From sequence record OQ599310: a stretch of 64,000 bases of DNA. One strand, given 5' to 3'. The notes beneath the pieces are model-generated. The model saw nothing but the letters and a program-made list of their open reading frames with translations. It had not been told where the DNA came from and did not search any database. Below are positions 1 through 64,000 of this stretch, piece after piece; within the stretch, counting starts at the first letter, position 1, and every line of letters starts with the position of its first letter. This DNA is from Escherichia phage 55. The position numbers were made by a program, and so were the translations under genes.

Positions 1-39
1 TGTGTTACTATAGACATGTCAACTAGAGGAGAAATCAAA

Positions 40-498
40 ATGACTATCAATTCAGACGTTTTTATCCGCCGCAATAAACTCCGTCGAATCTTTGAAACGG
101 AGTTCCGCAAAATAAATGCCGGTATAAAAGATGCTGCAAAGTCTCTTGGACTACCAGGCTTTCATATCAAGTATTCTCAACATCTCTTAGATCGTGCCAT
201 CCAGAGAGAAATAGATGAGAATTACGTTTTTGAATTATTTCATAAAGTAAAAAATCATGTTAAAGAAGTTGCAGAATTTTTATCAATGCCGGCACGTCCA
301 GATGTTGATGAAGATTTTGTCGAAGGTGTCGAATATCGCCCAGGCCGTTTAGAAATAACTGACGGAAATCTTTGGTTAGGACTTACAGTCTGTCGCGAAA
401 ATCCAGCATTCAAAATGAAGACTCTTCAATGCAGAATGGCTATTATTAACAGTAAACGACTACCAGGAAAAGCTTCTAAAGCAGTGATTAAAATCTAG
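40..498 (+). CDS. regB: RegB-like sequence-specific endoribonuclease
   Basis: 152-aa ORF; GAGGAG RBS precedes ATG at 40 (track start 16 is an upstream in-frame ATG); size and position upstream of tk match T4 regB. Confidence 0.6.
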   Translation: MTINSDVFIRRNKLRRIFETEFRKINAGIKDAAKSLGLPGFHIKYSQHLLDRAIQREIDENYVFELFHKVKNHVKEVAEFLSMPARPDVDEDFVEGVEYRPGRLEITDGNLWLGLTVCRENPAFKMKTLQCRMAIINSKRLPGKASKAVIKI

Positions 499-506
499 AG
501 GTAAAC

Positions 507-1049
507 ATGAGAAAAGCACTACTCGCTGGTCTATTTGCTCTTTCGTTATCAGCACATAGCTCCGAGCATACTTTTAGTAATGTCCAACTCGATAACTTGA
601 ATTATGCTTATCAGTTTGGGGAACAGTTTTCTAAGGACGGAAAATTTAAAACGCATGAAAATATGCATAAGAAAGGACTTGGATACATAATGGCCGCAAT
701 ACTATGGCAAGAATCATCCGCAGGTATTAATCTTAAAGATAAGAAAGGTCACCATGCGTATGGAATGTTCCAAAACTATCTACCAACAATGAGGGCAAGA
801 ATTAACCAGCTTGGTTATAATATGACTGATGCCCAAATTAAGAAAATGCTATCTAAGCGGTCTAATTCAGCAAGATGGGCTTATATCGAATTTTCTTATT
901 GGTTAAATATACATAACGGGGATATAAGAAAAGCTATATCCTCATATAATGCGGGATGGAAGACAAGTGCTGGAAGTAAATATGCTTCTGAAGTCCTAGA
1001 AAAGGCTAATTACCTTAAATCAAATAAACTACTGGAAATAAAAGAATGA
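507..1049 (+). CDS. exported lytic-transglycosylase-like protein
   Basis: N-terminal signal peptide (MRKALLAGLFALSLSAHS); E-S...GMFQ...YNAG pattern resembles SLT-domain motifs. Confidence 0.45.
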   Translation: MRKALLAGLFALSLSAHSSEHTFSNVQLDNLNYAYQFGEQFSKDGKFKTHENMHKKGLGYIMAAILWQESSAGINLKDKKGHHAYGMFQNYLPTMRARINQLGYNMTDAQIKKMLSKRSNSARWAYIEFSYWLNIHNGDIRKAISSYNAGWKTSAGSKYASEVLEKANYLKSNKLLEIKE

Positions 1050-1393
1050 CCAAAGTGTTGGCTTTAATAGTTGGCTTGGTTTCATTTAACACTCTTGCTA
1101 ATACTACATATACTGATGTAACGGAGTATACAAACAGAACGGCGTCTGATTATTGTGGTAAAAGCCAAGAGTGTAAAGTAGATTTTTCACAAAAATTGTT
1201 ATATGCGTATAAAGACGGAGAAAAAGATTGGGCGTCTAGTAGGTTCAAGGCGTCTACCTTAATTAAAAGATACTATAAAAAATGGCAAATATTAGAATGC
1301 TCGGTGGCGGAACCTAAAGATAAGGCAGCATGCAATTCTATGGTGGACCGTCTAGTTGACTCTTATAATAGAGGACTTGCAGCAAGTGATTAA
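1046..1393 (+). CDS. small exported protein
   Basis: 115-aa ORF with hydrophobic N-terminal signal sequence; ATGA overlap with upstream gene. Confidence 0.5.
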   Translation: MTKVLALIVGLVSFNTLANTTYTDVTEYTNRTASDYCGKSQECKVDFSQKLLYAYKDGEKDWASSRFKASTLIKRYYKKWQILECSVAEPKDKAACNSMVDRLVDSYNRGLAASD

Positions 1394-1853
1394 AAACTAT
1401 ATCAAGGGCGATATTGTCGCCCTGTTTTCTAAAGGTAATAATATTGCTCATGGGTGTAATTGTTTTCATACAATGGGCGCCGGTGTAGCAGGCCAATTAG
1501 CAAAGGCTTATCCAAAAATTTTAGAAGCCGATAAACTTCAAACCGAATTCGGAGACGAGTCTAAACTCGGGTCTTATTCGGTTTATGAAAAATATTTTAA
1601 GACCCATAAAGCTTATTGCTTTAATCTTTATACACAGTTTGAGCCCGGACCTAATTTTGAGTACTCTGCTTTAATGAATTGTATAATAGAATTAAATGAA
1701 TTCGGAAAGAATAAGATAACAAAGCCTGTAATTTATATGCCAAGAATTGGTGCAGGTATCGGTGGCGGAAACTGGGATATCATCGAAGAGATTTTAGATA
1801 CGTATTCCACTAAACTAGAAATTGTGATTGTTGATTGGGAACCATTATTATGA
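1356..1853 (+). CDS. macro-domain (ADP-ribose binding/hydrolase-like) protein
   Basis: GDIVALF...NIAHGCNCFHTMGAGVAGQL and PRIGAGIGGG resemble macrodomain Gly-rich loops; start uncertain (38-nt overlap with upstream ORF). Confidence 0.5.
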   Translation: MTLIIEDLQQVIKNYIKGDIVALFSKGNNIAHGCNCFHTMGAGVAGQLAKAYPKILEADKLQTEFGDESKLGSYSVYEKYFKTHKAYCFNLYTQFEPGPNFEYSALMNCIIELNEFGKNKITKPVIYMPRIGAGIGGGNWDIIEEILDTYSTKLEIVIVDWEPLL

Positions 1854-2062
1854 ATATACATTATCCACATCCATACGACCCAAAGAATAAGGCAGTAATT
1901 ATTCGTCAATGGGAACGCATTTGCCGTACTAAATGTCCAATTAATAGTCCACATGATGTAGATAAAGACTACATTGGAACATTCGTTGAATATACCTTTA
2001 TTGATAAGAAAGGTCGTAAACAGCATGTAGAAGAATACTGCTTAAAGGTGACATGGTTATGA
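1835..2062 (+). CDS. hypothetical protein (75 aa)
   Basis: ORF in tight early-gene array; start overlaps upstream gene. Confidence 0.4.
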   Translation: MGTIIMNIHYPHPYDPKNKAVIIRQWERICRTKCPINSPHDVDKDYIGTFVEYTFIDKKGRKQHVEEYCLKVTWL

Positions 2063-2265
2063 GCCAAACAAAAATTCTTACAGGCGCTAAATGCGAAAAA
2101 TGCGAATGGCCTGTAGTTTTTGCTTTATGCAATGACGAAATGGCTTGTGATTTTGATTATTGGTGTTACTGTTCGAACAAAGGTTGTAGCAATCATAAAG
2201 GTGAAGGGTTTTACTCAGGATTTTACCCTTACCCAGATTTCGTTAAAGAAGGTGAACCTAAATGA
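2053..2265 (+). CDS. Cys-rich small protein, putative zinc-binding
   Basis: 70 aa with multiple CxxC-type pairs (CEKCEW..., CYCSNKGCSNH). Confidence 0.45.
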   Translation: MVMSQTKILTGAKCEKCEWPVVFALCNDEMACDFDYWCYCSNKGCSNHKGEGFYSGFYPYPDFVKEGEPK

Positions 2266-2444
2266 AATTGACTAAAGAAGAGAAAGCTAAACTGTTAGAA
2301 CTTATCCATGACCTATTGGATGAACAAGCAGCCACCAATGCGTACGATGAATATGCTCCTTTGACGGACGAAGAATATCACGCATTGATGGAATCATTTG
2401 ACAGGAAAGAACAAGAACTCATTGACTACGTGAATTCACTATAA
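2262..2444 (+). CDS. hypothetical acidic protein (60 aa)
   Basis: ATGA overlap with upstream ORF; helical acidic sequence. Confidence 0.45.
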   Translation: MKLTKEEKAKLLELIHDLLDEQAATNAYDEYAPLTDEEYHALMESFDRKEQELIDYVNSL

Positions 2445-2453
2445 GGGACTCTT

Positions 2454-3035
2454 ATGGCTAGTTTAATTTTTACATATGCCGCTATGAACGCTGGTAAGTC
2501 TGCTTCATTACTTACTGCCGCACATAACTATAAAGAACGTGGCATGGGTGTATTAGTTCTTAAACCGGCTATTGATACTCGTGATTCAAAAGGTGAAATA
2601 GTCTCTCGTATTGGTATTCGTCAGGATGCCAATATAATTACAAAAGACATGGACATCTTTGAATTCTATAAATGGGCTGCAGCACAAAAGGATATTCATT
2701 GTGTATTTGTTGACGAAGCTCAGTTCTTAACTACTGAAAAGGTGTATCAACTTAGTCGTATTGTTGACGTATACAATGTGCCAGTAATGGCATATGGGCT
2801 ACGAACAGATTTTAAAGGTAATCTATTTGAAGGTTCTCAAGCATTAATGGCTATTGCCGATAAGCTTGTTGAACTTAAAGGTGTCTGTCATTGTGGTAAA
2901 AAGGCCACAATGGTAGCTAGAGTCACGGAAGACGGACTTCCAATTACAGATGGCAGTCAAATTGAAATTGGTGATACCGATAGATATGTGTCATTATGCC
3001 GGAAGCATTGGAATGATTTGACAGGGTTGTTATAA
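2454..3035 (+). CDS. tk: thymidine kinase
   Basis: MASLIFTYAAMNAGKS P-loop start, CHCGKKA zinc motif; near-collinear with T4 Tk as recalled. Confidence 0.95.
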   Translation: MASLIFTYAAMNAGKSASLLTAAHNYKERGMGVLVLKPAIDTRDSKGEIVSRIGIRQDANIITKDMDIFEFYKWAAAQKDIHCVFVDEAQFLTTEKVYQLSRIVDVYNVPVMAYGLRTDFKGNLFEGSQALMAIADKLVELKGVCHCGKKATMVARVTEDGLPITDGSQIEIGDTDRYVSLCRKHWNDLTGLL

Positions 3036-3038
3036 ATA
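3031..3038 (+). promoter_or_regulatory. late-promoter-like TATAAATA overlapping tk stop codon
   Basis: exact TATAAATA about 25 nt upstream of the ATG at 3063. Confidence 0.35.
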
Positions 3039-3062
3039 CTAATATCTAATCAAGAGGTATAT

Positions 3063-3275
3063 ATGTAGCAATTAAACGAAAGACAACTTCGTAATCTTAC
3101 TGTAACCCAATTGGATGAAATCCGAAGAGAATTAGGACATTCTATTTCTCATTTAAATGAGGATATCCGTCAAACTGGTTCTAAAGCTGATTATACACGC
3201 AAGCGCAAGCTGGAAAAATACCTCACAGATGTTAAGGCCGTCCAAAGGCGAAAAATAAATACTGGCCAAAATTAA
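3063..3275 (+). pseudogene. small ORF with in-frame TAG as codon 2 (possible amber-interrupted gene between tk and rI)
   Basis: AAGAGG RBS, ATG at 3063 followed directly by TAG, then 68 sense codons with protein-like composition ending TAA at 3273..3275. Confidence 0.3.
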
Positions 3276-3287
3276 CAGGAGGCCTAT

Positions 3288-3590
3288 ATGGCCTTAAGAG
3301 CGATAGCTGTCATAGCGATGCTGGGGTTTTTTGCAGCAACAACTCCTATCGTTGGTACTGCACATATCGACCCATATTTTGATAACTTTATGGAATCAGG
3401 GATTAAAAACGTATATACTTTGTTTGAAATTCAAAATGTCGAGAATTCTGAAAAATTCTATAAGTATATGGCAAAGCATTACAAAAATAGTCCCTGTGAT
3501 GATGCATTTGAATGTCATGAACAAGGCATAAAAACCGCCAGACAATTTGCTGAGTTCATGAAAATAAAATTAGAGCCTACATCTATCTAA
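3288..3590 (+). CDS. rI: lysis-inhibition regulator RI-like protein with signal-anchor
   Basis: 100 aa, hydrophobic N-terminus, AGGAGG RBS; position downstream of tk and size match T4 rI. Confidence 0.6.
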   Translation: MALRAIAVIAMLGFFAATTPIVGTAHIDPYFDNFMESGIKNVYTLFEIQNVENSEKFYKYMAKHYKNSPCDDAFECHEQGIKTARQFAEFMKIKLEPTSI

Positions 3591-3596
3591 TTTACT

Positions 3597-3625
3597 AGCC
3601 CCTTCCGAAAGGTTGGGGCTTTTTG
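3597..3625 (+). terminator. rho-independent terminator after rI
   Basis: AGCCCC...GGGGCT stem with inner GAAA loop followed by TTTTT. Confidence 0.55.
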
Positions 3626-3635
3626 GCATTTAGCA

Positions 3636-3664
3636 GTTTACTTTTCCTCAGGTTGTGTTATAGT
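3636..3664 (+). promoter_or_regulatory. early promoter (sigma70-like, -35 GTTTAC, -10 TATAGT, 17-nt spacer)
   Basis: GTTTAC 3636..3641, TATAGT 3659..3664. Confidence 0.55.
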
Positions 3665-3691
3665 AGACCTTACTTACTAGAGGAGAACATT

Positions 3692-3871
3692 ATGACACGT
3701 AAAGAAAAAATTTCTAAGTTAATGTTTTTGATTGAAGAGTACGCTAATGCGGTATCTGATTGGGAAAATGCTCATGGTTGCGAAGATGGAGACATCGACA
3801 TTAACAGGGCCATGAAAAAGATGGCTGATACGCACACCGAATTGCAAATGTATGTTAACGAGATTATGTGA
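3692..3871 (+). CDS. hypothetical small protein (59 aa)
   Basis: GAGGAG RBS before ATG at 3692; track ORF 3623 extends upstream through the promoter. Confidence 0.5.
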   Translation: MTRKEKISKLMFLIEEYANAVSDWENAHGCEDGDIDINRAMKKMADTHTELQMYVNEIM

Positions 3872-3878
3872 GGATATT

Positions 3879-4088
3879 ATGCTTTACGATTATACTGGAA
3901 AATCTGAAGACGGTGTACTTGAACTTTTACCTGAAAGCGCTGAAGATGACGATATGACGACGGTGATGTTTTGTAAAAATGGCCCTGGGGATAAGGGATG
4001 GATTTATCTTCGTCAAGAAAATGACTTAATTGTTTTGGACCCTAAACAAGTTGAAGAACTTTATCAACATTTAAAACACAATCGGTAG
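3879..4088 (+). CDS. hypothetical acidic protein (69 aa)
   Basis: GAGGA RBS before ATG at 3879. Confidence 0.5.
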   Translation: MLYDYTGKSEDGVLELLPESAEDDDMTTVMFCKNGPGDKGWIYLRQENDLIVLDPKQVEELYQHLKHNR

Positions 4089-4126
4089 TTTACAACTTGA
4101 TAGGACTATGTTATAGTAGTCCTATC
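4088..4126 (+). promoter_or_regulatory. early promoter with 10-bp inverted repeat spanning the -10
   Basis: GTTTAC 4088..4093, TATAGT 4112..4117; GATAGGACTA / TAGTCCTATC arms. Confidence 0.55.
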
Positions 4127-4145
4127 AAACCGAACGGAGAACAAA

Positions 4146-4256
4146 ATGAAACTTTTGCTTATCGCTTATGTTGTAGTACAATACAATTATCCGATGTTTA
4201 CTTATAACATGGTAAACGGCATAGTGAATCTTATTGAAATGAGTATGGTAAAATGA
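4146..4256 (+). CDS. small hydrophobic ORF (36 aa), not in track
   Basis: GGAG RBS before ATG at 4146; stop overlaps next start as ATGA. Confidence 0.3.
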   Translation: MKLLLIAYVVVQYNYPMFTYNMVNGIVNLIEMSMVK

Positions 4257-4432
4257 CCCGTGAACAAGCTAATAAATTGATGGACCTTATCCGTGACCTA
4301 CGTGAAGCCGATTCAGATTTGAATGATGTAGCTTATCACGCGGTAAATGATAACGGAGACTTTTATGAAAATCAGGTTGACGCTTGCCAGAATGCTTTGG
4401 TGAATTTTGTTGAAACTTTAATTGGTGAATAA
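4253..4432 (+). CDS. small acidic ORF (59 aa), not in track
   Basis: ATGA-coupled start; protein-like sequence; stop 2 nt before next ATG. Confidence 0.4.
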   Translation: MTREQANKLMDLIRDLREADSDLNDVAYHAVNDNGDFYENQVDACQNALVNFVETLIGE

Positions 4433-4433
4433 T

Positions 4434-4964
4434 ATGAAAACTGTAATTGAAACAACAGAGTTGTTCGGTGATTTATGTATTGAAAAACGCGGTTATGCTT
4501 ACGTTCTGACGCAAGAAGATGATTCTGTTACTATTCTTCCTATGGAACTGGACAAGATTTTGAAACTCAATCCGCCAGGCCATGCATCTGTAATTAACAT
4601 CGATGAAGACCTTCAAGTTCGTTTTTATCACGGTCTTTATAGTGGGGTTAATATCGAAACAGAAGATGAATGCCTTTCTATCAATAATTGGAAAACATTC
4701 GTCACTAAGGTGAAAGAATTAATGGAATCTGAAATAGCCAAAAAGGCCAAACTTCAATGGGCTAAATGCCGTAATGCTTTTATTACAAATCAGGACCGCC
4801 CTGACTATACAACAGTCCTAGGCGTTAATCCTTCTTATGAAGATGGCGATGTTGTAGTTATTCGTCAAATTGATGACCTTCGTCAACATATCGTTACATT
4901 AGACAAAGATGAAGCAGTTGCTCTTAAAGCTTATCTCGATTCTATTATCCCGACTTTGAAATAA
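4434..4964 (+). CDS. hypothetical protein (176 aa)
   Basis: ATG at 4434 (track start 4422 is TTG). Confidence 0.6.
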   Translation: MKTVIETTELFGDLCIEKRGYAYVLTQEDDSVTILPMELDKILKLNPPGHASVINIDEDLQVRFYHGLYSGVNIETEDECLSINNWKTFVTKVKELMESEIAKKAKLQWAKCRNAFITNQDRPDYTTVLGVNPSYEDGDVVVIRQIDDLRQHIVTLDKDEAVALKAYLDSIIPTLK

Positions 4965-4973
4965 GGAATTATT

Positions 4974-5447
4974 ATGATTATCAATGAAAACTCTTGGCAC
5001 TTTAAAATTTATGCCGCGTTCAATAGTACATGGAATCGTCCGAAAACGTTGTGTGCTTATTTTTGGAAAACGTTAATCCCGGTATTGGCTGTTTCAATTA
5101 TTGGATTTGCGATTTTAGCAGCAGTCACAATCGTTGGCCAGGAAATTTTAACTAAATTCTTTGTTTTTAGCAGTCTATGGACATTAGTTCCAGCCTCAAT
5201 TGGTGTAGGCATTTTAATTGTAGCAGTCATGGCTTTTATTGCTACCGGGTTAGTAATTGGTCCGTCTTGGTTGTTAGACAAATATAACGACAGAAAATAT
5301 TATAAAGAAATTGAGCTCATTGCGCAAAACCAAGAACGAATTAAAAATGGACTTGAGCCTATTGAACGTAAGAAATCATTAATAGGTGAATACCTTAAAG
5401 CTCGTAAAGAAAAAGTCTGTCCTACTCTTGAATATAAGGCTAAATGA
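4974..5447 (+). CDS. membrane protein (multi-TM N-terminal region)
   Basis: long hydrophobic segments (LIPVLAVSIIGFAILAAVTIVG..., VPASIGVGILIVAVMAFIATGLVIG). Confidence 0.6.
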   Translation: MIINENSWHFKIYAAFNSTWNRPKTLCAYFWKTLIPVLAVSIIGFAILAAVTIVGQEILTKFFVFSSLWTLVPASIGVGILIVAVMAFIATGLVIGPSWLLDKYNDRKYYKEIELIAQNQERIKNGLEPIERKKSLIGEYLKARKEKVCPTLEYKAK

Positions 5448-6433
5448 TGAAAACAATTATGAAAGGCTACTTTGGTAGCCACCTTTATGGAACGTCTACT
5501 CCTGAATCTGACGTCGATTTTAAAGAAATTTATGTCCCTCATGCTCGTGATATCTTGACAGGTAACGTTAAAGAACATATGAGCAAGAACACGAATAACA
5601 CATCTTCTAAGAACACAAAAGACGACGTGGACCATGAGTTGTATAGTCTCAAATATTTCTTTAAACTAGCTGCGGATGGTGAAACTGTTGCATTAGATAT
5701 GCTTCACACTCCACCAAGTCTAGTAGTTAAATCTGATTTGCCTGATGTATGGAAGTATATTCAAGATAACAGGTCTCGTTTCTATACCACTAACATGAAA
5801 TCTTATTTAGGGTATGTCCGTAAGCAAGCTTCTAAATATGGTGTCAAGGGTTCTCGACTGGCTGTTCTTCGTCAAGCCCTTAAACGTTCTAATGAATGGG
5901 GACAATACTTTGATAACGGTGCAGTAATTCGTTTATCACATATGAAGAATGTTCTGCCTGTAGGTGAATTTGCTTCGTGGGTTGAAACCGAAAACGAGAA
6001 AACAGGTAAGCAAACATTCTATAATCTGTTAGACCGTAAATTCCAAGATACGTTAACCAATAAAGAGTTCAATGCCATCCTGGTTAAACTGGAAGAGAAC
6101 TATGGCGAACGTGCTCGTAAAGCAGAAGCTAACGAAGGTATTGACTGGAAAGCATTGAGTCATGCATGTCGTGGTGGACTTCAATTATTGGAAATTTACA
6201 AAACCGGCGACCTGGTTTACCCACTTCAGGATGCTCCATTTATTCTCGATGTTAAGCTTGGTAAACATACGTTTAAAACTGTACAAGAATTCCTAGAAGA
6301 TATCGTTGTCCAAGTTGAACATGCGTCAGAACAAGCTGCCAAGAACGGTATGCAACAAAAAGTAGATATGAGTTTCTGGGATGATTTCCTTGAGCAAGTC
6401 TATCTCGAAAATCATAATTCTTACTATAAATAA
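5444..6433 (+). CDS. nucleotidyltransferase-fold protein (Pol-beta-like)
   Basis: N-terminal YFGSHLYGTSTPESDVD fits the G[GS]-x(9-13)-DxD NTase signature; C-terminal ~200 aa unassigned. Confidence 0.5.
   Translation: MMKTIMKGYFGSHLYGTSTPESDVDFKEIYVPHARDILTGNVKEHMSKNTNNTSSKNTKDDVDHELYSLKYFFKLAADGETVALDMLHTPPSLVVKSDLPDVWKYIQDNRSRFYTTNMKSYLGYVRKQASKYGVKGSRLAVLRQALKRSNEWGQYFDNGAVIRLSHMKNVLPVGEFASWVETENEKTGKQTFYNLLDRKFQDTLTNKEFNAILVKLEENYGERARKAEANEGIDWKALSHACRGGLQLLEIYKTGDLVYPLQDAPFILDVKLGKHTFKTVQEFLEDIVVQVEHASEQAAKNGMQQKVDMSFWDDFLEQVYLENHNSYYK
6425..6432 (+). promoter_or_regulatory. late promoter TATAAATA
   Basis: exact TATAAATA 33 nt upstream of ATG 6465. Confidence 0.5.
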
Positions 6434-6464
6434 GTAGATAAATAACCCTTAACTTGAGGTAAAT

Positions 6465-6725
6465 ATGAAAAAATTAGCAATCGGTTTATTCGCAGTAATG
6501 ATGGCATTCTCTGTTGGTGCTACCACAGGAGCTGGTGGTAACCAGTCTTCTGGGCCTTCCAACGGTTCGGTAAATGCATCACATTCTCAGGGTATTGAGA
6601 ATATCAAATCAAGCTATATTAATAGCACGGCCGGACAAGCAACTGAAGCATGGTCAAAGGGTCGAGTAGTTACACGCTCCGTATTCTGTGATATGCCTAA
6701 TTATGTTGCTAAGTGTGATAAGTAA
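6465..6725 (+). CDS. small secreted Gly/Ser-rich protein
   Basis: signal peptide MKKLAIGLFAVMMAFSVGA; preceded by late-promoter motif. Confidence 0.6.
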   Translation: MKKLAIGLFAVMMAFSVGATTGAGGNQSSGPSNGSVNASHSQGIENIKSSYINSTAGQATEAWSKGRVVTRSVFCDMPNYVAKCDK

Positions 6726-6730
6726 ATGTG

Positions 6731-6750
6731 GGGACCTTCGGGTCCCTTTA
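6731..6750 (+). terminator. stem-loop terminator with UUCG tetraloop
   Basis: GGGACC-TTCG-GGTCCC followed by TTTA. Confidence 0.55.
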
Positions 6751-6777
6751 GGGGGTTAAAATATTTTTAAAAAGTAG

Positions 6778-6812
6778 TGTACATGCTTTTAGGATATGAT
6801 ACTATAGACCTA
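6778..6812 (+). promoter_or_regulatory. early promoter (-35 TGTACA; conserved ACTATAGACCTATC downstream box)
   Basis: TGTACA 6778..6783 followed by GATACTATAGACCTATC. Confidence 0.45.
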
Positions 6813-6843
6813 TCGAAACGAAATGAGTAAATTGGAGAATAAA

Positions 6844-7824
6844 ATGTTCAACGTTCAAATCAAAAAAGGTATCTATCGTAATAACGAAATCTCTGGTTCT
6901 TATGTTGCCACAAAGACCTGGTTCCCGGCAAAGCTTAATCCTGAATGTTCCCACTTAGGTGATGGTAAAATTTTCGTTATGATTGATGGTTCTGAACGTG
7001 GAGTATGGGTCTTCAAATCAGACATCGTAATGGAAGGAGTTGAGACGTCACCAGTTGCAGTTGTTGAAAGCACTGAAGATATGAAAACTCGTATCAACAA
7101 ACGCTTTAAAGTAATGAACATGATGACGAATGGCATTATTGATGGCAAAATTCGTTCACTCATTATTTCAGGTGCAGCTGGTATTGGTAAGACGTATTCT
7201 CTGGATAAAGCACTTAATAATGCTAATGATAATGGTTTCATCAAATACAAAAGCATTAATGGTAAAATCTCCGGTATTGGCCTTTACGAACAACTTTGGC
7301 TCAACCGTGATGAAGACAGCGTTCTCTTAATCGATGACGTTGACGTATTCTCAGATATGGACATCCTGAACCTTCTTAAAGCAGCATTAGATACCGGCGA
7401 TAAACGCAAAGTTTGTTGGAGCACTGCGTCATCTTATCTCGATGATAAGGGTATTGATAAAGAATTTGAGTTTGAAGGTACTATCGTTTTCATTACAAAC
7501 GTTGATATCGATAAAGAGTTAGAACGCGGTTCGAAACTTGCTCCGCACCTTCAAGCTTTAGTATCTCGTTCAGTGTATTTAGACCTTGGAGTACACTCTA
7601 ATGAAGAGATTATGGTTCGAGTTGAAGATGTAATATTATCTACTGACATGATGCAGAAACGTGGTCTGACGGATGCAGAAACGTATAAAGCATTGTCCTG
7701 GATGAAGGCTAACGTATCTCGTCTTCGCAATGTATCATTACGTACGGCTCTTTATGTAGCAGATTTTATTTCAACCGATAAAGATGGTTGGGAGGAAATC
7801 TCTGAAGTAACTTTACTGAAATAA
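6844..7824 (+). CDS. P-loop ATPase
   Basis: Walker A GAAGIGKT, Walker B VLLIDDVD; GGAG RBS before ATG 6844 (track start 6823 lacks RBS). Confidence 0.6.
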   Translation: MFNVQIKKGIYRNNEISGSYVATKTWFPAKLNPECSHLGDGKIFVMIDGSERGVWVFKSDIVMEGVETSPVAVVESTEDMKTRINKRFKVMNMMTNGIIDGKIRSLIISGAAGIGKTYSLDKALNNANDNGFIKYKSINGKISGIGLYEQLWLNRDEDSVLLIDDVDVFSDMDILNLLKAALDTGDKRKVCWSTASSYLDDKGIDKEFEFEGTIVFITNVDIDKELERGSKLAPHLQALVSRSVYLDLGVHSNEEIMVRVEDVILSTDMMQKRGLTDAETYKALSWMKANVSRLRNVSLRTALYVADFISTDKDGWEEISEVTLLK

Positions 7825-7962
7825 GCTTATAGGAAGTTCTGAGGTAACAAAAGCCATAAAGATGAATAATCATATGGCTTACCTAAAAGAAGGACACCAG
7901 GAACCTACTGAGGGCATAGAAATATTTAAAAATAATGATGTACAAATCAAAGAGGATATGTT

Positions 7963-8250
7963 ATGGATTTTATGCAAAAAATTAAAGCCGCAGTCGAACT
8001 CTATGCTCATCGTATGGTTAGTTCTACGATGCAATATAGCGAGGAGGTTCGCCAGGACTCTTCCTTGAAAGGAAAAACTAAAGCCTTAATTACCTTAGAT
8101 CATTTGCAAAAGAGTGCCATAGAGATGCTCCAGTACGACAAGGATGCGTATAAGAAAGAACAGGAAGAGAAACTTAAATCTGAAAAATTACAAAAAATCC
8201 CGAAGTCGGTTTGGTTCAGTGGAAAAAATACCGAAAAAAGTTTCTTTTAG
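7963..8250 (+). CDS. hypothetical protein (95 aa)
   Basis: AAGAGG RBS before ATG 7963. Confidence 0.5.
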   Translation: MDFMQKIKAAVELYAHRMVSSTMQYSEEVRQDSSLKGKTKALITLDHLQKSAIEMLQYDKDAYKKEQEEKLKSEKLQKIPKSVWFSGKNTEKSFF

Positions 8251-8252
8251 TT

Positions 8253-8281
8253 GTTTACAAGGTCTATGATTATGTTATTAT
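8253..8281 (+). promoter_or_regulatory. early promoter with inverted repeat
   Basis: GTTTAC 8253..8258, TATTAT 8276..8281; GGTCTAT/ATAGACC arms. Confidence 0.5.
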
Positions 8282-8308
8282 AGACCTATCAACTACTGGA
8301 GGTAAAAC

Positions 8309-8836
8309 ATGAACGCTAAAGATATTTTCAACCTGGTAAATTATAACGACGGTAAATTTAAATCTGAAGCACAAAGCAAGTTCTTTAATGACGTTGCTTA
8401 TGGTAACGAGATTACCGTAGACGGAGGTCAGATTTTCAAATCTCGCTGGAATTGGATTGTTATCATCGATTCAGTTGGAATTGTGGAAGTCTACAAAAAC
8501 ACCAACAAAAAACGTACATTATTCTGGTCTCGTGAAACTAACGAGCAGTACAAAAAGGATAAAGCATCTCGTTTATCCAAAGTAACCCAGGAAGATATCG
8601 AGTTTATCAAGAAAGATATCGAGATGTACGAAAATTTAATCGCTGAAGACCAGGCAGTACTCGATAAGTTTGATGAAATTAAAGCTTCTCGTGAAATCCC
8701 TGACTTCATGAAAGAAACAGTAAACGAACGATACGCTCTCACTTCAGAACGTATTGCAAACTATACAAAACAGAAAGCAGAACGTATTAGTACTCTTCGG
8801 AAATTTGAAGAACGTTTAAAGACGGTTCACGCATAA
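8309..8836 (+). CDS. hypothetical protein (175 aa)
   Basis: GGAGG RBS before ATG 8309. Confidence 0.6.
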   Translation: MNAKDIFNLVNYNDGKFKSEAQSKFFNDVAYGNEITVDGGQIFKSRWNWIVIIDSVGIVEVYKNTNKKRTLFWSRETNEQYKKDKASRLSKVTQEDIEFIKKDIEMYENLIAEDQAVLDKFDEIKASREIPDFMKETVNERYALTSERIANYTKQKAERISTLRKFEERLKTVHA

Positions 8837-8837
8837 A

Positions 8838-8863
8838 CGCTTTACCCAAGGACGGGTTATAAT
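8838..8863 (+). promoter_or_regulatory. middle-promoter-like element (MotA-box-like GCTTTA + TATAAT)
   Basis: aacGCTTTA 8836..8844, 13-nt gap, TATAAT 8858..8863. Confidence 0.35.
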
Positions 8864-8898
8864 GGTTTTGAGTTCCAATTCAATCTGAGGAAATAGTT

Positions 8899-9894
8899 AT
8901 GAGCATTACATCTGATGCGGTAAAACATGAAATTAACGGTTTATGTGCTTCACAGATTAAAGTGTGGTTTAAAGACCATAACGATCGCAGAGCACTTAAT
9001 TATGAGCAAATTGCTATCCAAGTTCATCAATTACTGACTAGTAAATTTGATTTTCATATGCCGTCTGAAATCTATACTAATCTGCCGCGAGCACTTATTA
9101 AAGCGTGTAAAGGTTATGGAAAATCAATGGCTGATGGAATCTTCAGCGCGCTGAATAAACTTAACGTTCTGTCGATGATTAACTCTAACAACATCCTGCG
9201 TAATCTAGGACGTACTGATTTGTTCGGTCGTGAACAGTGTAAAATGCCTTTGAAATGGATTGTTGCTCATCTTAACGAGAACCAAACACGTTTTATGGCC
9301 GTAACAGCACGTTTACAAATGGGCCTAGATCGTCAGATGAACTTTAAAACTCATCCACGTTATTCAGGTTCAACAGACTTTTATAAATGTGAGCTTCAAA
9401 AGGTTGGTGGTAAAACTGTCTTAGTAGTTCGTGTAACGTTTGAAGGACGACGTCAAGGATATTTTGACATAATCGGCTCTGGACTTAAACATTGTGGATT
9501 TATCGACGAAGTTGATATCAAGCGAGACGGCGTTGGATACCGTATTGGGTATGTTTGTACTCTTAAAGAAGAGATTTCAGGACCAGTACCAGGACTAAAA
9601 GACGTTAGATATAAAGACGAGCTCGTTGAAGAAATAAAAGAAGTTGAATATGATATCAACCAAGAAGATGCTCTTAAAGACCTTATTGATGAACTGAACC
9701 AAGACGTTATTCCTGTTCAGAAATTTGAATCAAAACATGCTGAGCAAATCAAATACTTTGAAGCTTTGATTAACGAACTTAATGTAACTATTCAACAGAC
9801 TGACGATGAAATCTCACGATTAGCAGGCTTAAATGGTAAAAATAAAACAGAACGAGCTAATCTTATTCAAGTAGTAAAACTTCTTAAGGAATGA
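8899..9894 (+). CDS. hypothetical protein (331 aa) with C-terminal coiled-coil-like tail
   Basis: long ORF, GAGGAAA RBS; heptad-like C-terminus. Confidence 0.6.
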   Translation: MSITSDAVKHEINGLCASQIKVWFKDHNDRRALNYEQIAIQVHQLLTSKFDFHMPSEIYTNLPRALIKACKGYGKSMADGIFSALNKLNVLSMINSNNILRNLGRTDLFGREQCKMPLKWIVAHLNENQTRFMAVTARLQMGLDRQMNFKTHPRYSGSTDFYKCELQKVGGKTVLVVRVTFEGRRQGYFDIIGSGLKHCGFIDEVDIKRDGVGYRIGYVCTLKEEISGPVPGLKDVRYKDELVEEIKEVEYDINQEDALKDLIDELNQDVIPVQKFESKHAEQIKYFEALINELNVTIQQTDDEISRLAGLNGKNKTERANLIQVVKLLKE

Positions 9895-9923
9895 TGTACA
9901 ACCAAGGATGGTTGGAGTATAAT
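9895..9923 (+). promoter_or_regulatory. early promoter, copy 1 of conserved ~30-bp promoter repeat
   Basis: TGTACA-ACCAAGGATGGTTGGAG-TATAAT. Confidence 0.55.
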
Positions 9924-9949
9924 AAATTTTTCAACATGAGGAATATAAA

Positions 9950-10909
9950 ATGGCTTTTATTACACGTAGAGAACTTATCAAAGAATTTACCTCGAACGCA
10001 TATACTCCAGGACCTAATCCTATCCGTATGCCTGTAAAGACTCCTGAAGAGATTGAGGAAATCTGTTCATATTATGGGATTAATTCTCGTATGTTTACTC
10101 AATTTGAATGCGTTACTAACACACCCGTTAAAGAGTTCATTAAAAATGGTGAGTTCAGCCGTTTATTAGCCAAACAGAAACTTCGTAATTTTTGTATTGG
10201 TGGTGAAGGACAATATTTCGCTAAGCAGTTCCGGAATAACCTTAACAATCTGATGGCCATTGCTTCTCGTATTCGTCCTCAAGCAATTAACATGAAACAT
10301 TTGAAATATACTTACGATAAGTTAGAAATCATGGTTATCAGTGAGAACGAGTTCACTCTTACATATAATCCTAAGAATGATAACGTTGCTCGTGTATTCC
10401 ACCAAGCACTGGAAGTTTTAGGCGATAATATCCACCAGATTAAAGCGATTTATTCTCGTGAGCTTAATATTATTGACCCTATCAAGAATAAGGGCAATAT
10501 CGCTATCCAGGCTCGTGTATCTATTGGTAAAAAGGTTCCTGCGCCATGGTGGCACAAAGACTCTGAATACTATCAAAATCTTAAAAAGGAAAATGCATTG
10601 TTTGAAGCATCGCTTACTGGGACCCCAATTGGCAATGCTGAAGTTCTAGGTGCATATTCTACTTCGAGTAAATCAATGTTTAAAGGTTTGCCAAATGTGT
10701 GCAAACTGTCTGCAGTAAAACTAAATGTTTCTAATGACCTTCTTCCGGCCGAAGATTACCATTACAATCAAATCAAGGCCACTATGGACCAACTGTCTGT
10801 TGAACTTGACAAAGCACAAGCTAAGCTTCGTGATGCTCAACAAGTAGTTACCAATCTCCAGTTGCAGTACTCTAAACTTTTTAACGCAATGAATGCATTA
10901 AAATCATAA
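9950..10909 (+). CDS. hypothetical protein (319 aa) with C-terminal coiled-coil-like tail
   Basis: long ORF downstream of promoter repeat; GAGGAA RBS. Confidence 0.6.
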   Translation: MAFITRRELIKEFTSNAYTPGPNPIRMPVKTPEEIEEICSYYGINSRMFTQFECVTNTPVKEFIKNGEFSRLLAKQKLRNFCIGGEGQYFAKQFRNNLNNLMAIASRIRPQAINMKHLKYTYDKLEIMVISENEFTLTYNPKNDNVARVFHQALEVLGDNIHQIKAIYSRELNIIDPIKNKGNIAIQARVSIGKKVPAPWWHKDSEYYQNLKKENALFEASLTGTPIGNAEVLGAYSTSSKSMFKGLPNVCKLSAVKLNVSNDLLPAEDYHYNQIKATMDQLSVELDKAQAKLRDAQQVVTNLQLQYSKLFNAMNALKS

Positions 10910-10913
10910 ATCA

Positions 10914-10943
10914 GTTTACAACCAAGGATGGTTGGAGTATAAT
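10914..10943 (+). promoter_or_regulatory. early promoter, copy 2 of conserved promoter repeat
   Basis: GTTTAC-AACCAAGGATGGTTGGAG-TATAAT. Confidence 0.55.
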
Positions 10944-10971
10944 GAATCTATCTTAACGAGAGGAAAATATT

Positions 10972-11916
10972 ATGACACGTTCACATTACATTGATTATTT
11001 TGCAGGTCTTATCGCTAATGTTCATGCCCAACGTGCTTCTGGTTCATTAGGATTTGATGTTCCACACCGAGATGTAGTAAGTGGTATTCTTCGCGATTTT
11101 GGTACATATACCGGCCAAGAAAATCATATCTGTAAAGATACTCAAAATGCGTATTCTCATTCATTAGGGACACTGCTTCAATGGTTCAAACGTTCTCGTT
11201 TATTATCTTCTACTGTGGCTCGCGATAACATTAAAAACTTTATGAAACCGAGCTTTATTAAATCTGTGACATCTAAAACCGATTTGGTTGAATTTACCAT
11301 TATTAACGATGTTAAAAAGACTCATTTAGCTGATTGGTTATCTACAATTCCTGAAACTAAATTTGCTGATAAATTTGCTTGTGAATTCAATAACCAAGTG
11401 AATATGCTTTTTAAACATTCACGTAAATTATTCACAGGCGGCGATGGTCGTACAAATAAAGTTCATGTTAAAGATTGGGTTACTGCAGTATTCAAACCAA
11501 CTGGTAATGGTAACGCATCGTTATCAATTGATATCCAGGTTCCTTATTATTACTCACGTAATCTCGGTACAATGAAAGCCGAAGAAATTAATAAGCGCAA
11601 CAAAACCATTCGTTCTCTGTCTTATAAACTTCGCATGATGTTACAGACTATGGATGTTGTTGAAATGTTCGACGAAACCGAAGATAACGGTTCAATGTTA
11701 TTCAGTTCTCGAATTAAAATTAAACTGAAGAACCCTAATGTGTTTAAGTCTATTAAAGAACCTAAAGCAGAAAAGGTTGATATCATGGCTGAAGAACGTG
11801 AGTACCTCAAATCTCGTCTGAAAGAAGTCGAAGCCCAGATTGCAGAACAAACTAAATCGTTAAAAGCTCTGAATGCGAAAGCGGACGGTTTACGAAATGC
11901 CATTGAGGTTTTATAA
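10972..11916 (+). CDS. hypothetical protein (314 aa) with C-terminal coiled-coil-like tail
   Basis: long ORF; GAGAGGAAAA RBS. Confidence 0.6.
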   Translation: MTRSHYIDYFAGLIANVHAQRASGSLGFDVPHRDVVSGILRDFGTYTGQENHICKDTQNAYSHSLGTLLQWFKRSRLLSSTVARDNIKNFMKPSFIKSVTSKTDLVEFTIINDVKKTHLADWLSTIPETKFADKFACEFNNQVNMLFKHSRKLFTGGDGRTNKVHVKDWVTAVFKPTGNGNASLSIDIQVPYYYSRNLGTMKAEEINKRNKTIRSLSYKLRMMLQTMDVVEMFDETEDNGSMLFSSRIKIKLKNPNVFKSIKEPKAEKVDIMAEEREYLKSRLKEVEAQIAEQTKSLKALNAKADGLRNAIEVL

Positions 11917-12221
11917 TGAAACTACGTCTTTTAGAGGATATTGATATGAGCACTAATCACGGCTTGGTTAAGTTTATTGACGATAGTTCAAAGATTGAAT
12001 TTGTTCAGCGAGATAAAATCCACGGTGAAGAAGAGTTCGTTCCTCCGGCATGGAACGAAATAATGAAAATGGTTGAACGACGTGAAAATGCTGCCAAATC
12101 GGCGGCAAAACATCTATGCCCGGAATGTGGAACTATCCAAGTCCAACTGGTTAACTGGACCACCGATAACTTGAAATTGAAATGCCGTAAATGCTTCCAC
12201 AAATTTGAGAGAACATTATAA
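11916..12221 (+). CDS. zinc-ribbon protein
   Basis: CPECG...CRKC pairs; ATGA-coupled start. Confidence 0.55.
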   Translation: MKLRLLEDIDMSTNHGLVKFIDDSSKIEFVQRDKIHGEEEFVPPAWNEIMKMVERRENAAKSAAKHLCPECGTIQVQLVNWTTDNLKLKCRKCFHKFERTL

Positions 12222-12634
12222 TGAGATATAGCCTTCGTTGTTTTATCGCAGCTTTAGTTTTTGCTGTTATTCCATTCATTTGGAACAGCCAGAATACTTA
12301 CATGGAAACTAAAGTAATTCCTGTGGAGGTAGTGGAATTAATCTCAGGCCAATCTACAGGAAAATATTCTAAATTGGAATTTATCGCAGTCTATAAAGAT
12401 GAGCAAGGACGAGTTTTTGACAGGCATGTATCTCCATCATTTTATACGCTTCTGAATAAAGGTGATACGATAGCTATAGAAATTCGTGAGATGGATATCA
12501 AACAAACTACTAAAGATAACTTGATTTGGTTCTTTGGTACAGTGTTGTTGGTTTCTATCTGTATCACAGGTTTTATTACATGTATTGTATTTGGCATTGC
12601 ATATTTAATCGATGAAAGGAAAAATAATGTTTAA
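12221..12634 (+). CDS. membrane protein
   Basis: N- and C-terminal hydrophobic helices; ATGA-coupled start. Confidence 0.55.
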   Translation: MRYSLRCFIAALVFAVIPFIWNSQNTYMETKVIPVEVVELISGQSTGKYSKLEFIAVYKDEQGRVFDRHVSPSFYTLLNKGDTIAIEIREMDIKQTTKDNLIWFFGTVLLVSICITGFITCIVFGIAYLIDERKNNV

Positions 12635-12890
12635 AGTGTACGGGTATGACTCTACTATTCATAAATGCATTTATTGTGATAATGCGAAACGATTGCTGGC
12701 TGTTAAGAAACAGCCGTTCGAATTCATTAATGTTATGCCAGAAAAAGGTGTTTTTGATGATGAGAAAATTGCTGAGCTTCTGGTTAAGCTTGGGCGTGAA
12801 TCACAAGTCGGATTGACTATGCCTCAAGTGTTTGCTCCTGACGGAAGTCACATTGGTGGATTTGACCAACTGCGAGAATATTTTAAATGA
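12627..12890 (+). CDS. nrdC: glutaredoxin/thioredoxin NrdC
   Basis: MFKVYGYDS...CIYC active-site motif; near-identical to T4 NrdC as recalled; ATG 12627 with GAAAGGAAAA RBS. Confidence 0.85.
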   Translation: MFKVYGYDSTIHKCIYCDNAKRLLAVKKQPFEFINVMPEKGVFDDEKIAELLVKLGRESQVGLTMPQVFAPDGSHIGGFDQLREYFK

Positions 12891-13054
12891 TTGAATTAAT
12901 GTTGGGTGTTTTGTATATTATCATTGGTATTGGCTATGCTAAGACCCTAGCTAAATTAGATGATTTCGGTGTAGGTGATTTTTGTTGGTGGCTGACGTCT
13001 ATGATTTGTTGGCCTTTATTTCTGGTTGGTGCTTCATTCTGGAACTTTAAATGA
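12887..13054 (+). CDS. small membrane ORF (55 aa), not in track
   Basis: ATGA overlap with nrdC stop; hydrophobic sequence. Confidence 0.4.
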   Translation: MIELMLGVLYIIIGIGYAKTLAKLDDFGVGDFCWWLTSMICWPLFLVGASFWNFK

Positions 13055-13076
13055 TTAATGAATTTATGGTGGAATT

Positions 13077-13385
13077 ATGAGTGAATTAAGTGGACAAACA
13101 ATTTATCTAGGCGATGGTAACGAAGACGACCTGGAATATAAACTATATGAATACATGGTAGCCCTGGCGAAAGAAGAAGGTATTGACTTTGCTGTTGCTA
13201 ACCATTGGGGTGAAAACACCGTCGTAATTGGTGGCACTGCTTATGAAGTCCAATGGCAATACGTTGGACTAGAACCTGAAGAATATAACGTCACTGACGA
13301 CGGTAAATGGATTCCTATCGGTCCCTGGTCCTGGAATGATGACGAACCCGATTTTGAAGTATCGAGCTATTGGTGTGACCGTTAA
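13077..13385 (+). CDS. hypothetical acidic protein
   Basis: 102-aa ORF. Confidence 0.55.
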   Translation: MSELSGQTIYLGDGNEDDLEYKLYEYMVALAKEEGIDFAVANHWGENTVVIGGTAYEVQWQYVGLEPEEYNVTDDGKWIPIGPWSWNDDEPDFEVSSYWCDR

Positions 13386-13524
13386 GCCATGGTATGTCGC
13401 TCGATGGGAGACTGTCGAGCCAGACGTTGAAACAGTTTACAACGACGAAGAAACGTGTTATGATGAACCTTCAATAAATGAATTAATTGATATGGAAATG
13501 GGAAGAGATTATTATGCAAGTTAA
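13336..13524 (+). CDS. possible small ORF (start uncertain)
   Basis: track ORF overlapping upstream gene by 50 nt; no clear RBS. Confidence 0.25.
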   Translation: MMTNPILKYRAIGVTVKPWYVARWETVEPDVETVYNDEETCYDEPSINELIDMEMGRDYYAS

Positions 13525-13684
13525 ATTATTGTACCGTTTATTAAAAAATGGCAAGCATGATTGGTATTTGCTTATTAAAACCGATCCTAATTTTTTCTCT
13601 GGACAACCATTTACAGTTCGTCCTACTAAACGTCAGCTTCGCAAAGCTAAACGTTCTCATCGTAACTTTTATAGAGAATATTGA
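13514..13684 (+). CDS. small basic protein
   Basis: internal ATG of track ORF 13487; Lys/Arg-rich C-terminus. Confidence 0.4.
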   Translation: MQVKLLYRLLKNGKHDWYLLIKTDPNFFSGQPFTVRPTKRQLRKAKRSHRNFYREY

Positions 13685-13685
13685 T

Positions 13686-14099
13686 ATGAATATTTCTGAA
13701 ACTCGCGGTAAATGGTTCAAGATTGTTAAAGAAGATGAAGAACTACAAGTCAAGTTTCCTGAATTAAAGAAAGGAACAATCATCAAGGTAATTGGTACTA
13801 CTACCGAAGATGGTTATGGCGACCATGGCATTATCGAAGTGATGTTGGACACAGGTGAGAAACTTTGCATCTATGACCGTGATACTTCTCTTTGGTGCTT
13901 CTGGGAATCCCATTCAATAGATGAACTCGAAGAAATTGACCAAGTAGTTTGTGATGGTGGACTTGGCGAATTCGAAGGTGAACGTATTTCTTATGCTTTA
14001 GCTAAATTAGCTGGTCAAGAAAATAATGACGGTTATGAAGGTAATCTGATGCAAGCCGCAGCGGAATACATTGAATATTTAGAAAGACGTTTAAGTTAA
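13686..14099 (+). CDS. hypothetical acidic protein (137 aa)
   Basis: ATG at 13686; track ORF 13548 extends upstream implausibly through the previous gene. Confidence 0.55.
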   Translation: MNISETRGKWFKIVKEDEELQVKFPELKKGTIIKVIGTTTEDGYGDHGIIEVMLDTGEKLCIYDRDTSLWCFWESHSIDELEEIDQVVCDGGLGEFEGERISYALAKLAGQENNDGYEGNLMQAAAEYIEYLERRLS

Positions 14100-14134
14100 T
14101 AAATACCCTTATCTATTTAAGGTAAGGGTTTATC

Positions 14135-14608
14135 ATGTTATTATCAGGCGCAAAATATAAAGAAGAAAAACAAAAATTTTATGATGCACAGAACGGTAAG
14201 TGTCCTATTTGCCACCGTGAATTAGACCCTGATGTTCAAGGTAACCATCTTGACCACGACCACGAATTAAACGGGCCAAAAGCCGGTAGAGTTCGTGGAT
14301 TACTCTGTAATCTGTGCAACGCAGCAGAAGGTCAAATGAAGCATAAGTTCAATCGTTCTGGTCTTAAAGGTCAAAACGTTGATTACCTCGAATGGCTTGA
14401 AGCTCTTCTTGCTTATTTGAAACAAGATTATTCTGATAATAATATCCATCCTAATTTTGTTCCAGACAAAACTAAAGAGTTCTCAAGACTAGGTAAAGAG
14501 GAAATGATGACTGAGATGCTTCAAAGAGGATTTGAATATAATGAATCTGATACTAAAACACAATTAATAGCTTCATTCAAAAAGCAGCTTAGAAAGAGTT
14601 TAAAATGA
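14135..14608 (+). CDS. 49: recombination endonuclease VII
   Basis: 157 aa; CPIC...HLDHDHEL...CNLCN motifs; matches T4 gp49 as recalled. Confidence 0.9.
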   Translation: MLLSGAKYKEEKQKFYDAQNGKCPICHRELDPDVQGNHLDHDHELNGPKAGRVRGLLCNLCNAAEGQMKHKFNRSGLKGQNVDYLEWLEALLAYLKQDYSDNNIHPNFVPDKTKEFSRLGKEEMMTEMLQRGFEYNESDTKTQLIASFKKQLRKSLK

Positions 14609-15426
14609 ATGTAGTATATAAACTATCATTTATTAATAGAATTAATGCTAAAACCCCACCATATTATTACATTGGAAGTAAAACCAATTGCACTTTTGAT
14701 GGAACGAATATTATTGATAAAAATGGTAAATTTTATTATTCGTCTTCGTCATCTTCCGAATTTCAAAAAGCCTTATTGAAAGAAACGCCGAAAGTTGAAA
14801 TATTATATTTTCAATTAGTCGGAGATGAACAAATAACTAGCATTGAAGCTGAATTTCAAAAGAATATAGAAAAAGATGTATGGAATAAAGAGTATTTTAA
14901 TTTAGCATATGCTGATGGCAAATTTACGACATATGGTATTTCTCCTTCTAAAGAAACTAGAGAAAAGCAATCAATAACCATGATTAAAAGAAATCGTAAT
15001 AAAGGCAAAAATCATGGATTTTATGGAAAGCATCATACTAATTTAGCCAGAAAGAAAATATCAGAAGCTTCTAAAAAATACTGGAAAGAAAATCCGCATC
15101 GTGGATTTTCGCATACAAAGGAAGCTAAAATTAAAATTGGAATTTCATCTTCTATCAGGCATAAAGGAAGTGGAAATCCGATGTATGGTGTAAAACCTTG
15201 GAAAACTCCGAACGCAATTAAATCTGGTACTTGTATATTATGGTTAAAATACGCAGAAATTTTATATGATTATTTAGGTCCAGATTTTAAAAGTAAATCA
15301 TCTATTTTTGCGGATTTAAACTTACCGAAATTTAGAATTGATAATTTCATCAAAAGGTTTAAAATGGGTTGGAACCCATATTTAGACGAAGAATTTCAAA
15401 AGGATAAATTAGAATTATGTCTTTAG
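14605..15426 (+). CDS. free-standing homing endonuclease (Seg-like, divergent GIY-YIG with NUMOD3-type DNA-binding motifs)
   Basis: N-terminal VVYK...YYIGSK; repeated GKHHT..KKIS / SHTKEAKIKIG motifs; very AT-rich gene between 49 and nrdD. Confidence 0.55.
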   Translation: MNVVYKLSFINRINAKTPPYYYIGSKTNCTFDGTNIIDKNGKFYYSSSSSSEFQKALLKETPKVEILYFQLVGDEQITSIEAEFQKNIEKDVWNKEYFNLAYADGKFTTYGISPSKETREKQSITMIKRNRNKGKNHGFYGKHHTNLARKKISEASKKYWKENPHRGFSHTKEAKIKIGISSSIRHKGSGNPMYGVKPWKTPNAIKSGTCILWLKYAEILYDYLGPDFKSKSSIFADLNLPKFRIDNFIKRFKMGWNPYLDEEFQKDKLELCL

Positions 15427-17234
15427 AGAAAGATGTTTTAAATTTTATTTCAAATAAAGATAAAGAATTAAATACCGAAAACGCCAACAAAGATTCTCGT
15501 GTCTTTCCAACAAAAAGAGATTTAATGGCCGGTATTGTTTCTAAACATATCGCTTGTCGTATTCTTCCAAGTCATATTGTAAATGCCCATAATGTTGGAT
15601 TAATTCATTTTCATGATTTAGATTACAGTATATCATTGCCTTTTACTAATTGTTGTTTAGTAGATTTAAAAGGAATGCTTGAGAATGGATTTAAATTAGG
15701 CAATGCTCAAATTGAAACGCCTAAATCTATTGGCGTTGCTACTGCAATTATGGCACAAATTACCGCGCAAGTTGCTTCACATCAGTATGGCGGAACTACA
15801 TTTGCGAATGTCGATAAAGTTCTTTCTCCTTATGTTAAACGTACATACGCTAAACATGTTGAAGATGCAGAAAAATGGCAAATCACCGATGCACCGAATT
15901 ATGCTCAATCTAAAACAGAAAAAGACGTATACGATGCATTCCAAGCTTATGAATATGAAGTAAATACTCTCTTTAGTTCAAACGGACAAACGCCTTTTGT
16001 AACAATTACATTTGGTACGGGAACTGACTGGACTGAACGAATGATTCAGAAAGCAATTCTGAAAAATCGTATTAAAGGTCTTGGACGTGATGGGATAACT
16101 CCTATTTTCCCTAAGCTTGTTATGTTTGTTGAAGAAGGTGTTAATCTTTATAAAGATGATCCGAACTATGATATTAAACAACTTGCGTTAGAATGTGCAA
16201 GCAAAAGAATGTATCCTGACATTATTTCGGTTAAGAATAATAAAGCTATTACTGGTTCTTCAATTCCTGTTTCTCCGATGGGTTGCCGTAGTTTCTTGAG
16301 TGTATGGAAAGATTCGACTGGCAATGAAATTCTTGATGGACGTAATAATCTCGGTGTTGTAACACTGAATCTTCCTCGTATCGCATTAGATTCTTATATT
16401 GGAACACAGTTCAATGAACAGAAATTTACTGAATTGTTTGATGAGCGAATGGACCTGTGTTTTGAAGCTTTGATGTGTAGAATTAGTTCCTTAAAAGGAG
16501 TTAAAGCTACTGTTGCTCCTATTCTTTACCAAGAAGGTGCATTCGGGGTTCGTCTTAAACCTGATGACGACATAATTGAGTTATTTAAAAACGGCAGAAG
16601 TTCAGTGTCTTTAGGATACATCGGTATTCATGAATTGAATATTCTTGTTGGTCGTGATATTGGACAAGAAATTTTAACTAAAATGAATGCTCATCTTAAA
16701 CAGTGGACCGAAAGAACTGGATTTGCTTTTAGTTTATATTCTACTCCTGCTGAAAACTTGTGTTATCGTTTCTGTAAACTCGACACAGAAAAATATGGAA
16801 GCGTAAAAGATGTTACCGATAAAGGCTGGTACACTAATAGTTTCCACGTTTCAGTAGAAGAAAATATTACTCCGTTTGAAAAGATTTCTCGTGAAGCGCC
16901 ATATCATTTCATTGCGACAGGTGGTCACATTTCTTATGTTGAACTTCCTGATATGAAAAATAACTTAAAAGGACTTGAGGCTGTCTGGGATTATGCTGCA
17001 CAACATTTAGATTATTTTGGTGTTAATATGCCAGTAGATAAGTGTTTTACATGCGGAAGTACCCATGAAATGACTCCTACTGAAAACGGATTTGTTTGTT
17101 CAGTTTGCGGAGAAACTGATCCTAAAAAGATGAACACCATAAGAAGAACATGCGGTTATCTTGGAAATCCGAACGAACGCGGATTTAATCTCGGTAAAAA
17201 TAAAGAAATCATGCATAGGGTTAAACACCAATGA
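15417..17234 (+). CDS. nrdD: anaerobic ribonucleoside-triphosphate reductase
   Basis: 605 aa; C-terminal Cys cluster (CFTCGSTHEM...CSVCG) and RxxCGY glycyl-radical-type tail; no intron. Confidence 0.95.
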   Translation: MSLEKDVLNFISNKDKELNTENANKDSRVFPTKRDLMAGIVSKHIACRILPSHIVNAHNVGLIHFHDLDYSISLPFTNCCLVDLKGMLENGFKLGNAQIETPKSIGVATAIMAQITAQVASHQYGGTTFANVDKVLSPYVKRTYAKHVEDAEKWQITDAPNYAQSKTEKDVYDAFQAYEYEVNTLFSSNGQTPFVTITFGTGTDWTERMIQKAILKNRIKGLGRDGITPIFPKLVMFVEEGVNLYKDDPNYDIKQLALECASKRMYPDIISVKNNKAITGSSIPVSPMGCRSFLSVWKDSTGNEILDGRNNLGVVTLNLPRIALDSYIGTQFNEQKFTELFDERMDLCFEALMCRISSLKGVKATVAPILYQEGAFGVRLKPDDDIIELFKNGRSSVSLGYIGIHELNILVGRDIGQEILTKMNAHLKQWTERTGFAFSLYSTPAENLCYRFCKLDTEKYGSVKDVTDKGWYTNSFHVSVEENITPFEKISREAPYHFIATGGHISYVELPDMKNNLKGLEAVWDYAAQHLDYFGVNMPVDKCFTCGSTHEMTPTENGFVCSVCGETDPKKMNTIRRTCGYLGNPNERGFNLGKNKEIMHRVKHQ

Positions 17235-17701
17235 ATTATGATAGATTTTATCCTTGCGATTTTGTGAATGGCCCTGGTTGCAGGGTCGTTCTTTTCGTTA
17301 CAGGTTGTTTGCATAAATGCGAAGGGTGTTATAATAAATCAACATGGAATGCTAGAAATGGTATTCCATTCACTGGTGAAACACTAGAACAATTAATTGA
17401 ATGTTTGAATAATGATTATATAGAAGGATTAACTATAACTGGAGGTGACCCTCTTTATCCTGATAACAGAGACGTGATTCACTCTGTGGTACAAACTATT
17501 AAAAATCTTTATCCCAATAAAAGCATTTGGTTGTGGACAGGATATAAGTTTGAAGATATTAAACAACTAGAAATGCTTAAATATGTTGATGTTATTATTG
17601 ATGGGAAGTATGAGAAAAATCTTCCGACCAAAAAGCTGTGGCGAGGATCAGATAATCAGCGACTTTGGTCAAATACCAACGGGGTGTGGAAACATGATTA
17701 A
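17231..17701 (+). CDS. nrdG: anaerobic RNR activating enzyme (radical SAM)
   Basis: CxxxCxxC-type motif (GCLHKCEGCYN); ATGA-coupled to nrdD. Confidence 0.9.
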   Translation: MNYDRFYPCDFVNGPGCRVVLFVTGCLHKCEGCYNKSTWNARNGIPFTGETLEQLIECLNNDYIEGLTITGGDPLYPDNRDVIHSVVQTIKNLYPNKSIWLWTGYKFEDIKQLEMLKYVDVIIDGKYEKNLPTKKLWRGSDNQRLWSNTNGVWKHD

Positions 17702-17815
17702 ATTGAATTATATTATGGATACTATAAATGATATGATTTTTCATTTTGGTCCAGAATTTTATTCACAGTGTAGTTTAGTGCTTATCAATGCTTGGTTAAC
17801 CAATTAAGGGTAAAT

Positions 17816-18028
17816 ATGTATAAATTTCGTAAAGGTTTAGCTGATTTTCTTACAACTGTAACGTTCTTTTTGTTTATGGCAGTTGGAGCTATTTTTCTTA
17901 TTCCTTTTACTGTTGTATTTTTCGTGATTAGTTTAATTTCTCCGGAAAAGGGTTTATCCTCCAGCGAATTCAATGAACGTTTGGACAAAATTACTAATAA
18001 ACTGAATTCTGTTCTTGGCAAGGAATAA
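17816..18028 (+). CDS. small membrane protein
   Basis: ATG 17816 with AAGGG RBS; central hydrophobic stretch. Confidence 0.5.
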   Translation: MYKFRKGLADFLTTVTFFLFMAVGAIFLIPFTVVFFVISLISPEKGLSSSEFNERLDKITNKLNSVLGKE

Positions 18029-18030
18029 TT

Positions 18031-18339
18031 GTGGAACACAACAAGATTGAAATTTATGGCATCCCTGAAGAAGTAGGACGTTGTCCAGGATGTTATACTG
18101 TTACAAAACTTTTAAAGGAGCTCAATGCTCCTTATACATTTTATAAAGTCCTCACTAATAATGGTAAGATTGAATATGACCGTCCTTTAATTGTATCTCT
18201 TGCTAAACGTGCAGGATTCACTTCACTTAATATTCGTTATCCTGTCATATTTTTAAATGGTAAGAAACAAAAGAATATTGCAGAGTTTAAAAAGTCCTTG
18301 ATTTCATTAGGATACGACTCTGATATCATAGAAGATTGA
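18031..18339 (+). CDS. nrdH: glutaredoxin-like protein NrdH
   Basis: CPGCY redox motif; GTG start 6 nt after AAGGA. Confidence 0.75.
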   Translation: MEHNKIEIYGIPEEVGRCPGCYTVTKLLKELNAPYTFYKVLTNNGKIEYDRPLIVSLAKRAGFTSLNIRYPVIFLNGKKQKNIAEFKKSLISLGYDSDIIED

Positions 18340-18363
18340 CCAGGTGCCGCCTGGTCTTCTTTA
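18338..18363 (+). terminator. stem-loop terminator after nrdH
   Basis: GACCAGG-tgccg-CCTGGTC followed by T-rich tract. Confidence 0.5.
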
Positions 18364-18447
18364 TCCCATTTCTAATATACTCCATTGGAATCTTCACTTC
18401 ACTATCTCCTTGTGCCCCTCTCAAATCAAAAATATTTTCATAAAACA

Positions 18448-18476
18448 GTTTACATCCTCAATAGATGTGTTAAGAT
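18448..18476 (+). promoter_or_regulatory. early promoter (-35 GTTTAC, -10 TAAGAT)
   Basis: GTTTAC 18448..18453, 17-nt spacer; CTCAATAGATG/CATCTACTATAGAGG inverted repeat. Confidence 0.45.
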
Positions 18477-18504
18477 TAAACCATCTACTATAGAGGAAAA
18501 TAAA

Positions 18505-18687
18505 ATGACAATTGAAGATAAAGAAATTAAGGTCGACCAGTACTATTCTGTCAACGGTAATGCAGTACAGATAACCAGAGTTTCAAGCCTGGATGTTTGG
18601 TACCGTTCAATCAAATATCCAGAAATTGGTGAAATGCTTTGTGACCGTGGTATCTTCTGTTCAATTGCGAAGGAAATTAAGCCATGA
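18505..18687 (+). CDS. hypothetical small protein (60 aa)
   Basis: GAGGAAAA RBS before ATG 18505. Confidence 0.5.
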   Translation: MTIEDKEIKVDQYYSVNGNAVQITRVSSLDVWYRSIKYPEIGEMLCDRGIFCSIAKEIKP

Positions 18688-18932
18688 TTAGTTTAGATTC
18701 AAAGAAAGTTGTTCTAACCCTTAAAGTTAATGACGAGCGACCGGTATTCATTACCATTTCCGATTTACATGTTGAAATTGCTAATGGCGTTCGTACTTAT
18801 CAAACGACTAAAACACAATGGGACTATATCCCGATGTTGACGCTTACTCAGCGTTTAGAATCAATCGGTCTTAAAGACCTTTCAGTAAGTGAAGTGAATT
18901 TTATCAAACGTGTCGTATCAATCAACCTCTGA
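18684..18932 (+). CDS. hypothetical small protein (82 aa)
   Basis: ATGA-coupled ORF. Confidence 0.5.
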   Translation: MISLDSKKVVLTLKVNDERPVFITISDLHVEIANGVRTYQTTKTQWDYIPMLTLTQRLESIGLKDLSVSEVNFIKRVVSINL

Positions 18933-18939
18933 GGTACTT

Positions 18940-19233
18940 ATGGGTAAAACATATCGTCGTAAAGATTTGAAAGTTCGCGATTATGACTATTTTGGTAAGC
19001 GTAAAGCTCCTGACGGTGTTAGCCACAAAGACATGGTTGAAAACATTTTCCGCTCAGATAAATGGAAACGTATGAAAGGAGTTGATTCTGAAGTCAAGAA
19101 TGAAATGAATCGACAACTCCGCAAAGAAGTTCGTAAGTTGAAAAAAGATGTTTACAGTAAAGAAGAGTATGATTATAATACTTCTCATACTGAAGCCAAA
19201 CGTAAAGCTAACGAATGTTATCGTTACAGTTGA
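18940..19233 (+). CDS. hypothetical basic protein (97 aa)
   Basis: GAGGT RBS before ATG 18940. Confidence 0.5.
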   Translation: MGKTYRRKDLKVRDYDYFGKRKAPDGVSHKDMVENIFRSDKWKRMKGVDSEVKNEMNRQLRKEVRKLKKDVYSKEEYDYNTSHTEAKRKANECYRYS

Positions 19234-19240
19234 GGAAATT

Positions 19241-19375
19241 ATGAATATCAAACGAATGCTTTTTAAGCAGGGATTATATACTTTAAATGTTAATCCAAAG
19301 GGTGATACAACTAAATGGTCTGTAAATGACTGGATTAAGTTCATCGATGAAAATGGGGCGTGGAACACAAAATGA
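19241..19375 (+). CDS. hypothetical small protein (44 aa)
   Basis: GAGGAAA RBS before ATG 19241. Confidence 0.4.
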   Translation: MNIKRMLFKQGLYTLNVNPKGDTTKWSVNDWIKFIDENGAWNTK

Positions 19376-19572
19376 ATCCTGAAAATATTGTGTCATGGCA
19401 ACTTCGTGAAGAACGTGCCGAATTCTTTGCCAATATGAAACTCAACGGTGTTGAGGATGAAGACTTTTTACGCTGGTTCTGGATTTACAAATACAAAGAA
19501 TGCCAACATGCTGTGCTATTGACTTGCGCAATTATGTACGAAGGCTGGAAAGGCGCTAAAAAGTTCGGTTAA
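19372..19572 (+). CDS. hypothetical small protein (66 aa)
   Basis: ATGA-coupled start at 19372. Confidence 0.45.
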   Translation: MNPENIVSWQLREERAEFFANMKLNGVEDEDFLRWFWIYKYKECQHAVLLTCAIMYEGWKGAKKFG

Positions 19573-19583
19573 TAGTTTATGAT

Positions 19584-19610
19584 GGTAGGAAGAAGTGTTA
19601 TCTTCCTACC
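19584..19610 (+). promoter_or_regulatory. promoter-associated inverted repeat (GGTAGGAAG/CTTCCTACC)
   Basis: 9-bp perfect inverted repeat between GTTTAT -35-like hexamer and the RBS of ORF 19628. Confidence 0.4.
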
Positions 19611-19627
19611 AATTTGAGGAGAATATC

Positions 19628-19867
19628 ATGGAACAAGAATTAGACATTATTACATCGAAAAAACGTCTTGAAGTTGTAGTGACCGGCTCAACTATTAAGT
19701 TTGTATATGACACTTTAACTGATGCTATTACCGTTAGTTGTGGCGGAAAGGCTTTTAGTCTAGATTCTACTGAAAACAAATACCCGTTCTATAAAGGTAT
19801 CTTTGATATGGGTGTTGATATCAGTGTTCGTCAAGCAAACTATTTACATTATCTTATCACGAAATAA
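19628..19867 (+). CDS. hypothetical protein (79 aa)
   Basis: GAGGAG RBS before ATG 19628. Confidence 0.5.
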   Translation: MEQELDIITSKKRLEVVVTGSTIKFVYDTLTDAITVSCGGKAFSLDSTENKYPFYKGIFDMGVDISVRQANYLHYLITK

Positions 19868-19933
19868 CGCACAAACTCTTGAGAGCAGAGTATAATGCTC
19901 TCGTTGGATAATAAAATAACAGAGGAAAATAAT

Positions 19934-20266
19934 ATGTCTACTAAAATCAAAAACGTAGTGAACTCTTTCGCTTTCGATAAAGTTGTTAGTCTTCTAGAAA
20001 AAGGTGGTATTGTTACTCCTCAAGTTCTTGACGCGTGGGAATTCCGTCTTTATGAAATCATGCAAAAACACGACCAGAAAATTGGACGTAATTCTATTCG
20101 TGAAATTCTAGTACAATATATTCTTTCTGAATTTGACGTTGCTGCATTTGGTGTTGAATCTAAAGCTTATCAGAAACATGAAATCTCTGAAAAAACTATC
20201 CGTCGTATGAAAAATCAACGTAAGAAAAAATTCGCTGACTTGAAAATTGTTAAGGCGGTAAAATGA
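19934..20266 (+). CDS. hypothetical protein (110 aa)
   Basis: AGAGGAAAA RBS before ATG 19934. Confidence 0.5.
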   Translation: MSTKIKNVVNSFAFDKVVSLLEKGGIVTPQVLDAWEFRLYEIMQKHDQKIGRNSIREILVQYILSEFDVAAFGVESKAYQKHEISEKTIRRMKNQRKKKFADLKIVKAVK

Positions 20267-20490
20267 GCATACTAACAGAAACTTTGATTAATGATCTGCG
20301 TCTAGCTGGTTACGAAGTTGGTACAAATAGTCTAGGTCTTCCTCAGATTGAAGGTCCTGGATTTATTCTAGAATACGAATTCAAACAATGGTGGCTATAT
20401 GCTACGGTTGACGATGCGTTGAATATTGATTTCGTTGACCAATTTGATTCATTGGATGCTGCTCTTGAAGCGGCAAAGGAACTAGAATGA
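20263..20490 (+). CDS. hypothetical acidic protein (75 aa)
   Basis: ATGA-coupled ORF. Confidence 0.5.
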   Translation: MSILTETLINDLRLAGYEVGTNSLGLPQIEGPGFILEYEFKQWWLYATVDDALNIDFVDQFDSLDAALEAAKELE

Positions 20491-20756
20491 AATTAACTCG
20501 AATCAGTATAACTGAAGAAAAGCTGGGCGAATTTTATGTTGACGAATACATGAAAGTCACGTATTTTCCATTCGTTAAAGGTGTTGGTTTTTGGGAAACT
20601 CATGTATCTCAATTAAATGAAGGCGACTATAACGAAACACATGAGAACTTTTTAGATTTTCTTTATAATGCCGGTCTTACTGAGCTTTATATTGATATAC
20701 ATGAGTTCAAACGTTTAATGGAAAAAGTGTTTCAGGCTTATTGTTTGCTCCGATAG
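20487..20756 (+). CDS. hypothetical protein (89 aa)
   Basis: ATGA-coupled ORF. Confidence 0.5.
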   Translation: MKLTRISITEEKLGEFYVDEYMKVTYFPFVKGVGFWETHVSQLNEGDYNETHENFLDFLYNAGLTELYIDIHEFKRLMEKVFQAYCLLR

Positions 20757-20763
20757 TATCTCG

Positions 20764-20807
20764 TGCTTTAAGATAGGTCTCTAAATATTATGATATAATA
20801 GACCTAT
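20764..20807 (+). promoter_or_regulatory. promoter region of gene 55 (TGCTTTA box, TATAAT, ATAGGTCT/AGACCTAT inverted repeat)
   Basis: TGCTTTA 20764..20770; TATAAT 20794..20799; 8-bp inverted repeat flanking the -10. Confidence 0.4.
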
Positions 20808-20828
20808 GAATTGAGCCAAGAGGTACTT

Positions 20829-21386
20829 ATGACTGAACAAAAACCTAAAAATAACTATGTGAATAATAAAGAGCTTCTCGCCGCTATAATCGAGTGGAAA
20901 AAGGAGCTCCTAAATAATAAAGACCCAAACAAAATTATTCGTCAGAATGATACCATCGGTTTAGCAATTATGCTTATCGCCGAAGGCCTGTCCAAACGTT
21001 TCAACTTTTCAGGATATACCCAGTCTTGGAAGCAGGAGATGATTGCAGACGGGATTGAAGCCTCTATTAAGGGACTTCATAATTTCGACGAAACTAAGTA
21101 CAATAACCCACATGCATACATAACTCGAGCTTGTTTTAATGCTTTTGTCCAACGTATCAAAAAAGAACGTAAGGAAGTTGCAAAGAAATATAGTTACTTC
21201 GTTCATAATGTCTACGACAGTCATGACGATGATATGGTAGCGTTGGTAGATGAAACGTTTATTCAAGACATCTACGATAAAATGACGCATTATGAAGAAT
21301 CCGCTTATAAAGCTCCTGGGGCTGAAAAGAAGGAAGTTGTTAGCGATTCGCCTAGTTTGGATTTTTTATATGAGGATGACAATTGA
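20829..21386 (+). CDS. 55: late-transcription sigma factor gp55
   Basis: [17 protein letters not shown]...; near-collinear with T4 gp55 as recalled; AAGAGG RBS before ATG 20829. Confidence 0.9.
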
Positions 21387-21585
21387 CATCTCTAACTACT
21401 TAGAAGAACCTTTTGACGAAGCAATCCCTTATTTGGTAAAACTGTTGGGTCGTGAATTTAAAATTAATTTTGACATCGACCCTTTGAACCCACATGACGT
21501 GTCATTTTCAATAAATGGGACTCCAGTTGAGTACGAGTTCTGTATTGAAGAGGATGGACGTTTTTATTTTAATTTAATGAGATAA
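21370..21585 (+). CDS. hypothetical small protein
   Basis: ATG pair at 21370/21376 overlapping the gene 55 stop. Confidence 0.45.
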
Positions 21586-21586
21586 T

Positions 21587-21910
21587 ATGACTACCGAGAT
21601 TATTGAAAATAAAGAAGCAGAAGATGCAGTAGCTAAAATGCTACAAGAAATCCAAAAGAAAAATGAAGCTGAAGCACGTAAAAAATCCGAAAAGATTCTT
21701 AAAAAGAATCGTTTTGAACTAAACCGTCTTTATGCACATGCTCAAGAAGCAGCAATTCAAAACAACTTCGAAGCTTACGAATATGCTATTAAGAAATCTC
21801 GGGATATTCTACGACAACCATATAATGACAAGTTAATTAAAATCCAGTGGATTACTACTCGTCAGGCTATTGAGGACATCATTAATGGCGCTAGTTCAAA
21901 CAAAGTTTAA
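21587..21910 (+). CDS. hypothetical protein (107 aa)
   Basis: ATG immediately after previous stop. Confidence 0.55.
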   Translation: MTTEIIENKEAEDAVAKMLQEIQKKNEAEARKKSEKILKKNRFELNRLYAHAQEAAIQNNFEAYEYAIKKSRDILRQPYNDKLIKIQWITTRQAIEDIINGASSNKV

Positions 21911-22091
21911 ACGTCTGAAGCTGAACGCAGGGTTCACCCTTAAATTGGGAGGTCCTCTCTGTGTTAAAATTTCTGAAAAGGAATATCACGACGGTTCTAT
22001 TACAGAAATTTGTCCGCCTATTGTAAAGGCAGACCCAAAACAACTCGTGTGGGTCGATTCATTTCAAGTTAAGAAATGGTGGAAACGATGA
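21885..22091 (+). CDS. hypothetical small protein (68 aa)
   Basis: internal ATG of track ORF 21870, overlapping the upstream gene end. Confidence 0.45.
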   Translation: MALVQTKFKRLKLNAGFTLKLGGPLCVKISEKEYHDGSITEICPPIVKADPKQLVWVDSFQVKKWWKR

Positions 22092-22130
22092 GAGAAATCG
22101 ATTTAGGTATTTTCTGAGAGGTGCTTATGC

Positions 22131-22304
22131 GTGACGAACATCCCGACTTCTGAAAATTTCGATAAAATCCGTAAAGGCAAAGCAGAAAGAACGAGACGTT
22201 TTAAAGAGTCTTATGATAAAGCTAAAGCCGAAGGAACTATTACATACAAGCCCATTCGATTTAAAAGTTCAAATGAGCCTCTGTACGGTGTACTATGTGG
22301 ATAG
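22131..22304 (+). CDS. possible GTG-initiated small ORF (57 aa), not in track
   Basis: GAGAGG upstream, basic protein-like sequence, stop abuts the terminator hairpin. Confidence 0.2.
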   Translation: MTNIPTSENFDKIRKGKAERTRRFKESYDKAKAEGTITYKPIRFKSSNEPLYGVLCG

Positions 22305-22327
22305 GAACTCTTCGGAGTTCCTTTTTT
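22304..22327 (+). terminator. stem-loop terminator with UUCG tetraloop
   Basis: GGAACTC-TTCG-GAGTTCC + TTTTTT. Confidence 0.6.
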
Positions 22328-22350
22328 GCTTTATAAACGGATGATAGAAT
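22327..22350 (+). promoter_or_regulatory. middle promoter of gene 47 (MotA box TGCTTTA + TAGAAT)
   Basis: TGCTTTA 22327..22333, 11-nt gap, TAGAAT 22345..22350. Confidence 0.5.
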
Positions 22351-22373
22351 GAATTAACTAATGAGGAAATAAT

Positions 22374-23393
22374 ATGAAAATTTTGCACTTAGGCGACTTC
22401 CATATCGGAGTCAAACAAGACGACCCGTGGGTTCAAGATATTCAACGTGATGGTATTCGTCAAGCAATTGAATACTCTAAGAAACACGGGATTAAAACTT
22501 GGATTCAGTACGGCGATTGGTTTGACGTCCGTAAAGCAATAACACATCGTACGATGGAATTCAATCGTGAAATCGTTGATATGATTTCTAAAGCAGGCAT
22601 TCACGTTCATGTCACGATAGGAAACCATGACATGGCGTTTAAGAATACAATAACACCTAACACTGTTTCTGAATTGTTAACTCAATTTGAAAACTTTACT
22701 ATTTACGAACATCCAACTACTGTAGATTTTGACGGATGTCTGATTGATATCGTTCCATGGATGTGTGAAGAAAATACAGGTGAAATCTTAGAGCACATCA
22801 AGACTTCTTCTGCTGCGTATTGTGTTGGTCATTGGGAACTGAACGGCTTTTATTTCTATAAAGGAATGAAGTCTCATGGGCTTGAACCTGATTTCTTAAA
22901 GACCTATAAACAAGTCTGGTCTGGCCACTTCCACACAATCTCTGAAGCTGCTAACGTCAAATATATTGGGACACCATGGACCCTTACTGCAGGCGATGAG
23001 AACGACCCGCGCGGATTCTGGGTATTCGACACTGATGTTGAACGTATGGAATTTATTCCTAATGAAACAACATGGCATCGACGAATCACTTATCCGTTTA
23101 AAGGCAAAATCAATTATTCTGATTATACTAATCTAGCCGTACGTGTTATAGTATCAGAAATTGATTCAGAGTTGACTAAGTTTGAATCTGAACTTGAAAA
23201 AGTAGTTCACTCTCTTCGTATGGTTTCTAAAGTTGATAACAGTGTTGAATCTGATGACGACCAGGAAATCGAGATTAAATCACTTCAAGATATCATTAAA
23301 GAATATATTGACGCGATTCCAGATATCTCAGACGAAGACCGAGAAGCGCTGGTCAAATATTCCAACGAACTTTATATCGAGGCAACACAATGA
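22374..23393 (+). CDS. 47: recombination nuclease subunit gp47 (Mre11-like phosphoesterase)
   Basis: 339 aa; HLGDFHIG and GNHD metallophosphatase motifs. Confidence 0.9.
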   Translation: MKILHLGDFHIGVKQDDPWVQDIQRDGIRQAIEYSKKHGIKTWIQYGDWFDVRKAITHRTMEFNREIVDMISKAGIHVHVTIGNHDMAFKNTITPNTVSELLTQFENFTIYEHPTTVDFDGCLIDIVPWMCEENTGEILEHIKTSSAAYCVGHWELNGFYFYKGMKSHGLEPDFLKTYKQVWSGHFHTISEAANVKYIGTPWTLTAGDENDPRGFWVFDTDVERMEFIPNETTWHRRITYPFKGKINYSDYTNLAVRVIVSEIDSELTKFESELEKVVHSLRMVSKVDNSVESDDDQEIEIKSLQDIIKEYIDAIPDISDEDREALVKYSNELYIEATQ

Positions 23394-23647
23394 CTTTAGA
23401 TGAATTTAACAATGCCGGACTCAGCCTTGAAGTTGAAATGGACGTTAAAGATGATGATGGATTCGAGAACACTATCAAGTATTGGATTGAACCATTACGT
23501 GTTGAAGGCAATGAAGTTAAAGCAGTTCATGTCTGCACCGACTGGGCTATTGAATTTAGCTTTAATATAATGGACAACGATACTCCCGGTTCTATTCTTA
23601 AAATGGCTGAAGCATGTATCAAGGATGCGTATAATGACGAAGACTGA
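23390..23647 (+). CDS. hypothetical small protein (46.x-like)
   Basis: ATGA-coupled ORF between 47 and 46. Confidence 0.5.
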   Translation: MTLDEFNNAGLSLEVEMDVKDDDGFENTIKYWIEPLRVEGNEVKAVHVCTDWAIEFSFNIMDNDTPGSILKMAEACIKDAYNDED

Positions 23648-23873
23648 TTATGAAATCCATCGTCACGAATTTAGTATTGGTGACGGTTATATTGGTATCG
23701 TTGAATGGACTGAGAATTACGAGGAGACAACTCCTCGTTTCTTTGGAACAATGTATGTTACCTGTGAGTACGCACCTGGTGTTGTTATGTATGCAGAACT
23801 AGATGAATATTTTGCTGATAGAGATGACATGTTAAAATATGTAGAGGACTTCATTCGAAGAGAATACATATGA
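23634..23873 (+). CDS. hypothetical small protein (46.x-like)
   Basis: ATGA-coupled ATG at 23634 (track start 23625). Confidence 0.45.
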   Translation: MTKTDYEIHRHEFSIGDGYIGIVEWTENYEETTPRFFGTMYVTCEYAPGVVMYAELDEYFADRDDMLKYVEDFIRREYI

Positions 23874-25558
23874 AATCATTTAAATTAAATCGTGTTCGTT
23901 ATCAAAACATCATGTCGGTAGGTGGGAATCCTATTGATATCCAATTAGATAAAGTCCAAAAGACCTTAATCACTGGTAAAAACGGCGGTGGTAAATCTAC
24001 GATGTTAGAAGCCATCACTTTCGGACTTTTCGGTAAACCATTTCGTGATGTTAAGAAAGGACAAATCATTAATAGCACGAACAAGAAAGAGCTCTTAGTT
24101 GAGCTTTGGATGGAATTCGATGATAAAAAATACTTCATTAAACGAGGCCAAAAGCCCAATATTTTCGAAATCTCCGTTGACGGTGTTCGTCTTGATGAAT
24201 CTGCCAGCAGTCGTGACTTCCAAGAAGAATTTGAACGTAGCATCGGAATGTCATACGCGTCTTTTAAACAGATCGTTGTGCTTGGGACGGCAGGGTATAC
24301 CCCTTTCATGGCTCTTAGCACCCCTGCTCGCAGAAAGCTTGTCGAAGACTTATTAGAAGTTGGAACACTAGCTGAAATGGATAAAATCAATAAGTCTCAA
24401 GTTCGAGAACTTAATTCACAGGGACAAGTTCTCGATGCCAAGAAAGATGGTATTATCCAACAAATTAAGATTTATAACGAGAATATCGAACGTCAAAAGA
24501 AATTATCTGGCGATAATGTAGCGCGTCTACAGAATATGTATGACGACCTAGCCAAAGAAGCTCGTTCATTAAAAGCAGAAATTGAAGAAGCTAACGAGCG
24601 TCTACTTAATATCGTTCTTGACGAAGACCCTACTGAGGCATTCAACAAGATCGGACAAGAAGCATTATTGATTAAATCTAAAATTGACTCATATAACAAA
24701 GTTATTAAGATGTATCATGATGGCGGTACATGTCCTACTTGTGCATCACAGTTGCACCAGGGTGATCCTATTGTCTCTAAGATTACCGATAAGCTTCATG
24801 AATGTAATCACTCATTCGAGCAACTTACCTGTCACAGAGATAATCTGAGTGTCCTAGTGGACGAATATAGAGCTAATGTTAAGACTAAACAGGACCTTGC
24901 ATCTGATATTCGTACCAAGAAACAAGCAATGATTGCCACTATTGATAAAGCTAAGAAAGTTAAAGCTGCAATAGAACAAGCCTCGGCGGAATTTATCGAC
25001 CATGCCGATGAGATAGCTTTGCTTCAAAAAGAACTTGATAAAATCATTAAAACAAAATCGGATATCGTTCTTGAAAAATACCATCGTGGTATTATCACAG
25101 ATATGTTAAAAGATTCTGGTATTAAAGGTGCTATCATTAAAAAATATGTGCCTCTGTTCAACAAGCAGATTAATCATTACCTTAAAATCATGGAAGCTGA
25201 TTACGTGTTTTCTATTGATGAAGAATTCAATGAATCTATAAAATCACGTGGTCGTGAAGATTTTAGTTATGCTTCATTTAGTCAAGGTGAAAAGGCACGT
25301 ATCGATATCGCATTGTTGTTTACATGGCGAGATATTGCTGAAAAAGTTTCTGGTGTTAAAATCAACACGTTGATTCTTGATGAGGTTTTTGACGGCGCTG
25401 TAGATTCTGAAGCTGTTAAGGCTATAGATACCATTCTTGGAAGTTTACAAAATACTAACGTGTTCATTATCTCTCATCGAGACCATGACCCTCAACGTTA
25501 TGGACAACATCTTCAGATGAGTAAAGTTGGACGATTTACTGTAATGACTGTTTCATAA
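23870..25558 (+). CDS. 46: recombination ATPase gp46 (Rad50/SbcC-like)
   Basis: 562 aa; Walker A GKNGGGKST; central coiled coil with CxxC hook-like CPTC; C-terminal ILDEVFDG D-loop. Confidence 0.9.
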   Translation: MKSFKLNRVRYQNIMSVGGNPIDIQLDKVQKTLITGKNGGGKSTMLEAITFGLFGKPFRDVKKGQIINSTNKKELLVELWMEFDDKKYFIKRGQKPNIFEISVDGVRLDESASSRDFQEEFERSIGMSYASFKQIVVLGTAGYTPFMALSTPARRKLVEDLLEVGTLAEMDKINKSQVRELNSQGQVLDAKKDGIIQQIKIYNENIERQKKLSGDNVARLQNMYDDLAKEARSLKAEIEEANERLLNIVLDEDPTEAFNKIGQEALLIKSKIDSYNKVIKMYHDGGTCPTCASQLHQGDPIVSKITDKLHECNHSFEQLTCHRDNLSVLVDEYRANVKTKQDLASDIRTKKQAMIATIDKAKKVKAAIEQASAEFIDHADEIALLQKELDKIIKTKSDIVLEKYHRGIITDMLKDSGIKGAIIKKYVPLFNKQINHYLKIMEADYVFSIDEEFNESIKSRGREDFSYASFSQGEKARIDIALLFTWRDIAEKVSGVKINTLILDEVFDGAVDSEAVKAIDTILGSLQNTNVFIISHRDHDPQRYGQHLQMSKVGRFTVMTVS

Positions 25559-25584
25559 ACGCTTTAACACGATGTGGTTATAAT
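25558..25584 (+). promoter_or_regulatory. middle promoter (MotA-box-like GCTTTA + TATAAT)
   Basis: aacGCTTTA 25558..25566, 12-nt gap, TATAAT 25579..25584; ATGTGGT/ACCACAT inverted repeat around the -10. Confidence 0.45.
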
Positions 25585-25612
25585 GACCACATCAAATTAA
25601 ATGGAGAACAAC

Positions 25613-25801
25613 ATGGAGTATTCAACCGGACAACATCTTCTTGTTGTCCCTGAAATTAAAAAATATGTTTTGACCAATACGTTTTCAGGTGAAGAACATA
25701 TTGTTACTGAACAAATGCTCAAATCTGCTTTTAAAGATGAGTATAATAAAATAATGTCTAATCGCAATTCCGCATGGACAGTTACTGACTTCTACGAATA
25801 A
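25613..25801 (+). CDS. hypothetical small protein (45.2-like)
   Basis: GGAGAA RBS before ATG 25613. Confidence 0.5.
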   Translation: MEYSTGQHLLVVPEIKKYVLTNTFSGEEHIVTEQMLKSAFKDEYNKIMSNRNSAWTVTDFYE

Positions 25802-25813
25802 GAGAGAAATAAT

Positions 25814-26230
25814 ATGTTTACTACTGCTAAAGGTTTCACTGCTGCTGATCTGAAAGTTACTTCTATCCGTACTGACGCTAACCCGCATAACCATAATCGT
25901 GTTCGTAAAGCATGGGTCCTGCATTGTGATGACGCAAGTGCTAAAAAGCTTCAATCTTTGCCACAAGAAACTCGTTTTATGATTTATGGTTTTATTGATA
26001 ACGATGTATCTGATATGTGGATTCATCTGATGCGTAAGCACTATAAAGATTCTATTGAAGCTGGCGGAAAAATCGTTCTTGATAAAGACGGTTCTGAGCG
26101 TCTAGAAGATTTCTACTGTGTTGATGCCGACGAACAACTAATTGCAGCTGGCGAAATTGTTGCTTCTAAAATTCCAGAATATATTGAATCACTGCCTGAA
26201 GCTATTAAAAAGCAGATGGTTGCTGCATAA
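25814..26230 (+). CDS. rpbA: RNA polymerase-binding protein RpbA-like
   Basis: 138 aa directly upstream of gene 45, as in T4; assignment by position and size. Confidence 0.45.
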   Translation: MFTTAKGFTAADLKVTSIRTDANPHNHNRVRKAWVLHCDDASAKKLQSLPQETRFMIYGFIDNDVSDMWIHLMRKHYKDSIEAGGKIVLDKDGSERLEDFYCVDADEQLIAAGEIVASKIPEYIESLPEAIKKQMVAA

Positions 26231-26272
26231 TAAATTTGTTATAAACTTTGAATTGTCTTGAAAGGAAATAAA

Positions 26273-26959
26273 ATGAAACTGTCTAAAGATACTATCGCTA
26301 TTCTGAAAAACTTTGCCTCTATTAACTCTGGTATTCTGCTGAGTCAAGGTAAATTTATTATGACTCGTGCAGTTAATGGCACCACTTATGCGGAAGCAAA
26401 TATCTCTGATGAAATTGATTTTGACGTAGCACTTTATGATTTGAATAGCTTCTTAAGCATTTTGAGTCTAGTGTCTGATGATGCTGAAATTTCAATGCAC
26501 ACTGATGGCAATATTAAAATTGCAGATACACGTTCCACAGTTTATTGGCCTGCCGCTGACAAGAGCACCATTGTTTTTCCTAATAAGCCAATTCAATTCC
26601 CAGTGGCTTCTGTGATTACTGAAATTAAAGCAGAAGATCTTCAACAATTGCTTCGAGTTTCACGTGGTCTTCAGATTGATACAATTGCTATTACAAATAA
26701 AGATGGTAAAATTGTTATCAATGGCTATAATAAAGTTGAAGATTCTGGCTTGACTCGTCCTAAGTATTCTTTGACTCTTACCGATTATGATGGTTCTAAC
26801 AACTTTAACTTCGTAATCAATATGGCTAATATGAAAATCCAGCCAGGTAACTATAAAGTAATGTTGTGGGGAGCTGGTGATAAAGTTGCAGCTAAGTTTG
26901 AAAGCTCTCAAGTAAGTTATGTTATTGCGATGGAAGCCGATTCTACTCACGACTTCTAA
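26273..26959 (+). CDS. 45: sliding clamp gp45
   Basis: MKLSKDTIAILKNFASINSGILL...; near-collinear with T4 gp45 as recalled; ATG 26273 (track start is TTG). Confidence 0.95.
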   Translation: MKLSKDTIAILKNFASINSGILLSQGKFIMTRAVNGTTYAEANISDEIDFDVALYDLNSFLSILSLVSDDAEISMHTDGNIKIADTRSTVYWPAADKSTIVFPNKPIQFPVASVITEIKAEDLQQLLRVSRGLQIDTIAITNKDGKIVINGYNKVEDSGLTRPKYSLTLTDYDGSNNFNFVINMANMKIQPGNYKVMLWGAGDKVAAKFESSQVSYVIAMEADSTHDF

Positions 26960-26965
26960 GTCAAA

Positions 26966-27008
26966 GCTTTACGTTTAATGTAGTACGATTATGGAGGAGA
27001 AATCCTCC
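26966..27008 (+). promoter_or_regulatory. gene 44 leader: middle-promoter-like element plus GNRA-tetraloop hairpin
   Basis: GCTTTA 26966..26971, TACGAT -10; GGAGGA-GAAA-TCCTCC hairpin 26993..27008 just upstream of the gene 44 RBS. Confidence 0.45.
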
Positions 27009-27034
27009 AGTTTAATGATAATGAGGAAAATTAC

Positions 27035-27997
27035 ATGATTACTATCAATTCCAAAGAGCACATTCTAGAACAGAAATATCGTCCTTCTTCCATTGACGAA
27101 TGTATTCTGCCTGCGTATGACCATGAAACATTCAAGTCTTTAGTATCTAAAGGAAAACTTCCTCATATTATTTTACACTCTCCATCTCCTGGTACCGGTA
27201 AAACAACCGTGGCAAAAGCATTATGTAATGATATCAATGCCGAAATGATGTTCGTCAACGGTTCTGATTGTAAGATTGATTTTGTGCGTGGTCCGTTAAC
27301 TGCATTCGCTCGTTCAGTCTCAATGGAAGGCAAGCCTAAAGTTATTGTTATTGATGAATTTGACCGTAGTGGCCTCGCCGAATCACAACGTCACCTTCGT
27401 ACATTCATGGAAGAATTCTCTAGTAACTGCTCTATTATTATCACTGCTAACAATATTGATGGAATTATTGAACCATTACGTAGCCGTTGTCGAGTTATCG
27501 AATTCGGACGTCCGACTGAAGAAGATAAAATCTCGATGATGAAGAAAATGATTCATCGTATGGTTGAAATCTGTAAGAACGAAAATATCGAAATCGCTGA
27601 TATGAAAGTTGTTGCAGCTCTGGTTAAAAAGAACTTCCCAGACTTTCGTCGCACAATTGGCCAATTAGACCAGTACTCGTCTAAAGGTGTTCTTGATGCA
27701 GGTATTCTGTCTATCGTAACTAATGACCGTGGCACAGTCTCTGATGTTATCGAAGCAATGAAGAACAAAGATATCAAACAGCTTCGTGCATTAGCTCCAA
27801 AATATGCTGCAGATTATTCATGGTTCATCGATAAATTAGTTTCAGAATGTTATGATCAAGTTGCACCCGGTAAAAGTATTATTTCGCTTTACGAAATTGC
27901 AGGCGAAAATAATAAGTTTCATGGACTAGCAAGTAATATTGAATTACATGTTATGTATATGCTTCTTCAACTGACCTGCGAACTGACTTGGAAATAA
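27035..27997 (+). CDS. 44: clamp loader large subunit gp44
   Basis: Walker [10 protein letters not shown]; DEFD Walker B; SRC motif. Confidence 0.9.
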
Positions 27998-27998
27998 T

Positions 27999-28562
27999 AT
28001 GAACTTATTCGATGATGACGTCCAGCTTAACGAGCACCAAATTGCATGGAAGTCTAATGACGCTGATGCGATTCAAAAATGTGCTGATATGTTTAAAGAA
28101 AAACCTGAGAATGAATTCTTTAAAATCATTAATGCTATTAATGAAAAGAAATCTATGTCAATTGCTCAGGTCGACTACTCAAAATTTATGGTTGAGAACT
28201 CATTATCACAGTTTCCAGAATGTATGCCAGCCGTTTACATGATGAACTTAGTCGGTTCTGAATTAAGTGATGAAGCGCACTTCAACTATATGATGGCGGC
28301 AATTCCACGTGGTCGTCGATTCTCTAAATGGGCTAAACTAGTCGAAGACACTTCAGAGTTACTAGTTATCAAACTGTTGATGAAACATTACACAATCAAC
28401 ATGAATGATGCTACCGAGTATAAGCGGCTCCTTGAAAAAAATAACAAGTTGCCAATAGTCCTTAAAGAACTGAAGGCCATGGTCACTGATGAATTTCTCA
28501 AAGAAGTTACTAAAAACGCAAAAGAACAAAAACAATTTAAAAAATTAGCATTGGAATGGTAA
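27999..28562 (+). CDS. 62: clamp loader small subunit gp62
   Basis: 187 aa immediately downstream of gene 44; position and size. Confidence 0.8.
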
Positions 28563-28564
28563 AA

Positions 28565-28933
28565 ATGATTGAAATTAAATTGAAGAACCCTGAAGATTTT
28601 CTGAAAGTCAAAGAGACTCTAACCCGTATGGGCATCGCTAATAACAAGGATAAAGTTCTTTATCAGTCCTGTCATATCCTCCAAAAGCAAGGTAAGTACT
28701 ATATTGTCCACTTTAAAGAAATGTTGCGTATGGATGGACGTCAGGTTGATATTGATGGTGAAGACTATCAGCGACGTGATTCGATTGCTCAGCTGCTTGA
28801 AGACTGGGGATTGATTGTTATTGAAGACTCTGCTCGTGAAGATCTGTTTGGCCTGACTAATAACTTCCGTGTTATCTCTTTTAAACAGAAAGATGACTGG
28901 ACTTTGAAAGCAAAATACACAATTGGTAATTAA
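28565..28933 (+). CDS. regA: translational repressor RegA
   Basis: MIEIKLKNPEDFLKVKETLTRMGIANNKDKVLYQSCHILQK...; matches T4 RegA as recalled. Confidence 0.9.
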   Translation: MIEIKLKNPEDFLKVKETLTRMGIANNKDKVLYQSCHILQKQGKYYIVHFKEMLRMDGRQVDIDGEDYQRRDSIAQLLEDWGLIVIEDSAREDLFGLTNNFRVISFKQKDDWTLKAKYTIGN

Positions 28934-28938
28934 AGCAA

Positions 28939-28957
28939 TGGGACTTCGGTCCCATTT
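28939..28957 (+). terminator. stem-loop with UUCG tetraloop after regA
   Basis: TGGGAC-TTCG-GTCCCA + TTT. Confidence 0.5.
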
Positions 28958-29014
28958 GGAGTATAATAAGTTCATCAACAAACAAAAGACAATAACTCGT
29001 CTAAAGGAAATTAA

Positions 29015-31726
29015 ATGAAAGAATTTTACTTAACGGTTGAACAGATTGGTGATTCAATTTTTGAACGTTACATCGATTCTAATGGCCGTGAACGTACTCG
29101 TGAAGTAGAATATAAACCATCATTGTTTGCTCATTGTCCAGAAAGTCAGGCTACTAAATATTTCGATATCTACGGTAAGCCGTGTACTCGTAAGTTGTTC
29201 GCTAATATGCGTGATGCCTCCCAATGGATTAAACGCATGGAAGATATCGGACTTGAAGCACTTGGCATGGACGATTTCAAATTGGCGTATTTGTCTGACA
29301 CTTATAACTATGAAATCAAATACGACCATACAAAAATTCGTGTGGCTAACTTCGACATCGAAGTAACATCTCCGGATGGGTTCCCTGAGCCGTCACAAGC
29401 AAAACATCCGATTGATGCTATCACCCATTATGACTCAATCGACGACAGGTTCTACGTATTTGACCTTTTGAATTCTCCATATGGTAATGTAGAAGAATGG
29501 TCTATCGAAATTGCGGCTAAGCTTCAAGAACAAGGTGGTGATGAAGTTCCGTCCGAAATTATCGATAAAATCATTTATATGCCGTTTGATAATGAAAAAG
29601 AATTATTGATGGAATATCTCAACTTCTGGCAACAGAAAACTCCTGTCATTTTGACTGGATGGAACGTTGAGTCATTTGATATTCCATATGTGTATAACCG
29701 AATCAAGAATATTTTTGGTGAATCTACTGCGAAACGTTTATCACCACATCGTAAAACTCGTGTTAAAGTTATCGAAAACATGTATGGTTCTCGTGAAATC
29801 ATTACATTGTTCGGTATCTCTGTTCTTGATTATATCGACCTTTACAAAAAATTCTCTTTCACAAACCAACCGTCGTATTCTCTGGATTACATTTCAGAAT
29901 TTGAATTGAATGTCGGTAAACTGAAATATGACGGTCCTATTTCTAAACTTCGTGAAAGTAATCACCAACGATATATTTCTTATAACATTACCGACGTGTA
30001 TCGTGTATTGCAAATTGATGCTAAACGCCAGTTCATAAACTTGAGTTTGGACATGGGTTATTATGCTAAGATACAGATTCAATCTGTGTTTAGCCCAATT
30101 AAAACATGGGATGCTATTATTTTTAATAGCCTTAAAGAGCAGAACAAGGTGATTCCACAAGGTCGTTCTCACCCGGTTCAACCTTATCCTGGCGCTTTTG
30201 TTAAGGAACCTATTCCAAATCGATACAAATATGTAATGAGTTTCGACCTTACATCTCTGTATCCAAGTATTATTCGCCAAGTGAATATTAGCCCAGAAAC
30301 AATAGCAGGAACGTTTAAAGTAGCTCCATTGCATGATTATATTAACGCAATCGCTGAACGTCCTTCAGATGTGTACAGTTGCTCTCCTAACGGCATGATG
30401 TATTATAAAGACCGTGATGGTGTAGTTCCAACTGAAATCACTAAGGTCTTTAATCAACGTAAAGAACATAAAGGTTACATGCTTGCAGCTCAACGTAATG
30501 GTGAAATAATTAAAGAAGCCTTACATAATCCTAATCTTTCTGTTGACGAACCATTAGATGTTGATTATCGTTTCGACTTCACTGACGAGATTAAAGAAAA
30601 GATTAAAAAGTTGTCTGCTAAATCTCTTAATGAAATGTTGTTTAGAGCTCAACGTACTGAAGTTGCAGGTATGACTGCACAAATTAACCGTAAATTGCTT
30701 ATCAACTCACTTTATGGTGCACTTGGCAACGTTTGGTTCCGTTATTATGATTTGCGTAATGCTACTGCAATCACAACATTTGGGCAAATGGCTTTACAGT
30801 GGATTGAACGTAAAGTTAATGAATACCTGAACGAAGTTTGTGGTACAGAAGGTGAAGCTTTCGTTCTTTACGGTGATACAGACTCTATTTACGTATCTGC
30901 TGATAAAATTATCGATAAGGTTGGTGAATCTAAATTCCGTGATACCAACCATTGGGTAGACTTCTTAGATAAGTTTGCACGTGAACGTATGGAACCGGCT
31001 ATTGATAGAGGTTTCCGTGAAATGTGTGAATACATGAACAATAAACAACACTTAATGTTCATGGACCGAGAAGCTATCGCTGGTCCTCCGCTCGGTTCTA
31101 AAGGTATTGGTGGATTCTGGACCGGTAAGAAACGTTATGCATTAAACGTGTGGGATATGGAAGGAACCAGATACGCTGAGCCTAAACTCAAAATCATGGG
31201 TCTCGAAACACAGAAATCTTCGACCCCTAAAGCAGTACAGAAAGCTCTTAAAGAATGTATTCGTCGTATGCTTCAAGAAGGTGAAGAATCATTACAAGAA
31301 TATTTTAAAGAGTTTGAAAAAGAATTCCGTCAATTGAATTATATTAGCATCGCGTCGGTATCTTCTGCGAATAACATTGCTAAATATGACGTTGGTGGAT
31401 TCCCTGGTCCTAAATGTCCGTTCCATATTCGTGGAATTCTGACATATAACAGAGCTATCAAAGGTAATATTGATGCTCCACAAGTTGTAGAAGGTGAAAA
31501 AGTATATGTTCTGCCTTTACGTGAAGGAAACCCATTCGGTGATAAATGTATCGCATGGCCTTCTGGTACTGAAATCACAGATTTAATTAAAGACGACGTA
31601 CTTCATTGGATGGACTACACTGTTCTCCTTGAGAAGACATTTATTAAACCACTTGAAGGATTCACATCAGCAGCGAAACTCGATTACGAGAAGAAAGCAT
31701 CTCTGTTCGATATGTTCGATTTTTGA
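29015..31726 (+). CDS. 43: DNA polymerase gp43 (family B, RB69-type, 903 aa)
   Basis: MKEFYLTVEQIGDSIF...; exonuclease FDIE/YNITD, polymerase DxxSLYPS and YGDTDS motifs; length and N-terminus match RB69 gp43 as recalled. Confidence 0.97.
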   Translation: MKEFYLTVEQIGDSIFERYIDSNGRERTREVEYKPSLFAHCPESQATKYFDIYGKPCTRKLFANMRDASQWIKRMEDIGLEALGMDDFKLAYLSDTYNYEIKYDHTKIRVANFDIEVTSPDGFPEPSQAKHPIDAITHYDSIDDRFYVFDLLNSPYGNVEEWSIEIAAKLQEQGGDEVPSEIIDKIIYMPFDNEKELLMEYLNFWQQKTPVILTGWNVESFDIPYVYNRIKNIFGESTAKRLSPHRKTRVKVIENMYGSREIITLFGISVLDYIDLYKKFSFTNQPSYSLDYISEFELNVGKLKYDGPISKLRESNHQRYISYNITDVYRVLQIDAKRQFINLSLDMGYYAKIQIQSVFSPIKTWDAIIFNSLKEQNKVIPQGRSHPVQPYPGAFVKEPIPNRYKYVMSFDLTSLYPSIIRQVNISPETIAGTFKVAPLHDYINAIAERPSDVYSCSPNGMMYYKDRDGVVPTEITKVFNQRKEHKGYMLAAQRNGEIIKEALHNPNLSVDEPLDVDYRFDFTDEIKEKIKKLSAKSLNEMLFRAQRTEVAGMTAQINRKLLINSLYGALGNVWFRYYDLRNATAITTFGQMALQWIERKVNEYLNEVCGTEGEAFVLYGDTDSIYVSADKIIDKVGESKFRDTNHWVDFLDKFARERMEPAIDRGFREMCEYMNNKQHLMFMDREAIAGPPLGSKGIGGFWTGKKRYALNVWDMEGTRYAEPKLKIMGLETQKSSTPKAVQKALKECIRRMLQEGEESLQEYFKEFEKEFRQLNYISIASVSSANNIAKYDVGGFPGPKCPFHIRGILTYNRAIKGNIDAPQVVEGEKVYVLPLREGNPFGDKCIAWPSGTEITDLIKDDVLHWMDYTVLLEKTFIKPLEGFTSAAKLDYEKKASLFDMFDF

Positions 31727-31766
31727 TATAATGCCATGGACGGTAAACTAATTAAATGAGAGAAAT

Positions 31767-32402
31767 ATGAAAACTACTCCTATTACTATCGCTATTGACG
31801 CAATTATAAAACAAGCTTCTTCTTTGGCCGCTATGGCCAAAGTAATTAGTCAAAACCCTGCTCGTTATAATGCTATTCTAGAAACTCTTCGACGCCCAGG
31901 ACTTAGCAATTATGAAAGCCGAGTAATTATTACAGGTGTTGGTAAGAATGCTAATATTGCAACTAAAGCTTCTGAGACATTTGCTTCACTCGGTATCCCA
32001 AGTATGTACTTGAACACCGGGCATTATTCTCACGGTGATGCAGGATTCATTGCGCCTAATGATGTGTTGATTCATATTAGTCGTTCTGGTAAAACTGAAG
32101 AAATGATAGGCGTGGCTAAGCATCTTAAAATGATTCGACCGAACGTCAAACAGATTCTGTTGCATTGTAACCCAGACATTCCACAAGAAAATGAAGCCCT
32201 TTTTGATTACTCTTTCTGTACAGGCATCGCGGTAGAGGTTGATGAGAATTCTCTGGCTCCGACCATGTCCACTACATTGTTGTTAGCGCTTATCGATACG
32301 TTTGCTATCAACCTTTCGTCTGAACGTGGATTTACCTCTAATGACTTCCTTAAGTTCCATCCAGGCGGTGCACTAGGTGCCATGTTACGAGGCGAGCAAT
32401 GA
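31767..32402 (+). CDS. single-domain SIS sugar-phosphate isomerase, D-arabinose-5-phosphate isomerase-like (KdsD/GutQ family)
   Basis: ITGVGKNANIATKASETFASLGIPS...HGDAGFI...ISRSGKTEE...LAPTMSTT...FHPGGALG tracks the KdsD SIS domain motifs. Confidence 0.7.
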   Translation: MKTTPITIAIDAIIKQASSLAAMAKVISQNPARYNAILETLRRPGLSNYESRVIITGVGKNANIATKASETFASLGIPSMYLNTGHYSHGDAGFIAPNDVLIHISRSGKTEEMIGVAKHLKMIRPNVKQILLHCNPDIPQENEALFDYSFCTGIAVEVDENSLAPTMSTTLLLALIDTFAINLSSERGFTSNDFLKFHPGGALGAMLRGEQ

Positions 32403-32542
32403 AAGCAATAACAATAGGACTTTTACTATTGATGCTTGCCATGACTATCTACTGGAGCTTAACGGCTCCAGTAATGATTCCAACACTTGTAATTGGATGG
32501 ATTATGATTGGTCTACAGGCAAAGTATGAATGCTTTAACTAG
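32399..32542 (+). CDS. small membrane ORF (47 aa), not in track
   Basis: ATGA overlap with upstream stop; two hydrophobic segments. Confidence 0.3.
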   Translation: MKAITIGLLLLMLAMTIYWSLTAPVMIPTLVIGWIMIGLQAKYECFN

Positions 32543-32583
32543 AATAGTGTACAATACACCTACTTACCAATGAGGACTTCAAC

Positions 32584-34269
32584 ATGAAAAAAGCTGTTAT
32601 TCTTGGTGCTGGATTAGCAACTCGTTTATATCCAATTACTCACCATATTCCTAAGGTGCTTGTTAACTATAAACAAGACACTATTCTGAGCAATTTGTAT
32701 ACAATTTATTCTGACCTTGGCGCAGATGAAATTATTGTAGTAGTTCATTCAAAATTTGCTGAAACTGTTCGAGCTTATTGTGAGCAAGAAGGGTTCAATG
32801 TGACTATTCGTACAGTTGATGAAGCGTATGGATCTGCTTATGCTCTTGCTAAATTACACAAAGATTTAGACGGCCATAATGTAATTGTTAACTGGTGTGA
32901 TATTATTCCTGATTTTGGTTCATGGTCTTGGAATGTCAACGCAATCTATGTTAAGGGTGATGAATGTCGATATAATTTCGACGGTGAAAATATCACTAAC
33001 GTAGGTTCAACAGGCGGTAATGTTGTAGGAATTTATCAGTTCAAAGACTGGGAATTCTATATGGGTTCTACCGATGAGGAAATTCATGAATACTGCAAAG
33101 GACGTGATTTCGTAGAATTCCTTTACAGCGGCGCATTCAATAAATCAGAGCTTATGAATATAATTGATTTAGGTGATATGCCTAAACTTGAAAAAGCTCA
33201 TGAAGTTCGTGAACTTAATCGTAGTTTTAATGCAGTTGAAATTGGTGAAGAAACTGTAACTAAATTCGCATTAACCGAACAGGGACGAGCTCTTCAGAAA
33301 GATGAGATTTCATGGTATTTGAAAGTGAAATCAGATTCAGTTCCTCAGTTAGTTTCTGTTAATGAAAACAATTTTGAAATGGAACGTATTAAAGGTAAGC
33401 CGGCATTTGAATATATTAAATCCAAATCAAGTCTTGCTCGTCCACAAATTGTTGATGCAATTTTAGATGCACTGAAATTCAGCACAGACACGTATTTTGT
33501 AAGTCCTGAAACTGTTCGTCGTGATTTCACTAAAGAATTCTATACGAAAGTTATTGATCGTTGTGAAAGCATTCAACCATTGATTGATTCATTTGGTAAA
33601 ATCACACATGTGAACTACACTAAGATTGGACGTCTGAAGCCAATGTTGAAACAAGCTTTAGAACATCTTATTCGTTATCATAACCGTTCTCAGGGACAGT
33701 ACTCTGTTATTCATGGTGACCCGAACTTCAGTAATACTATGATTACTGATAACGGCGAAGTCAAGTTTATCGACCCTCGTGGATATTTTGGCGAAACCAA
33801 GATTTACGGGCCAAAATTGTATGACGAAGCTAAAGTGCTTTATGCTGTTTCAGGTTATGATGAATTCAATGCTAATCCGACCTGGGGACAGTTTACTATT
33901 GATGAAACAACTTGTAATGTGACTATTAACATCAATCCATTAATTTACAAATATGGAAAGATGAGTTCGTTTAACGAGTATCATCATTTGGCGGTGGCAA
34001 TTATCTGGATTGCATTAGGTGGTTATTTCAAGAATAATCCACTTAAAGCGGTAGCCGCATATTATAAAGGTATGGAACTTCTGACTAAGCAATTACGTAA
34101 CATGGGCCGTGTACTTCAAGACGGCTCTATTAGTTATGACGTAGCAGAACCTGTAACGGCTACTCTGATTACAAAAAATCCTGGTAAATGGGTACTAACT
34201 GATAAAGAAACTGGTGTTTCCTATCGTCCAATCGGTGGCGATATCACTCACCAATGGGAACGAATCTAA
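32584..34269 (+). CDS. bifunctional sugar-1-phosphate nucleotidyltransferase / sugar kinase
   Basis: N-terminus AVILGAGLATRLYPIT (sugar nucleotidyltransferase G-x-G-x-R-L motif); C-terminus HGDPNFSN...IDPRG (APH/choline-kinase-like catalytic loop). Confidence 0.65.
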   Translation: MKKAVILGAGLATRLYPITHHIPKVLVNYKQDTILSNLYTIYSDLGADEIIVVVHSKFAETVRAYCEQEGFNVTIRTVDEAYGSAYALAKLHKDLDGHNVIVNWCDIIPDFGSWSWNVNAIYVKGDECRYNFDGENITNVGSTGGNVVGIYQFKDWEFYMGSTDEEIHEYCKGRDFVEFLYSGAFNKSELMNIIDLGDMPKLEKAHEVRELNRSFNAVEIGEETVTKFALTEQGRALQKDEISWYLKVKSDSVPQLVSVNENNFEMERIKGKPAFEYIKSKSSLARPQIVDAILDALKFSTDTYFVSPETVRRDFTKEFYTKVIDRCESIQPLIDSFGKITHVNYTKIGRLKPMLKQALEHLIRYHNRSQGQYSVIHGDPNFSNTMITDNGEVKFIDPRGYFGETKIYGPKLYDEAKVLYAVSGYDEFNANPTWGQFTIDETTCNVTININPLIYKYGKMSSFNEYHHLAVAIIWIALGGYFKNNPLKAVAAYYKGMELLTKQLRNMGRVLQDGSISYDVAEPVTATLITKNPGKWVLTDKETGVSYRPIGGDITHQWERI

Positions 34270-34655
34270 TGCACCGTGTAGAAAACATGCTTAATCTTTG
34301 TTTTGATGTCGATGATTGTATAACAGAGTGGAATAACAATCGTGATTACGTGAACTTCAAACCAGACGTCGAAATGGTGTCTGCCATTAATGCCTTGTAT
34401 GATGCAGGGCATACCATAACGCTTTACACTGCTCGCGGTATGAAGTCAGTAGGTCCCGGTCGTATAGCAATTGACATTCTCCCGAGTCTGATTCAGAACT
34501 TGGAAAACATTGGCTTGAAGTACCATAATTTGCTAACACATAAACCAGTATATGATTGGATTATCGACGACAAAGCTATGCGTCCTGACGAATTCAAAGC
34601 TCTTATGAATAAAGGCGAATTCGAAACATTTAAATCATATAAACCGAATCTATAA
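34269..34655 (+). CDS. HAD-superfamily phosphatase
   Basis: motif I FDVDDCIT, motif II TLYTAR, motif III K (LTHKP), motif IV WIIDD; TAATG-coupled start. Confidence 0.6.
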   Translation: MHRVENMLNLCFDVDDCITEWNNNRDYVNFKPDVEMVSAINALYDAGHTITLYTARGMKSVGPGRIAIDILPSLIQNLENIGLKYHNLLTHKPVYDWIIDDKAMRPDEFKALMNKGEFETFKSYKPNL

Positions 34656-34709
34656 TAATTTAAGTAAGACCTGCAAAAACCATCGCATCAATTAACGCGA
34701 GATGCAAAA

Positions 34710-35870
34710 ATGAACACTTTTAAAATCGGAACGAATTTTGATTTAGCTCTTCTTGATAAAATCGTAGAGCTCAATAAAACCTATCCTAATAGCTTGATAA
34801 ACGAAGTATATGGCTCTACAAGAGAAATGGCTTTTGTAGCAGCCAGACCTGATTTTAGGCTTCCTGACGTTGACAAAAAGATGTTAGAAGACTACGTTAA
34901 ACGTTGTAACGAATTAGGTATTTGCTTTAACTATACACTCAACACGATAAATCCTGGTTCAAAAAGAGAACTAGTTGAGTGGAAGAAGAAAGCTATTCAG
35001 GATTATGTTCAGTATCTTTGGTCAATAGGCGTATGGCGTATTACTATCGCTAACCCTGTTGTTATGGAAATTGTTCGTGAAGTCAATAAAGATATTGAGA
35101 TTGAAGTTTCAACAATTCTACATGTCGATGCTGTAACTCAAATCAAATACTTGCACGACCAATATAACATCAAAAAAGTCTGTTGCGGAATTCATAAGAA
35201 CCGTTCAGTTTCTTTCCTGAAGCGTGCAGCAGAGTTTTGCAATAAGAACAATATAATATTTGAAGTTCTTGTAAATGAGTTCTGTTCTAATGCTGGTAAA
35301 GGGTATACAACACATTGTAGTTATCGTGACTCTTGCTATATTTTCCATAGTACTGATGTTACCGCTGATGATGCTAAATCCTTAAATGGATATCCAATGC
35401 AGCACTGTATTAAAGCTCGTGATACAGATCCATTTAACTGGTTGAGAACTCGTTTTGTTCGTCCTCAAGATTTGAAACTTTATAATGATATTGGTATCAC
35501 TCAATTCAAAGTTTCAGGACGTACAGGTAGCACAGACTACATTTTGAAAGTTCTTGAAGCATACGCTTCTGAAAAGTTTGAAGGTAATTTGTTAGAACTG
35601 TGGAAGCCTTTAGAGACTATTTTCACTCTTGAAAACGAAACTGAGTTTTCACATACAGTAAATATTGAAACCTCTTTGTTAGATGGCTTTTTAGAAAAAA
35701 GGTGGTTCAGACATCCAGATTTTGATTGTGCTAATGAAATCTGTGGGTCAACGTGTACATATTGTGAAAGGTATTATAAACGTCAATTATCTAAAAACGG
35801 GTTAGCAGAAAACTCCATATCTATTATTGATATAACTAGCTCTGATGACGCTTTGAGATACCCGGAATGA
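34710..35870 (+). CDS. hypothetical enzyme with C-terminal Cys cluster (possible metal/Fe-S site)
   Basis: 386 aa; C-x4-C-x3-C-x2-C (CANEICGSTCTYC) near C-terminus plus internal Cys cluster; no confident family assignment. Confidence 0.55.
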   Translation: MNTFKIGTNFDLALLDKIVELNKTYPNSLINEVYGSTREMAFVAARPDFRLPDVDKKMLEDYVKRCNELGICFNYTLNTINPGSKRELVEWKKKAIQDYVQYLWSIGVWRITIANPVVMEIVREVNKDIEIEVSTILHVDAVTQIKYLHDQYNIKKVCCGIHKNRSVSFLKRAAEFCNKNNIIFEVLVNEFCSNAGKGYTTHCSYRDSCYIFHSTDVTADDAKSLNGYPMQHCIKARDTDPFNWLRTRFVRPQDLKLYNDIGITQFKVSGRTGSTDYILKVLEAYASEKFEGNLLELWKPLETIFTLENETEFSHTVNIETSLLDGFLEKRWFRHPDFDCANEICGSTCTYCERYYKRQLSKNGLAENSISIIDITSSDDALRYPE

Positions 35871-36106
35871 TTTCTAGAAAAAGTTTTAATTATAAACTTA
35901 ACGAAGAGATTTTGACTATGAAACTGAACACTAACGAACAAATTCTTAAAAAGGCCCTTATGGGCCTGTTTGAAACCAAAGCGGCTAAAGTGATTAAAGA
36001 ACCTGTTCAATTGGAATACTACACTGATGCATTCCTTCATAGTGTTCTTGGAAGTATAGATTCTGAAGCTTTACGTTATATCAACATTGCCAAGAAATTC
36101 AAATAA
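35867..36106 (+). CDS. hypothetical small protein
   Basis: ATGA-coupled ORF; alternative internal ATG at 35918. Confidence 0.45.
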   Translation: MISRKSFNYKLNEEILTMKLNTNEQILKKALMGLFETKAAKVIKEPVQLEYYTDAFLHSVLGSIDSEALRYINIAKKFK

Positions 36107-36130
36107 GCTTTATGAATTGAGTATATAATA
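36104..36130 (+). promoter_or_regulatory. middle-promoter-like element upstream of gene 42
   Basis: aaGCTTTA 36105..36112 then TATAAT-like at 36124..36129. Confidence 0.4.
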
Positions 36131-36148
36131 AATTGTATTGAGGTAAAC

Positions 36149-36865
36149 ATGGGAAAACATAACACAATGAAATATATCAAAGCCGCAGATTTTCAAACCG
36201 CATTTAAAGCAGTCAATCGTGAAATTTTAGAAAACCCGGAATTCGTAACCGATTCTCGTATTGGACGTTGTAATGAAATTGGGTCTATGACAGTAGTTGT
36301 TGACAATCCATCATCATTCAAAATGACCGACCCACGTATTAACCGCATCTCTTATGAATATGCCGAAGACTTCTGGAAGTTTATGATTTCTGGTGGTACT
36401 GATGCAGAAGAAGCGTTTAAGGCATATCCTAATGTCGCTAAATTTATTTCTAAACCTAAATCAGACGCTTTGCCTGCAAACTTCAACACTTTCTACGGTC
36501 CTCGCATTGCGGCCCAATTACCAGCTCTTCTAAAAGAACTTAAAGAGAAACCTAACTCTCGAAGAGTTGTGTTCCAAATTCTAGAAAGTTCTGATCAGGC
36601 TTTGCTTGATTCGGACGAAACACTTGAATATCCATGTACTGACTCAGTAACTTATTATATTCGTGATGGTAAGCTTTATACCCACTGCCATATGCGTTCT
36701 CAGAACTGTGCTGTTGTTATGCAGTTGGATTTTTATCTCCAAGGAAAATTACTTCATTATATCGCTAACGAATGCGGTGTAGAAGTTGGTGATTATACTC
36801 ATACCATGGTAAGTGCCCATGTGTTTGAACGTGATTTTGATTATGTTAAAGGATTCCTTGACTAA
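36149..36865 (+). CDS. 42: dCMP hydroxymethylase (thymidylate-synthase fold)
   Basis: KPNSRRVVFQI and PCTDSVTYYIRDGKLYTHCHMRSQNCAVV align with T4 gp42 NPDSRRGIMIY / MCTNTVQYLIRD...NMRSNDVV as recalled; N-terminus divergent. Confidence 0.75.
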   Translation: MGKHNTMKYIKAADFQTAFKAVNREILENPEFVTDSRIGRCNEIGSMTVVVDNPSSFKMTDPRINRISYEYAEDFWKFMISGGTDAEEAFKAYPNVAKFISKPKSDALPANFNTFYGPRIAAQLPALLKELKEKPNSRRVVFQILESSDQALLDSDETLEYPCTDSVTYYIRDGKLYTHCHMRSQNCAVVMQLDFYLQGKLLHYIANECGVEVGDYTHTMVSAHVFERDFDYVKGFLD

Positions 36866-37764
36866 TGGCTATTTTCCGCGTACCAATCTTGAGTATGCGG
36901 TCTTATGAAACTGGACAGTATGCTATCCTTAAGGATGGCAACTTCCAACTTCATTTGCACCGTGCTAATCCAGGTGATGTGATTACATATCCACGTAATG
37001 CATCTGATATTAAAGAATGCGAACGTCTTTTCCCAGAATTTAAGTTTGTTCCATTATGGTATAAAGATAACGCGTATAACACTCGTAAATATTTCTGGTC
37101 TGAAAATGAATTTGTGGTTGATTCATTAATTGCTTATTATGATTGTGATTTTCTAATCACAGATATCACCGGATATGACGGCGCTTTTGATGTTGAATTC
37201 AATTTCAATATCACTGCAGACCCTAATAAACCACGTTTTTATATTGACGAATTCTTAAAAACCGATATGTTGTCGGTTAATCGTTCACTTCAAACTACTG
37301 TGTTGAATGAACGTCAAAAAGAAGTGCTGGTTAACGCAGGTGCAGATGGTAATAAGATTATCGTAACGCAGAAAGTTATACGTCCTTCCATCATGCAGCG
37401 TCTTGTAGGTGATTTGGCCCCTATTCATCTAGATGGTATTTTTCATCCATTTCGAATTAGTGACCCATGCTATCGTTTTGAACAAGTGGTTGAATGTGCA
37501 ATTCAATTAGGTCAACCGCTTTATATAACCGATCCAAATAATAGTTTCGACAGAAATAAGTATCCTGAAGAAGCGCTGATTCGAATTTTTAAACCAACTA
37601 AAACTGAGTACTATCAAATTCTTAAAGGACGACCGAAGATTCAATATTTCGAAAATCCTGAAGAAGTATTCCATCCAGGTCTTGGCGAGTTCATCTACTT
37701 TAATGCTTTAATTTCTTCGCCGTATAATATACCTAAATACGAAGATGTCGTAATCGAGGAATAA
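36865..37764 (+). CDS. hypothetical protein (299 aa) at the T4 beta-gt locus
   Basis: TAATG-coupled to gene 42; no family motif recognised; not similar to T4 beta-gt as recalled. Confidence 0.6.
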   Translation: MAIFRVPILSMRSYETGQYAILKDGNFQLHLHRANPGDVITYPRNASDIKECERLFPEFKFVPLWYKDNAYNTRKYFWSENEFVVDSLIAYYDCDFLITDITGYDGAFDVEFNFNITADPNKPRFYIDEFLKTDMLSVNRSLQTTVLNERQKEVLVNAGADGNKIIVTQKVIRPSIMQRLVGDLAPIHLDGIFHPFRISDPCYRFEQVVECAIQLGQPLYITDPNNSFDRNKYPEEALIRIFKPTKTEYYQILKGRPKIQYFENPEEVFHPGLGEFIYFNALISSPYNIPKYEDVVIEE

Positions 37765-37765
37765 A

Positions 37766-38314
37766 ATGGCTAAAATTATTTTAGTAGATGGCCCAGATAA
37801 TGCCGGTAAAACAACTTTCATTAATGACATAATGGAAATTAGTGAAAGATACGTAAAGATTGATTTCCCTAAACGAACAGTTGATGGACGTTTCGATGTT
37901 AAGTCTCGAAATGAAGTTGGTTGTTTCGAAACGATGTTGAATTATTTAGACCCTACTAAGATTTATCTGTTAGACCGTGGATATATTAGTAACTGGGTTT
38001 ATGGACGTATTCGACAAGATGCGGACTCTGTTCTTGATGTTTATGAGCAGGATTATGTTCGTCTTTGCCAAAACCATGATGTGTTCACAATTATTTTAAC
38101 ACGTAACGAAATGACTGAAAGTTTTGAAGACGACCTTATTACTTTGTCTTCATTCGGTTTTAATACAGTCATTTCACATTTTGAAGAGTTTGCAATTCAT
38201 AACAAAATCCAAACGTATCAATTACTTAATCATGATGGTGCTAACAAAGTTATAGGATTTAATGCAAGCGAACGTAATGGTTTGATTATAGAAATCATCA
38301 AATGGGCTCGTTAA
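37766..38314 (+). CDS. P-loop kinase-like protein
   Basis: ILVDGPDNAGKTTF Walker A near N-terminus, typical of small (d)NMP/nucleoside kinases. Confidence 0.5.
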   Translation: MAKIILVDGPDNAGKTTFINDIMEISERYVKIDFPKRTVDGRFDVKSRNEVGCFETMLNYLDPTKIYLLDRGYISNWVYGRIRQDADSVLDVYEQDYVRLCQNHDVFTIILTRNEMTESFEDDLITLSSFGFNTVISHFEEFAIHNKIQTYQLLNHDGANKVIGFNASERNGLIIEIIKWAR

Positions 38315-38332
38315 GAGCCATTTAAAGTTTTA

Positions 38333-38359
38333 AATGCTGTATAACCCTTAGTATATAAT
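38333..38359 (+). promoter_or_regulatory. middle promoter of uvsX (MotA-box-like + TATAAT)
   Basis: aaTGCTgtA 38333..38341, 12-nt gap, TATAAT 38354..38359. Confidence 0.45.
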
Positions 38360-38412
38360 CATCTTATCTTTTAAACATGAGTAAAATATAATGACGCCTA
38401 TGGAAAAATACA

Positions 38413-39585
38413 ATGTCTGATTTAAAATCTCGTCTGATTAAAGCTTCTACTTCTAAAATGACTGCAGACTTGACTAAGTCTAAGCTGTTTAATAATCGTG
38501 ATGAAGTCCCTACTCGTATTCCGATGTTGAATATCGCACTAGGTGGTGCTCTGAATGCAGGATTGCAATCAGGCTTGACTATTTTTGCTGCACCTTCTAA
38601 ACATTTTAAAACATTGTTTGGACTAACTATGGTTGCAGCGTATATGAAGAAATATAAAGATGCAATCTGTTTGTTCTATGACTCAGAATTTGGTGCTTCA
38701 GAATCTTATTTTCGTTCAATGGGTGTTGATTTAGACCGTGTAGTTCATACACCAATTCAGTCCGTCGAACAACTTAAAGTTGATATGACTAATCAGCTTG
38801 ACGCGATTGAACGCGGTGATAAAGTTATTATCTTTATCGATTCAATCGGTAATACTGCATCTAAGAAAGAAACCGAAGATGCATTGAACGAGAAAGTCGT
38901 AGGTGATATGTCTCGTGCTAAGGCACTTAAATCTCTGTTCCGTATTGTGACCCCGTATCTGACTATTAAAGATATTCCATGTGTTGCAATTAACCATACA
39001 GCAATGGAAATCGGCGGACTATATCCTAAAGAGATTATGGGTGGTGGTACAGGTATTCTTTACTCTGCTAACACTGTATTCTTTATCTCTAAACGTCAGG
39101 TTAAAGAAGGTACAGAATTGACCGGTTATGACTTCACGTTGAAAGCAGAAAAATCTCGTACAGTTAAAGAAAAATCTACTTTCCCAATCACAGTTAATTT
39201 TGATGGTGGTATCGACCCATTCAGTGGCTTGTTAGAAATGGCAACTGAAATTGGATTTGTTGTTAAGCCTAAAGCCGGGTGGTACGCTCGCGAATTCCTT
39301 GACGAAGAAACAGGCGAAATGATTCGTGAAGAGAAATCGTGGCGTGCTAAAGCTACTGATTGTGTAGAATTCTGGGGACCTTTGTTTAAACACAAACCTT
39401 TCAGAGATGCAATTGAAACTAAATATAAACTAGGTGCTATCTCTTCTATTAAAGAAGTTGATGACGCTGTTAACGACCTTATTAATTGCAAAGCAACAAC
39501 TAAAGTTCCTGTTAAAGCTTCTGATGCTCCGTCTGCAGCAGATATTGAAAACGACCTTGACGAAATGGAAGATTTCGATGAATAA
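38413..39585 (+). CDS. uvsX: RecA-like recombinase UvsX
   Basis: 390 aa; MSDLKSRLIKASTSK...; matches T4 UvsX as recalled. Confidence 0.95.
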   Translation: MSDLKSRLIKASTSKMTADLTKSKLFNNRDEVPTRIPMLNIALGGALNAGLQSGLTIFAAPSKHFKTLFGLTMVAAYMKKYKDAICLFYDSEFGASESYFRSMGVDLDRVVHTPIQSVEQLKVDMTNQLDAIERGDKVIIFIDSIGNTASKKETEDALNEKVVGDMSRAKALKSLFRIVTPYLTIKDIPCVAINHTAMEIGGLYPKEIMGGGTGILYSANTVFFISKRQVKEGTELTGYDFTLKAEKSRTVKEKSTFPITVNFDGGIDPFSGLLEMATEIGFVVKPKAGWYAREFLDEETGEMIREEKSWRAKATDCVEFWGPLFKHKPFRDAIETKYKLGAISSIKEVDDAVNDLINCKATTKVPVKASDAPSAADIENDLDEMEDFDE

Positions 39586-39919
39586 TCTCGATGATTTAAA
39601 TCTAGAAATCGTTGATGAATCCCCTTCTTCGGAAGGGGAAGACATTCGCAAAGAACGAGTGTTTAATGAATCTCTTAAAATTATCCGTTCAGCAATGGAA
39701 AATGTCATTCAAGAGATTCTGATTACACTTGAAGATGGTTCTCATCATATAGTCTATATTACAAAACTAGACTGGGTTGATGGTAAAATCGTAATGGACT
39801 TTGCAGTTCTTGACCAGGACAGAAAAGCAGAACTTGCACCGCATGTTGAAAAATGTGTTACAATGCAAGTACAACAAGCTTTTAATGAACGGGCCAAGAA
39901 AAAATTTAAATTCTTTTAA
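39578..39919 (+). CDS. 40: gp40-like protein
   Basis: ATG 39578 overlapping uvsX stop; track ORF 39434 is an implausible in-frame extension inside uvsX. Confidence 0.6.
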   Translation: MNNLDDLNLEIVDESPSSEGEDIRKERVFNESLKIIRSAMENVIQEILITLEDGSHHIVYITKLDWVDGKIVMDFAVLDQDRKAELAPHVEKCVTMQVQQAFNERAKKKFKFF

Positions 39920-39928
39920 GGAGTTATC

Positions 39929-41371
39929 GTGGTAGAAATTATTTTGTCTCATCTAGTATATGACCAGGCTTATTTTTCTAAGGTCTGGCCTTATATGGAT
40001 TCTGATTACTTTGAGCGTGGACCGGCAAAAAACGTCTTTAAAATTATAAAGAGCCACGTTAACGAATATAATGCAATGCCATCTATCAATGCATTAAAGG
40101 TGGCTTTAGATAACAGTTCTTTAACTGAAGCTGAATATAAAGGAACTTCAGACCTAATTGAAAAATTGGCTGATACTCCTGAAGACCATGAATGGCTGGT
40201 TAAAGAAACTGAGAAATATGTCCAGCAAAAAGCGATGTATAATGCTACATCCAAAATCATTGAGATTCAGTCTAATGCTGAACTACCTCCAGAACAACGT
40301 AACAAGAAAATGCCTGACGTAGGAGCTATTCCTGATATTATGCGTCAAGCACTTTCAATTTCGTTCGATAGTTATGTTGGACATGACTGGATGGAAGACT
40401 ACGAAGCACGCTGGCTTTCTTATCTAAATAAAGCACGTAAGGTCCCGTTCAAATTAAACATTTTGAATAAAATCACCAAAGGCGGTGCAGAAACAGGTAC
40501 ACTAAACGTTTTAATGGCTGGTGTTAACGTTGGTAAATCTTTAGGCCTTTGTTCACTTGCTGCAGATTATCTTCAAACAGGACATAATGTTCTTTATATT
40601 TCCATGGAAATGGCTGAAGAAGTTTGTGCTAAGCGTATAGATGCAAATATGCTTGACGTATCGCTCGATGATATCGATGATGGTAACGTATCTTATGCTG
40701 AATATAAAGCCAAGATGGAAAAATGGCGTTCAAAATCCACATTAGGACGTTTAGTAGTTAAACAGTATCCTACCGGCGGAGCTAATGCTAATACATTCCG
40801 TGCATTGCTTAATGAATTGAAACTCAAGAAGAACTTTGTGCCATCTGTAATCATGGTTGATTACTTAGGTATTTGTGGGTCTTGTCGTATCAGAGTTTAC
40901 ACTGAAAATAGCTACACATTAGTTAAAGCTATCGCAGAAGAACTTCGTGCATTAGCAGTAGAATCTGAAACAGTTCTATGGACTGCAGCTCAAGTAGGAC
41001 GTGCAGCATGGGATGCTTCGGACATGAACATGAGTGATATCGCAGAATCAGCAGGTTTACCAGCAACGGCAGATTTCATGTTGGCCGTAATTGAAACCGA
41101 AGAACTTGCACAAGCTGAACAACAACTTATCAAACAAATCAAATCACGATATGGCGATAAGAATAAGTGGAACAAGTTCTTGATGGGTGTACGTAAAGGC
41201 AACCAGAAATGGATTGAGATTGAGCAAGAAGGCGTGAACACCCCTAACACCGTAAATGAAAACGCAGGTGCTCAGATGCGTCAGGCAGAGGTGAATCGTA
41301 CGGAACGCGTAGGTAAAGCCAAAGCAACACGTGCTGACCTAGATAGCTTAGCCAATGAGTTAAAATTTTAA
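39929..41371 (+). CDS. 41: replicative DNA helicase gp41 (DnaB-like)
   Basis: MVEIILSHLVYDQAYFSKVWPYMDS...; Walker A GVNVGKS; GTG start after AAGGAG RBS. Confidence 0.95.
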   Translation: MVEIILSHLVYDQAYFSKVWPYMDSDYFERGPAKNVFKIIKSHVNEYNAMPSINALKVALDNSSLTEAEYKGTSDLIEKLADTPEDHEWLVKETEKYVQQKAMYNATSKIIEIQSNAELPPEQRNKKMPDVGAIPDIMRQALSISFDSYVGHDWMEDYEARWLSYLNKARKVPFKLNILNKITKGGAETGTLNVLMAGVNVGKSLGLCSLAADYLQTGHNVLYISMEMAEEVCAKRIDANMLDVSLDDIDDGNVSYAEYKAKMEKWRSKSTLGRLVVKQYPTGGANANTFRALLNELKLKKNFVPSVIMVDYLGICGSCRIRVYTENSYTLVKAIAEELRALAVESETVLWTAAQVGRAAWDASDMNMSDIAESAGLPATADFMLAVIETEELAQAEQQLIKQIKSRYGDKNKWNKFLMGVRKGNQKWIEIEQEGVNTPNTVNENAGAQMRQAEVNRTERVGKAKATRADLDSLANELKF

Positions 41372-41377
41372 TAAAAA

Positions 41378-41397
41378 GGAGACTTCGGTCTCCTTTC
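41378..41397 (+). terminator. stem-loop terminator with UUCG tetraloop after gene 41
   Basis: GGAGAC-TTCG-GTCTCC + TTTC. Confidence 0.55.
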
Positions 41398-41458
41398 GGG
41401 GTTTACATCTTCCTCTAGGCATGATATGATGAACTTACACAAACCAAGAGGAAACATT

Positions 41459-41833
41459 ATGAATATGTCTCAAGCAATTTTTACTGCAATCACCGAAAAC
41501 ACAACTGTTGAAGTAGTTTCTCCGCTGGCAACCTACGTTATTCTTGCTCCTAAAACTATTGTATCTCGTATGGAAAACATGGGCAAACGTATCGTACAAA
41601 TCGTTGGAGCCGGAAATCAAAAACTTGATTATCTGCGAACCATCAAAGCTTATGAACATTTCCAACTCGAAAAAGGTTCTCCTATCCAGGTAGAACTCGT
41701 AAATGGTGATATCGTTCGAGCAATGTTCCATCATTTCTATGCATTGAATGACCCATCTAAAGCGGTTCGTTTAATTGCATACGACGCAAACCAAAACGAA
41801 ATCAATGCAGATATATCTAAATTACGTTTTTAA
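41459..41833 (+). CDS. hypothetical protein (124 aa)
   Basis: AGAGGAAA RBS before ATG 41459. Confidence 0.55.
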   Translation: MNMSQAIFTAITENTTVEVVSPLATYVILAPKTIVSRMENMGKRIVQIVGAGNQKLDYLRTIKAYEHFQLEKGSPIQVELVNGDIVRAMFHHFYALNDPSKAVRLIAYDANQNEINADISKLRF

Positions 41834-41880
41834 GTTTACTTCTCCAGTAGTTGTGTTATTATAGACCTATCAACTACTGG
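41834..41880 (+). promoter_or_regulatory. early promoter with 10-bp inverted repeat whose downstream arm overlaps the RBS
   Basis: GTTTAC 41834..41839, TATTAT 41857..41862; CCAGTAGTTG 41844..41853 / CAACTACTGG 41871..41880. Confidence 0.55.
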
Positions 41881-41888
41881 AGAACAAA

Positions 41889-42206
41889 ATGAAAACCATC
41901 GATTGTAAAGCAGAATTTAAGATTTTTTATCACGGTTCAAGTAGTTCAGTTAACATCGAAAACATGCTTTGTCCTCCTGAAGAAACAGGAGTTCTGTCTG
42001 AAACTGGACGTAAGAAAAACTTGGATCGTGTATTCTTTACTGAAGATATCGGTTTAGCAAAGATTTATGCAGGACGAGCAGCACGCTCTTATGGAGGTGA
42101 ACCACGTCTCTATCGAGTAATTTCTCCGGTAGACGTAGTTCAAATGAATGATACTAAAGGTGCTACAGTTTATCACGCTGAATGGGCCTTCTGTGAGGAA
42201 ATCTAA
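41889..42206 (+). CDS. Arr-like (rifampin ADP-ribosyltransferase family) fold protein
   Basis: FYHGSSS...RVFFTEDIGLAKIYAGRAA...GEPRLYRVISP parallels Arr motifs FYHGTKA...HIYFS...GYIYIVEPTGP as recalled. Confidence 0.4.
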   Translation: MKTIDCKAEFKIFYHGSSSSVNIENMLCPPEETGVLSETGRKKNLDRVFFTEDIGLAKIYAGRAARSYGGEPRLYRVISPVDVVQMNDTKGATVYHAEWAFCEEI

Positions 42207-42213
42207 AATGGAA
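42195..42213 (+). repeat. 19-nt gene-junction repeat copy 1 (GAGGAAATCTAAAATGGAA)
   Basis: exact duplicate at 42400..42418. Confidence 0.8.
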
Positions 42214-42411
42214 AATATGGCTAAAGTGTTGTTTATTGGTTGGTTTGAAAATGGGAATATGTTTACCAAAGAAGTTACCATGGACGTGTCTGATAAAGAC
42301 CAAATCCTACGGGCCACTTCTCAATTTGCTGAAGTAAATAAAGCTTTAGTTGAAGCATTTGTTGATGATAAGAAAGTTTTTGAATCCGATTGGCGTAAAG
42401 AGGAAATCTAA
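42208..42411 (+). CDS. hypothetical small protein (67 aa)
   Basis: GAGGAAA RBS before ATG 42208. Confidence 0.5.
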   Translation: MENMAKVLFIGWFENGNMFTKEVTMDVSDKDQILRATSQFAEVNKALVEAFVDDKKVFESDWRKEEI

Positions 42412-42418
42412 AATGGAA
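42400..42418 (+). repeat. 19-nt gene-junction repeat copy 2
   Basis: exact duplicate of 42195..42213. Confidence 0.8.
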
Positions 42419-42553
42419 GAAGTAGAATGTGTAGTGTGTGGTTGTAGCGTCTATGAAGACGAAGCTGTTTTCGATGCATATGATAATGCGACTTGTTTAG
42501 ACTGCGACCGTGAATCTGAAGAACATGCTTACGAGCATGAAGACGAGGAATAA
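42413..42553 (+). CDS. small acidic zinc-ribbon protein
   Basis: CVVCGC...CLDC pairs; 46 aa. Confidence 0.5.
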   Translation: MEEVECVVCGCSVYEDEAVFDAYDNATCLDCDRESEEHAYEHEDEE

Positions 42554-42565
42554 AATAAAATAATT

Positions 42566-42600
42566 GTTTACAGGGGTCTATGGTAGTGATACTATAGACC
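42566..42600 (+). promoter_or_regulatory. early promoter (GTTTAC + conserved ACTATAGACCTATC box; GGTCTAT/ATAGACC inverted repeat)
   Basis: GTTTAC 42566..42571. Confidence 0.5.
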
Positions 42601-42623
42601 TATCAACTATAGAGGAAATTGAA

Positions 42624-42992
42624 ATGAAAAAATTAATCGCTTTAGCAATGGTATTTGGATTAACCGGATGTGGTGCTCATGGCTTTATCCCTAATAACGT
42701 TGGCCAATTGATTTATAACCCGAATGTTAAACAGTATAACCAACCTAAAGTTGAAGTGGAAGACCCGGTTACTGTAGGTAATCGAATGATTCAAGCTGAT
42801 GCTCATGCTCAACGTTATCGTGACTCTGATACTGTAGCTATGTCAAAAGAACAACGCGTTAAAGAACATTGTCTACAGGCTACTGAAATCGCATTTATTC
42901 GCTATGTTGAAACAACTGGTAAAGAGCCTACCCAGAAACAAATCGCGAATAACTACGTCCAGTGTATTGAACGTTTAAACAAATTTAATTAA
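42624..42992 (+). CDS. predicted lipoprotein
   Basis: MKKLIALAMVFGLTGC lipobox; AGAGGAAA RBS before ATG 42624. Confidence 0.5.
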   Translation: MKKLIALAMVFGLTGCGAHGFIPNNVGQLIYNPNVKQYNQPKVEVEDPVTVGNRMIQADAHAQRYRDSDTVAMSKEQRVKEHCLQATEIAFIRYVETTGKEPTQKQIANNYVQCIERLNKFN

Positions 42993-43053
42993 TTGGTTTA
43001 CACCAAAGTTAAACCAAGATACTATAAACATAACAAATCAAGAGGAAATTAAC

Positions 43054-43302
43054 ATGGAATTATTCGTGGCTAGTTCAGTAGCAGTTTTAATCGCAGGTAT
43101 TGGTTCAATCATCATTTACATGTTGCCTTGGGTAATCGCACTTATTCGTGGCACAAAAAGCACAACAGCAATCTTCTTTGTATCTTTACTCTTTAACTGG
43201 ACGATGGTTGGTTGGATTGGAACTTTAATTTGGTCTATCGTTGCCGAAAAGAAATCGGCTCAGCAGCCTCAACAAGTAATTATTATTCGCGAAAAAGAAT
43301 AA
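43054..43302 (+). CDS. small two-TM membrane protein
   Basis: two hydrophobic helices separated by RGTK. Confidence 0.55.
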   Translation: MELFVASSVAVLIAGIGSIIIYMLPWVIALIRGTKSTTAIFFVSLLFNWTMVGWIGTLIWSIVAEKKSAQQPQQVIIIREKE

Positions 43303-43306
43303 ACTT

Positions 43307-43345
43307 GTTTACATTATAGATGGACTATAGTATAGTAGTCCTATC
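43307..43345 (+). promoter_or_regulatory. early promoter (GTTTAC, TATAGT) with inverted repeat
   Basis: GTTTAC 43307..43312, TATAGT 43331..43336; GGACTA/TAGTCC arms. Confidence 0.5.
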
Positions 43346-43365
43346 AAATCAACTAAGGAGTTAAA

Positions 43366-43659
43366 ATGAAAAAGTTATCATTGGCAGCAATCCTACTTGC
43401 AGTATCATGTGCACCGGCTCCAGTTACGGCAGGTTATGATAAAGACCTCTGTGAGTGGTCAATGACTGCAAATCAAGAAGATGTTGAACAACAAATCTTC
43501 TCTGATATCATGAACATCACTAAACGAGACCGTCCTAATATGGTTAATAAAGTTGTTGAACAACTTAAGTCTGGCGGTATCATGCAGTACAACTATGTTT
43601 TGTATTGTGACCCTAATTTCGATAACAAAGATATCGTAACCGAAATCACAGGTGAATAA
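43366..43659 (+). CDS. exported protein, Spackle (sp)-like by size, signal peptide and position
   Basis: 97 aa; signal peptide MKKLSLAAILLAVSCA; between genes 41 and 61 as T4 sp. Confidence 0.4.
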   Translation: MKKLSLAAILLAVSCAPAPVTAGYDKDLCEWSMTANQEDVEQQIFSDIMNITKRDRPNMVNKVVEQLKSGGIMQYNYVLYCDPNFDNKDIVTEITGE

Positions 43660-43660
43660 T

Positions 43661-44311
43661 ATGATTTATTATATGCACAAAAACGCACCATTTAAATATG
43701 GTAAATTTCCTAATGCACAATGTTATAATATAACGCCGAATGAAAATAATAACGGATACCATATTGGTGTAATTTTTGTAATTGTTAAAGATAACGAAAT
43801 TGTTGCCTGGGCAGATTTTAAAGGTACAACATATGATGTTAATCCAGTGCCTTTCACATATTATAATTTAATGGATTTAGCATACGACTATAATTGGTTT
43901 ACTCATGATACTCTAGCACATGTTGAAGGCGTAGGATTTGACATCTCTTATTCTAGTTATTCATTATGTCCTATGAGCCGAGCTCACGGTAAAGATGTAT
44001 CATATCTTTCAATTCGGAAACGTGTAAACTTCAAACGTAGTACAGAGTATGTTGGTGGACTCTTTGTTAAAGATAATAAAATAACTCGTATTAGTTATCC
44101 TTTAAGTGTAGGTCAAAAAGATGTTGATGTTGATTTAGACTTAACTGAAAGTAACATTAATCGTATTGCTTCTGTATATTTTGATATCGATGAAAAAATT
44201 GTAGTGTGTGGATACGAATTACCACCTGAAGAAAAGGTTGAAGCAATTGAAGTCGAATTAGAAATTTCTGTTGATGACCAAATATTTAATGCATTTATGA
44301 ATCGAGGTTAA
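43661..44311 (+). CDS. hypothetical protein (216 aa) in AT-rich segment
   Basis: ATG 43661 right after upstream stop; markedly AT-rich codon usage. Confidence 0.5.
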   Translation: MIYYMHKNAPFKYGKFPNAQCYNITPNENNNGYHIGVIFVIVKDNEIVAWADFKGTTYDVNPVPFTYYNLMDLAYDYNWFTHDTLAHVEGVGFDISYSSYSLCPMSRAHGKDVSYLSIRKRVNFKRSTEYVGGLFVKDNKITRISYPLSVGQKDVDVDLDLTESNINRIASVYFDIDEKIVVCGYELPPEEKVEAIEVELEISVDDQIFNAFMNRG

Positions 44312-44312
44312 A

Positions 44313-44510
44313 ATGACTACTGCAATTTGCACTGGTTCTAAAATTAGTGTTTTTACAAGTTTTGAAGATTATGAAGTTGTTTCAAAACACCAATACAATA
44401 TTAGCGTAAAAGCTAATGATGGTGTAATTTGGAATATTCCACACTATGAAGACACTACATATGAAGTCACAGATGCGAACGGTGATAAAGCGATCTTTGT
44501 GATTGATTAA
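44313..44510 (+). CDS. hypothetical small protein (65 aa)
   Basis: ORF directly following 43661..44311. Confidence 0.45.
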   Translation: MTTAICTGSKISVFTSFEDYEVVSKHQYNISVKANDGVIWNIPHYEDTTYEVTDANGDKAIFVID

Positions 44511-44529
44511 ATATACTCAGGAGGTACCT

Positions 44530-44997
44530 ATGGGTATTATTAACACTGCAATAGATTCTGTTTACGCATATAAGTTTATTCGACTAATGCAAAAACCTTT
44601 TACCGAATGGAAAGCGTACGAAGCCAAAATAATCGACGAACGTGGAAGTGTTCTTAAACGTCCTTCTACTCCCGAAGAGAAAGCGGCTTATACACCTTTT
44701 CATGCTTCAGTTCGTTCAATGAAGCGAATGATGAGTACTGTTCCAGGTCTTAATGGAATGGCCTCAATGATGTCTGCCTGGAGTGCTGTAGCTTCACGCT
44801 ATAACATTACTGAAGAACAACAGAAAGAAATATTTAAAGAACTCCCTTTATTTGAGGATATGGTTGCTGGTGATTCAGGTGGCAGTCCTCAAGCTATTGC
44901 ATCAGGAACAACTACAGGTGCAGTCGTAAATAAAGGTCCAGAACAAATTCCTTCCAAGAAAAGAAAGCGAATTAAAGTAAATATTAATAAGTTGTGA
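44530..44997 (+). CDS. hypothetical protein (155 aa)
   Basis: AGGAGG RBS before ATG 44530. Confidence 0.5.
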   Translation: MGIINTAIDSVYAYKFIRLMQKPFTEWKAYEAKIIDERGSVLKRPSTPEEKAAYTPFHASVRSMKRMMSTVPGLNGMASMMSAWSAVASRYNITEEQQKEIFKELPLFEDMVAGDSGGSPQAIASGTTTGAVVNKGPEQIPSKKRKRIKVNINKL

Positions 44998-45036
44998 TAA
45001 GATGGCCTTATTAATTTAAGGCCTCTGGAGAATACT

Positions 45037-46059
45037 ATGGCTGAATGGATAGATAATGAATTTGCTTATCGTGCGTTTTCTCACCTACCTCGTTTTAGAC
45101 AAATCAATAATTCAAGCACATTTAAATTAACATTTCGATGCCCAGTTTGTGGCGACTCTCAGACAGATGCAATGAAAGCCCGCGGATGGTATTATGGCGG
45201 TACTCCAGGTAATGTGCATTGCTATAACTGTCAATATCATAATACAATTTCTGGATACTTAAAAGAGTACGATGAAGAGCTTTATCGCGAGTATCTAATG
45301 GAAGTTCGTAAAGAAAAAGCTAGAATGGAACCAAAGATTGAAAAGGTTCCTGAAGCTAAGCCGGAGCCAGAGAAAAAGACTATAAATTCTTTGCCGTCTT
45401 GTTCTCGTCTGGACAAGCTGCCTGAAGAGCATCCTATTGTGAAATATGTTAAGTCTCGGTGTATTCCTAAAGAATCGTGGAACAGATTATGGTTCACATT
45501 AGAATGGCCCAAATTGGTCAACAAGATTCAACCTGGTACGTATAAGAAAGAGATTCCCGAACCACGTTTAGTGATTCCTATTTTTAATAAAGACGGGAAG
45601 GCCGAGTCATTCCAAGGACGTGCACTTCGTAAAGATGCTCCTCAGAAATATATCACTATTAAAGCGTTTGAGTCTGCAACAAAAATTTATGGTGTTGAAC
45701 GTGTTAAGGAAGGGGACGTCTGGGTAATGGAAGGCCCTATTGATAGTTTATTCATACCCAATGCAATCGCTATTACAGGCGGCTCAATAGATTTAGATGT
45801 GGTACCATTTAAAGAACGTCGGGTATGGGTAATGGATAATGAACCTAGGCATCCGGATACTATAGCTCGTATGAAGCGATTAGTTGATGCAGGCGAACGT
45901 GTCATGTTCTGGGACCGAGCTCCATGGAGATCAAAGGATGTGAATGATATGGTAATGAAAGAAAATGCAACACCACAAGAAATTTTAGAATATATGAAAC
46001 AGAATATTTCAAGTGGGTTGCATGCTAAAATGAGATTATCTCGTTATTCGAAGATTTAA
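45037..46059 (+). CDS. 61: DNA primase gp61
   Basis: N-terminal zinc ribbon CPVCGDS...CYNC; TOPRIM-like region. Confidence 0.9.
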   Translation: MAEWIDNEFAYRAFSHLPRFRQINNSSTFKLTFRCPVCGDSQTDAMKARGWYYGGTPGNVHCYNCQYHNTISGYLKEYDEELYREYLMEVRKEKARMEPKIEKVPEAKPEPEKKTINSLPSCSRLDKLPEEHPIVKYVKSRCIPKESWNRLWFTLEWPKLVNKIQPGTYKKEIPEPRLVIPIFNKDGKAESFQGRALRKDAPQKYITIKAFESATKIYGVERVKEGDVWVMEGPIDSLFIPNAIAITGGSIDLDVVPFKERRVWVMDNEPRHPDTIARMKRLVDAGERVMFWDRAPWRSKDVNDMVMKENATPQEILEYMKQNISSGLHAKMRLSRYSKI

Positions 46060-46253
46060 ACAAGCCCTATAATAGCAAAGGCCAAATCAACTACAGTATC
46101 CAATGGAACAGAAGGAACCATAACACCATGGGCAACTAACAATGGTGCAATCCCGAAGTTCCATGAAATAATGCCACCTACAACTATTGCAGCGATAGCA
46201 GTTTTCTTTTTATTGCCTTTAATAGCGTTGATTAACGATGGAAGTTTAAACAT
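46056..46253 (-). CDS. small membrane protein on the minus strand
   Basis: AAGGAG RBS 7 nt upstream of ATG (minus strand); two hydrophobic segments; convergent with gene 61. Confidence 0.5.
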   Translation of the reverse strand: MFKLPSLINAIKGNKKKTAIAAIVVGGIISWNFGIAPLLVAHGVMVPSVPLDTVVDLAFAIIGLV

Positions 46254-46284
46254 AATATCTCCTTAGTTACCTATTATTTATTAC

Positions 46285-46308
46285 GCTTTATAAAATTAAT
46301 GGTAGAAT
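46285..46308 (+). promoter_or_regulatory. middle promoter of gene 56 (GCTTTA box + TAGAAT)
   Basis: cGCTTTA 46284..46290, 12-nt gap, TAGAAT 46303..46308. Confidence 0.45.
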
Positions 46309-46341
46309 TAACTTTCTTATACTGAATTGAAAGGAAAAATA

Positions 46342-46863
46342 ATGGCACACTTTAACGAATGTTCACAACTTATTTCTGGTGTTGATAAAGCAGAAGAAGC
46401 TTATTTTAATGCTCTGATTCACGAAGATAAAGACCCACTGCAGGTAATGCTTGATATGCAGAAATCTTTACAGGTTCGTCTGGCAAATGACAAGCCTGAA
46501 CATAACAAACATCCTGATGAATTGGCTACTGCTGGTGATGTTGTTGATTGGCTGCGTAATCAGAAAGATTATATTGATGATGAATTCCGTGAACTGCTGA
46601 CTTCACTTGGTGGTATGAGCAATGGTGAAAAAGCCGCTAGCTCTGTATGGAAGCCATGGAAAGCACAACATGCTGAATATCGTAATCGTCGTATTGATGA
46701 ACTGTCTCCTGAAGACCAACTGGAAATTAAGTTTGAAATGATTGATATTCTCCATTTCGTTCTGAACATGTTCCAAGGTCTTGGTCTTACAGCAGAAGAA
46801 ATCTTTAAACTTTATTACCTGAAAAATGCTGAAAATTTCGCACGTCAAGACCGAGGTTATTAA
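46342..46863 (+). CDS. 56: dCTP pyrophosphatase gp56
   Basis: MAHFNECSQLISGVDKAEE...; matches T4 gp56 as recalled. Confidence 0.9.
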   Translation: MAHFNECSQLISGVDKAEEAYFNALIHEDKDPLQVMLDMQKSLQVRLANDKPEHNKHPDELATAGDVVDWLRNQKDYIDDEFRELLTSLGGMSNGEKAASSVWKPWKAQHAEYRNRRIDELSPEDQLEIKFEMIDILHFVLNMFQGLGLTAEEIFKLYYLKNAENFARQDRGY

Positions 46864-47030
46864 TGGCTCGTTTAAATAAACGCCAGCTCAAGAAAGCCCA
46901 TAAGAAACGTATTGACCAGCTATTTAAAGATTATAACAAAGAGCTCGTGTGTGAGCTCTTAACTAATCAACTTCGTATGGTTGAAGTTATAGAAGGTCCT
47001 GACGAAATTTTGTCAGTGAAGAAGCTTTAA
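46863..47030 (+). CDS. small basic ORF (55 aa), not in track
   Basis: TAATG-coupled to gene 56. Confidence 0.35.
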   Translation: MARLNKRQLKKAHKKRIDQLFKDYNKELVCELLTNQLRMVEVIEGPDEILSVKKL

Positions 47031-47052
47031 AATTAATTATAGAGCATTCAAA

Positions 47053-47277
47053 ATGAAATTTGATTTCTACGCATGGCAAAAAGCCGGGAGACCGGCTAAT
47101 AAAGCATTCGGCTCTGATGGATATAATACTAGACTCCACTGGAAATTTAATACTCCAGATGATTATTCTCCGGTAATAATTAACGGCGGTGTTGTTATAT
47201 TAGCTAAATTCGGATATTTTATTGTCCCGAAGAAATTCATTATAAATACACCTGTAATTAAACAACAAAGGAGTTAA
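47053..47277 (+). CDS. possible small ORF
   Basis: track ORF; contains the soc late promoter in its 3' end. Confidence 0.3.
   Translation: MKFDFYAWQKAGRPANKAFGSDGYNTRLHWKFNTPDDYSPVIINGGVVILAKFGYFIVPKKFIINTPVIKQQRS
47241..47248 (+). promoter_or_regulatory. late promoter TATAAATA of soc
   Basis: exact TATAAATA 32 nt upstream of soc ATG. Confidence 0.6.
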
Positions 47278-47279
47278 TT

Positions 47280-47516
47280 ATGGGTGGTTATGTAAACATC
47301 AAAACCTTTACGCATCCTGCTGGTGAAGGTAAAGAAGTTAAAGGTATGGAAGTTTCTGTGCCGTTTGAGATTTATTCAAACGAACATCGGATCGCAGATT
47401 CTCATTACCAAATCTTTCCATCAGAAAAGGCAGCTTATTCTACTGTAGTTTCTGATGCAGCTGACTGGAAAACTAAGAACGCTGCAATGTTTACCCCTAC
47501 ACCAGTAAGTGGTTAA
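47280..47516 (+). CDS. soc: small outer capsid protein Soc
   Basis: GYVNIKTF...HYQIFPSEKAAYSTV matches T4 Soc as recalled; late promoter upstream. Confidence 0.85.
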   Translation: MGGYVNIKTFTHPAGEGKEVKGMEVSVPFEIYSNEHRIADSHYQIFPSEKAAYSTVVSDAADWKTKNAAMFTPTPVSG

Positions 47517-47525
47517 ATAATTTAA

Positions 47526-47551
47526 GGAATCCTTCGGGATTCCTTTTTTTT
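47526..47551 (+). terminator. strong rho-independent terminator (UUCG tetraloop, U8 tail) after soc
   Basis: GGAATCC-TTCG-GGATTCC + TTTTTTTT. Confidence 0.75.
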
Positions 47552-47560
47552 GTTTATACA

Positions 47561-47590
47561 GTTTACAACCACTAAAAACTGTGTTAAGAT
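47561..47590 (+). promoter_or_regulatory. early promoter (GTTTAC, TAAGAT)
   Basis: GTTTAC 47561..47566; same GTGTTAAGAT -10 region as the promoter at 18448. Confidence 0.45.
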
Positions 47591-47618
47591 ATTCTTACTT
47601 ACTCAAGAGGAGAACAAT

Positions 47619-47846
47619 ATGTTAAATCGTTGGATTAAACCTAATAACACATTAGGTGCTTTGATTGCTCAAGAAGTTTCGTTGAAATACGGTCTTGGAT
47701 ATTACGATGATGTAGTCATACACTCATTCATGATGGATGGTGAAGACGTCAAATTTAATGCTGAAATCCGTTGGGATGATGGTGGTGTTCGTTTTGTTCG
47801 AGGAACAATTAATGCTTACGATACTGAAGAAGTTATTTGCTGTTAA
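47619..47846 (+). CDS. hypothetical protein (75 aa)
   Basis: AAGAGGAG RBS before ATG 47619. Confidence 0.5.
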   Translation: MLNRWIKPNNTLGALIAQEVSLKYGLGYYDDVVIHSFMMDGEDVKFNAEIRWDDGGVRFVRGTINAYDTEEVICC

Positions 47847-47859
47847 ACCAGGCGAAGGG

Positions 47860-48048
47860 ATGATGCCTATTCCTGATACACACGAAAAAAGTTGGGAATA
47901 CATTGGTGACGGCATGATGGAAGAAGTTATTCGTCCTAAGTCTGCTTCAAGCTCTTCAAGTTATAATCATTCATACGTATCGTCTTGGCCTGGTGATTCC
48001 GGGTCAAGTTATTCTGATTGTGGTTCAAGCTCAGGGAGCTGCGAATGA
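47860..48048 (+). CDS. hypothetical Ser-rich small protein
   Basis: GAAGGG RBS before ATGATG at 47860. Confidence 0.4.
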   Translation: MMPIPDTHEKSWEYIGDGMMEEVIRPKSASSSSSYNHSYVSSWPGDSGSSYSDCGSSSGSCE

Positions 48049-48224
48049 ACAAGTTAGTTAAATGGTTTAAAAGCTGGGACGATGGTGTCGGTCCAGAAGA
48101 TTGGCTGGATGTTCTTGAAGAGAATATGGCTAAAGAATTCCAGAAACATGAAGAAAAGCTCGTCGAAGATGAAGGCGAACGTATTGTAAAACTTTATATG
48201 GGTGAACCATCGAGGAAATTATAA
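48045..48224 (+). CDS. hypothetical small protein
   Basis: GGGAG RBS before ATG 48045. Confidence 0.45.
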   Translation: MNKLVKWFKSWDDGVGPEDWLDVLEENMAKEFQKHEEKLVEDEGERIVKLYMGEPSRKL

Positions 48225-48688
48225 TGGATGCTATGCTATTTAAAATGTATTTGCTTGAAGCCAAGTCATTTAAACATATACCAGTAGAAGATAAGACTCC
48301 ACTAGAAATAGCTATTCTCATTAACAAAAGTCTAAATAATCCGCAATATATCGTAGAAGAATTCTGCAAATTGCAGATTCCTAAAGGTTACAAAATTCGT
48401 GTAGAGCGAGTTGGAGCTATTACTCGTTCTAAAAATTCTCCGTTTAGTCTTGAAGAAGGCATAAAGGACTTAGGTTATGAATCCACGGAAAATGCTGTTT
48501 ATGTGAATCCTGAAAAGCGTTTAGACCTGTTTGAAAAGCGGGACCATAAGTATTTTGCCAAAAAATACTTTATTACATCATTAGCAGATTTAGTCCATTT
48601 GCAACGAGCTATTTGGAAATTTTTTAAGACAAAAGGTGTAGCGCTAGAAACATTCTCCGAGCAGCCTAGTTTTTATTTAGGTGAATAA
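48224..48688 (+). CDS. hypothetical protein (154 aa)
   Basis: ATGA-style coupled ORF. Confidence 0.55.
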   Translation: MDAMLFKMYLLEAKSFKHIPVEDKTPLEIAILINKSLNNPQYIVEEFCKLQIPKGYKIRVERVGAITRSKNSPFSLEEGIKDLGYESTENAVYVNPEKRLDLFEKRDHKYFAKKYFITSLADLVHLQRAIWKFFKTKGVALETFSEQPSFYLGE

Positions 48689-48689
48689 T

Positions 48690-48869
48690 ATGGACCTTAT
48701 GAGTATGTTTGACGAGCCTGAAGTTGAGGCTCCTAAAGTGCATCGTAGTGAACTTGTTGATGAACTAGATAGTATTATACAACGACACGGCTTTAGTTTA
48801 CCTGTTGAAGCCCTGAAAGACCTTGCCTCTTATTATGACGACCCTCCGCCATGGAGTCCTTGGAAATGA
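48690..48869 (+). CDS. hypothetical acidic small protein
   Basis: ATG 48690 after upstream stop. Confidence 0.45.
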   Translation: MDLMSMFDEPEVEAPKVHRSELVDELDSIIQRHGFSLPVEALKDLASYYDDPPPWSPWK

Positions 48870-49030
48870 AAGAGAAATTTAAAGAGAAATTCTTACTAGA
48901 AATCAAGGAAAAAGACTTTGAGACATGGTATCGAATGGTGAAAGGGTTGACATTGCTTTTTAAAGCATCTTTATTCATGTTAGAACAACCCGGTCCTGAT
49001 GGTCCTTTAGTAGGAAAGCTTAAAAAGTAG
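48866..49030 (+). CDS. small ORF (54 aa), not in track
   Basis: ATGA-coupled; Lys-rich. Confidence 0.3.
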   Translation: MKEKFKEKFLLEIKEKDFETWYRMVKGLTLLFKASLFMLEQPGPDGPLVGKLKK

Positions 49031-49058
49031 TTTACATTCCCTCCTCTCGTGTTATGAT
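49030..49058 (+). promoter_or_regulatory. early promoter (GTTTAC, 17-nt spacer, TATGAT)
   Basis: GTTTAC 49030..49035; TATGAT 49053..49058. Confidence 0.5.
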
Positions 49059-49085
49059 AGGCTTATCTTTAAATGGAGGTCTATC

Positions 49086-49667
49086 ATGACATGTCAATCT
49101 GAACTTCAAGAACGCGAGTATCTCGCAGCACTAATTAACGATAAATTCACTAAACAAGAACAAAACATTCTCTGGGCTTGCACCGATTCTAAGGAAGACC
49201 CGGATTTCCACTATGAATTAGACCATCTTGTTCGTAAGCATATGACTTCTACAGTACCAGTAGAACTCTACCGTGGTGTAACTCCAGAAGAAGTAGAACA
49301 TCTTTCCCTTCTTTCTGTTGGATGCCATTGGTCTCCTGGACGAGTAACATCGTTCACAACTGATTTCAGTACGGCTCGTCAATTCTCTGGGAGATGGGAA
49401 TATCAGACGTACACTATTCTTAGTCTCAGGAATGCTCCATTCATTTTTGATTACTACCAAAACATGGTTAACATTGTACTCGCCGGAAAGAATCCTAAGC
49501 ATGTTATGGAAGAAACGCGCGTTGACGTCCTAGATATGATTGAATCTGAACAAGAGTACATGGTCTCAGGCATCTCTAGATTTGAGATTGTGGAAATTGA
49601 AGACTTAGAATATGACCCTTTATCTCGATTATACAAAATCATTCATTTGAAAATGTTGAATTTTTAG
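49086..49667 (+). CDS. modA: mono-ADP-ribosyltransferase, ModA-like
   Basis: R / S-T / E-x-E ART-type motifs (YRG..., SFTTD, EQEYMV); first of two tandem paralogs. Confidence 0.5.
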   Translation: MTCQSELQEREYLAALINDKFTKQEQNILWACTDSKEDPDFHYELDHLVRKHMTSTVPVELYRGVTPEEVEHLSLLSVGCHWSPGRVTSFTTDFSTARQFSGRWEYQTYTILSLRNAPFIFDYYQNMVNIVLAGKNPKHVMEETRVDVLDMIESEQEYMVSGISRFEIVEIEDLEYDPLSRLYKIIHLKMLNF

Positions 49668-49724
49668 TGTACAAACTCTTCCTATGATGATACTATACCT
49701 TTATCAACAACAGGAGAAACCAAA

Positions 49725-50333
49725 ATGTTTATGCCGTATAACGAGTGTGAAATTGAAGAAATGGTTCGTCGTGCTCAAAACCCCGAATATCAAGATGTAT
49801 TGCAGTACGAAATTGATAGTCAATTCAGCGACATTGAACAAAGTGTACTGTGGCAGTGTATGGAAAACAAGCCAGACTGTATTCAACAGGAGTTAAGTTC
49901 AATCGTTCGTAGAAATTGGACGTCTTCTGTTCCTGAGACAATGTATCGTGGAATCTCTAAGAAAACTATGGCCACACTTGATGATAAAGGCATCGGTAGT
50001 ATTATTAAATTTGACAGAGTAATGAGCTTCAGTCCAGTGTTCGGTGTAGCACGTAACTTTGCTTCGTATAATTTTTACGGAACATTTAATATGTTCTGCA
50101 TCAAAGATGCACCATTTGCTTTCAACTTCCGTGAACATATGCTTAACATGATTCTGGCTGCGCCATCTTGTGAGTTCAATGGAGCTTTCCCTGAAGCGAC
50201 AAGACGGTCTAATGCTAGACTTATATCTGACGAATGTGAATTTATGCTCCCTATAGGGACTACACTGCGTGTAGATTCTATTATTCAAGATGGACGTTAT
50301 ACAATCTGGAATCTGTCTATTGTCGGTTACTGA
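49725..50333 (+). CDS. modB: mono-ADP-ribosyltransferase, ModB-like
   Basis: paralog of previous ORF (YRGISKK..., SFSP..., ECEFMLP). Confidence 0.5.
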   Translation: MFMPYNECEIEEMVRRAQNPEYQDVLQYEIDSQFSDIEQSVLWQCMENKPDCIQQELSSIVRRNWTSSVPETMYRGISKKTMATLDDKGIGSIIKFDRVMSFSPVFGVARNFASYNFYGTFNMFCIKDAPFAFNFREHMLNMILAAPSCEFNGAFPEATRRSNARLISDECEFMLPIGTTLRVDSIIQDGRYTIWNLSIVGY

Positions 50334-50486
50334 CTGGATTGGAATAACCGGATGGAACTCAGAACCATTATAACACATAAAAAATTAAAGCATTTTATGA
50401 AAAAAGAGTGTACACTACCTGAGGGCATGATATTATAAGCTTATCAGCTAAATGACCTTAACGTCCGTAAGACAGAGGAAAATATT

Positions 50487-51233
50487 ATGTTATCAAATAA
50501 TAAAATTAACAAAATCAATCGTCGTCTTGACCACACCAGAGCTTCTGCGAAGAGACGCTCTAAGGATTTTAACTTAGACTTTAATTACCTTAAAAACATT
50601 CTTGATCAAAAGGTCTGCGCTTACTCAGGTGAATCTTTTAATAACTCTGTTGAAGGTGAGAAATTATCCTTAGAACGTTTTAATAATGATATAGGCTACA
50701 TTAAAGGTAATGTTATCCCAGTTAAGAAAAAATATAACACGGCTCGTTCTGATTTAACACTAGAAGAACTTATTGAGAAACGTGACGCTGTTGCAAGACG
50801 TATTGCTAATCCTTCTGCCCGTAAAGTAGAGAAACTTAATCTCGACGAGAAGAAATGGGCCCAAATTAAAAAGGTTTATGATACTATTTTAAAAATCCGA
50901 GCAAAACGTGAAAATCGTGTTAAGCATATGGCGAACATGATGAAAAATCAACCTTTATCTAACGAATCTAAACTTAGAATTGTTGCTTTGAAAGCACGCA
51001 TTAATGGCTCACATCAAGCAGAAGGCCATGAACTTACTAAACTCAACGTTCTTCTTAAAGGCTCTGACTGGAAAACTAAAACTAAATTAACTGACGCTGA
51101 ATCGCTTTTCGATACATATGATAAAGTTATCCAAGGTCTGCGACGTTTTGAAAAGATTGGTTTCATTGGTAAATTAAAATTGAAACGTGGCTTACCACTT
51201 AGCGCATCATTATTCCAACTGATTAAAGGTTAA
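50487..51233 (+). CDS. Srd-like protein (by position and size)
   Basis: 248-aa basic protein between modB-like gene and dda, as T4 srd. Confidence 0.4.
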   Translation: MLSNNKINKINRRLDHTRASAKRRSKDFNLDFNYLKNILDQKVCAYSGESFNNSVEGEKLSLERFNNDIGYIKGNVIPVKKKYNTARSDLTLEELIEKRDAVARRIANPSARKVEKLNLDEKKWAQIKKVYDTILKIRAKRENRVKHMANMMKNQPLSNESKLRIVALKARINGSHQAEGHELTKLNVLLKGSDWKTKTKLTDAESLFDTYDKVIQGLRRFEKIGFIGKLKLKRGLPLSASLFQLIKG

Positions 51234-51235
51234 TT

Positions 51236-51547
51236 ATGGTTTATGTATATGCAATAGTTTATCGAGATATGGAAGGATTTACTGTCCCGGTTCCACTTGA
51301 TGAGCATCGTCCTGCAGTATTTTTTAGAAAGGATATTGCAGATAAAGTTTTCGATACTTTGAAAACACAGTATAAAACAGATTTAAAAATGGGAGTTCTA
51401 AGAATGGTCGAAACTCCGCGTAAGTTCTGGTTTAATAAGCTTGAAATGAAACACGTTAAACTAGATGCGGAGACGCAAAGATTGTATCAACGAATTCTGG
51501 ACACAGGCCGTATTGTTAGTATTCCAATTGCAGGGACTTTACGATGA
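51236..51547 (+). CDS. hypothetical protein (dda.1 position)
   Basis: 103 aa, ATGA-coupled to dda. Confidence 0.5.
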   Translation: MVYVYAIVYRDMEGFTVPVPLDEHRPAVFFRKDIADKVFDTLKTQYKTDLKMGVLRMVETPRKFWFNKLEMKHVKLDAETQRLYQRILDTGRIVSIPIAGTLR

Positions 51548-52857
51548 CATTTGATGATTTGACTGAAGGCCAGAAAAACGCCTTCAACGTTGTTATGAAC
51601 GCTATTAAAGAAAAGAAACATCACGTAACTATTAATGGGCCTGCTGGTACAGGTAAAACAACCCTTACTAGATTCATCGTTGAAGCTCTTATTTCTGCCG
51701 GAGAATCAGGTATTATTTTAGCAGCCCCTACACATGCTGCTAAAAAGGTTCTAAGCAAACTTGCGGGTCAAGAAGCATCGACTATTCATAGCATTCTTAA
51801 AATCAACCCAACTACATACGAAGAAAACGTATTGTTTGAACAGAAAAAGGTTCCCGACTTAGCCTTGTGTCGTGTACTGTTATTTGATGAAGCGTCAATG
51901 TGTGACCGTTCTCTGTTTAAAATAATGTTAGCTAGTATCCCTAAATGGTGCACAGTAATTGGAATTGGTGACCGATGTCAGATTCGACCGGTAGACCCAG
52001 GCGAATCAACTGCGTATCTAAGTCCTTTCTTCACTCACAAAGACTTTGTGCAATGCGACCTTACAGAAGTTAAACGTAGCAATGCACCAATTATTGATGT
52101 TGCGACTGATATTCGTAATGGCAAATGGATTTATGATAAAGTAGTTGATGGGCATGGTGTTCATGGATATACAGACCTTAAATCGTATATGATGAATTAT
52201 TTTAATGTCGTTAAAACTCCTGAAGACCTTTTCGAAAATCGAATGATGGCATTCACAAATAAGTCAGTAGATAAGTTGAATTCAATTATTCGCCGAAAAC
52301 TTCTTGAAACAGAAAAACCATTTATTAAAGACGAAGTCATTGTTCTACAAGAGCCGTTTACCAAGACATATAAGCTAGATGGCAAAAATATGACCGAAAT
52401 GCTTTTCAATAACGGGCAGTTCGTTCGTATTCGAGACGCTGTAGAAACGTCTACATTCGTTAAAGCACGTGGTGTTTCAGGCGAATATATGATACGATAC
52501 TGGAATCTTACAGTAGAAACATATGGCGATGATGAAGAATACGTCCGCGAGGATATAAAGGTTATTTCTTCTGAAGAAGAGCTTTATAAATTCAATTTGT
52601 TTTTGGCTAAGACCGCAGAAACATATAAATTCTGGAATAAAGGCGGTAAAGCTCCATGGAGCGAATTCTGGGATGCTAAACGTATGTTCACTAAGGTGAA
52701 GGCATTACCAGTATCAACCTTCCATAAGGCCCAGGGTATGTCTGTTGACACGGCCTTTGTTTATACACCGTGTATCCATTATGCCGATTCAGAATTAGCC
52801 AAACAATTACTATATGTCGGCACAACTCGTGGTCGTTTTGACGTCCATTTTATTTGA
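51544..52857 (+). CDS. dda: SF1 DNA helicase Dda
   Basis: Walker A GPAGTGKTT, Walker B LLFDEAS; matches T4 Dda as recalled. Confidence 0.9.
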   Translation: MTFDDLTEGQKNAFNVVMNAIKEKKHHVTINGPAGTGKTTLTRFIVEALISAGESGIILAAPTHAAKKVLSKLAGQEASTIHSILKINPTTYEENVLFEQKKVPDLALCRVLLFDEASMCDRSLFKIMLASIPKWCTVIGIGDRCQIRPVDPGESTAYLSPFFTHKDFVQCDLTEVKRSNAPIIDVATDIRNGKWIYDKVVDGHGVHGYTDLKSYMMNYFNVVKTPEDLFENRMMAFTNKSVDKLNSIIRRKLLETEKPFIKDEVIVLQEPFTKTYKLDGKNMTEMLFNNGQFVRIRDAVETSTFVKARGVSGEYMIRYWNLTVETYGDDEEYVREDIKVISSEEELYKFNLFLAKTAETYKFWNKGGKAPWSEFWDAKRMFTKVKALPVSTFHKAQGMSVDTAFVYTPCIHYADSELAKQLLYVGTTRGRFDVHFI

Positions 52858-52866
52858 GAGAAAATT

Positions 52867-53544
52867 ATGAGCACTGATGTTATTATAGATTTTGAAACAT
52901 TCGGCAATACATCAAAAGCGGCTGTTATTGACCTTGCGGTTATTGCATATAATTCGGACCCTGAAGTTGTTGAAACATTTGAAGAACTTGTTCAACGAGG
53001 TAAGCGAATTAAATTTAATTTAGCTTCTCAAAAAGGGAAGCGAGTTTTCGCTAAATCCACTATGAAATGGTGGAAAGAACAATCAGCAGAAGCACGTAAA
53101 AACCTGGCTCCGTCTGAAGACGATGTCACTACGCTTGAAGGCATTAAAATCTTTTTAGACTATTGCCGAGCTAATAAAGTTGACCAATGGAAATCACAGA
53201 TGTGGTGCCGTGGTATGAGCTTTGACTTCCCGATCTTGGTCGATTTGATTCGTGACCTCTATCGTGATGAAGGTGTTCTTGAACCAGATATTGATACTGA
53301 TAAATTAGAACCTGTTAAATTCTGGGCTCAACGTGATATTCGTACGGCAATCGAAGCTTACTCGTTGACACGAGGATTAAGTATGTGTCCATTACCGATG
53401 GGTACGCTAAAAGGATTCGTTGCCCATGATAGTATTCATGATTGTGCTAAAGATATTTTGATGTTAAAATATGCTCAGCGTTATGCGCTTGGCCTTGAAG
53501 ATGTCCCTGAGAATCCTGACCCGTTAAGTGTAAAACAGCGATAA
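52867..53544 (+). CDS. dexA: exonuclease A (DEDD family)
   Basis: IIDFETFG exo I motif; HDSIHD motif; matches T4 DexA as recalled. Confidence 0.85.
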   Translation: MSTDVIIDFETFGNTSKAAVIDLAVIAYNSDPEVVETFEELVQRGKRIKFNLASQKGKRVFAKSTMKWWKEQSAEARKNLAPSEDDVTTLEGIKIFLDYCRANKVDQWKSQMWCRGMSFDFPILVDLIRDLYRDEGVLEPDIDTDKLEPVKFWAQRDIRTAIEAYSLTRGLSMCPLPMGTLKGFVAHDSIHDCAKDILMLKYAQRYALGLEDVPENPDPLSVKQR

Positions 53545-53549
53545 AACCA

Positions 53550-53579
53550 GTTTACAACCAAGGATGGTTGGAGTATAAT
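53550..53579 (+). promoter_or_regulatory. early promoter, copy 3 of conserved promoter repeat
   Basis: GTTTAC-AACCAAGGATGGTTGGAG-TATAAT. Confidence 0.55.
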
Positions 53580-53609
53580 CTTTCTATCTTAACCAAACAG
53601 GAAAACATT

Positions 53610-54104
53610 ATGAATATCAATACTACGGCTACTTACATCCTGAAAGATGAAAAACAAATCAACTGGTATGGTGCTTCAGTGCGAGCTTATGAAAAGTTTT
53701 GTGAAATTTTAGGTGCCACTCAAGGTAATAGTTTCACTATTGTTAACTTCATCAAACAAGTTGAAGGCCCTTGGTTATTCTTAGAAATTAAAAATTCATA
53801 TGGTACAATTTCTACTACCGCCCTTCCAAGCACCGACTTTGAACTGCTGATTGAAGAAGTAGAACCCGTTAAAGATATCTGTATTGATATGGATATCGCT
53901 TGTATGTACGGTACTCTTATTAAGCCTATTGAGCCTACTGATTTGCTGTGTAAATATGTTTCAATTCGACGCCCATTCGCTGGTCCAGTAAATGGATGGG
54001 TAACTGATCAGTGGATTGAAGACGGTGTTGAACTTCTGAACGTTGTTCATGCCGGTGATTTTAGTGTGGTTCCACGTAGTGCAGTAGTTAATATTCTAAA
54101 TTAA
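53610..54104 (+). CDS. paralog 1 of a three-gene family (conserved C-terminal GW[IV][ST]DQW[IV]EDG...N[IV]V...GDF.VV)
   Basis: ATG 53610 (track start 53568 is a TTG inside the promoter repeat). Confidence 0.55.
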   Translation: MNINTTATYILKDEKQINWYGASVRAYEKFCEILGATQGNSFTIVNFIKQVEGPWLFLEIKNSYGTISTTALPSTDFELLIEEVEPVKDICIDMDIACMYGTLIKPIEPTDLLCKYVSIRRPFAGPVNGWVTDQWIEDGVELLNVVHAGDFSVVPRSAVVNILN

Positions 54105-54107
54105 TGT

Positions 54108-54136
54108 TGTACATCCAAGGATGGATGGAGTATAGT
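54108..54136 (+). promoter_or_regulatory. early promoter, diverged copy 4 of conserved promoter repeat
   Basis: TGTACA-TCCAAGGATGGATGGAG-TATAGT. Confidence 0.5.
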
Positions 54137-54168
54137 GAATTCAATTTAAACAAAGAGAGAGAGAAATT

Positions 54169-54624
54169 ATGATTACTATTGGTGAAATTAAGCGTGTATC
54201 GTCTGCATCTCGTTCTAAAGCTGCAGGTCGTCTAGTTGAAGTGGTAGGACTTCGTACTAATGGTACTGGACGTGTTAAAGAAGTTAAAGTTCGAATCATT
54301 CCTAGTTCTGGAAAAACTGAAACTCAGTACGCTTACGTAAGTCCTAAATTCTTGGAAACTCATGTGAGCGCTCATTTTGCTTCTACTGAACCTAATGTAC
54401 AGTTCAAATGGGCCCTTTGCAAAGGCGTTGAATTCCGGACTGATAAAGAATTTGATTTCATCGACGAATATGGTTATCCAAACAAAACTGATATTATGTG
54501 CGGCTTCATCACTGACCAATGGGTTGAAGATGGTGAAAAGTTATACAATATCGTATTCTTAGGTGACTTCCGAGTTGTTAAAGAATCTGAAATCACTCGC
54601 TATGTGTCTCCTCGTAAAGCTTAA
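54169..54624 (+). CDS. paralog 2 of the three-gene family
   Basis: shares N-terminal SRSK(A/V)AG(R/K)LVEV and C-terminal GFITDQWVEDGEKLYNIVFLGDFRVV with paralog 3. Confidence 0.55.
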   Translation: MITIGEIKRVSSASRSKAAGRLVEVVGLRTNGTGRVKEVKVRIIPSSGKTETQYAYVSPKFLETHVSAHFASTEPNVQFKWALCKGVEFRTDKEFDFIDEYGYPNKTDIMCGFITDQWVEDGEKLYNIVFLGDFRVVKESEITRYVSPRKA

Positions 54625-54633
54625 GGAATTATT

Positions 54634-55053
54634 ATGAATATTGTAAATCTCTCTACAGGTGATTACGTATATGTATCTGTTGCTTCTCGCTCTAAAGTTG
54701 CCGGGAAGTTGGTTGAAGTTCTTTCTGTGAGTGATCCGGTTTTTGGTCGTAACCAAGTTAAAGTTCGTGATGCTAATGGTAATATTGGCTACGTCTCAAG
54801 CCAGTTCATTGAGCCAGAAGAAAAAGCGTTCAAATGGGGACTATGCAGATCAGTTTCTGTTGAAAAAGACCATGAATTCACTATTGCCGCGGCAACTGAT
54901 GGAACGCCATGGAAAACTAAGCAAATCGCCGGATTTATTAGCGACCGTTGGGTAGAAGATGGTGTTAAGCTTTATAACATCGTTTTCGCTGGTCAGTTCA
55001 TGGTAGTTCCTGAATTCCAAATTAAAAAATATAGCCCAGCTGCTTTCGCATAA
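54634..55053 (+). CDS. paralog 3 of the three-gene family
   Basis: GFISDRWVEDGVKLYNIVFAGQFMVV. Confidence 0.55.
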   Translation: MNIVNLSTGDYVYVSVASRSKVAGKLVEVLSVSDPVFGRNQVKVRDANGNIGYVSSQFIEPEEKAFKWGLCRSVSVEKDHEFTIAAATDGTPWKTKQIAGFISDRWVEDGVKLYNIVFAGQFMVVPEFQIKKYSPAAFA

Positions 55054-55057
55054 AGTT

Positions 55058-55106
55058 GTTTACTTCTCCTCTGGTTTTGATATTATAACCATATCAACCA
55101 GAGGAG
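55058..55106 (+). promoter_or_regulatory. early promoter with 11-bp inverted repeat whose downstream arm contains the RBS
   Basis: GTTTAC 55058..55063, TATTAT 55081..55086; CTCCTCTGGTT 55066..55076 / AACCAGAGGAG 55096..55106. Confidence 0.55.
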
Positions 55107-55112
55107 AATAAT

Positions 55113-55637
55113 ATGTTAGTTTACCGCGTAGAACGTAGTTTTTGTACTCAACGTGAATCATTACCAGGAATTGTTATCGAAGACGGTAAAGCCGTCAGAA
55201 TTTGGGAAACCTCTTGGAATAAAGAACCTCGCTCACCTTACGGTTGGTCTGGCACTGACAACTCTGAAGAAACATGGGAGTTCCTTGATAAGCATGGAAT
55301 ACTCTCAGGTAACTTCTACCATCACGGCGACAACTATAATGTCCCTAATCGTCCTACTGTAAATGAGGACAAACTTCTTGAACAAAATATCTTAAGATAC
55401 TACAGAATTGAGCACACATTTGAATTGAACGAAGATTGGGCTCAAGGGTTCTATTTTGGATTTGAAAGTGTTGACGCGGTTTATGCATGGTTTGATGACC
55501 AGGTGGATGTTGAACTCTTGAAAGCTAAAGGATACTACATCGCGGTCTATGAAGCACCTGATTTCATCCTCGGAAGTTGTCAATTAATGTTTAGACGTTC
55601 ATTGGCAGAACAAGTTGATTTTATTTTGCTAAAATGA
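55113..55637 (+). CDS. hypothetical protein (174 aa)
   Basis: GAGGAG RBS before ATG 55113. Confidence 0.55.
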   Translation: MLVYRVERSFCTQRESLPGIVIEDGKAVRIWETSWNKEPRSPYGWSGTDNSEETWEFLDKHGILSGNFYHHGDNYNVPNRPTVNEDKLLEQNILRYYRIEHTFELNEDWAQGFYFGFESVDAVYAWFDDQVDVELLKAKGYYIAVYEAPDFILGSCQLMFRRSLAEQVDFILLK

Positions 55638-55674
55638 TGTACAACAACTATGGTCTATGATACTATAGACCTAT
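55638..55674 (+). promoter_or_regulatory. early promoter (TGTACA + GGTCTATGATACTATAGACC inverted repeat)
   Basis: TGTACA 55638..55643; conserved ACTATAGACCTATC box. Confidence 0.5.
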
Positions 55675-55694
55675 CAAAACAAGAGGAGAATATT

Positions 55695-55922
55695 ATGAAA
55701 CGTCAAATCATTAAAAACGTAACTACTGATTCAAACATCGATGAGTTTGAAGATGTTCTGTTTAATCCTGATTTAGTTGTTGTACAGAAAAACTGGACCG
55801 AATTTTTATGCTACACTGAAGTGGTTTACGTTTACGAAAAACTCGGCGATGAAATGCCTATCTACGGTATCTTCCGTGAAATCACTGAAAACGGTACAAC
55901 TTATTGGAAGGAAACTTACTAA
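55695..55922 (+). CDS. hypothetical small protein (75 aa)
   Basis: AAGAGGAG RBS before ATG 55695. Confidence 0.45.
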
Positions 55923-56332
55923 TGGCTAATAAATTCCGCATTAACTCATGGTACCAATTTAAAGATAAACGTGCCCAAGAAGAGTTTATTAAAGACCATA
56001 CTGATAATGGGATTTATGCACGACGTCTTGGCCTGGAACCATTTAAAGTATTAGATGTTGACCATCTTGGTCGTCCTACTAAAATTGTGACATCTACTGG
56101 CATGGTTGGATACGCAACAGGCGGTGATATCCTTGATGAAAACTTTATCTGGCTCTCCACGAATGAAGCAGAGTTCTTTGACGAAGTTGGAAATCCATAT
56201 CAAGAGTCTGAAGAGCAAGATTCTAGTGAACTTGGTGAATTGTCTGAATTTCCGGTGATGTCGATTACTATCGAAAATAACGACCAGGCATGGTCTTTGT
56301 ATCAAATGTTGAAAGCACATTTTAAGGAATAA
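55922..56332 (+). CDS. hypothetical acidic protein (136 aa)
   Basis: TAATG-coupled start. Confidence 0.5.
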
Positions 56333-56337
56333 TAATA

Positions 56338-56517
56338 ATGCCGTTATACGACTATAAATGTCAATCTGAAGATTGTGGTCATGAATATGAAAAAATTAAA
56401 AGAATTTCTGAACGAGAAAACGATGTTTGCCCTGAATGTCATCGTCTGTCTACTCGTCGGGTTTCTGCTCCTAAACATGTGAACGGTGGTTTTTACGACT
56501 TACTTAAGAAGGGATAA
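56338..56517 (+). CDS. FmdB-type zinc-ribbon protein (59 aa), not in track
   Basis: MPLYDYKCQSEDCGHEYE...CPECH matches the MP-x-Y-[DE]-Y-x-C...C-G...C-P-x-C zinc-ribbon signature. Confidence 0.5.
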   Translation: MPLYDYKCQSEDCGHEYEKIKRISERENDVCPECHRLSTRRVSAPKHVNGGFYDLLKKG

Positions 56518-56519
56518 TT

Positions 56520-56942
56520 ATGGCTTTTAAAGGTTTTGAAGTTGGTAAGAAATATCGTATTATCAAAGGTCAAGAAGATAATTTCTTGAGAATTCTTAAT
56601 ACAACTGGTAAACGTCTTAACACTACTCTGCATACAGTTTTATTATCAAGAGATTTTATTGTAGAAGAGATGATTGGTTACGGTGTTTCAATGATTGCCG
56701 CTGAAACCGATGGACCTGGACGTACAATCATTAGTATGCAAGGTGATATTCTGCTTTATGGTGCAGAATTTAAATTCTTTGAAGAAGTTAAGGAACCAGA
56801 TACAGCTGTCGATTTCAAAAAAGGCTCTATAGAATTTGTTGATGGTTCGGTTATCGTATCAGGCGATGTGGTCATTACAGTTAAAAGTGAACAAGGGCGT
56901 TTGGCTGCAATTGATGCACTTCAGAAAATTAAATTTAAATAA
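56520..56942 (+). CDS. hypothetical protein (140 aa)
   Basis: ATG right after upstream stop; terminator follows. Confidence 0.55.
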   Translation: MAFKGFEVGKKYRIIKGQEDNFLRILNTTGKRLNTTLHTVLLSRDFIVEEMIGYGVSMIAAETDGPGRTIISMQGDILLYGAEFKFFEEVKEPDTAVDFKKGSIEFVDGSVIVSGDVVITVKSEQGRLAAIDALQKIKFK

Positions 56943-56959
56943 GGGCTTCGGCCCTTTTT
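56943..56959 (+). terminator. stem-loop terminator with UUCG tetraloop
   Basis: GGGC-TTCG-GCCC + TTTTT. Confidence 0.6.
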
Positions 56960-56983
56960 GCTTTAGATTTCGGATGATAGAAT
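56959..56983 (+). promoter_or_regulatory. middle promoter of gene 39 (MotA box TGCTTTA + TAGAAT)
   Basis: TGCTTTA 56959..56965, 12-nt gap, TAGAAT 56978..56983; shares CGGATGATAGAAT with the gene 47 promoter. Confidence 0.55.
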
Positions 56984-57005
56984 ACCTTCATAACGAGGAG
57001 ACAAC

Positions 57006-58823
57006 ATGATTAAAAATGAAATTAAGGTATTGTCAGATGTAGAACATATTAAGAAACGTAGTGGTATGTATATTGGTTCTTCTGCTAAAGAAGCCCACGA
57101 GCGTTTTTTGTTTGGTAAATATCAACAAGTTGAATATGTTCCTGGCCTGGTTAAATTAATCGATGAGATTATTGACAACTCGGTTGATGAAGCTATTCGT
57201 ACATCATTTAAGTTTGCAAATAAAATTGATGTGCAAATTAAAAATAATCAAGTTTCGGTGGAAGATAACGGACGTGGTATTCCTCAAGGTTTAGTTACCG
57301 ACCAAACAGGTGAACAAATTCCTGGGCCTGTAGCAGCCTGGACTATTCCAAAGGCCGGTGGTAACTTTGGTGATGATTCTGAACGCAAGACTGGTGGTAT
57401 GAACGGCGTCGGGAGTAGTTTAACTAATATCTTCTCTACGTTGTTTACAGGCATCACGTCAGATGGCGAAAATGAAATCACTGTTAACTGTTCAAACGGA
57501 ATGGAAAACAAATCATGGTCTTCTAAGAAATCTAAAGGTAAAGGCACTAAAGTAATCTTCACTCCTGATTTCACTTCATTTGAAGAGCATAATTTATCTC
57601 AAATTTATTTAGATATTACTTTAGACCGACTTCAAACATTGGCAGTCGTTTATCCTGATATCAAGTTCACATTTAATGGTAAAAAGGTTGATGGTAATTT
57701 TAAACGATTTGCTAAACAATTTGGTGAAGATAACATCATTCAAGAAAATGATAAAGTCTCTATAGCATTCACAACATCACCAGATGGCTTCCGTCATTTA
57801 ACTTATGTGAATAACATCCATACTAAAAATGGTGGTCATCATGTTGAATGTGTAATGGATGATATCTGCGAACATCTTTTGCCGGGTATTAAAAAGAAAT
57901 ATAAGGGTATTGAAGTCACTAAAGCTCGTGTTAAAGAATGTCTCACAATGTTGATGTTTATTAGAGACATGAGCAACATGCGTTTTGATTCTCAGACTAA
58001 AGAACGTTTAACGTCAACGTATGGTGATATTCGTAATCATATCCAATTAGATACTAAGAAAATTGCTCAGGCACTTCTTAAAAACGAAGCCTTGATTATG
58101 CCTATTGTTGAAGCAGCATTAGCTCGTAAATTGGCGGCAGAAAAGGCTGCAGAAACTAAAGCAGCTAAAAAGGCAACTAAAGCTAAGGTTCATAAGCATA
58201 TTAAAGCTAACCAATGTGGTAAAGATGCAGATACGACATTGTTTTTAACAGAAGGTGATTCGGCAATTGGTTATCTCATTGATGTTCGTGACCGTGAACT
58301 ACACGGTGGATTCCCATTACGTGGTAAGGTGATGAATAGCTGGGGTATGTCATATGCTGATATGATGAAGAACAAAGAGCTCTTTGATATCTGTGCTATC
58401 ACGGGTCTTATTCTTGGTGAAAAGGCAGAGAATACGAACTATCGTAATATTGCAATTATGACTGATGCCGATCATGACGGTCTTGGAAGCATTTATCCGG
58501 CTTTGCTTGCTTTCTTTAGTAATTGGCCTGAATTGTTTGAACAAGGACGTATTCGCTTTGTTAAAACACCTGTAATTATTGCACAAATTGGCAAAACTCA
58601 AAAATGGTTTTATACTGTAGCTGAGTATGAAGAAGTTAAAGATACACTGCCTAAGCATAGTATTCGATACATCAAGGGATTAGGCTCACTTGAAAAGTCA
58701 GAATATCGTGAAATGATTCAGAACCCTGTGTACGACGTAGTTAAACTTCCTGAAAATTGGAAAGAACTCTTTGAAATGTTGATGGGTGATGATTCAGAAC
58801 TTCGTAAAGAATGGATGTCCTAA
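57006..58823 (+). CDS. 39: topoisomerase II large (ATPase) subunit, fused gene 39+60 type
   Basis: 605 aa; GHKL ATPase motifs (IDNSVDEA, GRGIP, GGMNGVGSS) and TOPRIM-like EGDSA; one continuous ORF. Confidence 0.9.
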   Translation: MIKNEIKVLSDVEHIKKRSGMYIGSSAKEAHERFLFGKYQQVEYVPGLVKLIDEIIDNSVDEAIRTSFKFANKIDVQIKNNQVSVEDNGRGIPQGLVTDQTGEQIPGPVAAWTIPKAGGNFGDDSERKTGGMNGVGSSLTNIFSTLFTGITSDGENEITVNCSNGMENKSWSSKKSKGKGTKVIFTPDFTSFEEHNLSQIYLDITLDRLQTLAVVYPDIKFTFNGKKVDGNFKRFAKQFGEDNIIQENDKVSIAFTTSPDGFRHLTYVNNIHTKNGGHHVECVMDDICEHLLPGIKKKYKGIEVTKARVKECLTMLMFIRDMSNMRFDSQTKERLTSTYGDIRNHIQLDTKKIAQALLKNEALIMPIVEAALARKLAAEKAAETKAAKKATKAKVHKHIKANQCGKDADTTLFLTEGDSAIGYLIDVRDRELHGGFPLRGKVMNSWGMSYADMMKNKELFDICAITGLILGEKAENTNYRNIAIMTDADHDGLGSIYPALLAFFSNWPELFEQGRIRFVKTPVIIAQIGKTQKWFYTVAEYEEVKDTLPKHSIRYIKGLGSLEKSEYREMIQNPVYDVVKLPENWKELFEMLMGDDSELRKEWMS

Positions 58824-58845
58824 GCTCCTTCGGGAGCTTCATTTT
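58823..58845 (+). terminator. stem-loop with UUCG tetraloop after gene 39
   Basis: AGCTCC-TTCG-GGAGCT followed by T-rich tract. Confidence 0.5.
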
Positions 58846-58865
58846 AATTTTAATAAGGCTTAATT

Positions 58866-59966
58866 ATGAAAGTTATGTTTATCCCATCTCGTGCAGTCCC
58901 ATTTAATCCTGACCGTGTACAAGGTGGTCTTGAAGCAGTACATTTAAATGTGTTGAAATATTTAGTTTCTATCGGTGCCGATATTGATTATATTGGTTTT
59001 GATAATGACACATTTGGTGATTGGAAGGTTAATCATCATCCTGTTGGTCATCTGACTAAATTCAGTCTAGGTATGAGTTATACTATGGCTCGTAAGATTG
59101 TTGAACTAGCCGGCATCCATGAATACGATTTTGTTGTTACTATGGAACCGACTAAACTAACCGTTCAGGCAATTAAAGACGCAGGTCTCTCTAAAGTTCA
59201 TAAGAATTTTATGGCAACACCATTTGAACCGGTATCTCGTGGCATTGTTCAAATTTGGGACCAGACTATTCAAATTCATAAGAACGGTGGTAAGAGTTAT
59301 GCTCCTACTAAAGCCTTCCGTGAATTTGAACGTAAATATTGTTATATGACTTCAGGTCTGACTGACAAAATTGATTATGATTATTGGCGAGCAAATCCGT
59401 TGTTTGAAGCCGAAGATTATCCGGTTATTTGTTTGAATGAGAAACCTGAAGTTCTTCCGGCGACTGATCTGATTATTAGTGCACAACGTTATGACACTAA
59501 AATGCGTCGTACTGATGTTGCTCTTGAAGCGATTAAAGCACTAGGCGAAAATGGTGCAGGATACTGTCCTAGTAAATGGGCACCACCAGCTAAATATCCT
59601 GTTATTATTGATGCTCCACACAGTGAAATTATGGAACGTCTTAAAACAGCTAAAGCACTTATTAATACGTGTCCTGACACAGGTACGGTAGAGAATAGTT
59701 CTATTGAAGCCATCTCTAAAGGTGTCCCTGTAATCCAGCTAGTTTTTAAGGATTATCCTCATGCGACATTTGAATACGACCCAGATACTGTGCGTGTAGA
59801 AATTGATTCCTCTACTCCTAAGAAAGAAGTAGTTGCGCTTTACACAAAAGCTGTATTAGAATTCACTGACACATACGAAGCTCGAGTTAAACGTGCTGAA
59901 GCAGTATGGAAGAAGTATAACCGAGATGCGGTTGTTGCGATGTGGGATAAAATCTTCACAGCGTAA
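58866..59966 (+). CDS. GT-B-fold (GT4-like) glycosyltransferase; candidate DNA hydroxymethylcytosine glycosyl(arabinosyl)transferase
   Basis: N-terminal GGLEAVHLNVLKYLVSIG and C-terminal E-x7-E-like ENSSIEAISKGVPVI; sits where T4 has gene 60/mobA; no alpha-/beta-gt homolog elsewhere in the window. Confidence 0.5.
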   Translation: MKVMFIPSRAVPFNPDRVQGGLEAVHLNVLKYLVSIGADIDYIGFDNDTFGDWKVNHHPVGHLTKFSLGMSYTMARKIVELAGIHEYDFVVTMEPTKLTVQAIKDAGLSKVHKNFMATPFEPVSRGIVQIWDQTIQIHKNGGKSYAPTKAFREFERKYCYMTSGLTDKIDYDYWRANPLFEAEDYPVICLNEKPEVLPATDLIISAQRYDTKMRRTDVALEAIKALGENGAGYCPSKWAPPAKYPVIIDAPHSEIMERLKTAKALINTCPDTGTVENSSIEAISKGVPVIQLVFKDYPHATFEYDPDTVRVEIDSSTPKKEVVALYTKAVLEFTDTYEARVKRAEAVWKKYNRDAVVAMWDKIFTA

Positions 59967-59981
59967 ATCCTGAATCGCCTG

Positions 59982-60032
59982 AGGCACTATTACACATAAG
60001 ATGATAGATTATATGGTCTTTAGTAATAGTGC
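59982..60032 (+). promoter_or_regulatory. 11-bp perfect inverted repeat bracketing a promoter-like region upstream of rIIA.1
   Basis: GGCACTATTAC 59982..59992 / GTAATAGTGCC 60022..60032, 29-nt spacer containing GATGATAGATTAT. Confidence 0.4.
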
Positions 60033-60058
60033 CCTAGGAATCTACTGAAGAGAATATT

Positions 60059-60259
60059 ATGAGAACATATAACGTGGACTTGGAACTTTTTGATAAAGCA
60101 GTGCTCCGGGAATTCCGGCTTATCCAAAGATTTTTTGATATCGAGTCAGCAGAGTCCTTTAAAGAACGCTTTAAAGAAATTCGATATAAAATACAAACCG
60201 ATACAGCTACTAAAGAAGAACTTCTTGAAGTAGCAGAAATTTTTAAACGTAACTTGTGA
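60059..60259 (+). CDS. rIIA.1: rIIA.1-like small protein
   Basis: 66-aa ORF immediately upstream of rIIA; AAGAGAA RBS. Confidence 0.5.
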   Translation: MRTYNVDLELFDKAVLREFRLIQRFFDIESAESFKERFKEIRYKIQTDTATKEELLEVAEIFKRNL

Positions 60260-60271
60260 TGAGAGAAAAAT

Positions 60272-62485
60272 ATGATTATTGAAACGGCTAAAGAAACGAT
60301 TATTGGTTCAGGCGGTAAGAGCACAGCATTCACTATTCAAGGCAATAGCAAAGTTTATAAGATTTTGTCTAATGACCTTTATACAAACAAAGAATTGGCT
60401 TGTGTACGTGAATTAATTACAAACTGTATCGATGGACAAATTCTTAACGGTTGCACTGATAAGTTTATTGTTCAGGCTCCAGGTCGTTTAGACCCACGTT
60501 TTGTAGTTCGTGATTTTGGACCTGGTATGAGCGATTTCACCATTCGAGGTAATGACGAAGAGCCAGGAATTTATAACTCATATTTTGCTTCAACTAAAAC
60601 ATCGAGTAACGATTTCATTGGTGGATTCGGACTCGGCTCTAAAGCTCCATTAGCATATACCGATACGTTTAACCTTACGTCTTATCACAACGGTGAAGTT
60701 CGTGGTTACGTAATCTACCAAGATGACACAGGTCCACAAATTAAGCCGACCTTTGTAGATAAGATGGGTCCTGATGACCGTACGGGTGTAGAAGTAGTTG
60801 TACCGGTTAACCCGGAAGATTTTGAAAAGTTTGCATCCGAAATTGCATATGTTATGCGTCCTCTAGGTGATATTGCAGAAGTTCGTGGTGTTAAAGATAT
60901 TAAATACTTCCCAGAATTTGATGATGTATATTTGGCCAAGGAAGCTCCATGGGGTGAACGTGGTAATATCATGGCTGTTTATGGTGGTATTGTATATCCA
61001 ATCGGAAGTGTTATTAAAGAACAAACATGGATGATGACGCGATGCACTACAGCTTATATTAAATTCCCTATGGGTGAACTAGACGTAGCTCCGTCTCGTG
61101 AAGCATTGTCATTTGATAAACGTACAGTAGCAAATATCCATAAACGCGTTGCAGAAATCGATGCTAAATTGTTCGCTGAAGATTCTAAGAAATGGATTGA
61201 TTGTAAATACCCACGTCATGTGTTCCGTGAAATTGATTCTCTTGGCTATACCGCTCGTAAATACATGGAAAAGGCCGGGTCTAATATTGAATCACTGAAA
61301 TACTCTAAAGAACAACTAACTTATTCTGAGTTGTACAAACGTTTTAAAATGGGGCCTGAGTGGTGTAATCTTGGCGTCGTATATGATATCGTTGAATCCC
61401 CTCGTCTTCGTCGTATTCGTGAAAGTGGTAGCTCAACGGCAACCATTTCAATTAACAGTCTGATTGGCATTAACATTAAAAATGTTGAAATTGTTATTGA
61501 CGACGTTAAGGGACGCGTTCCATTAATGCGAGCTCTTAATTCAATTGAAATGTCTAAAGACGAGGTTAAATTAACTGGTAAAGTTCCACGCGGTTTTGGT
61601 AAAAGTGTACTATTCGTTGACCCTACAGACGAAGATGCAATGAAACTTCTGGAACGCCTTAAAGTTATCTTTGATGGCGACAACATTAACATGTACAAGA
61701 CTTCAGAGCTTTTACAAATCGTTAAGCCATGGATTGAAGTCAGGAAACGAACTAATGAGCCTCGTCCTAAATCCCCAAGTGCTCATCGGTTCTTTAAGAA
61801 TGAAAACGATGTTTGGGTATCAGAAGATCTCTTTATTCCAGCGAGTGAAGCAGATGAAATCCAAGGTTATGCTGTAATTCGTAATCGTTCTAATGCTGAA
61901 TGTCTTGACGCAGATAAAGGTTGGTTGAACTATGACTCCAATTTCTTGACCCGTATTGCTGATTTGTCAGGTATTAAAGAGTTCACTGTAGTTCGTCCAC
62001 AGATTGCTAAGAAAGTTCGTAAACTTGGTGAAGTAGAATGCTTGTTCGAAAAATCAATTAATGACTATATTACGCTAATCGATAAAGTGGATTATGATGA
62101 GTATGTATCACCAAGTCGTAGAGCACAGCCTTATTTGAATCATATTACTCGTAACGAAGAGCTTAACTTCCTTAGTAAGTATTTTAGCTCTAAGAACAAA
62201 GAAATCAGTAAAGACTTTGCAAAACTCTCAACAGTAAATAATCGTTGGGGATGGAATCGATTCGCAGGTGCTACTAATACAGACCTGAATAAGAAGTTAG
62301 AATTGTGTGCTAAAATTTTCGATAAGCTTAAAGATAATGCTTACGATAATGATGATAAAATGGTTATTGAATTCGAAACCAATTATCATATTGTGTCAGA
62401 CTACATGGGACGACGTGGTACTCTTTCTAAAGAACAAGTCGCTCAAATCGTTAAATTCATGAAGGCCGTGGAAGCGGCCAAATAA
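60272..62485 (+). CDS. rIIA: rIIA membrane-associated protein (GHKL ATPase-like N-terminus)
   Basis: MIIETAKETIIGSGGKSTAFTIQG...YTNKELACVRELITNCIDG matches T4 rIIA as recalled; 737 aa. Confidence 0.9.
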   Translation: MIIETAKETIIGSGGKSTAFTIQGNSKVYKILSNDLYTNKELACVRELITNCIDGQILNGCTDKFIVQAPGRLDPRFVVRDFGPGMSDFTIRGNDEEPGIYNSYFASTKTSSNDFIGGFGLGSKAPLAYTDTFNLTSYHNGEVRGYVIYQDDTGPQIKPTFVDKMGPDDRTGVEVVVPVNPEDFEKFASEIAYVMRPLGDIAEVRGVKDIKYFPEFDDVYLAKEAPWGERGNIMAVYGGIVYPIGSVIKEQTWMMTRCTTAYIKFPMGELDVAPSREALSFDKRTVANIHKRVAEIDAKLFAEDSKKWIDCKYPRHVFREIDSLGYTARKYMEKAGSNIESLKYSKEQLTYSELYKRFKMGPEWCNLGVVYDIVESPRLRRIRESGSSTATISINSLIGINIKNVEIVIDDVKGRVPLMRALNSIEMSKDEVKLTGKVPRGFGKSVLFVDPTDEDAMKLLERLKVIFDGDNINMYKTSELLQIVKPWIEVRKRTNEPRPKSPSAHRFFKNENDVWVSEDLFIPASEADEIQGYAVIRNRSNAECLDADKGWLNYDSNFLTRIADLSGIKEFTVVRPQIAKKVRKLGEVECLFEKSINDYITLIDKVDYDEYVSPSRRAQPYLNHITRNEELNFLSKYFSSKNKEISKDFAKLSTVNNRWGWNRFAGATNTDLNKKLELCAKIFDKLKDNAYDNDDKMVIEFETNYHIVSDYMGRRGTLSKEQVAQIVKFMKAVEAAK

Positions 62486-62494
62486 GGAAACATT

Positions 62495-63430
62495 ATGTAC
62501 AATATCAAATGCTTGTCCCAAGAAGAACAGTTAGAAGCTTACGGCCTGGTTGAATCAGGCAAATGGACTCGTAAAGAAATTGCCGATTACTTCAATATTT
62601 CTACTGACACTCTTCGTAAGATTGTTAAGAACTTTAAAGCTGAAGAGAAAGCAGCTGAATTTGAAGACGAAGAACAGGTCCAAGAAAATGATGAACCTAT
62701 TATCGGCGGACATCGTCCTGAAATCGTATGGAACGCGTCATCTAAATTTATTTCAATCATTGAAGGACGCGTAGCATACAATGCGACCCCATCAAGTCAT
62801 GCAAATTTTGAAGAAATTAAAGCTAATCTGGTCGCAGGAAACCTTAGTAAAGCTGTCGAACTTATTAACATCAAGAAAGCTATTACTAAGTTTGTTGATG
62901 GTAATGTTACTATTGAAGGTGGTAGTTTATTTTATCAAGGTATAGAGATTCGTTCAGGGCTGGTTAACCGTATTATTGATTCCATGGAAAAAGGCGAAGA
63001 CTTTAAATTCTATCTGCCATTCCTTGAAAACTTGTTAGAAAACCCAAGCGAAAAAGCTGTACAACGTTTATTCGACTTCTTGGTTGCAAACGATATTGAA
63101 ATCACTGAAGATGGGTATTTCTATGCGTGGAAAGTAGTTCGTAAGGACTATTTAGACTGCTATAGTGGTACATTTGATAACTCCCCAGGTAAAGTTGTTT
63201 CAATGCCTCGTACTCGAGTTAACGACGATGATACTCAAACCTGTTCTCGCGGTCTCCACGTTTGTGCTAAATCTTATATTCGCCACTTTGGTTCAAGCTC
63301 AGATAAAGTTGTTAAGGTTAAAGTTCATCCACGTGATGTTGTATCCATCCCGGTTGACTATGGTGATGCTAAGATGCGTACTTGTCGTTATGAAGTAATT
63401 TCAGACGTTACTGAATTATTTGCAGAATAA
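62495..63430 (+). CDS. rIIB: rIIB protein
   Basis: MYNIKCLSQEEQ...; 311 aa directly after rIIA. Confidence 0.85.
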   Translation: MYNIKCLSQEEQLEAYGLVESGKWTRKEIADYFNISTDTLRKIVKNFKAEEKAAEFEDEEQVQENDEPIIGGHRPEIVWNASSKFISIIEGRVAYNATPSSHANFEEIKANLVAGNLSKAVELINIKKAITKFVDGNVTIEGGSLFYQGIEIRSGLVNRIIDSMEKGEDFKFYLPFLENLLENPSEKAVQRLFDFLVANDIEITEDGYFYAWKVVRKDYLDCYSGTFDNSPGKVVSMPRTRVNDDDTQTCSRGLHVCAKSYIRHFGSSSDKVVKVKVHPRDVVSIPVDYGDAKMRTCRYEVISDVTELFAE

Positions 63431-63435
63431 TAATT

Positions 63436-63458
63436 GGGGACTTCGGTCCCCTTTTTTT
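63436..63458 (+). terminator. strong rho-independent terminator (UUCG tetraloop, U7) after rIIB
   Basis: GGGGAC-TTCG-GTCCCC + TTTTTTT. Confidence 0.75.
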
Positions 63459-63472
63459 CTTTAGGGGTAATT

Positions 63473-63760
63473 ATGATTCATCCATTTGACGTATCAGAAT
63501 CCAAAATTGCTAATCTTCGTGGTCATCATAAGTGTAAATCAGTTTATTGTGCTAAATTGGTAAAACATCCTGGTGATGCACACTATGGCTGGTTAGAATG
63601 CGACGAAGTTGTTAATGAAATTCCACCGGTAGATGCTAACTATCTTGAAGAAGGAGACCGCATTTATTTTGGCGAACTACACATCAGAGGTATCTATGGT
63701 AAAGACGAACTTGGGACTGTTGAGACTGAAGAATCTTCCGACATTTATCCTGTCGAATGA
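63473..63760 (+). CDS. hypothetical Cys/His-containing small protein
   Basis: ATG 63473 (track ORF 63434 starts inside the terminator). Confidence 0.45.
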   Translation: MIHPFDVSESKIANLRGHHKCKSVYCAKLVKHPGDAHYGWLECDEVVNEIPPVDANYLEEGDRIYFGELHIRGIYGKDELGTVETEESSDIYPVE

Positions 63761-63776
63761 GTTTTTGACTAGTGAA

Positions 63777-64000
63777 ATGAAAGTGAAGATTGCTAACACC
63801 GCTCGGTATTCCCTGAGCCAAAATCCAGACCAAAACAAAGAAGATGTAGTTCGACGTTGTAAGGTTGCAGTCTTTGCAGAGTATGTAGTAGCAAATTGGC
63901 TAGACGGATATGTTAATAAAGGTATTGAAGATGTAGAAGACCCGTATACGTATGCATGGGACGTGTTAGCTCATCCTAAGTACTGTGGTCTACGCGTAGA
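63777..64000 (+). CDS. 5' portion of an ORF truncated by the window end
   Basis: ATG 63777, open to the window end; identity not established. Confidence 0.4.
   Translation, partial: MKVKIANTARYSLSQNPDQNKEDVVRRCKVAVFAEYVVANWLDGYVNKGIEDVEDPYTYAWDVLAHPKYCGLRV

Follow-up and report, generated by a model that had tools for sequence, protein, structure and literature searches.

T-even phages are the classic viral ADP-ribosylation system, and work on this system rests on the Alt, ModA and ModB enzymes of phage T4. These early ADP-ribosylating host-takeover enzymes of about 200-680 aa belong to the R-S-E clade of ADP-ribosyltransferases (ARTs) and have protein (and RNAylation) targets. Small phage ARTs with protein targets exist as well, as is seen for ModA/ModB and for the anti-CRISPR ART AcrIF11 (PDB 6KYF). 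The latter modifies the protein Csy1 and retains acidic catalytic residues (D146/E147 in the Pae2 homologue). KptA/Tpt1, an RNA 2'-phosphotransferase (PDB 9LD3, 9LDI and 8TG3), consists of about 180 aa in two lobes, of which the N-terminal RNA-binding lobe carries most of the Arg-His-Arg-Arg tetrad. The resistance enzyme Arr (PF12120; Arr-ms, PDB 2HW2 and 9IAF; Arr-2, PDB 9IBA) has 143-150 aa. Its catalytic motif is H-Y-D, namely His19, Tyr49 and Asp84 in Arr-ms (bioRxiv 10.1101/2025.02.20.639278). One of its loops is equivalent to the D-loop of PARPs (bioRxiv 10.1101/2025.02.20.639278).

A system resembling the one analyzed here has been predicted before. For phages of Escherichia, Shigella and Salmonella, Iyer et al. 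(2022) proposed that an ART toxin of a 'p0068 family' is paired with the antitoxin Dmd, and they speculated on RNA targets for this ART (PMC9503650). A second, unrelated (Mod-like) ART was found beside Dmd at the same position in Klebsiella phages (PMC9503650).

The present locus lies in a stretch of 64,000 nucleotides from Escherichia phage 55 (OQ599310), here called the window, which is 99% identical to Escherichia phage LF82-41 and Shigella phage Shf125875. The phage is a Mosigvirus (RB69-like, Tevenvirinae). The local gene order is uvsX, 40, 41 (helicase), a 135-aa ORF, a 105-aa ORF, dmd, a 46-aa CxxC ORF, imm, spackle and, further on, primase. The 105-aa ORF, termed mini-ART in the following, occupies 41889..42206 on the plus strand, exactly where the initial annotation had placed it. 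It runs from an ATG start to a TAA stop and is preceded by a Shine-Dalgarno sequence, GGAG, at 41879-41882, six bases 5' of the ATG. The gene is a homologue of RB69ORF040c and falls in phrog_2110 (E 1.7e-59), a family with no function assigned there. Its homologues are 'hypothetical' in most records; a few are already labelled 'ADP-ribosyl transferase' or 'rifampin ADP-ribosyl transferase', the latter in one Klebsiella phage record. Located 7 kb 3' of mini-ART are two tandem ModA/ModB-like genes (49086-49667 and 49725-50333; phrog_832, 'RNA polymerase ADP-ribosylase', E 4e-38 and 3e-37), which brings the number of ART genes in the window to at least three.

The initial annotation had read the protein as a small Arr-like ART on the basis of three ordered motifs, and all three are indeed present: FYHGS at residues 13-17, VFFT...A..YA as V48-F49-F50-T51 ... 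A57-K-I-Y60-A61 (its dots were not literal counts) and G...(L/I)Y.V..P as G70-EPR-L74-Y75-R-V77-IS-P80. They are no chance occurrence: they coincide with invariant or near-invariant columns of a 67-member alignment (H15, G16, F49, T51, A57, Y60, A61, G69 and G70), and HMMER and hhalign also align them with the motifs of Arr itself. A fourth common motif had been missed, E38-x-G40-R41, which corresponds to E43-x-G45-R46 of Arr-2.

The relationship to Arr emerges from profiles. Taken as a single sequence, mini-ART scores 13.4 bits (E 0.089) with Pfam Arr-ms PF12120, below the gathering score of 25 bits, and 12.7 bits (E 0.081) with NCBIfam rifampin_ARR NF033144, which has a cut-off of 130 bits. 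No match was obtained when the PDB was searched by phmmer with the single sequence or when PADLOC was run on mini-ART, and a profile built from close T4-like sequences only did not find Arr in the PDB. The profile of 67 diverse members, used in hmmsearch against the PDB, matched Arr-ms (E 2e-4) and Arr-2 (E 0.014); the only other match was an unrelated aminotransferase at E 1. Alignment with 22 Arr-2-like proteins by hhalign gave 96.4% probability and an E-value of 1.1e-9 over 81 columns. An exhaustive profile search collected 219 relatives of mini-ART. Many relatives that are 45-54% identical to it pass the Pfam Arr-ms gathering score (26.9-29.4 bits), and 24 of the 42 multidomain relatives match that family at E <= 1e-4.

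The structural models point in the same direction. AlphaFold2 reached a pLDDT of 84.4 with a 42-sequence alignment and 90.7 with the 67-sequence alignment (pTM 0.77 and 0.81, respectively). Both models share one topology, with beta1 at residues 13-18, a short helix at 30-33, beta2 at 48-51, a helix at 54-68 and four more strands, and this is the split beta-sheet fold of ARTs. Foldseek ranked KptA and Arr first among the matches of the model; a sequence match to KptA was absent from the Pfam and PDB searches. The similarity to Arr on which the initial annotation had staked its reading was thus found by hhalign, by the PDB profile search and by Foldseek, and that mini-ART has an ART fold and is homologous to Arr can be regarded as practically certain. 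The homology spans beta1 to beta3. Arr is the closest characterized sequence relative of mini-ART, but mini-ART itself is not an Arr. Going by these comparisons, the protein is best explained as a member of a virus-specific clade within the Arr-ms (PF12120) family.

The active site is atypical. Strand beta1 carries the motif F-Y-H-G-S (residues 13-17, 41925..41939, plus strand), in which H15 aligns with His19 of the H-Y-D triad of Arr-ms. H15 and G16 are invariant in 67/67 members and position 17 is T or S in all of them, so that the NAD-binding His is in place. The most conserved segment, P29-P-x-x-T-G-x-x-S-E38-x-G-R41-K-K-N-L-D-R47 (41973..42029, plus strand), corresponds to the Arr loop Val32-His46 and contains the E-x-G-R motif that is invariant in Arr. 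In strand beta2 (V-F-F-T, residues 48-51, 42030..42041, plus strand), F49 occupies the position of the catalytic Tyr49 of Arr-ms. This position is F in 62 and Y in 5 of the 67 sequences; with F the aromatic ring is retained and the hydroxyl is lost. T51 is present in 66 of the 67 members. The core of the single long helix, A57-K-I-Y60-A-G-R-A64 (42057..42080, plus strand), contains the invariant A57 and Y60. Altogether, H15, G16, E38, R41, F49, T51, A57, Y60, G69 and G70 are invariant or nearly so in the 67-member alignment.

The alignment with Arr ends at residue 84, just short of the invariant F-E-D-D-P-N of Arr, and mini-ART has no equivalent of this motif. In the models, its last 21 residues form two strands (94-97 and 99/100-104) that replace 60 residues of Arr, including the C-terminal helix. 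Mini-ART thus differs from Arr in lacking the last third with the catalytic Asp, in having Phe for the catalytic Tyr and in its length; of the H-Y-D motif only the His is kept. After residue 80 (beta3) no position is acidic in more than 45% of the 67 members, and a third catalytic residue could not be assigned there. By comparison, AcrIF11, which has no detectable sequence similarity to mini-ART, and diphtheria toxin retain acidic residues on the C-terminal strands. The only near-invariant acid of the family is E38, in the equivalent of the D-loop. Overall, mini-ART lacks several defining features of Arr and of the protein-modifying H-Y-E ARTs, while it retains the core of the NAD site. The KptA/Tpt1 two-lobe architecture is not found either, mini-ART having no N-terminal RNA-binding lobe. 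An argument for nucleic-acid binding from a basic protein was considered and rejected for the T4-like subfamily, as the pI of mini-ART is 5.7 (subfamily median 6.9). The invariance of Glu103 may partly reflect the part that its codon plays in the downstream Shine-Dalgarno sequence.

Directly 5' of mini-ART, a consensus scan predicted a promoter-like site, (G)TTTACT - 16 nt - TATTAT with a TG (41835..41862, plus strand), which resembles the early-promoter consensus of T4 (GTTTAC / TAnnnT). The pair GTTTAC...TAT(T/A)AT recurs in the same place 5' of the homologue in Dhakavirus, Tegunavirus, Kanagawavirus, Biquartavirus, Lazarusvirus and Ishigurovirus; a terminator hairpin often comes directly before it. 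The site would be an early-type promoter of mini-ART that is kept in most lineages. The 135-aa ORF between gp41 and mini-ART (41426-41833; phrog_10668, no Pfam match) has a promoter-like site of its own at 41402-41430. In Dhakavirus, Tegunavirus and Kanagawavirus this ORF is absent here, and a terminator precedes the ART promoter instead.

The promoter-like site overlaps a predicted RNA hairpin with a 14-bp outer stem (41840..41884, plus strand; RNAfold dG -21.1 kcal/mol, z -5.26), and none of 200 shuffled sequences folded as stably. Its 3' arm holds the GGAG of the mini-ART ribosome-binding site and the promoter spacer contains its 5' arm; the hairpin is therefore present only in read-through transcripts. 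In such RNA it would block the ribosome-binding site, and mini-ART would be translated only from its own early transcript. Hairpins that restrict translation to one transcript class are known from T4. A short version of the hairpin, TCTCC...GGAGA, recurs at the homologous loci of Dhakavirus, Tegunavirus and Kanagawavirus.

By tblastn, the ART was found in 609 phage records spanning several Straboviridae subfamilies, with Escherichia (215), Klebsiella (116), Acinetobacter (68) and Aeromonas (62) as the main hosts, next to Enterobacter, Cronobacter, Vibrio and others. T4 has no copy: a six-frame scan of its whole genome gave a best E-value of 0.15, versus 5e-41 in the window, and at the syntenic site gene 41 is directly followed by dmd. 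A search for cellular homologues in 185,579 species genomes found only four loci, with a strict pattern (ExGR[KN]KNLD) that divergent members could escape. Two of these are T4-like phage DNA in bacterial assemblies; the other two, both in Patescibacteria, are orphan genes whose neighbors are uninformative. The family is virus-specific. A T4-like ART copy of 70% identity was seen on a 178-kb contig of a 'Flagellimonas marina' assembly (NZ_JBHSCL010000010.1) and in a Selenomonadaceae MAG. The former is probably phage DNA that was binned or assembled with the bacterial genome, because 178 kb is the size of a T4-like phage genome.

No conserved gene neighbor was found in 15 ART loci beyond the syntenic replication genes. 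The gene 3' of the ART varies in at least eight lineages: it encodes a lipoprotein in Tegunavirus and Kanagawavirus, a small membrane protein in Slopekvirus and gp30.6 in Biquartavirus, and in Acinetobacter, Proteus, Aeromonas and Vibrio phages it is an unrelated ORF. RNA ligase 2 lies 1-1.5 kb from the ART in Slopekvirus and Pseudotevenvirus. A second 'home' of the ART can be recognized in Slopekvirus (L005 1593-2462), Biquartavirus (L007 1680-2441) and Pseudotevenvirus (L015 1974-2894), where a conserved protein of 250-300 aa (phrog_7439, no Pfam match) always lies 5' of the ART and Srd lies within ~1.5 kb 3' of it. In Matisse and RB43, RNA ligase 2 comes immediately after Srd.

The gene is under strong purifying selection (dN/dS 0.07-0.10 at a dS of about 1-1.6). 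For the same phage pairs, its dN is 0.09-0.11 versus 0.24-0.27 for the gp41 helicase, and the amino-acid identity is 83-89% versus 65-68%. Recent horizontal transfer was rejected as the cause of this high conservation, since dS is about 1 or more and the nucleotide identity is 77-82%.

At its 3' end, mini-ART is tightly joined to dmd. The junction GAGGAAATC-TAA-A-ATG-GAA (42195..42213, plus strand) comprises the last codons (E-E-I), the stop (42204-42206) and, one base on, the start of dmd (ATG at 42208). The two genes are adjacent and co-directional with translational coupling, as GAGGAAA in the last mini-ART codons serves as the Shine-Dalgarno sequence of dmd. The latter (42208..42411, plus strand; Pfam Dmd E 6.4e-23, phrog_2102) encodes a 67-aa antitoxin-like inhibitor of RnlA/LsoA and is a neighbor of mini-ART whose role as partner is only putative. 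The 19-nt junction GAGGAAATCTAAAATGGAA, reported earlier as a duplication, occurs in exactly two copies (42195-42213 and 42400-42418), where shuffled sequences predict none. The second exact copy (42400..42418, plus strand) lies between dmd and an ORF for an acidic 46-aa protein with a zinc-ribbon-like CxxC...CxxC pattern (42413-42553, plus strand; phrog_13952). The 46-aa ORF follows dmd in both Mosigvirus and Dhakavirus (78% identity) and is coupled to it via the same junction.

The junction is a combined Shine-Dalgarno/stop/start cassette. In all lineages GAGGAAAT forms the end of the ART homologues, immediately 5' of the next start codon, and provides the Shine-Dalgarno sequence of whatever gene follows. 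The ART-dmd order is also found in Dhakavirus, with two tandem dmd copies; in Dhakavirus fDHCT2 (L002 2800-3220) these are flanked by three near-identical junctions. As the 3' codons of the ART act as a Shine-Dalgarno sequence everywhere and dmd is flanked by junction repeats, dmd looks like an inserted cassette. The repeats suggest that it may have been inserted or duplicated at the 3' junction of the ART by recombination at the junction microhomology.

Across genomes, ART and Dmd do not show conserved co-occurrence. Dmd was found in 795 records, almost all from Escherichia/Shigella phages and most without the ART; T4 and at least about 380 Escherichia phage records have Dmd alone. Conversely, the ART occurs without Dmd in Klebsiella, Acinetobacter, Aeromonas, Proteus, Yersinia TG1, Edwardsiella and Vibrio phages. 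The 'p0068-family ART + Dmd' is very probably the mini-ART gene, matched by description only: in both cases an ART lies immediately beside Dmd in T4-like phages. However, the authors placed their ART in a clade with H-Y-[EDQ] (PMC9503650), whereas Arr-ms is nearest here, and in the present survey the ART is mostly found without Dmd. An obligate toxin-antitoxin relation between the two is unlikely; a looser functional theme common to both, such as RNA or RNase conflicts, is possible.

Whereas mini-ART in the window is a stand-alone protein, relatives form part of much larger proteins that measure 870-3924 aa. Polyvalent proteins, reportedly described by Iyer and co-workers in 2017, are giant proteins with many domains that carry effector modules in phages and conjugative elements, and the mini-ART domain recurs in such proteins of phages. 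The partner domains are ART-PolyVal, NUDIX, 2H/Acb1-like, LPD23, ddrB-ParB, Toprim, GNAT, CHAP, portal and tape-measure. The embedded relatives often adjoin the first three of these or are fused to portal or tape-measure proteins. ART-PolyVal (PF18760) shares the same giant injected proteins and is often directly adjacent, but it is a distinct domain; only one of 42 T4-like members matches it at even E 0.27, and the two stand side by side as separate modules. In several giant proteins (P0131, P0139, P0159 and P0186) the mini-ART module lies within ~20-100 residues of a separate ART-PolyVal domain, giving tandem, unrelated ART modules in one polypeptide, and in P0159 a NUDIX domain follows immediately after the mini-ART module. 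Metagenomic unrelated phages also carry relatives, one of which adjoins a NADAR protein, an Acb2/Tad1-like protein and an RNA ligase.

The best explanation, offered tentatively, is that mini-ART is an active, stand-alone, NAD+-dependent and immediate-early enzyme for host takeover or counter-defence. We infer its catalysis, timing and role: as soon as infection begins, mini-ART would be transcribed from an early promoter of its own, would transfer ADP-ribose to a target conserved across the Gammaproteobacterial hosts and would act as a host-takeover or counter-defence effector independently of Dmd. It is probably catalytically active with NAD+. What speaks against this explanation is the change from Tyr to Phe and the lack of an assignable third catalytic residue, with which the protein could be a weak enzyme, a NADase or a binder. 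The same two features favor an inactive or hydrolytic protein that binds NAD or ADP-ribose and serves as a sponge or decoy for NAD-derived immune signals, or as a NADase, as do the relative beside an Acb2/Tad1-like sponge and a NADAR protein and the existence of ART-fold NADases (PMC9503650). This is nevertheless improbable: conservation of His15, the E-x-G-R loop and the aromatics is as strict as in Arr enzymes that are active, fusion to NUDIX and 2H domains suggests the formation and processing of a product, and early NAD+ depletion would harm the phage. That mini-ART is a true Arr, which ADP-ribosylates rifamycins or a similar ansamycin and thereby protects the RNA polymerase of the infected cell, is hardly credible. 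Arr is its closest characterized sequence relative and one Klebsiella phage record carries the corresponding label, but the rifampin_ARR score is far below the cut-off, the alignment stops short of F-E-D-D-P-N, and the protein has 105 aa without the C-terminal helix in the model. In Arr, it is this helix that, with the adjacent loop, shapes the ligand site (bioRxiv 10.1101/2025.02.20.639278). Moreover, Iyer et al. (PMC9503650) locate genuine Arr genes outside the T4-like phages, in actinophages and in one Sinorhizobium phage. Arr is a resistance gene, whereas mini-ART would be a phage early gene, and its substrate is almost certainly not a rifamycin.

For the favored active enzyme, the acceptor needs to be considered. 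A non-protein nucleophile, such as a phosphate or hydroxyl group of a nucleotide or at the end of RNA or DNA, is weakly favored, because the nearest neighbors in structure and sequence, KptA/Tpt1 and Arr, use such chemistry, because the conserved Glu/Asp on the C-terminal strands of protein-modifying ARTs is absent, and because the fusions to NUDIX and 2H domains have parallels in the KptA-Nudix and KptA-2H associations reported elsewhere (PMC9503650). On the other hand, mini-ART is not basic, it has no RNA-binding lobe as in KptA, and the links to RNA ligase and Dmd in its neighborhood are loose. The small phage ARTs that modify proteins, AcrIF11 and ModA/ModB, also count against this reading. 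Alternatively, it may be a protein-targeting mono-ART like T4 Alt/ModA/ModB or AcrIF11 that modifies one or a few conserved host proteins early, with RNA polymerase, translation factors, an RNase or a defence protein as candidates. This is rather unlikely, as the C-terminal strands, the site of the catalytic acid of protein ARTs, hold no conserved Glu/Asp/Gln, neither an R-S-E nor an H-Y-E triad is present, the nearest relatives in sequence (Arr) and structure (KptA) act on non-protein acceptors, and the phage already has ModA/ModB-type enzymes. Iyer et al. (2022) proposed a type II toxin-antitoxin pair, in which Dmd would neutralize an ART that is toxic through, for instance, the modification of RNA. 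The coupled ART-dmd arrangement, shared with Dhakavirus, and the Mod-like ART beside Dmd in Klebsiella phages (PMC9503650) fit this proposal. Yet it is doubtful in view of the mismatched distributions of ART (many non-Escherichia phages) and Dmd (Escherichia/Shigella), the variable gene 3' of the ART and the presence of Dmd in T4, which has no ART anywhere in its genome. In addition, Dmd has an established external target, RnlA/LsoA (see also PMC9503650), and the junction repeats around dmd suggest cassette insertion rather than co-evolution. A bolder form of the favored reading, to which we give only a small chance, sees the mini-ART family as the smallest known self-sufficient ART (about 95-105 aa), with a non-canonical active site in which the near-invariant Glu38/Arg41 of the D-loop replace the strand acid, that modifies RNA ends, a nucleotide or a second messenger against RNase- or signal-based immunity. 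If true, this would be a new enzymatic counter-defence principle, common to most Straboviridae except T4 and to polyvalent proteins of many other phages.

Mini-ART represents a virus-specific clade of a known enzyme family and had already come to notice in computational work and in some annotations; literature searches found no experiments on this phage family. That the gene has never been studied is probably due to its absence from T4. It adds to the T-even-like phages a further ART, of a clade unrelated to that of Alt, ModA and ModB, that is unusually small and conserved, has an atypical active site and is experimentally tractable. The gene is present in more than 600 sequenced Straboviridae and evolves more slowly than the replicative helicase, while its module also occurs in the polyvalent proteins of unrelated phages. 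The identity of its acceptor would reveal what a minimal ART can do without the canonical catalytic acid, and would put the proposed link to Dmd and RNase-based immunity to the test. Many therapeutic-candidate phages carry mini-ART, and a few records call it a rifampin-resistance enzyme; the evidence indicates that this label is wrong.

One more gene of the window deserves mention. A 219-aa ORF (43652-44311; phrog_3781) lies 3' of spackle and occupies the position of T4 gene 61.2, whose RB69 homologue is presumably the one named anti-DarT factor A.

What the first reader, a model, noticed from the sequence alone, without database searches (positions are those of the whole stretch)
46056..46341. 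Lone minus-strand gene between primase and dCTPase
The only convincing minus-strand gene in 64 kb encodes a 65-aa two-TM membrane protein with a strong RBS, convergent with gene 61 (stops overlap) and divergent from gene 56. As I recall, T4 carries other genes (including dam) around this interval, and no methyltransferase-like ORF is present here. Opposite-strand placement suggests different timing or regulation; the function could be superinfection exclusion or lysis timing, which is speculative.
Basis: partly seen in the sequence, partly recalled or inferred. Interest (0 to 1): 0.4.

Follow-up and report, generated by a model that had tools for sequence, protein, structure and literature searches.

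The report
Conserved late small membrane-protein gene (dam.1)
The lone opposite-strand ORF between the primase and dCTPase genes of this RB69-like T-even phage is a real, widely conserved gene for a 65-residue single-pass membrane protein, probably switched on late in infection; relatives already annotate it as a hypothetical protein, the T4 reference genome does not, and its function is unknown.

Summary
The window is a Mosigvirus (RB69-like) early-gene region. The ORF at 46056-46253 (-) is real. It has an ATG start and an AAGGAG ribosome-binding site. Its stop overlaps the gene 61 stop by 4 nt, and it sits in the largest gap in plus-strand coding. It is the only opposite-strand CDS among 100 annotated in a collinear relative.

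It is RB69ORF029w, called "dam.1" in the RB3 record, and belongs to PHROG 2024 (function unknown). Orthologs hold the same position in at least six Tevenvirinae genera, with dN/dS of 0.10-0.36. T4 has a 66-aa ortholog at NC_000866 17738-17938 that its RefSeq annotation omits, so T4 carries dam in addition to this gene, not instead of it.

A late-promoter-like AATAAATA lies 21 nt upstream of the ATG. It is the only ATAAATA on the minus strand. All seven copies in the window (about 30 expected by chance) sit just upstream of ORF starts, including rI, 49 and soc.

Topology is one transmembrane helix plus a short C-terminal helix, not two transmembrane helices. No Pfam, NCBIfam, PADLOC or PDB relatives were found. 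Function is unknown; exclusion and lysis-timing roles stay speculative.

The parts
46056..46253 (-). CDS of the 65-aa small membrane protein (ortholog of RB69ORF029w / 'dam.1'; PHROG 2024). It has a basic N-terminus (K3, K12, K15-17), a TM helix at about 18-41 with invariant W31 N32 P37, then G43, P47, L51 and a short acidic C-terminal helix.
46259..46264 (-). Shine-Dalgarno sequence AAGGAG, 5 nt upstream of the ATG. A GGAG/GGAGG at the same spacing is present in every lineage examined.
46275..46282 (-). AATAAATA, a T4-type late-promoter motif (consensus TATAAATA, with -13 variable). It lies 21 nt upstream of the ATG, which predicts a transcription start near 46269. It is the only ATAAATA on the minus strand of the window.
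   Evidence: PMC1524935
46281..46308 (+). MotA-type middle promoter for gene 56: Mot box TTACGCTTTA at 46281-46290, a 12-nt spacer, and -10 TAGAAT at 46303-46308. It lies back to back with the late motif. The homologous RB69 site was predicted as Pm:16038.
45037..46059 (+). Gene 61 (DNA primase), convergent neighbour. Its stop codon overlaps the stop of the small ORF (TTAA, 46056-46059).
46342..46863 (+). Gene 56 (dCTPase/dUTPase), divergent neighbour.

Best explanation
The ORF is a real accessory gene of T-even-type phages (RB69ORF029w, 'dam.1', PHROG 2024).

Shown:
- It is under purifying selection.
- It keeps its position, convergent with the primase gene and on the strand opposite to all early genes, in Tequatro-, Mosig-, Gapriver-, Moon-, Gelderland- and Jiaodavirus.

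Inferred, expression:
- It is silent early, because early and middle transcription crosses it antisense.
- It is transcribed late by gp55-RNA polymerase from the AATAAATA at 46275-46282, giving a leader of about 16 nt with a strong ribosome-binding site.

Inferred, protein:
- The product inserts into the inner membrane as a single-pass N-in/C-out protein. The lysine-rich N-terminus stays in the cytoplasm. One TM helix carries the invariant W-N-x4-P. A 24-residue periplasmic tail carries the conserved HG-x3-P-x3-L-(D/E) motif and a short amphipathic helix.

Most likely mode of action (inference only): it binds a membrane partner, host or phage, through its polar TM face and short periplasmic tail. 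That would modify an envelope process late in infection. Within that, I weight protection of the infected cell against secondary adsorption or DNA entry slightly above holin or lysis-timing control. The physiological role is untested.
For: Gene reality:
- phrog_2024 match, E 2.6e-27.
- 858 phage records by tblastn, 691 of them covering at least 80% of the query.
- Syntenic orthologs in six named genera plus a metagenomic T4-like contig.
- dN/dS 0.10-0.36.
- Invariant W31, N32, P37 and G43 across 30 diverse members.

Late timing:
- ATAAATA occurs 7 times in the window against 29.6 +/- 6.0 expected.
- All six + strand copies lie 12-35 nt upstream of ORF starts, including the rI, 49 and soc homologs.
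- The single minus-strand copy lies 21 nt before this ATG.
- xATAAATA is retained upstream of the orthologs in T4, RB3/T6, Gapriver-, Jiaodavirus and L016, although those upstream regions are otherwise unalignable.
- The -13 position is known to vary between A and T in T4 relatives (PMC1524935).
- No sigma-70-like promoter was found on that strand.

Topology:
- One TMHMM helix and the AlphaFold2 model (pLDDT 79.7).
- Charge distribution: five K/R at the N-terminus and only D52 and D56 at the C-terminus.
- Hessa-scale sums.

Accessory, envelope-type role:
- The only relatives outside T4-like phages lie in the accessory region after the tail-tip gene, at the end of enterobacterial prophages.
- The family is confined to phages of Enterobacteriaceae.
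- Gaprivervirus carries two diverged tandem paralogs.
Against: - No transcript, protein or phenotype data could be found. There is no paper on dam.1 or RB69ORF029w, and the T4 dRNA-seq TSS table is not held.
- The promoter motif matches 7 of 8 positions, and only 6 of 8 (ATTAAATA) in Moon- and Gelderlandvirus.
- Nolan et al. did not list a late promoter here for RB69.
- In Jiaodavirus the motif is only 12 nt from the ATG, which would leave a very short leader.
- T4's known exclusion proteins (Imm, Sp) are early, so a late exclusion factor is not an obvious need.
- The known rapid-lysis genes are rI, rIII, rIV (= sp) and rV (= t) (PMC6832632). From my own knowledge, the extensive r-mutant search of Burch et al. 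2011 reported no locus here.
- The prophage relatives are always linked to proteins of about 180 aa and about 105 aa that T4-like phages lack, so their context may not transfer.
Confidence: 0.55

Rival explanations
1. Lysis-timing factor. The protein is a holin-like or antiholin-like regulator that acts on the T holin, RI or the spanins in the inner membrane late in infection.
For: - It is small, membrane-inserted and probably late.
- One record and one UniProt entry label orthologs 'holin' or 'putative holin'. These are unverified labels.
- In Escherichia phage DCP80 the unannotated relative lies near a weakly Rz-like TM/coiled-coil protein and 1.3 kb from a lysozyme gene.
Against: - No holin Pfam or NCBIfam match.
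- The charge layout is the reverse of typical holins: a basic N-terminus and a hydrophobic, acidic C-terminus.
- It is not adjacent to any endolysin in T4-like phages.
- T4-type phages already have T, RI, RIII and spanins, and the known r loci do not include this site (PMC6832632).
- In the complete E. coli PSS-15 prophage the relative sits after the tail-tip gene at the prophage end, not in a lysis cassette.
Confidence: 0.18
2. The ORF matters mainly as RNA or as a transcription unit. A late antisense transcript running into the 3' end of gene 61 shuts down primase expression or insulates the 61 and 56 units, and the peptide is incidental.
For: - No terminator follows the ORF on its strand, so a late transcript would run antisense into gene 61.
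- In T4-type phages the gene 61 terminator hairpin lies inside the first codons of the ORF.
- The 4-nt stop overlap is conserved in most genera.
Against: - Protein-level constraint is clear: dN/dS 0.10-0.36, saturated synonymous sites between genera with conserved W-N, P and G positions, and a conserved Shine-Dalgarno sequence.
- Relatives in unrelated prophages keep the protein without any primase neighbour.
- Jiaodavirus has an 18-nt spacer instead of the overlap.
Confidence: 0.07
3. Membrane-associated assembly factor, for example helping prohead or baseplate initiation at the inner membrane.
For: - Probable late timing.
- A 'putative head morphogenesis protein' label in the T6 RefSeq record.
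- Prophage relatives lie next to tail genes and to an approximately 180-aa protein with a weak 'minor tail protein' PHROG match.
Against: - The T6 label was propagated by similarity to another unverified label, and the same label is also attached to 61.1 in that record.
- The family is absent from T4-like phages of Aeromonas, Acinetobacter, Vibrio and cyanobacteria, which share the core morphogenesis genes. Only 18 cluster representatives were found among 1.84 billion proteins.
Confidence: 0.05
4. Chance ORF in a promoter/terminator spacer, not a gene.
For: It is short, AT-rich and unannotated in the T4 reference.
Against: Cross-genus conservation of frame, length (60-69 aa), ribosome-binding site and key residues, together with low dN/dS.
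Confidence: 0.01

Closest known systems
RB69ORF029w (NP_861719) / 'dam.1' of RB3 and other T-even relatives; PHROG phrog_2024; pVOG VOG1982
   Same: Ortholog. It is 95% identical to the RB69 protein and 100% identical to the proteins of phages mobillu and AV117. Position, strand and stop overlap with gene 61 are the same.
   Different: Nothing substantive. The family itself has no assigned function and no literature.
Unannotated T4 ORF at NC_000866 17738-17938 (+), between dam and gene 61
   Same: 66 aa, 55.6% identical, with the same W-N/P/HG/P/LD pattern, the same 4-nt overlap with gene 61, and GATAAATA 21 nt upstream of the ATG.
   Different: - T4 has dam (and segF) inserted between it and gene 56.
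- T4-type phages place an intrinsic terminator for gene 61 inside the ORF's 5' end, which the window lacks.
T4 Imm and Sp (superinfection immunity / spackle)
   Same: Small envelope proteins of the same phages, encoded about 2-3 kb upstream in this window. This is an analogy for a possible exclusion or envelope-protection role.
   Different: - No sequence similarity.
- Imm and Sp are on the early strand.
- Sp is periplasmic, with a signal peptide.
HK97 gp15-type moron exclusion proteins (small single-pass inner-membrane proteins encoded beside tail genes; recalled from the literature, not tested here)
   Same: The prophage relatives of this family are small single-pass membrane proteins encoded just after the tail-tip gene, at the prophage end.
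   Different: No homology was tested or known. The T4-like members are in a replication-gene neighbourhood and are probably late-expressed.
Phage holins / antiholins (e.g. T4 T, RI)
   Same: Small, late, inner-membrane proteins.
   Different: - No family match.
- Reversed charge layout.
- No endolysin linkage in T4-like phages.

Membership tests
PHROG 2024 / RB69ORF029w / dam.1 family | Full-length sequence match to the family profile | tested here: met
   phrog_2024 E 2.6e-27, residues 1-65 against profile positions 1-65 of 65. The window protein is 95% identical to the RB69 protein.
PHROG 2024 / RB69ORF029w / dam.1 family | Synteny: opposite strand, immediately downstream of and convergent with primase gene 61, on the gene 56 side | tested here: met
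PHROG 2024 / RB69ORF029w / dam.1 family | Conserved residues W-N in the TM helix, P37, G43, P47 | tested here: met
   Invariant W31, N32, P37 and G43 and near-invariant P47 and G63 in 30 members.
T4-type late genes (gp55/gp33/gp45-dependent) | TATAAATA-type motif at -13 to -6, a short distance upstream of the gene, on the strand opposite to early genes | tested here: met
   AATAAATA at 46275-46282 (-). The same variant precedes the rI and gene 49 homologs in this window. The heptamer is fourfold depleted and is otherwise found only upstream of ORF starts. The -13 position is variable in T4 relatives (PMC1524935).
T4-type late genes (gp55/gp33/gp45-dependent) | Transcription that depends on gp55 and DNA replication and appears late in infection | not testable with these tools
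   No expression data are held. The T4 dRNA-seq TSS table is not available.
Holins | Match to a holin family model | tested here: not met
   No Pfam or NCBIfam hit for the window protein or for 30 family members. The only Foldseek matches in BFVD are its own family.
Holins | Hydrophilic, highly charged C-terminal cytoplasmic tail; genetic linkage to an endolysin | tested here: not met
   The C-terminus is hydrophobic and acidic, and the basic cluster is N-terminal. The neighbours are primase and dCTPase.
Holins | Forms lethal membrane lesions that release endolysin | not testable with these tools
   Needs expression experiments.
T4 Imm / Sp superinfection-exclusion proteins | Sequence membership (Imm or Spackle families) | tested here: not met
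   No Pfam hit. The true imm, imm.1 and sp homologs lie elsewhere in the window region.
T4 Imm / Sp superinfection-exclusion proteins | Blocks DNA entry or gp5 lysozyme of superinfecting phage | not testable with these tools
   Needs infection assays.
   TMHMM gives one TM at 21-41 for the RB69 ortholog. The AlphaFold2 C-terminal helix is 12 residues long. The C-terminal 19-mers score +5 to +11 kcal/mol.
Type I toxin-like small membrane peptides (Hok/Ldr etc.) | Family match and a cis-antisense RNA antitoxin | tested here: not met
   Only one of 30 members gives a sub-threshold Ldr_toxin hit (E 0.1). No PADLOC hit.

The most novel reading that the evidence does not exclude
dam.1 is an overlooked, late-expressed inner-membrane factor common to T4, T2, T6, RB69 and their enterobacterial relatives. 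It could be, for example, a further component of lysis-inhibition, lysis-from-without or exclusion control, or a modulator of a host inner-membrane protein. It would have escaped study because the T4 reference annotation, and therefore annotation-based screens, omit it.
Probability: 0.25. Interest if true: 0.55.

Novelty: already known. Interest (0 to 1): 0.3.

Why it matters
On its own this is an ordinary conserved hypothetical gene.

Its modest value is practical. The same gene sits unannotated in the T4 reference genome (NC_000866 17738-17938), so expression arrays, proteomics and knock-down libraries built on that annotation would not have interrogated it.

It is also a clean example of a single late-strand gene embedded in about 50 kb of early genes. 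That makes it a convenient reporter for late-promoter use and for antisense effects on primase expression.

If its membrane partner were found, it could add a component to the still incompletely understood envelope events of late T-even infection: lysis inhibition, lysis from without, and exclusion.

Tried and rejected
- **Curated family searches.** Pfam, NCBIfam, PADLOC and PDB-sequence searches with the protein and with 30 family members gave nothing above noise.
- **Fold search.** Foldseek of the AlphaFold2 model against viral structures returned only its own family, one member of which carries an unverified 'Holin' label.
- **Exhaustive profile search.** Against 1.84 billion representatives it gave only 18 hits, all phage-like.
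- **Distant relatives for functional context.**
  - They lie after the tail-tip gene of enterobacterial prophages, linked to unknown proteins of about 180 aa and about 105 aa.
  - I first suspected a holin-endolysin-spanin order there. I rejected it because the 179-aa and 105-aa proteins are soluble and basic and have no lysin match. In a complete E. coli prophage the module also sits at the prophage end.
- **Scans for more relatives.** Alignments A3 and A4 were too divergent to scan with. The genome-contig scan with A5 found nothing, and the IMG/VR scan found one locus.
- **Literature.**
  - Searches for dam.1, RB69ORF029w, T4 antisense or late transcription at this site, ribosome profiling, and phage essentiality screens gave nothing on this gene.
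  - Miller et al. 2003 and Burch et al. 2011 are not held.
  - The supplementary TSS table of the T4 dRNA-seq preprint is not held.
- **Rejected annotations.** 'Putative head morphogenesis protein', 'DNA packaging ATPase' and 'holin' are propagated, unsupported labels.

Full report
**What the window is.** The 2.1 kb around the finding is 96-99% identical to many Mosigvirus (RB69-like) genomes such as phiEC1, SHSML-52-1 and mobillu. The flanking ORFs are gene 61 primase (45037-46059, +; phrog_47, E 9e-102) and gene 56 dCTPase (46342-46863, +; phrog_173, E 1e-45).

**The observation.**
- A 65-aa ATG ORF runs from 46253 to 46056 on the minus strand.
- AAGGAG lies 5 nt upstream of its ATG.
- Its TAA and the gene 61 TAA share the four bases TTAA at 46056-46059.
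- The interval 46060-46326 is the longest stretch of the 64 kb not covered by a + strand ORF of at least 50 aa.
- None of the ten longest other minus-strand ORFs matches any PHROG.
- In the independent annotation of phage mobillu, collinear with window positions 1 to about 49,500, only this one of 100 CDS is on the other strand.
- No homolog of T4 Dam is present anywhere in the window (best E 0.7).

**It is a real gene, and an already catalogued one.**
- The protein matches phrog_2024 ('unknown function') over its full length, E 2.6e-27.
- Close relatives annotate it as a hypothetical protein. RB69 has listed it as RB69ORF029w since that genome was published.
- tblastn finds it in 858 phage records, 691 of them covering at least 80% of the query.
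- It occupies the same slot, on the opposite strand just past the 3' end of the primase gene, in:
  - Tequatrovirus: T4, T6, RB3, fPS-2
  - Mosigvirus
  - Gaprivervirus
  - Moonvirus
  - Gelderlandvirus
  - Jiaodavirus
  - a metagenomic T4-like contig
- Within genera, pairs with synonymous divergence give dN/dS of 0.10-0.36. Between Mosig- and Gaprivervirus, synonymous sites are saturated (dS 2.3) while dN is 0.49.
- Across 30 diverse members, W31, N32, P37 and G43 are invariant and P47 and G63 nearly so.
- A GGAG-type ribosome-binding site is kept in every lineage.

**T4 has it too.** T4 in fact has a 66-aa ortholog that is 55.6% identical (L003 3239-3439 = NC_000866 17738-17938, + strand). 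It overlaps the gene 61 stop by the same 4 nt. It lies in the roughly 310-bp gap that the RefSeq annotation leaves empty between dam and gene 61. In T4, dam and segF are additional insertions between this gene and 56. The Mosigvirus arrangement is the same minus dam.

**Timing.** All early and middle transcription in this region runs on the + strand, so the gene needs its own promoter.
- On its strand, AATAAATA lies at 46275-46282, 21 nt before the ATG. The T4 late-promoter consensus is TATAAATA at -13 to -6. Nolan et al. reported that -13 is poorly conserved (A or T) in T4 relatives (PMC1524935).
- The heptamer ATAAATA is strongly avoided in the window: 7 copies on both strands against 29.6 +/- 6.0 in shuffles.
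- All six + strand copies sit 12-35 nt upstream of ORF starts. These include the homologs of three T4 genes known to have late promoters: rI (AATAAATA), 49 (AATAAATA) and soc (TATAAATA).
- The single minus-strand copy is the one in front of this ORF.
- The motif is retained upstream of the orthologs in regions that are otherwise unalignable:
  - GATAAATA in T4, at the same 21-nt spacing
  - AATAAATA in RB3, T6 and fPS-2
  - CATAAATA in Gapriver-, Jiaodavirus and L016
  - the weaker ATTAAATA in Moon- and Gelderlandvirus
- No sigma-70-like promoter was detected on that strand.
- Directly abutting on the + strand is a MotA-type middle promoter for gene 56 (TTACGCTTTA, 12-nt spacer, TAGAAT). It is homologous to the RB69 site that Nolan et al. 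predicted as Pm:16038.

Late, gp55-dependent expression is therefore well supported by sequence but not demonstrated. I found no expression data.

**The protein.**
- The N-terminal 17 residues carry five K/R and no acidic residue. The C-terminal 24 residues carry D52 and D56 and no basic residue. This predicts N-in/C-out.
- Published TMHMM for RB69ORF029w gives a single TM at 21-41.
- AlphaFold2 with a 30-sequence alignment (pLDDT 79.7) gives helices at 4-11, 15-41 and 51-62, with a proline-rich loop at 42-50.
- A crude Hessa-scale sum puts TM1 near the insertion threshold (-2.4 to +3.3 kcal/mol). The C-terminal segment is far above it (+5 to +11) in every lineage (scale values from memory).
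- The protein is therefore single-pass with a short periplasmic or interfacial helix, not a two-TM hairpin.
- The invariant Asn and Pro inside the TM helix suggest helix-helix association with a partner. This is inference.

**Relatives and function.**
- No Pfam, NCBIfam, PADLOC or PDB-sequence relative exists.
- Fold search returns only its own family.
- An exhaustive profile search of 1.84 billion representatives gives 18 hits.
- The few non-T4-like members sit in enterobacterial prophages or siphophage contigs, directly after the tail-tip (J-type) gene. There they are preceded by a TM/coiled-coil protein and an endonuclease VII gene. They are followed by conserved proteins of about 180 aa and about 105 aa of unknown function, near the prophage end.
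- That is the kind of place where accessory envelope or exclusion genes are often found. A lysozyme gene and a weakly Rz-like protein are also nearby in one phage.
- Context therefore does not discriminate exclusion from lysis roles.
- Against a classical lysis-inhibition role, the known r loci are rI, rIII, sp and t (PMC6832632).
- Labels such as 'holin', 'head morphogenesis protein' or 'DNA packaging ATPase' on some orthologs are unsupported.

**Verdict.** This is a real, conserved, probably late-transcribed gene for a single-pass inner-membrane protein. It is already annotated as a hypothetical protein in relatives and is of unknown function. The two-TM call and the implied contrast with T4 are wrong. 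The functional guesses remain guesses. Interest is modest. The most useful by-product is that the T4 reference annotation lacks this gene.

Noticed in passing
L003 3239-3439 (= NC_000866 17738-17938, + strand): The T4 RefSeq annotation has no CDS for the 66-aa ortholog. It leaves a gap of about 310 bp between dam and gene 61. Other T-even records annotate the ORF (RB3 as 'dam.1').
   Followed up: yes
window 3032, 3255, 6426, 6438, 14099, 47242 (+) and 46275-46281 (-): The late-promoter heptamer ATAAATA is about fourfold depleted in the window (7 copies against about 30 expected). Every copy lies just upstream of an ORF start. These include the rI homolog (ATG 3288), gene 49 (ATG 14135), soc (ATG 47280), and an 86-aa signal-peptide ORF (ATG 6465) that is preceded by two tandem copies. 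The copy at 3032 has no ORF of at least 40 aa starting within 70 nt.
   Followed up: partly
L003 3254-3273 (- strand), T4: In T4-type phages a terminator-like hairpin plus T-run for the gene 61 transcript lies inside codons 6-12 of the opposite-strand ORF. fPS-2 annotates a terminator at the same place. The window and RB69 lack it, so transcripts from gene 61 probably read through into gene 56 there.
   Followed up: partly
L010 2001-2198 and 2207-2407; L007 2715-2816: Gaprivervirus P479 carries two diverged tandem paralogs of the family. The second resembles the Klebsiella-phage (MGTxFYQIWKL) subtype. In Yersinia phage vB_YenM_P8 the second copy is reduced to a 33-aa remnant next to an inserted homing endonuclease gene.
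   Followed up: partly
L021 9517-9690 (Escherichia phage DCP80, PQ671644): There is an unannotated 57-aa family member (phrog_2024, E 4e-4) between the endonuclease VII gene and a 183-aa ORF. The record is classified as Gaprivervirus, but this region has a J-type tail tip and a small terminase typical of a siphophage, so the record may be chimeric or mislabelled.
   Followed up: partly
L023 20067-25021 (E. coli PSS-15 prophage); L015, L017, L019: A conserved accessory module sits at the end of enterobacterial prophages. Its order is: TM/coiled-coil protein, endonuclease VII, phrog_2024 member, an approximately 180-aa basic protein, an approximately 105-aa protein, and in two of the loci a protein of about 790 aa. 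None has a known function.
   Followed up: partly
window about 42620-43660: imm.1, imm and sp homologs lie together between dmd and the 61.x genes, as in RB69, rather than imm lying between genes 42 and 43 as in T4.
   Followed up: no
window about 31900-36000: Downstream of the DNA polymerase gene, the collinear relative annotates arabinose-5-phosphate isomerase, GlmU-like and related sugar-nucleotide genes. From my own knowledge this is presumably the RB69-type DNA hypermodification cluster.
   Followed up: no

Follow-up and report, generated by a model that had tools for sequence, protein, structure and literature searches.

A trio of tandem early genes downstream of dexA in a Mosigvirus phage corresponds to motB.1, motB, and a second, diverged motB

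The three small tandem genes found downstream of dexA in Escherichia phage 55 (sequence record OQ599310) are, with a probability that we put at about 0.88, the Mosigvirus motB.1, motB, and second motB genes, i.e., old and diverged genes that have a C-terminal barrel in common and are maintained under purifying selection. The trio is the previously described RB69-type set of motB.1, motB, and a second motB, and the arrangement was already known from the GenBank annotation of RB69 and from a paper published in 2021. A first-pass annotation of this DNA had read the three genes, here called ORF-A, ORF-B, and ORF-C, as a gene amplification. Its paralogy is real, and a duplication is the accepted explanation for ORF-B and ORF-C, but the two are only 43% identical and ORF-A has only a domain in common with them, which does not support amplification.

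Gene identities and genomic context

The window, by which we mean the whole stretch of 64,000 nucleotides that was analysed, shares 98.4% identity with Escherichia phage vB_EcoM_SA79RD, which places it in Mosigvirus, and a 3.6-kb query of the locus was covered to at least 80% in 148 GenBank phage records. The coordinates and strand of the three ORFs (164, 151, and 139 aa, downstream of dexA) were confirmed, and the locus is laid out as follows:

51544–52857, + strand: dda
52867–53544, + strand: dexA, directly 5' of ORF-A
53610–54104, + strand: ORF-A, 164 aa, intact orthologue of motB.1 of T4 and RB69
54169–54624, + strand: ORF-B, 151 aa, motB orthologue
54634–55053, + strand: ORF-C, 139 aa, diverged second motB paralogue, equivalent to RB69ORF010c
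55113–55637, + strand: homologue of T4 motB.2, 174 aa, next gene 3' of ORF-C

Beyond the 174-aa gene follow cef, goF, 39.2, a GoF-like 140-aa gene, and the gene for the topoisomerase large subunit, and the trio occupies the position characteristic of the MotB family, in the early region of Tevenvirinae genomes from dexA to cef/goF. An alternative TTG start for ORF-A at 53568, which would give a product of 178 aa, was rejected because the -10 element of the promoter lies downstream of that start and because the annotated orthologues are 164 aa long.

ORF-B has 94% identity to RB69 MotB and 49% to T4 MotB, the corresponding values for ORF-C are 94% to RB69ORF010c and 36% to T4 MotB, and ORF-A aligns with the intact 143-aa T4-type MotB.1 (P0116) over 99% of its length at 46% identity. 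The RB69 record (GenBank AY303349) lists motB.1, RB69ORF012c (29 aa), motB, RB69ORF010c ("similar to motB"), and motB.2, and its motB.1, motB, and RB69ORF010c correspond one to one, and in order, to the trio of the window, at 94–98% identity. The two differ in that motB.1 is split into ORFs of 132 and 29 aa in the RB69 record, whereas the window has one intact 164-aa gene.

In T4 the order is dexA-motB.2-motB.1-motB-cef. ORF-B and ORF-C resemble T4 MotB in matching the whole family model with the same two-domain layout and in occupying the same early neighbourhood from dexA to cef, with the early promoter of ORF-B at the position of that of T4 motB. In contrast, T4 has a single motB, and ORF-C is shorter and nearly uncharged. 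ORF-A is orthologous to T4 MotB.1, lies like it immediately upstream of motB, and likewise joins a putatively LSm-like N-terminal domain to a MotB-type C-terminal domain, but it has an additional segment of about 22 aa bearing the motif DMDIACMYGTLIKP, which is conserved.

Much of this framework is in the literature. Patterson-West et al. (2021) reported that MotB and MotB.1 have a C-terminal domain in common while their N-terminal domains differ, proposed that one of motB and motB.1 arose from the other by duplication, and described RB69 as having two motB copies, one motB.1, and a 29-aa peptide (PMC7827196). The N-terminal domain of MotB.1 was assigned by Kim et al. (2025) to a family of LSm-like folds that also includes GoF and Frd.2, and they saw no phenotype on deleting motB.1 from T4 (PMC12152347), in which the gene is dispensable in the laboratory.

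The comparison also brought out frameshifts in the motB.1 genes of both reference phages. The T4 reference motB.1 (119 aa) ends within the block shared by the trio (…DQWIGRWR*), and the +1 frame continues as EDGVELLNVVHAGEYSVVPRSAVVAILN*. The responsible 1-nt insertion, an extra G, occurs only in AF158101/NC_000866 and is absent from 11 other T4 records and from RB55 and RB59, and an intact 143-aa T4-type MotB.1 was found on 256 contigs; the truncation is likely a sequence error. The 13.8-kDa MotB.1 of Kim et al. (2025) corresponds to the truncated annotation. In the RB69 reference record, two 1-nt insertions disrupt motB.1, and the "Category 3" 29-aa RB69 peptide of the 2021 paper is the displaced C-terminus of motB.1, i.e., a frameshift fragment.

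Shared domains and predicted structures

The sequence blocks on which the first-pass annotation had based its paralogy were borne out. The C-terminal pattern G[FW][IV][ST]D[QR]W[IV]EDG.[KE]L.N[IV]V..G.F.VV[KP] has exactly three matches in a six-frame translation of the window, one towards the end of each ORF, and the block SRSK(A/V)AG(R/K)LVEV has exactly two, in ORF-B and ORF-C. All five are exact pattern matches:

53994–54074, + strand: C-terminal block of ORF-A (GWVTDQWIEDGVELLNVVHAGDFSVVP)
54208–54243, + strand: N-terminal block of ORF-B (SRSKAAGRLVEV)
54502–54582, + strand: C-terminal block of ORF-B (GFITDQWVEDGEKLYNIVFLGDFRVVK)
54685–54720, + strand: N-terminal block of ORF-C (SRSKVAGKLVEV)
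54931–55011, + strand: C-terminal block of ORF-C (GFISDRWVEDGVKLYNIVFAGQFMVVP)

The similarity is also significant in formal alignment. BLASTP aligned ORF-B with ORF-C over 145 aa at 43% identity (E = 4e-31), ORF-A with ORF-B over 36 aa at 47% identity (E = 1e-10), and ORF-A with ORF-C over 29 aa at 55% identity (E = 2e-10). All three ORFs exceed the gathering score of 25 bits of the Pfam family PF17613 ("motB"): ORF-B scores 133.1 bits (1.1e-38) over profile positions 2–157, i.e., the full length, ORF-C scores 75.6 bits (5.3e-21), and ORF-A scores 35.1 bits (1.5e-8) over profile positions 78–153 only, the C-terminal part. Non-significant similarity, the outcome that would have spoken against the proposed paralogy, was thus not what the alignments and Pfam scores returned, and chance similarity is ruled out by BLASTP, Pfam, and the exact motif counts. 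The true shared C-terminal unit is longer N-terminally than the block first noticed, comprising 56–73 aa from LC(K/R)xV with an insertion of 14–15 residues in ORF-B and ORF-C.

Assignment to PHROGs gave the same division, with ORF-B and ORF-C falling into phrog_1671 (MotB-like; ORF-C at 6.6e-51 over residues 5–139) and ORF-A into phrog_2333 (E = 1.7e-82 over residues 1–164, its full length); as secondary matches, each family was also hit by the ORFs of the other through the C-terminus. The MotB layout of a KOW/SH3-like barrel with SRSK..AG+LVEV followed by a C-terminal barrel was found in ORF-B and ORF-C, in the latter on the basis of its full-length alignment with ORF-B and its phrog_1671 match. 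In ORF-A this layout was not found, as both the alignment and the AlphaFold2 model give it an unrelated N-terminal domain; ORF-A therefore belongs to PF17613 through its C-terminal domain alone, and what the three genes have in common is a matter of domains.

We generated AlphaFold2 models from family alignments for ORF-A (pLDDT 79.3) and ORF-B (pLDDT 83.7). ORF-B consists of a basic KOW/SH3-like N-terminal barrel (residues 1–62), a linker, and a five-stranded C-terminal barrel (79–151); in the model, the strands of the N-terminal barrel fall within residues 7–57, the linker at 62–85 is poorly defined, and the five-stranded C-terminal domain covers 86–145. ORF-C has the layout of ORF-B with shorter loops and a near-neutral charge. 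ORF-A consists of a putative LSm-like N-terminal barrel (about 1–85), a disordered linker (86–108) that carries the DMDIACMYGTLIKP motif, and a MotB-type C-terminal barrel (109–164), modelled as a strand-and-helix domain at 8–83, a disordered stretch at 86–106, and a C-terminal domain at 116–163 whose five strands follow the same pattern as those of ORF-B. Profile searches of the PDB with the MotB and MotB.1 families returned no solved relative (best E-values 0.54 and 0.74), and the best structural matches include the peptide-binding Tudor, PWWP, and BAH barrels.

Across otherwise unrelated architectures, the C-terminal domain is conserved better than any other part and has the invariant pattern PTDLL...GWV.DQW.E.G.ELLNVVH. 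A search of 1.84 billion protein representatives with a profile built from the C-terminal domains of the trio retrieved 29 clusters at 50% identity, of which about 26 are small phage proteins, almost all with a KOW-type head, and 3 are repeat proteins that appear to be spurious; the same search returned no fusions of the domain to informative domains. With only 29 clusters among 1.84 billion proteins, the C-terminal domain is, by this measure, narrowly restricted to phages, and the combination of a KOW head with it looks ancestral.

What these domains may do has to be judged from T4 MotB, an early protein that binds DNA without sequence specificity, both host and modified phage DNA, is toxic in E. 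coli, co-purifies with H-NS and StpA, alters the H-NS footprint, up-regulates H-NS-repressed host genes, and doubles burst size (Patterson-West et al. 2018, 2021; PMC6070864, PMC7827196). All functional data come from this one protein, which is 49% identical to ORF-B and 36% identical to ORF-C. As to which part of MotB binds DNA, the 2021 paper holds either domain possible (PMC7827196). In ORF-B, the N-terminal domain carries a strong positive charge (+8, pI 10.7) and the C-terminal domain is acidic (-3), and this contrast makes it more likely that DNA is bound through the N-terminal barrel. Most of the positive charge has been lost from the N-terminal domain of ORF-C (+1), which suggests that ORF-C may not bind DNA as MotB does. 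ORF-A is acidic throughout (pI 4.5, net -9).

A different reading would have the C-terminal barrel serve in docking or oligomerisation instead of DNA binding, as a common module that brings different heads (basic KOW, near-neutral KOW, and acidic LSm-like) to one partner or into mixed oligomers, the candidate partners being H-NS/StpA nucleoprotein filaments or the trio proteins themselves. The conservation of the domain across architectures is in keeping with such a role, as are the co-purification of T4 MotB with H-NS and StpA, the behaviour of MotB.1 as monomer and dimer (PMC12152347), and the peptide-binding barrels among the structural matches. So is charge, in that the C-terminal domains of the trio are neutral to acidic (-2, -3, and +1) and the acidity of ORF-A as a whole fits non-specific DNA binding poorly. 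If this reading were true, the trio would be a combinatorial counter-silencing system and not three redundant DNA binders, but we regard it as rather unlikely.

Predicted promoters and the downstream hairpin

The promoters described here are predicted, as matches to the consensus. They are listed with the 20-nt repeat copies and with a hairpin that lies 3' of ORF-C:

53551–53579, + strand: T4-type early promoter of ORF-A, TTTACA-17-TATAAT, 11/12 consensus match
53558–53577, + strand: copy of the 20-nt promoter repeat (ORF-A)
54108–54136, + strand: early promoter of ORF-B, TGTACA-17-TATAGT, 9/12 consensus match and thus weaker than that of ORF-A
54115–54134, + strand: copy of the 20-nt promoter repeat (ORF-B)
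55059–55086, + strand: early promoter 3' of ORF-C, TTTACT-16-TATTAT, predicted to serve the next gene
55064–55108, + strand: strong hairpin 3' of ORF-C, -25.5 kcal/mol, z = -4.97

The promoter of ORF-A is also annotated as a promoter in SA79RD. Both trio promoters contain the 20-nt core CCAAGGATGG(T/A)TGGAGTATA, which has four copies in the window (the other two at 9902 and 10922) where none would be expected by chance, and the first-pass annotation was right that two of the promoters are copies of a conserved repeat. Its further statement that each gene has its own promoter holds for ORF-A and ORF-B but not for ORF-C, as no promoter-like site was found on the + strand between 54173 and 55059. 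The stop codon of ORF-B and the start codon of ORF-C are 9 nt apart, and the AAGGA ribosome-binding site of ORF-C overlaps that stop. Given the short gap and the lack of a promoter-like site upstream, ORF-C, which has no predicted promoter of its own, is probably co-transcribed with ORF-B.

The hairpin after ORF-C is annotated as a terminator in SA79RD. While the hairpin is real, we rejected an intrinsic terminator and read the structure as regulatory, because its stem is not followed by a T-run and because it has a promoter and a ribosome-binding site inside it: the hairpin encloses the -10 element of the early promoter of the motB.2 homologue, and its 3' arm contains, and thus pairs, the GAGGAG ribosome-binding site of that gene.

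These features are reminiscent of the PeSL (promoter-stem-loop) cassettes of T4-like phages (Arbiol et al. 2010; Comeau et al. 2014), in which early promoters are likewise repeated, cassettes flank small non-essential genes in a plastic region, and gene content around the cassettes varies between related phages. The promoter hexamers of the trio fit the T4-type PeSL consensus TTTACW-N17-TAYWAT (PMC4122927), and at 55059–55108, downstream of the trio, a promoter lies within a stem-loop. At the promoters of ORF-A and ORF-B, however, there is only a weak 4-bp inverted repeat and no strong stem-loop, and the sole rearrangement that could be mapped, in phage Kelasse, crossed over within a coding repeat.

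Conservation, copy number, and proposed history

ORF-A, ORF-B, and ORF-C are all under purifying selection. Median pairwise dN/dS, calculated from 6–9 related loci per gene and as such a measure in which positive selection at a few sites would stay hidden, is 0.11 for ORF-A, 0.24 for ORF-B, and 0.15 for ORF-C, with the neighbours dexA and motB.2 at 0.04 and 0.09. The reading frames are intact in all loci of this set (9 of 9 for ORF-C). The suggestion made in the first-pass annotation that host-range or anti-defence selection might be at work finds no support in dN/dS values of 0.11–0.24, nor did the literature searched connect the genes with receptor binding or any known defence system.

Copy number was surveyed through tblastn counts on GenBank phages, since a scan of IMG/VR with ORF-C gave only 3 loci, too few for the purpose. 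ORF-C has matches of at least 80% identity in 207 of 777 MotB-bearing phage records and of less than 60% in the other 570; ORF-B has matches of at least 60% identity in 201 of 771 records and of less than 60% in 570. B-type and C-type copies are thus each present in about 200 records. ORF-C is 87–100% conserved across Mosigvirus and the RB3/RB27-type Tequatroviruses, and all three genes are kept in every Mosigvirus locus examined.

This conservation bears on whether ORF-C could be a redundant motB that is decaying into a pseudogene. The gene is shorter than ORF-B, lacking the RIIPSSGKTETQ loop and part of the linker, and its lost basic charge and the lack of a promoter of its own would be in keeping with decay. 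Its uniformly intact frame, its dN/dS, its strong conservation in over two hundred records, and the good AAGGA site before it all argue against this, as does the fact that the C-type body is the portion retained in Kelasse, and we consider decay extremely improbable.

The number of genes carrying the C-terminal domain is one, two, or three, depending on the lineage. Klebsiella phage F48 (Marfavirus) has a single gene with a MotB-type N-terminal and a MotB.1-type C-terminal domain, and Gaprivervirus and Dhakavirus phages have one motB and a longer MotB.1. RB27, RB3, RB68, Sf23, and similar Tequatroviruses have the order dexA-motB.2-motB.1-motB-motB', with a B-type copy 86% and a C-type copy 89% identical to those of the window. 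The presence of the pair in RB27-type Tequatroviruses, when T4 has neither the B-type nor the C-type copy, points to exchange of a B-C module between lineages.

The sole collapse in copy number among the loci examined is that of the Tequatrovirus phage Kelasse, which, compared to RB27, lacks the stretch from motB codon 15 to the SRSK codons of motB'. The junction lies at the shared TCTCGTTCTAAAG (as in RB27) with identical flanks and creates a single chimeric gene of ORF-B/ORF-C type; TCTCGTTCTAAAG represents the first codons of the ORF-C N-terminal block in RB27 and is the crossover point. The fused junction was found in 1 of 50,697 phage records, and being unique to that record it cannot be a common allele. 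Crossover at the conserved N-terminal block is thus possible, as Kelasse demonstrates, but the event was a rare loss and not an expansion.

A recent tandem amplification driven by host range or anti-defence, of the genomic accordion kind, would also give tandem, same-strand copies of an accessory gene. In accordion amplification of the poxvirus or T6 type, near-identical copies are gained and lost within a few passages (e.g., PMC13096335). The tandem genes in the same orientation, the plastic, non-essential early region, the variation in copy number by lineage, and the recombination between two motB copies in Kelasse could all be taken as signs of such a process. In contrast, the trio copies are stably inherited and far from near-identical, with ORF-B and ORF-C at 43% identity and ORF-A contributing only a domain of about 30–56 aa; copy number did not vary among the very close relatives represented by the Mosigvirus loci examined; each copy is represented by well-conserved orthologues of its own in about 200 genomes; and the dN/dS values, the single fused junction, and the lack of a known defence or receptor link in the literature searched all run against it. 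We regard such an amplification as very unlikely. The copy-number differences reflect module exchange together with one deletion, not accordion-like expansion.

Under our preferred reading, of old and diverged motB-family genes, ORF-B and ORF-C would descend from an old duplication, ORF-A would be related to them through one C-terminal domain joined to different N-terminal domains, and all three would since have been maintained separately under purifying selection. Early transcription would start from the sigma-70-type promoters before ORF-A and ORF-B, with ORF-C carried on the ORF-B transcript. By homology to T4 MotB, ORF-B, and less certainly ORF-C, would bind DNA non-specifically and shift H-NS and StpA on it, and this changed placement might modestly raise phage yield. 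ORF-C may be a sub-functionalised or modified version of MotB, and ORF-A would bring the common C-terminal domain with a different head, putatively LSm-like as in GoF and Frd.2.

As first stated, the finding adds nothing new, in that the trio is an ordinary, previously described arrangement of its family. The MotB family consists of poorly understood T-even early proteins that act on the host nucleoid and H-NS, and the design of experiments on it is affected by the true MotB.1 carrying a complete MotB-type C-terminal domain, by the 29-aa RB69 "peptide" being a frameshift fragment, and by the sharp contrast in charge between the N-terminal and C-terminal domains.

Broken and fused motB genes

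Three motB-family loci in compared phages differ from the intact arrangement:

L003 (RB69, AY303349) 1947-2443: split motB.1; counterpart of window 53610-54104
L002 (T4, NC_000866) 3722-3860, minus strand: motB.1 frameshift region; counterpart of window 53994-54104
L012 (phage Kelasse) 2159-2611: chimeric motB, compared with L010 (RB27) 1718-2620

RB69 motB.1 (132 aa) and RB69ORF012c, the 29-aa peptide placed in 'Category 3' by Patterson-West 2021 (PMC7827196), are one gene broken by two single-base insertions, as judged against the intact 164-aa ORF-A, the motB.1 orthologue of the window. The T4 reference motB.1 is truncated to 119 aa by one extra G inside the C-terminal block shared by ORF-A, ORF-B and ORF-C (GATTGGAAGATGG versus GATTGAAGA(C/T)GG), and its 28 missing residues are encoded in the +1 frame. 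This extra G was found only in AF158101/NC_000866 and is absent from 13 other T4, T4T, RB55 and RB59 records; an intact 143-aa MotB.1 (P0116) was found on 256 contigs. The MotB.1 size cited in published work, 13.8 kDa, is that of the truncated product (PMC12152347).

Phage Kelasse has one motB, in which codons 1-14 of the B type (motB) are fused to a gene of the C type (the diverged second motB paralogue) at the shared TCTCGTTCTAAAG (SRSK), with flanking sequence identical to that of RB27. The chimera is a deletion via recombination between tandem motB paralogues, and its B/C junction was present in one of 50,697 records, that of Kelasse itself.

The motB.2 homologue and its upstream hairpin

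Window 55113-55637, + strand: motB.2 homologue, compared with L002 (T4), L005 (JS10) and L010 (RB27)
Window 55064-55108, + strand: hairpin (-25.5 kcal/mol, z = -4.97) within region 55059-55112

The motB.2 homologue follows the motB genes in Mosigvirus and lies between dexA and motB.1 in T4, JS10 and RB27, while the phage F2 locus lacks it and reads dexA-A-B-C-cef. These differences in position, together with the absence in F2, show that the region of the motB genes has undergone gene-order shuffling.

This strong hairpin sequesters GAGGAG, the ribosome-binding site that serves the motB.2 homologue, and also encloses the -10 element of a predicted early promoter, TTTACT-16-TATTAT. Given this arrangement, the ribosome-binding site would be masked in read-through transcripts, and transcripts begun within the hairpin would leave the gene translatable. 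The near-identical phage SA79RD has the hairpin annotated as a rho-independent terminator; however, no T-run follows the stem.

The promoter core elsewhere in the window

Window 9902-9921: 20-nt promoter core
Window 10922-10941: 20-nt promoter core
Window 53558-53577, + strand: 20-nt promoter core
Window 54115-54134, + strand: 20-nt promoter core

The same core stands upstream of two of three consecutive ~320-aa genes (8899-9894, 9950-10909 and 10972-11916). Its copies there, at 9902-9921 and 10922-10941, come together with a ribosome-binding site and a conserved 5' leader, and this cassette resembles the PeSL-type (promoter-stem-loop) regulatory cassettes. The three genes fall into one PHROG each, all different (2257, 2351 and 1435), and each protein appears to terminate in a coiled-coil-like tail.

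A linker motif, GoF-like genes and family layouts

Window 53865-53933, + strand: ORF-A motif stretch (residues 86-108), predicted disordered
Window 55922-56332, + strand: GoF-like gene, phrog_622
Window 56520-56942, + strand: GoF-like gene, phrog_622
L006 (Klebsiella phage F48) 2411-2791: gene with KOW head and MotB.1-type C-terminal domain; also P0163, P0195 and P0231

Within the predicted disordered stretch of ORF-A lies D(M/T/I)D(I/V)A(C/S)MYGTL(I/V)KP, a conserved short motif which recurs at the N-terminus or in an inter-domain linker of many family members (P0141, P0136, P0143, P0163, P0232-P0241) and is missing from the 143-145-aa T4-type MotB.1. A role as a short linear interaction motif is possible.

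The two phrog_622 members are goF itself and a 140-aa gene occupying the place of the T4 65-aa gene 39.1. [quoted passage not shown]

In Klebsiella and Enterobacter T4-like phages, a single gene joins a MotB-type KOW head to a MotB.1-type C-terminal domain, which reads DPTDLLC...GWVTDQWIEDGVELLNVVH. As this layout is the commonest among distant family members, it is probably the ancestral one.
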